Origin: Barthelona sp. PAP020 | Lineage: Eukaryota | Reading direction: 5' to 3' | NCBI GenBank assembly: GCA_040182905.1 | Contig: JARQWU010000020.1 | Location: 49,553-69,552 of the forward strand | DNA: 20,000 nt | The notes under the pieces: generated by a model | Database searches by the model: none | What the model saw: only the letters and a program-made list of their open reading frames with translations | What the model was told of the DNA's origin: nothing | In this document: positions 1-20,000 of the stretch, piece after piece | How the letters are laid out: each line of letters starts with the position of its first letter | Numbering within the stretch: position 1 is the first letter of the stretch | Program-made: the position numbers and the translations under genes

Positions 1-10845: not shown

Positions 10846-11007
10846 TTGACCACATTTAGTAAATATTAGTTCTGATAGTGTTGTTTTTATTCTTTCTTTG
10901 ACATAATTTTGCAATATTTTTAATTTCAGTCTCAGACTTTCCTTCTGAGTAAATTATCCATCCGTTTTTTTTCTTTTATTGTTGTTATTTTGGAATAATT
11001 ACAAGAA

Positions 11008-11178
11008 ATGGTTTGAGTTGCCTGTGTAATTCCTCTTTTATATGCTTTAATCCTGTTTATTATCAAATCGATCACATCAAAGTTTACAAAAAAACCTGCC
11101 AATAGGGCTAACAATGAGAACTCTGATGATGACACTTGTGATGGAAATTTTAATGGTGGATGAGGGTCATTTTTCTAA
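11008..11178 (+). CDS. Candidate small single-pass membrane selenoprotein (56 aa; in-frame TGA at codons 3 and 52), UPF0729/C18orf32-like
   Basis: Reads MVUVACVIPLLYALILFIIKSITSKFTKKPANRANNENSDDDTCDGNFNGGUGSFF*, with TGA at 11014-11016 and 11161-11163 and TAA at 11176-11178. Has a UxxC motif, hydrophobic helix, GGUG near the C-terminus, and a downstream SECIS-like hairpin. Confidence 0.65.
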
Positions 11179-11210
11179 ATATCTTCATTTGAATCAATTT
11201 TTACATTTTT

Positions 11211-11290
11211 TTTATCTTTTCTGTGACGTTGATTACCCTTGTATCCTAGCGGAGATGTTCTTGACTGAGAATAATGAAAAATAAGATAAA
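11211..11290 (+). promoter_or_regulatory. SECIS-like 3'-UTR stem-loop (GUGA core variant)
   Basis: Core GTGAC (11223-11227) opposite TGAG (11266-11269). Helix II GTTGA (11228-11232) pairs with TTGAC (11261-11265). Possible apical mini-stem TCC-TAGC-GGA. Helix I TTTATCTT (11211-11218) pairs with AAGATAAA (11283-11290). Canonical apical AA is absent. Confidence 0.5.
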
Positions 11291-11348
11291 TATTTATTTT
11301 TATCATCATTGTTTTTTTTCTTTAAAAATTCATGTTTTAAGTTCTTTT

Positions 11349-11819
11349 ATGAAGCCCATATACAAATTCACTCCCCGATCACGACATTATTCAAAAAGCA
11401 AAACACCAATACCAGACAATTTGAAAAGATTTGATACTTCTGTTGGTGTTTCTCCATATTTGATTGAGAAGTCAAAAGAAGATAAAATAAATGATAATAT
11501 AGTGAAGAAAACTGCTTCAGACAAAAATAAAAAGACAAGTTTATCAAGACTTGTTGAGAAAGCAACAGCAACAAAGCATGGTGCCTTACCAATTGAAGAA
11601 GAAAATTTAATCCAAAACCAACAATATAATCGATCCAATGATACTGTATATTTTGAAAATTCATACAAAGAACGAGTTTACAAGTCACTGCCAACAAGAA
11701 AAAACATTGCACAAACTTCCAAAATGAAATTACAAAAATTCAAGCACATAACAAGATCTATATATGATTTAACACAACAAATGGAAGACACAAATCGTTG
11801 GATTAGTTCTACAATGTAA
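11349..11819 (+). CDS. Hypothetical basic, low-complexity protein (156 aa)
   Basis: ORF ending TAA. ATG 11349 is preferred over 11274 because the upstream extension is T-rich spacer-like sequence overlapping the SECIS-like hairpin. Confidence 0.65.
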   Translation: MKPIYKFTPRSRHYSKSKTPIPDNLKRFDTSVGVSPYLIEKSKEDKINDNIVKKTASDKNKKTSLSRLVEKATATKHGALPIEEENLIQNQQYNRSNDTVYFENSYKERVYKSLPTRKNIAQTSKMKLQKFKHITRSIYDLTQQMEDTNRWISSTM

Positions 11820-12079
11820 ATCACTGGATAATTTGATTTTTTCTTTTAAACATAAATAGAAATTCCAAAAGAAAAACCATTTTATCTGTTTGCACAATAA
11901 TATTTCAAATTTTTTACATTTTTGACAAAAAATTCATTTTGTAAATAAAGAAGAAAATTTTTGCCTTAATTGCTATTTAAAAGTGCACTGAAAAAAAAAT
12001 TGGAATCTTGGACAATAATATCCAAAAATGGTCTGACTTCAACAATTAAACTTCTAAAATTGATGATGAAAAATAGAAA

Positions 12080-12958
12080 CTACAATTTATAACGGTCTGC
12101 CATTTCGTCGATGTTGAAAACTCTTTCCAAACAAGAGATGATGTTGTTTCCATCACATAAATAGATTATTTTGTCATCTATAATATATTTCACATACTCC
12201 ATGTCGTCAACACAAGTTATTTTGTCATTGAGATGATATGCTTGTTTAAAGGAGACGGGGCATGGGATTTTGAACACCGTGGTATCTTTAGGGTCAATGA
12301 AATAATCAAAAACACGCACTCCATTGCCAATCAGAACGTAAACCAATGAATTCATGCCGGTATAAATGCAAGCAGGTGTGCTTAACAGCTTTGAAATAGC
12401 ACGCTCACCTTCATACCCAGGGCCACCCATTATTAAAAATGTGTTCATTGAGGACAAACCAACTGCATCACAAGTCAACGCCTCCTCAAGAAAACCAGCG
12501 ATAAAAAAACTGCTGAGGTTTATGATAAATTCTGGTTTTTCGCCATTCATGGCAACTATATATCGTTTTGTCGACTTGTCAATGATAGGATAGGGTGTAT
12601 ATACAAAATTGTGGGAGAACTTGATGAACTCCTTGTAGGCAACGGCATCAATACCATCGGCCAACCATAAATAAGCTTCGTGCGGAAAGTAGGTCTCCAC
12701 TGTGGAGTTGTACCTCCCAATTTGTCTCGGTTTTCCAAAATTCAACAATGATGCTGTTTCGACAATACTAATCGTATTTAATGTGTAGTTTCTTTTATAA
12801 TCAGACACCTCGGTGTATCTGTGCTGGTTGACAATTGTTTGATTGTTTCTTTCCAAATCGATAAGAACGCCAATTGTGTACGAGCAAATTGATATTAATA
12901 TTACAAGACTGAAGGTAATAAATCTAGTGTTTAATCCATGACTGTTCGAACTTTCCAT
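12080..12958 (-). CDS. Membrane-anchored protein with a divergent class I glutamine amidotransferase-like (DJ-1/PfpI or catalase C-terminal) domain, paralog B
   Basis: N-terminal hydrophobic anchor FITFSLVILISICSYTIGVLI. Motifs YLWLADGIDAV, FLIMGGP, LIGNGVRV and LCDG...CL are shared with the adjacent paralog. Confidence 0.7.
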   Translation of the reverse strand: MESSNSHGLNTRFITFSLVILISICSYTIGVLIDLERNNQTIVNQHRYTEVSDYKRNYTLNTISIVETASLLNFGKPRQIGRYNSTVETYFPHEAYLWLADGIDAVAYKEFIKFSHNFVYTPYPIIDKSTKRYIVAMNGEKPEFIINLSSFFIAGFLEEALTCDAVGLSSMNTFLIMGGPGYEGERAISKLLSTPACIYTGMNSLVYVLIGNGVRVFDYFIDPKDTTVFKIPCPVSFKQAYHLNDKITCVDDMEYVKYIIDDKIIYLCDGNNIISCLERVFNIDEMADRYKL

Positions 12959-12991
12959 TAAAAATAAACAAAAAACAATTACAAAAACTAT

Positions 12992-13819
12992 TTACATTGC
13001 TTCAAAAACTACATCAAGACATGCAAACGTGTCATGGCCATCGCAAAGATCTACTTTGCGGTTTTCATTGCCAATAACAATGTGCGATTCGCTGCTGCAA
13101 CCGGAAACATTATAAACTTCCCAATACAGAGAATCCTTATCACAAGGAACTATAGTTTCATCCGAATTGAACTCGCCCATGCACACCAAACGAACAGCAT
13201 TCCCGATAAGAGTAACATTTGTTTTGCTGAAAATGCTGACTCCTGACTGCAAAAATGAGGTCACTGCACGTTCTCCGTTAAATAATGGACCGCCGAATAT
13301 TATCACATTATCATAGTCTTCCCAAATGACATCATCGACGTGAATTCCACGTGAAAACATCTTTAAATCAATTAAAAACTCAGGTTTGACTCCTTTGCTT
13401 GCAATCACGTAGTTGCCATACGTGTCAGAATAAATAGGTATAGGTTCGATTTTGTTGTGAATGCAAAACAACATTATTTCTTCATACACCACCGCATCAA
13501 CGCCATCAGCAAGCCAAATCGCTATTTTAGGTGTATGTGCAAATGAGTGGATCTTTATATTGTGTGTGTTGTTTGCTGTTCTTGATGAATCGTCATTCAT
13601 GGCGTCCAAAAGGGCAAAATCTCCCAAAGGCATCGTATTAAACATTCCATTGACTTCATAAACGGAAAATCCGATAAAATTATCAACATTATTGGGTTGA
13701 TTGACGTCGTTTTTGAAATGAACAACATAAAATGCGATAAAAGAGCTGATACTGATCAAGAGCAGCTGTACGAATAAATCAAGCTTTCGAATGCTTCTGT
13801 CATTGGTCAAAAAAGGCAT
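12992..13819 (-). CDS. Membrane-anchored protein with a divergent DJ-1/PfpI- or catalase-GATase-like domain, paralog A
   Basis: First ATG at 13819; anchor LFVQLLLISISSFIAFYVV. KIAIWLADGVDAV, DDVIWEDYDNVIIFGGP and LIGNAVRLV match the three GATase1-fold motif positions (KVAILLADG, D..DYDA.IIPGG, AICHG/AVGEG). Confidence 0.7.
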   Translation of the reverse strand: MPFLTNDRSIRKLDLFVQLLLISISSFIAFYVVHFKNDVNQPNNVDNFIGFSVYEVNGMFNTMPLGDFALLDAMNDDSSRTANNTHNIKIHSFAHTPKIAIWLADGVDAVVYEEIMLFCIHNKIEPIPIYSDTYGNYVIASKGVKPEFLIDLKMFSRGIHVDDVIWEDYDNVIIFGGPLFNGERAVTSFLQSGVSIFSKTNVTLIGNAVRLVCMGEFNSDETIVPCDKDSLYWEVYNVSGCSSESHIVIGNENRKVDLCDGHDTFACLDVVFEAM

Positions 13820-14081
13820 CAAATACAAACAAAAAAAATATCAAAAAAGAACAACGCCATGTTTACAAGGGAAAAAGAACACGATGTTAATTTCAAAAAA
13901 TGAACAGGAAAAAAATGCAAAATGTAAATATATTGGTGAAAAGGAAATAAGAACCGCAGGAGAAAAATCTGCTACAATATTTGTGAAGTCAAAAAAAAAA
14001 ATGGAAAGAATGAAAAAAAAAAGAAAGAGAAATCATCAAGTTGTGAGAAAGTCAGATTGGATTGAAATATTTTTTTATCAA

Positions 14082-15017
14082 ATGTCTGACGAAAAAGTTC
14101 ACAAATGCATTATTATTGGATCAGGTCCTGCTGGTTGCACAGCAGCACTTTATGCTGCCAGAGCAGGGATGAAACCAATTCTTATTACTGGATACGATAA
14201 GGGTGGTCAATTAAATCTCACTTCTGAAGTCGACAATTGGCCCACCGCTTTCGAAACAATTACTGGATCTGATTTGGTTACAGATATCGAAAAGAATGCC
14301 AAGCGTTTTGGTGCTGAGTTCGTCATGAATCAAGTCAAGGAGGTTGACTTTTCTTCCAGACCTTTCAAGTTAGTTACCGACAGTGAAACCTATTTGGCAC
14401 ATACTGTCATTATTTGTACTGGTGCTTCAGCCAGATGGTTGGGATTGGAAAGTGAACAAAAGTTCCGCAATCTCGGTGTTTCTGCCTGCGCCACCTGTGA
14501 TGGTTTTTTCTACCAAGGCCAAGAAGTTGTTATTGTTGGTGGTGGAAATACTGCTGTTGAAGAAGCCATTTATCTTTCCAACATCTGCTCTAAAGTCACC
14601 CTCATTCACCGTAGAGATAAGTTACGTGGTGAAAAGATCATGCATGAAAGGTTGTTTGCCTGTGAAAACGTTGAATTCGCCTGGAACTCTGGTCTTGATG
14701 AGGTTCTTGGTGATGATAATGGCGTAACTGGTGTCAGAATCAAATCAACAGTCGACGGATCAACACGAGAAATTCCCTGCATGGGTTGTTTCATTGCAAT
14801 TGGACATTCTCCCAATACCGCTATCTTTGAAGGCCAACTTGAGATGAAAGGTGGATACATTGTGACTAGTGCTCCATCTACTGCCACTTCCGTTGACGGT
14901 GTGTATGCTGCTGGTGATGTTATGGATTACACTTATCGTCAAGCTATTACTTCCGCTGGTACTGGTTGTAAGGCTGCTCTTGATGCTCAAAAGTACCTTG
15001 AAGCCCACAGTTTGTAA
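14082..15017 (+). CDS. trxB: Low-molecular-weight NADPH thioredoxin reductase, proteobacterial type (311 aa)
   Basis: FAD motif IIGSGPAG, redox CATC (VSACATCDGFFY), NADPH motifs VGGGNTAVEEA and HRRDKLR, and AAGDVMD.YRQAITSAGTGC.AALDA. True start ATG 14082; the track's upstream extension is A-rich spacer. Confidence 0.97.
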   Translation: MSDEKVHKCIIIGSGPAGCTAALYAARAGMKPILITGYDKGGQLNLTSEVDNWPTAFETITGSDLVTDIEKNAKRFGAEFVMNQVKEVDFSSRPFKLVTDSETYLAHTVIICTGASARWLGLESEQKFRNLGVSACATCDGFFYQGQEVVIVGGGNTAVEEAIYLSNICSKVTLIHRRDKLRGEKIMHERLFACENVEFAWNSGLDEVLGDDNGVTGVRIKSTVDGSTREIPCMGCFIAIGHSPNTAIFEGQLEMKGGYIVTSAPSTATSVDGVYAAGDVMDYTYRQAITSAGTGCKAALDAQKYLEAHSL

Positions 15018-15057
15018 TTTGATAAAAAGTAGTTTGTTTGTTTTTTTAAGTATGTAG

Positions 15058-16908
15058 ATGTTAGATCCACTACGGCTGACTACAGAATCTACTGAGATGC
15101 TTACGTCTCCGAATACACTGAGAACGACATCCAGTTGGAACGACAGTATGTATTTTGAGGGATTTTTGGAAAAGTATCCGTTTTTAAGTGAATTGTTCCC
15201 GGAAATGCAGCAAAATTTGCCCTACTTTTCACGAAACCAACAGATAAAAATTGAAAGCGCGGCAAAAAGGCTGCAAAAATATTTGAACAAAGAAGCATCC
15301 ATAAAGTTCGATTTTGCTGCGTTGACCAACAGTTTACCGTCGGATAGTGAGTACAGCACGGGCTGTAATGCATCAACAGTGAAAAAACGACTGGAAAACG
15401 TTGAGAATTGCATGAATATTATTTTTCAACAAATAGACATTGCAAAGAAGCACATGTCGGTGTTATTACGTCAAAACGACAACAAAACTGCAGATGAGAC
15501 CGCAGAATCCTCTCCCTCGTATTTGAACGGGCAAAAGGAACCCCACAGATCTAGTTCGTCAATTTCACCATCTTTCTCATTTAGCTTGCCGATGTTCAGT
15601 TCACATAATCCAGTTTCAACAGACAAACGAGCGAAGATTAGTTTTGACTCAACAAAAATGACCGCGGATGACAGCTCGAATATCCCATCCCCTAAAGCAA
15701 GCAGAAAGAGTAAGTTACTGAAGAAAAGAGAGCACGCGTTATTCCAAGCAATCAAAAAAGGAGAGGCACAGAAATTTGAACAGCTGCTCGCTGATATGTA
15801 CCCTTTGAGATCACTAAAGGACGCACGAAAGAATAATATTGTTCATTTTGCAATACTGTCTGGCCGTTCCAAAATACTTTCGATCATTATTAACAAAATG
15901 AAGCAACCGGGCTACGAGAGCGATTTTGTGATGATGGACAGACGAAATGATTTTGGAGAGTTTCCGGTTCACCTTGCAATAAAGAGTCGCAACGTCGATA
16001 TTATTGGTTTGATTCTTCCTTTGATCGGCAACATCAATGCTTTGGACAGTGATGGAAACACGCCGTTGCACTTGGCCATTCATAACGTTGTTGGGCAAGT
16101 AGAACATGATTATTTCCCCGTAACAAATGTGGTTGCCAACCGTGCCGATGTCAACGCCAAGAACAACCTGAATTTGACACCGTTGCATTTGGCTGCACAA
16201 AAAGGCGATGAAAGTTGTGTTTGTATTTTATTGAACAATTGCGCTGCGGTGAATTGTGAAAATTTGCAGGGGTTGACGCCGCTACATTTTGCTGCTGAAC
16301 AGGGACATTTTGAGACGTGTTCATTGTTGTTACAAGCTGGGGCAAATCCCAATGCATTGTCCTCTTTACACTACACGCCTCTTCATTTAGCGGCAAGGCA
16401 TGGGTACGTTCGAACGGTTGAACTTCTTGTAAAATATGGTGCAAACATTAATGCAATGGATAAATATGGATGGACTGTTTTACACGAAGCGTCGATGCTC
16501 GGAAGAAGCACAAAAGGTTTGAAGAACAGCTATTCTCAGTCAACCTCGTCGAGGGACCGGATCAAGGAATATGAAAAATTGAGAAAGGGAAAGAAAACTA
16601 GAATAAAAAACGACACAAGGAACTTTGAAGAAGTTATTGCCTTTTTAACAAGGAAAGGCGCAAAAGTCACAGCAAGAGACAACTTTCATCACAATCCAAT
16701 GGAAGTTTCTCAAAGCCTTCAATTAAAAACATCCTTCAATGACCTTGCACAGTTCGAAATAATGAACGTTAGCCCTCCAAAACTTCTTCACAAAACAATG
16801 AAATCCAACAGTTTAATCCCTCCCTTGTCAGCTAGATTTCTGTCTTCAACAACTAATAGTCTGGACCGTTCCAAAAAAACACGGAAGCGTCTCAATACAT
16901 ATCGATAG
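15058..16908 (+). CDS. Ankyrin-repeat protein (about 8 repeats) with a Ser-rich N-terminal region
   Basis: GNTPLHLA, LTPLHLAAQKG, GLTPLHFAAEQGH, YTPLHLAARHGY, GWTVLHEA and others; exact start codon uncertain. Confidence 0.9.
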   Translation: MLDPLRLTTESTEMLTSPNTLRTTSSWNDSMYFEGFLEKYPFLSELFPEMQQNLPYFSRNQQIKIESAAKRLQKYLNKEASIKFDFAALTNSLPSDSEYSTGCNASTVKKRLENVENCMNIIFQQIDIAKKHMSVLLRQNDNKTADETAESSPSYLNGQKEPHRSSSSISPSFSFSLPMFSSHNPVSTDKRAKISFDSTKMTADDSSNIPSPKASRKSKLLKKREHALFQAIKKGEAQKFEQLLADMYPLRSLKDARKNNIVHFAILSGRSKILSIIINKMKQPGYESDFVMMDRRNDFGEFPVHLAIKSRNVDIIGLILPLIGNINALDSDGNTPLHLAIHNVVGQVEHDYFPVTNVVANRADVNAKNNLNLTPLHLAAQKGDESCVCILLNNCAAVNCENLQGLTPLHFAAEQGHFETCSLLLQAGANPNALSSLHYTPLHLAARHGYVRTVELLVKYGANINAMDKYGWTVLHEASMLGRSTKGLKNSYSQSTSSRDRIKEYEKLRKGKKTRIKNDTRNFEEVIAFLTRKGAKVTARDNFHHNPMEVSQSLQLKTSFNDLAQFEIMNVSPPKLLHKTMKSNSLIPPLSARFLSSTTNSLDRSKKTRKRLNTYR

Positions 16909-17048
16909 CCTTTGTAAAATCTAATAATTTGGTGATTTTTTTTTGTGTTGCATTTATGTTTTCTGGGGTAATAGAATGGAGGAGAAGCACTTCAAGAAAA
17001 TGTTTGGAAAATAAATGAATAAAAAATACAAATACATTTTACAAATTA

Positions 17049-17861
17049 TTAGTAATATTGAGTTTGTTGTCTGACTTGTCTTCCTTCCATATAATCAATC
17101 TCTTTCACAACTTTAATCAAGGTTGAACGTAAAAGATCGAGTTCTGCCTGTACTTCATTTAAAGGATGAGTACGAGTGTTGATATCAGAAATTGAAACAT
17201 TTTGACGAATTCGATCAATAAGAACATCTGAAGTTCTAGCACCTCGATTGTTTAAATTATGATATGAAGTATCAAAAGAATCAGAATCGTCATAAACAGA
17301 AGCAGGTTGACCATAATGAGTTTGAGTTTGCATTTGAGTTTGAGTTTGAGGATAAGAATATTGAACCTCAGGATAAACATCAGTTGCAGTGATGGAAGAA
17401 CTTACACTATCATTTTGATCACTGGACATCTGAGGTATAGATTGAGAGGATGGTCTTTGAGAATTATCATTTGTTGAAAGTGACCTCTGACGTAAAGCCA
17501 TTGAACGTAATTTCTTTTTCAAATAAGGTTGAATCATGTCCAACGCAGTTCTACCTTCATAATCTCTCTCATAAGCATCAGAGCCGTTTTGAATTAATAA
17601 TTCACAAATCTCCAAATGATCATGTTCAGCAGCATGCATCAAAGCAGTTCTTTTGAATCTATCTTTTTCATTCACATTTGCTCCACGGCCTAATAATAAT
17701 CTTACTATACTCATATGTCCTGGTGTGACAGCACACATTAAAGGAGTTTGACCTAGACTTCCTTTTTCATCAATCCATTGAGGATATTTATCTAAAAAAT
17801 ATCCTACCTGTTGAATAGATCCATTTGAAGCAGAAGTTAATAAATCGTTCACAGATTCCAT
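17049..17861 (-). CDS. Ankyrin-repeat protein (N-terminal ANK repeats, low-complexity middle, C-terminal coiled coil)
   Basis: GQTPLMCA...LLGRGANVN, RTALMHAA, GRTALD; C-terminal heptads LNEVQAELDLLRSTL. Confidence 0.88.
   Translation of the reverse strand: MESVNDLLTSASNGSIQQVGYFLDKYPQWIDEKGSLGQTPLMCAVTPGHMSIVRLLLGRGANVNEKDRFKRTALMHAAEHDHLEICELLIQNGSDAYERDYEGRTALDMIQPYLKKKLRSMALRQRSLSTNDNSQRPSSQSIPQMSSDQNDSVSSSITATDVYPEVQYSYPQTQTQMQTQTHYGQPASVYDDSDSFDTSYHNLNNRGARTSDVLIDRIRQNVSISDINTRTHPLNEVQAELDLLRSTLIKVVKEIDYMEGRQVRQQTQYY
17317..17350 (-). repeat. Imperfect coding hexamer repeat (CAAACT)n encoding QTQTQMQTQT
   Basis: Plus strand shows repeated TGAGTT units interrupted once by TGCATT. Confidence 0.7.
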
Positions 17862-18064
17862 AATTTTAAAGAATAAAAATAATTTACTTTGTTTTTTTTA
17901 ATATGAAAAAAGAACCGAAAAAATAGCACTTGAAAAAATGGTTTCTTGATAAAAACACTTCTTTACATCTCACATGGAACAACATATTATAGGTTTTAAC
18001 ATGTTTTTAGACAAAGGAAAAAAAAATCCTCAATGAAACTTTATTCCAAAAAAGGAAACACATA

Positions 18065-18814
18065 TCAAAAAACAACTAAAATAGACACATGAATACAAAG
18101 AGATATTATCAAAATTGTGAATCCCAATATGTAAAAATAAGGTGCTGTTGTTGATAAAATGGGAACAATAAAAGCACTAAAAAGTCTTAAAAAGTTCCAT
18201 TTTTTAGCCAGAAATAACTGGGAGACAATTAATTCAAGCATTGTAACACTTGTACAACAAGAAAATACAGTAGAAAGAGGCAAATTGAATAAATAATGGT
18301 TATTGTGTACATCCATTGCAAGTGGTAATCCTTTAATACAAAATTGAACAAAAACAAAACCAATAATAGAATAAAAATGATATGCAGTGTTATCAACATG
18401 GTTTTCTTCGATATATTTCCCTTTTTCATCACTATTGTCACTATCTGTTAAAGATTCATCTTCAACAATTTTATCATCTTTGTCATTGTTTTCTTCTTCC
18501 AAATTTTTCACTGGTTCTTGCTCGACAACTATTTTAACAGGGTTTGGAACAAATGTTCTGTTTATAATATTGTTCAACAAAAGTCGAATCAAAAAATTAA
18601 AAGTTGAACTTGCAAATACAAAGTAAAACAATCCCAAATCGCAATATTTTCTCAAAGAATCACTAAAAATAAAGTACAAAATATAATGCAAAGCACCAAT
18701 AATAATACTTTTCATACTCATTAACGAAAATTTTTCCTTTTGTTTTAATATTGTGAAAAATGGTGATATAAGAATTAAAATATTAACAAAAGTCAAATAT
18801 GTCGGTATATTCAT
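18065..18814 (-). CDS. TMEM147: Multi-pass membrane protein, probable divergent TMEM147 (ER BOS complex)
   Basis: Several TM segments. TFVNILILISPFF..K resembles TMEM147 HFGNCFALAYFPYF..K, and IIGFVFVQFCIKGLPL resembles ALGWATAELIMSRCIPL (recalled). Contains an inserted acidic loop. Confidence 0.5.
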   Translation of the reverse strand: MNIPTYLTFVNILILISPFFTILKQKEKFSLMSMKSIIIGALHYILYFIFSDSLRKYCDLGLFYFVFASSTFNFLIRLLLNNIINRTFVPNPVKIVVEQEPVKNLEEENNDKDDKIVEDESLTDSDNSDEKGKYIEENHVDNTAYHFYSIIGFVFVQFCIKGLPLAMDVHNNHYLFNLPLSTVFSCCTSVTMLELIVSQLFLAKKWNFLRLFSAFIVPILSTTAPYFYILGFTILIISLCIHVSILVVF

Positions 18815-18902
18815 GTGAAACCAACTGATTTAATTTCAAAAAAAAATTTTATTGTTGTTCTTATGTTTTTGATGATTGCATGAATATAACAATGAACAAT
18901 TG

Positions 18903-19823
18903 ATGAATGATCAAAAAATTTTCACAAATAATCAAGAAATTATAATTTTAGCTGGGTTATCTTCAGACCCTTTGAAACATGAAGATGAAATTGTTGAATT
19001 ATTAAATATAATAGGGCAAGAAGAAAAACTAATGTCAAAAATATTTTTAAAACAGGTGTTTACTATTTTTCAAGGCATTGATCAGCAAAAAAATTTGAAA
19101 TTTTGCTATAAGATTTTGAATTTTATTCAAATACACTCAAAAATTGTCGCTAATACCTATTATACAGATATTAATGGATATTATGAACTAATAGAATGTA
19201 TTTTTGATGAAATAAAAGGAATATTTGAAAAAGACAAAAATAATTTATCCATTGTTACATTTCCTGGTGCTTTTTTTTTAAATTTGATAAATCCTCCAAT
19301 TATTTTCGAGAAATTATGTTGTTCAATTTTTGTTCAAACATTTCGAAAAATCTTTTCCCAAATTTACAATTTCTCAATAATTAATGACTTAACACAGATA
19401 GAAAAATCATTTTCAAGTGGAATTTTAATGGAATTGAATAATATATATTTCGTTGACACAACCTACTATGTGTTCATAAATAGTTTGTTAATAAGTTTTA
19501 AAAGTACGGTTGATTTTATCACAGTTAGTCAGTCACAAACTTTTTCAAATGATGAGGAAGTTTCTTGTGATGACAGTTCGTTTTGGAAAAATGTTTCAAA
19601 ATTAGCCAGAAGAATTGGCTTTGAAGATGTTCCAGAAAACATCACATTTTCTTTGCTTTTAAGAGGTTACAAAAAATTAGATGATCGCAAATTGAAATTT
19701 TTGGAAATATTGGCAAGTATTTTTCCACACACACAGAATGACCGTTCTAAATTCAAAAATTTTTTTAAAAAAGAATGGTCAAGAAGAATTGAACTTTCAA
19801 GCGACAGTGATGATTGCATTTGA
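18903..19823 (+). CDS. Hypothetical, probably alpha-helical protein (306 aa)
   Basis: Long ORF with first in-frame ATG at 18903, divergent from the TMEM147-like gene (88 nt apart); ends TGA then TAA. Confidence 0.75.
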   Translation: MNDQKIFTNNQEIIILAGLSSDPLKHEDEIVELLNIIGQEEKLMSKIFLKQVFTIFQGIDQQKNLKFCYKILNFIQIHSKIVANTYYTDINGYYELIECIFDEIKGIFEKDKNNLSIVTFPGAFFLNLINPPIIFEKLCCSIFVQTFRKIFSQIYNFSIINDLTQIEKSFSSGILMELNNIYFVDTTYYVFINSLLISFKSTVDFITVSQSQTFSNDEEVSCDDSSFWKNVSKLARRIGFEDVPENITFSLLLRGYKKLDDRKLKFLEILASIFPHTQNDRSKFKNFFKKEWSRRIELSSDSDDCI

Positions 19824-19914
19824 TAAAACTTCTGTTGTTTGTAAAACACACTTCCTTTTTTTCATTTATAATTTTTTTTTTGTTCATAGACTTTGTTTCT
19901 GAGAACTTGGGATT

Positions 19915-19972
19915 TTACTTGGGGGAGGGATCGAACTTGTCTTGAGCGTAATTGATGTCGAAGGGCAGTCTT
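19915..19972 (-). CDS. Possible terminal exon of a minus-strand gene continuing beyond the window (...RLPFDINYAQDKFDPSPK*)
   Basis: Minus strand reads T24-AAAG (polypyrimidine tract plus AG), then codons strongly biased to C/G endings as in trxB, ending at a TAA overlapped by AGTAAA. Confidence 0.4.
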
Positions 19973-19976
19973 CTTT

Positions 19977-20000
19977 AAAAAAAAAAAAAAAAAAAAAAAA
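19977..20000 (+). repeat. A homopolymer (24 nt or more) running off the window end
   Basis: Directly visible. Confidence 0.95.

What the first reader, a model, noticed from the sequence alone, without database searches (positions are those of the whole stretch)
11008..11178. Hidden membrane microprotein with one or two selenocysteines (UxxC and GGUG), missed by ORF calling
Seen: ATG GTT TGA GTT GCC TGT GTA ATT CCT CTT TTA... reads cleanly for 56 codons if TGA is decoded: MVUVACVIPLLYALILFII, a basic/acidic linker, then NGGUGSFF-TAA. It fills an otherwise empty gap between MED14 and the next gene. Known: UxxC is the classic Sec redox motif, and near-terminal GGUG ends the single-pass ER selenoproteins SELENOK and SELENOS. 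The UPF0729/C18orf32 family begins MVCIPCIVIP or MVCVAC (recalled), which puts the first TGA exactly on a conserved Cys. Inference: this is a Sec version of that family, possibly with a second Sec on the other side of the TM helix. I know of no described selenoprotein with this architecture.
Basis: partly seen in the sequence, partly recalled or inferred. Interest (0 to 1): 0.92.

Follow-up and report, generated by a model that had tools for sequence, protein, structure and literature searches.

The report
Tiny hidden membrane selenoprotein gene
A 171-base reading frame in a single-celled eukaryote contains two internal TGA stop codons and is followed by a hairpin-like signal, so it likely encodes a 51-56-residue membrane protein carrying one or two selenium atoms, which would be a selenoprotein family not found in the papers searched.

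Summary
11008-11178 (+) runs ATG to TAA over 56 codons, with TGA at codons 3 (UxxC) and 52 (GGUG), just downstream of MED14. TGA is an ordinary stop here (4 of 13 ORFs), so this is not a changed code. The frame looks coding: codon score 11.9 bits, against a gap maximum of 6.4 and a gene mean of 11.8. It has the T-rich flanks of its neighbours, and rival frames do worse. New here: 32 nt after the TAA lies a SECIS-like element (11211-11290) with a GUGAC/UGAG core bounding a 47% G+C island. It is atypical (9-bp helix II, CC instead of AA) and fails Rfam and all four published SECISearch patterns. No homologue was found in any search. The UPF0729/C18orf32 link rests on recall and on one unchecked earlier AI note about another protist; Pfam gave no hit. 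SELENOK/S were not matched and MSP differs. No genome or RNA data were available, so Sec machinery and expression are untested. Estimates: about 0.68 for a selenoprotein with Sec3; about 0.6 of that for a second Sec at codon 52, which lies borderline close to the SECIS.

The parts
10968..11007 (+). T-rich 5' flank like that of the neighbouring genes
   Evidence: 22 T of 40; the 12 other genes with a start in the window have 15-27; rival starts have 7, 9 and 13
11008..11178 (+). Candidate CDS, 56 codons plus TAA if both TGA are decoded (51 codons if TGA52 is the stop)
   Evidence: codon log-odds 11.9 bits vs genes 11.8 +/- 10.3 (n=87 chunks) and gaps -9.8 +/- 7.1, max 6.4 (n=96 overlapping chunks); best of six frames, 5.0 vs 0.0 or less
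11014..11025 (+). Codon 3 TGA (predicted Sec) and the U-V-A-C (UxxC) motif
   Evidence: sequence; Sec decoding inferred
11011..11064 (+). Uncharged hydrophobic segment, residues 2-19, predicted membrane helix
   Evidence: Kyte-Doolittle 19-mer 2.96; AlphaFold2 single-sequence helix 3-26, pLDDT 81-85 over residues 1-20
11065..11106 (+). Basic, partly amphipathic stretch (4 K, 1 R), predicted cytosolic by the positive-inside rule
11107..11160 (+). N/D-rich linker predicted disordered, with Cys44 (11137-11139)
   Evidence: block-mean pLDDT 41-55 from residue 21 on, no helix or strand beyond residue 26
11155..11178 (+). GG-TGA-G-S-F-F-TAA tail; codon 52 TGA (11161-11163) is a second Sec or the real stop
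   Evidence: GG follows it; 0 of 13 true stops are followed by GG, chance about 0.014; 47 nt to helix I and 60 nt to the SECIS core
11211..11290 (+). Atypical SECIS-like element: helix I 11211-11221/11276-11290; core GUGAC 11223-11227 with UGAG 11266-11269; helix II 11228-11236/11257-11265 (7 of 9 pairs); unpaired CC 11237-11238; mini-helix 11241-11246/11251-11256
   Evidence: hand model -5.0 kcal/mol; 0 of 2000 shuffles match core, helix II and helix I together; 0 of 2000 give as G+C-rich a 47-mer; fails the 4 published SECISearch1 patterns as re-implemented and Rfam
7390..10845 (+). Upstream neighbour, MED14-like (context only)
   Evidence: ESM Atlas 0.96, 216 of 256 features shared
11349..11819 (+). 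Downstream ORF, 156 aa, unknown (context only; the frame is also open from ATG 11274)
   Evidence: no family; the 25 codons from 11274 score -6.4

Best explanation
The stretch 11008-11178 is likely a real one-exon gene whose codon-3 TGA, and probably its codon-52 TGA, would be read as selenocysteine under the direction of an atypical SECIS-like hairpin at 11211-11290, giving a 51-56-residue protein predicted to be anchored in the ER or lipid-droplet membrane by one helix. Inferred mechanism: the N-terminal UxxC sits at the start of the helix as a membrane-surface selenol/thiol redox pair. The flexible cytosolic tail carries Cys44 and GGU52G. If the protein sits monotopically, as reported for human C18orf32, the tail could swing to the UxxC and exchange electrons with it, as the C-terminal Sec arm of thioredoxin reductase does. 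If it spans the membrane, the two Sec lie on opposite faces. The protein is most probably a Sec form of the C18orf32/UPF0729 type of microprotein (recalled resemblance, not shown).
For: Shown: intact frame with two TGA in Sec-like contexts. TGA is a normal stop in this organism: it ends 4 of 13 ORFs, and long ORFs cover 79% of the window. Coding score at gene level and above every gap chunk, 0 of 96. Best of six frames (the true frame wins in 72 of 86 gene chunks). Sense-strand T-rich flanks on both sides, like the neighbours. Motif combination in 2 of 5000 simulated gaps. A 47-nt island of 47% G+C in a 23% G+C gap, the highest among the 11 gaps of 47 nt or more, bounded by RUGA and NGA, with 5 stacked pairs above the core and an 11-bp helix I. 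The core letters UGAcG..CuGA agree with the SECISearch3 model consensus printed in its supplement. G before the core is the rule in Ostreococcus (PMC2375036). CC in place of AA is allowed (PMC3753652). No canonical SECIS was detected in Spironucleus ESTs although these anaerobic flagellates appear to use Sec (PMC2874811; Sec machinery in PMC3916229), so odd elements have precedent. One hydrophobic helix followed by basic residues.
Against: No homologue in any search: word search near and longer lengths, phmmer over 1.84 billion representatives, Pfam (best YxzE, E 0.003, 19 bits vs cutoff 40), NCBIfam, PDB, viral and GTDB loci (53, 94), DNA patterns with chance hits only (44/45, 95/98). So conservation of TGA/Cys was not shown. 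The SECIS-like element fails all four SECISearch1 patterns and passes only when helix II is allowed 9 nt, a relaxed pattern with 175 matches in the window. It would be grade C by hand (1.4, without the Covels term). Its 3' core ends in G rather than A/U. It has no AA, the upper stem is only -1.9 kcal/mol, the free fold does not form it (z -0.5 to 0.1), and Rfam SECIS models do not score it. 1 of 13 other 3' flanks passes the loose core test. All null thresholds were set after seeing the sequence. Most of the codon score comes from residues 36-56 (7.1 of 9.5 bits). TGA52 is 47-60 nt from the element, against a minimum of 51-111 nt measured for human DIO1. Sec machinery and expression were not testable.
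Confidence: 0.66

Rival explanations
1. One-Sec variant: codon 3 is Sec, but TGA52 is simply the stop codon, giving a 51-residue protein ending NGG. (A sub-case of the main reading, counted within it.)
For: TGA ends 4 of 13 ORFs. TGA52 is only 47 nt from helix I and 60 nt from the core, at the lower limit of the 51-111 nt minimum spacing. A TAA a few codons later is expected in AT-rich DNA.
Against: GGG follows the TGA (GG chance about 0.014; 0 of 13 true stops are followed by GG), making G-G-U-G, the near-terminal motif of SELENOK/S (recalled).
Confidence: 0.27
2. Pseudogene or sequencing error: a small Cys-containing membrane-protein gene that gained two nonsense changes, or an assembly error at one or both TGA.
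For: No homologue and no expression data. The SECIS-like element is weak. A decayed-looking 1.8-kb stretch and a poly-A run exist in the same window.
Against: Both breaks are TGA, with no TAA/TAG and no frameshift. Both sit in Sec-like motifs (2 of 5000). An independent RUGA/GA-bounded G+C island lies 32-45 nt after the stop.
Confidence: 0.12
3. Chance frame in a non-coding gap. The G+C island is something else: a compact box C/D snoRNA (GUGACGU ... CUGA with a 3-bp terminal stem and 3-nt bulge) or a promoter element of the gene at 11349.
For: TGA-containing frames of 50 or more codons occur in 2695 of 5000 simulated gaps. The island ends in a perfect D box and resembles part of archaeal sR39 at chance level (E 1.2). 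SECIS and C/D boxes share the kink-turn fold (established knowledge).
Against: Codon score above all 96 gap chunks. The C-box position has C and U where U and A are expected. The island is only 47 nt, with a 6-nt D guide, and pairing continues past the core as in SECIS helix II. Its motifs TGACG, GTGAC and CTAGC occur in no other gap.
Confidence: 0.13
4. The coding signal belongs to another frame: a standard-code 56-aa ORF 11114-11284 (+), or a minus-strand gene from 11309 with a 30-nt GT..AG intron (11204-11175) removing its TAG.
For: Both need no recoding. The + ORF scores 7.0 bits. A GT..AG can be drawn around the minus-strand stop.
Against: The + ORF scores only 1.4 bits outside its overlap with the candidate and has an A-rich upstream flank (7 T of 40). 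The minus-strand pieces score -2.0 and -3.6 in the frame model and have A-rich flanks (9 T of 40, 13 T of 60). Neither the + ORF nor the 44-codon minus ORF is in the protein collection (weak, since only 3 of the 15 exact look-ups of neighbouring ORFs were found). The + ORF has no Pfam hit.
Confidence: 0.06
5. TGA is reassigned genome-wide (Trp or Cys), so this is an ordinary Cys or Trp microprotein.
For: Such codes exist in some protists (established knowledge).
Against: TGA ends 4 of 13 ORFs, three of them followed by clearly T-rich flanks. 5260 codons of long ORFs, including 1151-codon MED14, hold 29 TGG and 88 TGY and cover 79% of the window without needing TGA.
Confidence: 0.03

Closest known systems
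C18orf32 / UPF0729 (Pfam DUF4512; accession and motif recalled)
   Same: Small size (human 76 aa), N-terminal hydrophobic then amphipathic helix, disordered C-terminal half, ER and lipid-droplet location (PMC12797721, passages). A Met-Val-Cys-x-x-Cys start is recalled, not seen in any call.
   Different: 56 aa; longer purely hydrophobic segment (2-19, vs 7-15 in human); TGA at the first Cys position; GGUG tail; SECIS-like element. No profile or pairwise match was obtained. No Sec form was seen in the papers searched.
SELENOK / SELENOS (single-pass ER selenoproteins)
   Same: One membrane helix, disordered tail, Sec within five residues of the C-terminus in a GGUG context (family features recalled).
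   Different: No Pfam match; tail N/D-rich rather than G/P/R-rich; extra N-terminal UxxC; much shorter.
MSP, the protist membrane selenoprotein (Lobanov 2007, PMC2375036)
   Same: Membrane selenoprotein of protists; the Dictyostelium protein has two Sec.
   Different: About 180-235 aa, several hydrophobic segments, conserved G-S/A-U-C-W-P motif; none of these is present here. Ostreococcus hypothetical proteins 1-3 also differ.
Earlier scan finding e1-7377966 (Telonema-like protist; unchecked AI note)
   Same: Codon-3 UGA, N-terminal UxxC, C18orf32-like, small membrane protein.
   Different: 76 residues, two helices, spliced, textbook SECIS; no second Sec mentioned. Its sequence was not visible, and the by-sequence look-ups found no look-alike.

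Membership tests
Eukaryotic selenoprotein gene | In-frame UGA inside an otherwise coding frame, with UGA a stop elsewhere in the genome | tested here: met
Eukaryotic selenoprotein gene | SECIS element in the 3' UTR (RUGAN/NGAN core, helix I and II, unpaired AA or CC) | tested here: inconclusive
   Core, helix I, CC and G+C island present; passes the SECISearch3 length and energy filter by hand, grade C; fails the four SECISearch1 patterns and Rfam
Eukaryotic selenoprotein gene | UGA aligned to Sec or Cys in homologues, with conservation on both sides | tested here: inconclusive
   No homologue retrieved
Eukaryotic selenoprotein gene | Sec machinery (tRNA-Sec, SecS, PSTK, eEFSec, SBP2, SPS) in the genome | not testable with these tools
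   No whole genome held; no tRNA in the window
Eukaryotic selenoprotein gene | Transcript carrying both the ORF and the SECIS; selenium incorporation | not testable with these tools
   No sequencing run listed
C18orf32 / UPF0729 (DUF4512) | Match to the Pfam profile | tested here: not met
   No such family among the hits at E up to 10; HMMER filters drop weak matches; the presence of this profile in the library copy was not confirmed
C18orf32 / UPF0729 (DUF4512) | N-terminal Met-Val-Cys-x-x-Cys followed by Pro and a hydrophobic helix | tested here: inconclusive
   The candidate has M-V-U-x-x-C-x-I-P and a helix, but the family motif is recalled; no member sequence could be retrieved
C18orf32 / UPF0729 (DUF4512) | Short protein with an N-terminal membrane helix and disordered C-terminal half | tested here: met
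SELENOK / SELENOS | Profile match | tested here: not met
SELENOK / SELENOS | Single membrane helix with near-terminal GGUG | tested here: met
   if TGA52 is decoded; family feature recalled
MSP (protist membrane selenoprotein) | G-S/A-U-C-W-P motif in a multi-helix protein of about 180-235 aa | tested here: not met
   Compared by eye with the published alignment
Box C/D snoRNA (for 11223-11269) | Boxes C and D, guides of 10 nt or more complementary to rRNA or snRNA | tested here: inconclusive
   Perfect D box; C box with 2 mismatches; no Rfam family above chance; the organism's rRNA is not available

The most novel reading that the evidence does not exclude
A new eukaryotic selenoprotein family: the Sec form of the C18orf32/UPF0729 lipid-droplet and ER microproteins, here with two selenocysteines in only 56 residues (UxxC at the head of the membrane helix, GGUG on a flexible tail) and decoded by a non-canonical CC-type SECIS. 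It would be among the smallest multi-Sec proteins known, and it would point to the N-terminal cysteine pair of the human disease gene C18orf32 as a redox site.
Probability: 0.3. Interest if true: 0.85.

Novelty: new variant of a known kind. Interest (0 to 1): 0.62.

Why it matters
New eukaryotic selenoprotein families are rare. Homology-based finders (Seblastian needs conserved residues on both sides of the Sec) and ORF callers would miss a gene whose third codon is TGA. Sec nearly always marks a catalytic redox residue (established knowledge). If the protein is a C18orf32/UPF0729 relative, it gives a direct, testable hypothesis for a poorly understood human lipid-droplet protein linked to a neurodevelopmental disorder: that its N-terminal cysteines are a redox pair. 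The element would also be an example of a divergent SECIS in a deep-branching flagellate, usable as a seed for finding that organism's other selenoproteins.

Tried and rejected
Whole-genome search for Sec machinery: no genome held. Expression: no run was listed; this is not evidence either way. Homologue searches, all blank: word search; phmmer, 0 at E 0.001; little power for a 56-aa divergent query. DNA pattern scans: 10 of 10 metagenome matches and 4 of 4 viral matches were chance readings with no similarity beyond the pattern. A language-model feature search of the candidate itself was not obtained, which leaves the UPF0729 link open. No fold search was run: the model is a single helix plus disorder (mean pLDDT 62). 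A second SECIS-like hit at 16932 was rejected: poly-U paired with purines, 3' core AGAA. No second copy of the element's 5' arm is in the window. No stable hairpin follows codon 3 (-3.0 kcal/mol at best). An intron removing codon 3 (GT at 11011, CTAAC at 11108, AG at 11118) was considered and rejected by inspection: it has a GAG acceptor and would delete the helix, leaving a 15-20-residue peptide. The main text of one paper on free-living anaerobic flagellate genomes does not contain 'seleno' (PMC11316075, passages). One search had one training ORF off by one base; it was redone, which are the values cited. The sigma-70 scan is irrelevant to a eukaryote.

Full report
Setting. The window is from a compact, intron-poor, AT-rich eukaryote. 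Thirteen long ORFs cover 79% of it. They include CLUAP1/IFT38 (so the organism is flagellated), a dual-specificity phosphatase, ankyrin proteins and a bacterial-type thioredoxin reductase (TIGR01292, 387.7 bits vs cutoff 343). The best non-self CLUAP1 hits are about 40% identical, so no close relative was found. No genome and no sequencing run were available. The 13 ORFs end in TAA (6), TGA (4) and TAG (3), so TGA is a normal stop.

The observation. 11008-11178 reads ATG to TAA with TGA at codons 3 and 52. The upstream gene is MED14 by Atlas features. A frame like this is not rare by itself (2695 of 5000 simulated gaps), so I asked whether it looks like a gene. Its codon log-odds, from a model trained on the rest of the window, is 11.9 bits. 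Leave-one-out gene chunks average 11.8 (n=87) and gap chunks -9.8, with a maximum of 6.4 (n=96, overlapping). In a frame-discriminating model it scores 5.0, against 0.0 or less for the other five frames; the true frame wins in 72 of 86 gene chunks. Its flanks are T-rich on the sense strand: 22 T in the 40 nt before ATG (genes 15-27) and 32 T in the 60 nt after TAA (genes 19-34). The rival starts at 11114, 11274 and 11309(-) have 7, 13 and 9. In simulation, 2 of 5000 gaps reach the codon score and 2 of 5000 have UxxC/CxxU with a near-terminal G.?U (post hoc criteria). Against: most of the score comes from residues 36-56.

The 3' element. The 170-nt gap after the TAA is 23% G+C but holds a 47-nt island of 47% G+C. 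It is the richest among the 11 gaps long enough to test (next 40%) and is unmatched in 2000 dinucleotide shuffles. The island begins with GUGAC (11223) and ends with UGAG (11269), the SECIS core arrangement. Above the core are five stacked pairs, two mismatches and two more pairs, then unpaired CC(UU) and a mini-helix of 5 pairs with one mismatch, closed by a tetraloop. Below it lie an internal loop and an 11-pair helix I with a 4-nt bulge. Of 2000 shuffles, 54 have the core plus five pairs, 12 also have the upper-stem energy, and 0 also have helix I (post hoc). One of 13 other 3' flanks passes the first test, through poly-U pairing.

The element is not textbook. My re-implementation of the four SECISearch1 patterns (PMC3753652, supplement file 2 part 1) finds nothing. 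A match appears only if helix II may be 9 nt, and that pattern has 175 matches in the window without an energy filter. By the published SECISearch3 code (part 4) it passes the stem, loop and energy filter by hand (-5.0 vs -4) and grades C without the Covels term. Rfam does not score it as SECIS, and unconstrained folding does not form it. G before the core is the rule in Ostreococcus (PMC2375036 section 8) and CC loops are accepted. In Spironucleus ESTs no canonical SECIS was detected despite signs of Sec use (PMC2874811 passages; machinery in PMC3916229 passages). A box C/D snoRNA shares this kink-turn and is the main rival for the island, but the C-box letters, the short length and the extended helix favour SECIS.

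The protein. Residues 2-19 are uncharged and hydrophobic (KD 2.96). Residues 20-33 carry five basic residues and some amphipathy, and the rest is predicted disordered (AlphaFold2 without alignment: helix 3-26, mean pLDDT 62). The positive-inside rule puts the tail in the cytosol (inference). The codon after TGA52 is GGG; 0 of 13 real stops are followed by GG, and base composition gives about 0.014, which favours a second Sec. The spacing to the element (47 nt to helix I, 60 to the core) is borderline against the 51-111 nt minimum for human DIO1, which favours a stop. I put the second Sec at about 0.6 given the first.

Mechanism (inferred). A UxxC pair at the head of a membrane helix would act as a selenol/thiol redox switch or small reductase at the ER or lipid-droplet surface. 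A GGUG on a flexible tail that also carries Cys44 would act as a mobile redox arm. With a monotopic topology like that reported for C18ORF32 (hydrophobic residues 7-15 inserted, amphiphilic 18-37 on the monolayer; PMC12797721 passages), all four sites could be cytosolic and form a relay within one protein. With a spanning helix, the two Sec would lie on opposite faces. Neither topology nor activity was tested.

Relatives. Every homology search was blank, and the pattern scans gave only chance matches. MSP and the Ostreococcus hypothetical selenoproteins are clearly different (PMC2375036 supplement 2, parts 7-8). I could not see its sequence, and the by-sequence look-ups found no link. It is a lead that the architecture may recur, not support.

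Print. I saw no described selenoprotein of this kind in these searches: C18orf32 + selenoprotein (5 papers, listing only), DUF4512 (0), UPF0729 (8, listing), C18orf32 (40 of 123 listed), membrane selenoprotein terms (20 of 50 listed), selenoproteome/UxxC terms (2), and a term search of the Seblastian candidate supplement (no C18orf, CVIP or CIVIP). Most subscription papers are not in the library. Supplements that may bear on the family motif were not seen: the picture-only file of PMC12797721, the ortholog alignment of bioRxiv 10.64898/2025.12.23.696201 (passages only) and file 1 of PMC3753652.

Verdict. Probably a real, unannotated membrane selenoprotein gene with an atypical SECIS (about 0.66). 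Family membership, the second Sec, the Sec machinery and expression remain unshown.

Noticed in passing
window 14082-15017 (+): Bacterial-type low-Mr thioredoxin reductase (TIGR01292 above cutoff), G+C 43% against about 30% for most genes; no Sec; typical of anaerobic protists (recalled). About 3 kb from the candidate, probably coincidence.
   Followed up: partly
window 12080-12958 and 12992-13819 (-): Tandem paralogues (local alignment score 246 over about 270 aa), each with an N-terminal hydrophobic segment and a shared WLADG(I/V)DAV motif; no Pfam family for either.
   Followed up: partly
window 2636-4433: 1.8-kb stretch without an ATG ORF of 80 aa or more, with fragmentary Lys-rich frames; possibly a decayed mobile element; no significant Pfam hit in the three + frames with stops as X.
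   Followed up: partly
window 15050-15085 (+): GTATGT ... GCTGAC TACAG, resembling a 36-nt spliceosomal intron, overlapping the first ATG (15058) of the ankyrin gene; may be chance.
   Followed up: no
window 19886-20000: G+C-rich island (up to 53% in 47 nt) next to a poly-A run that reaches the window end; may be the end of a minus-strand gene or an assembly edge.
   Followed up: no
window 7390-10845 (+): MED14 so divergent that Pfam misses it while Atlas features give 0.96.
   Followed up: yes
window 11349-11819 (+): 156-aa Lys-rich ORF with no family; the frame is open from ATG 11274, but those 25 codons look non-coding.
   Followed up: partly
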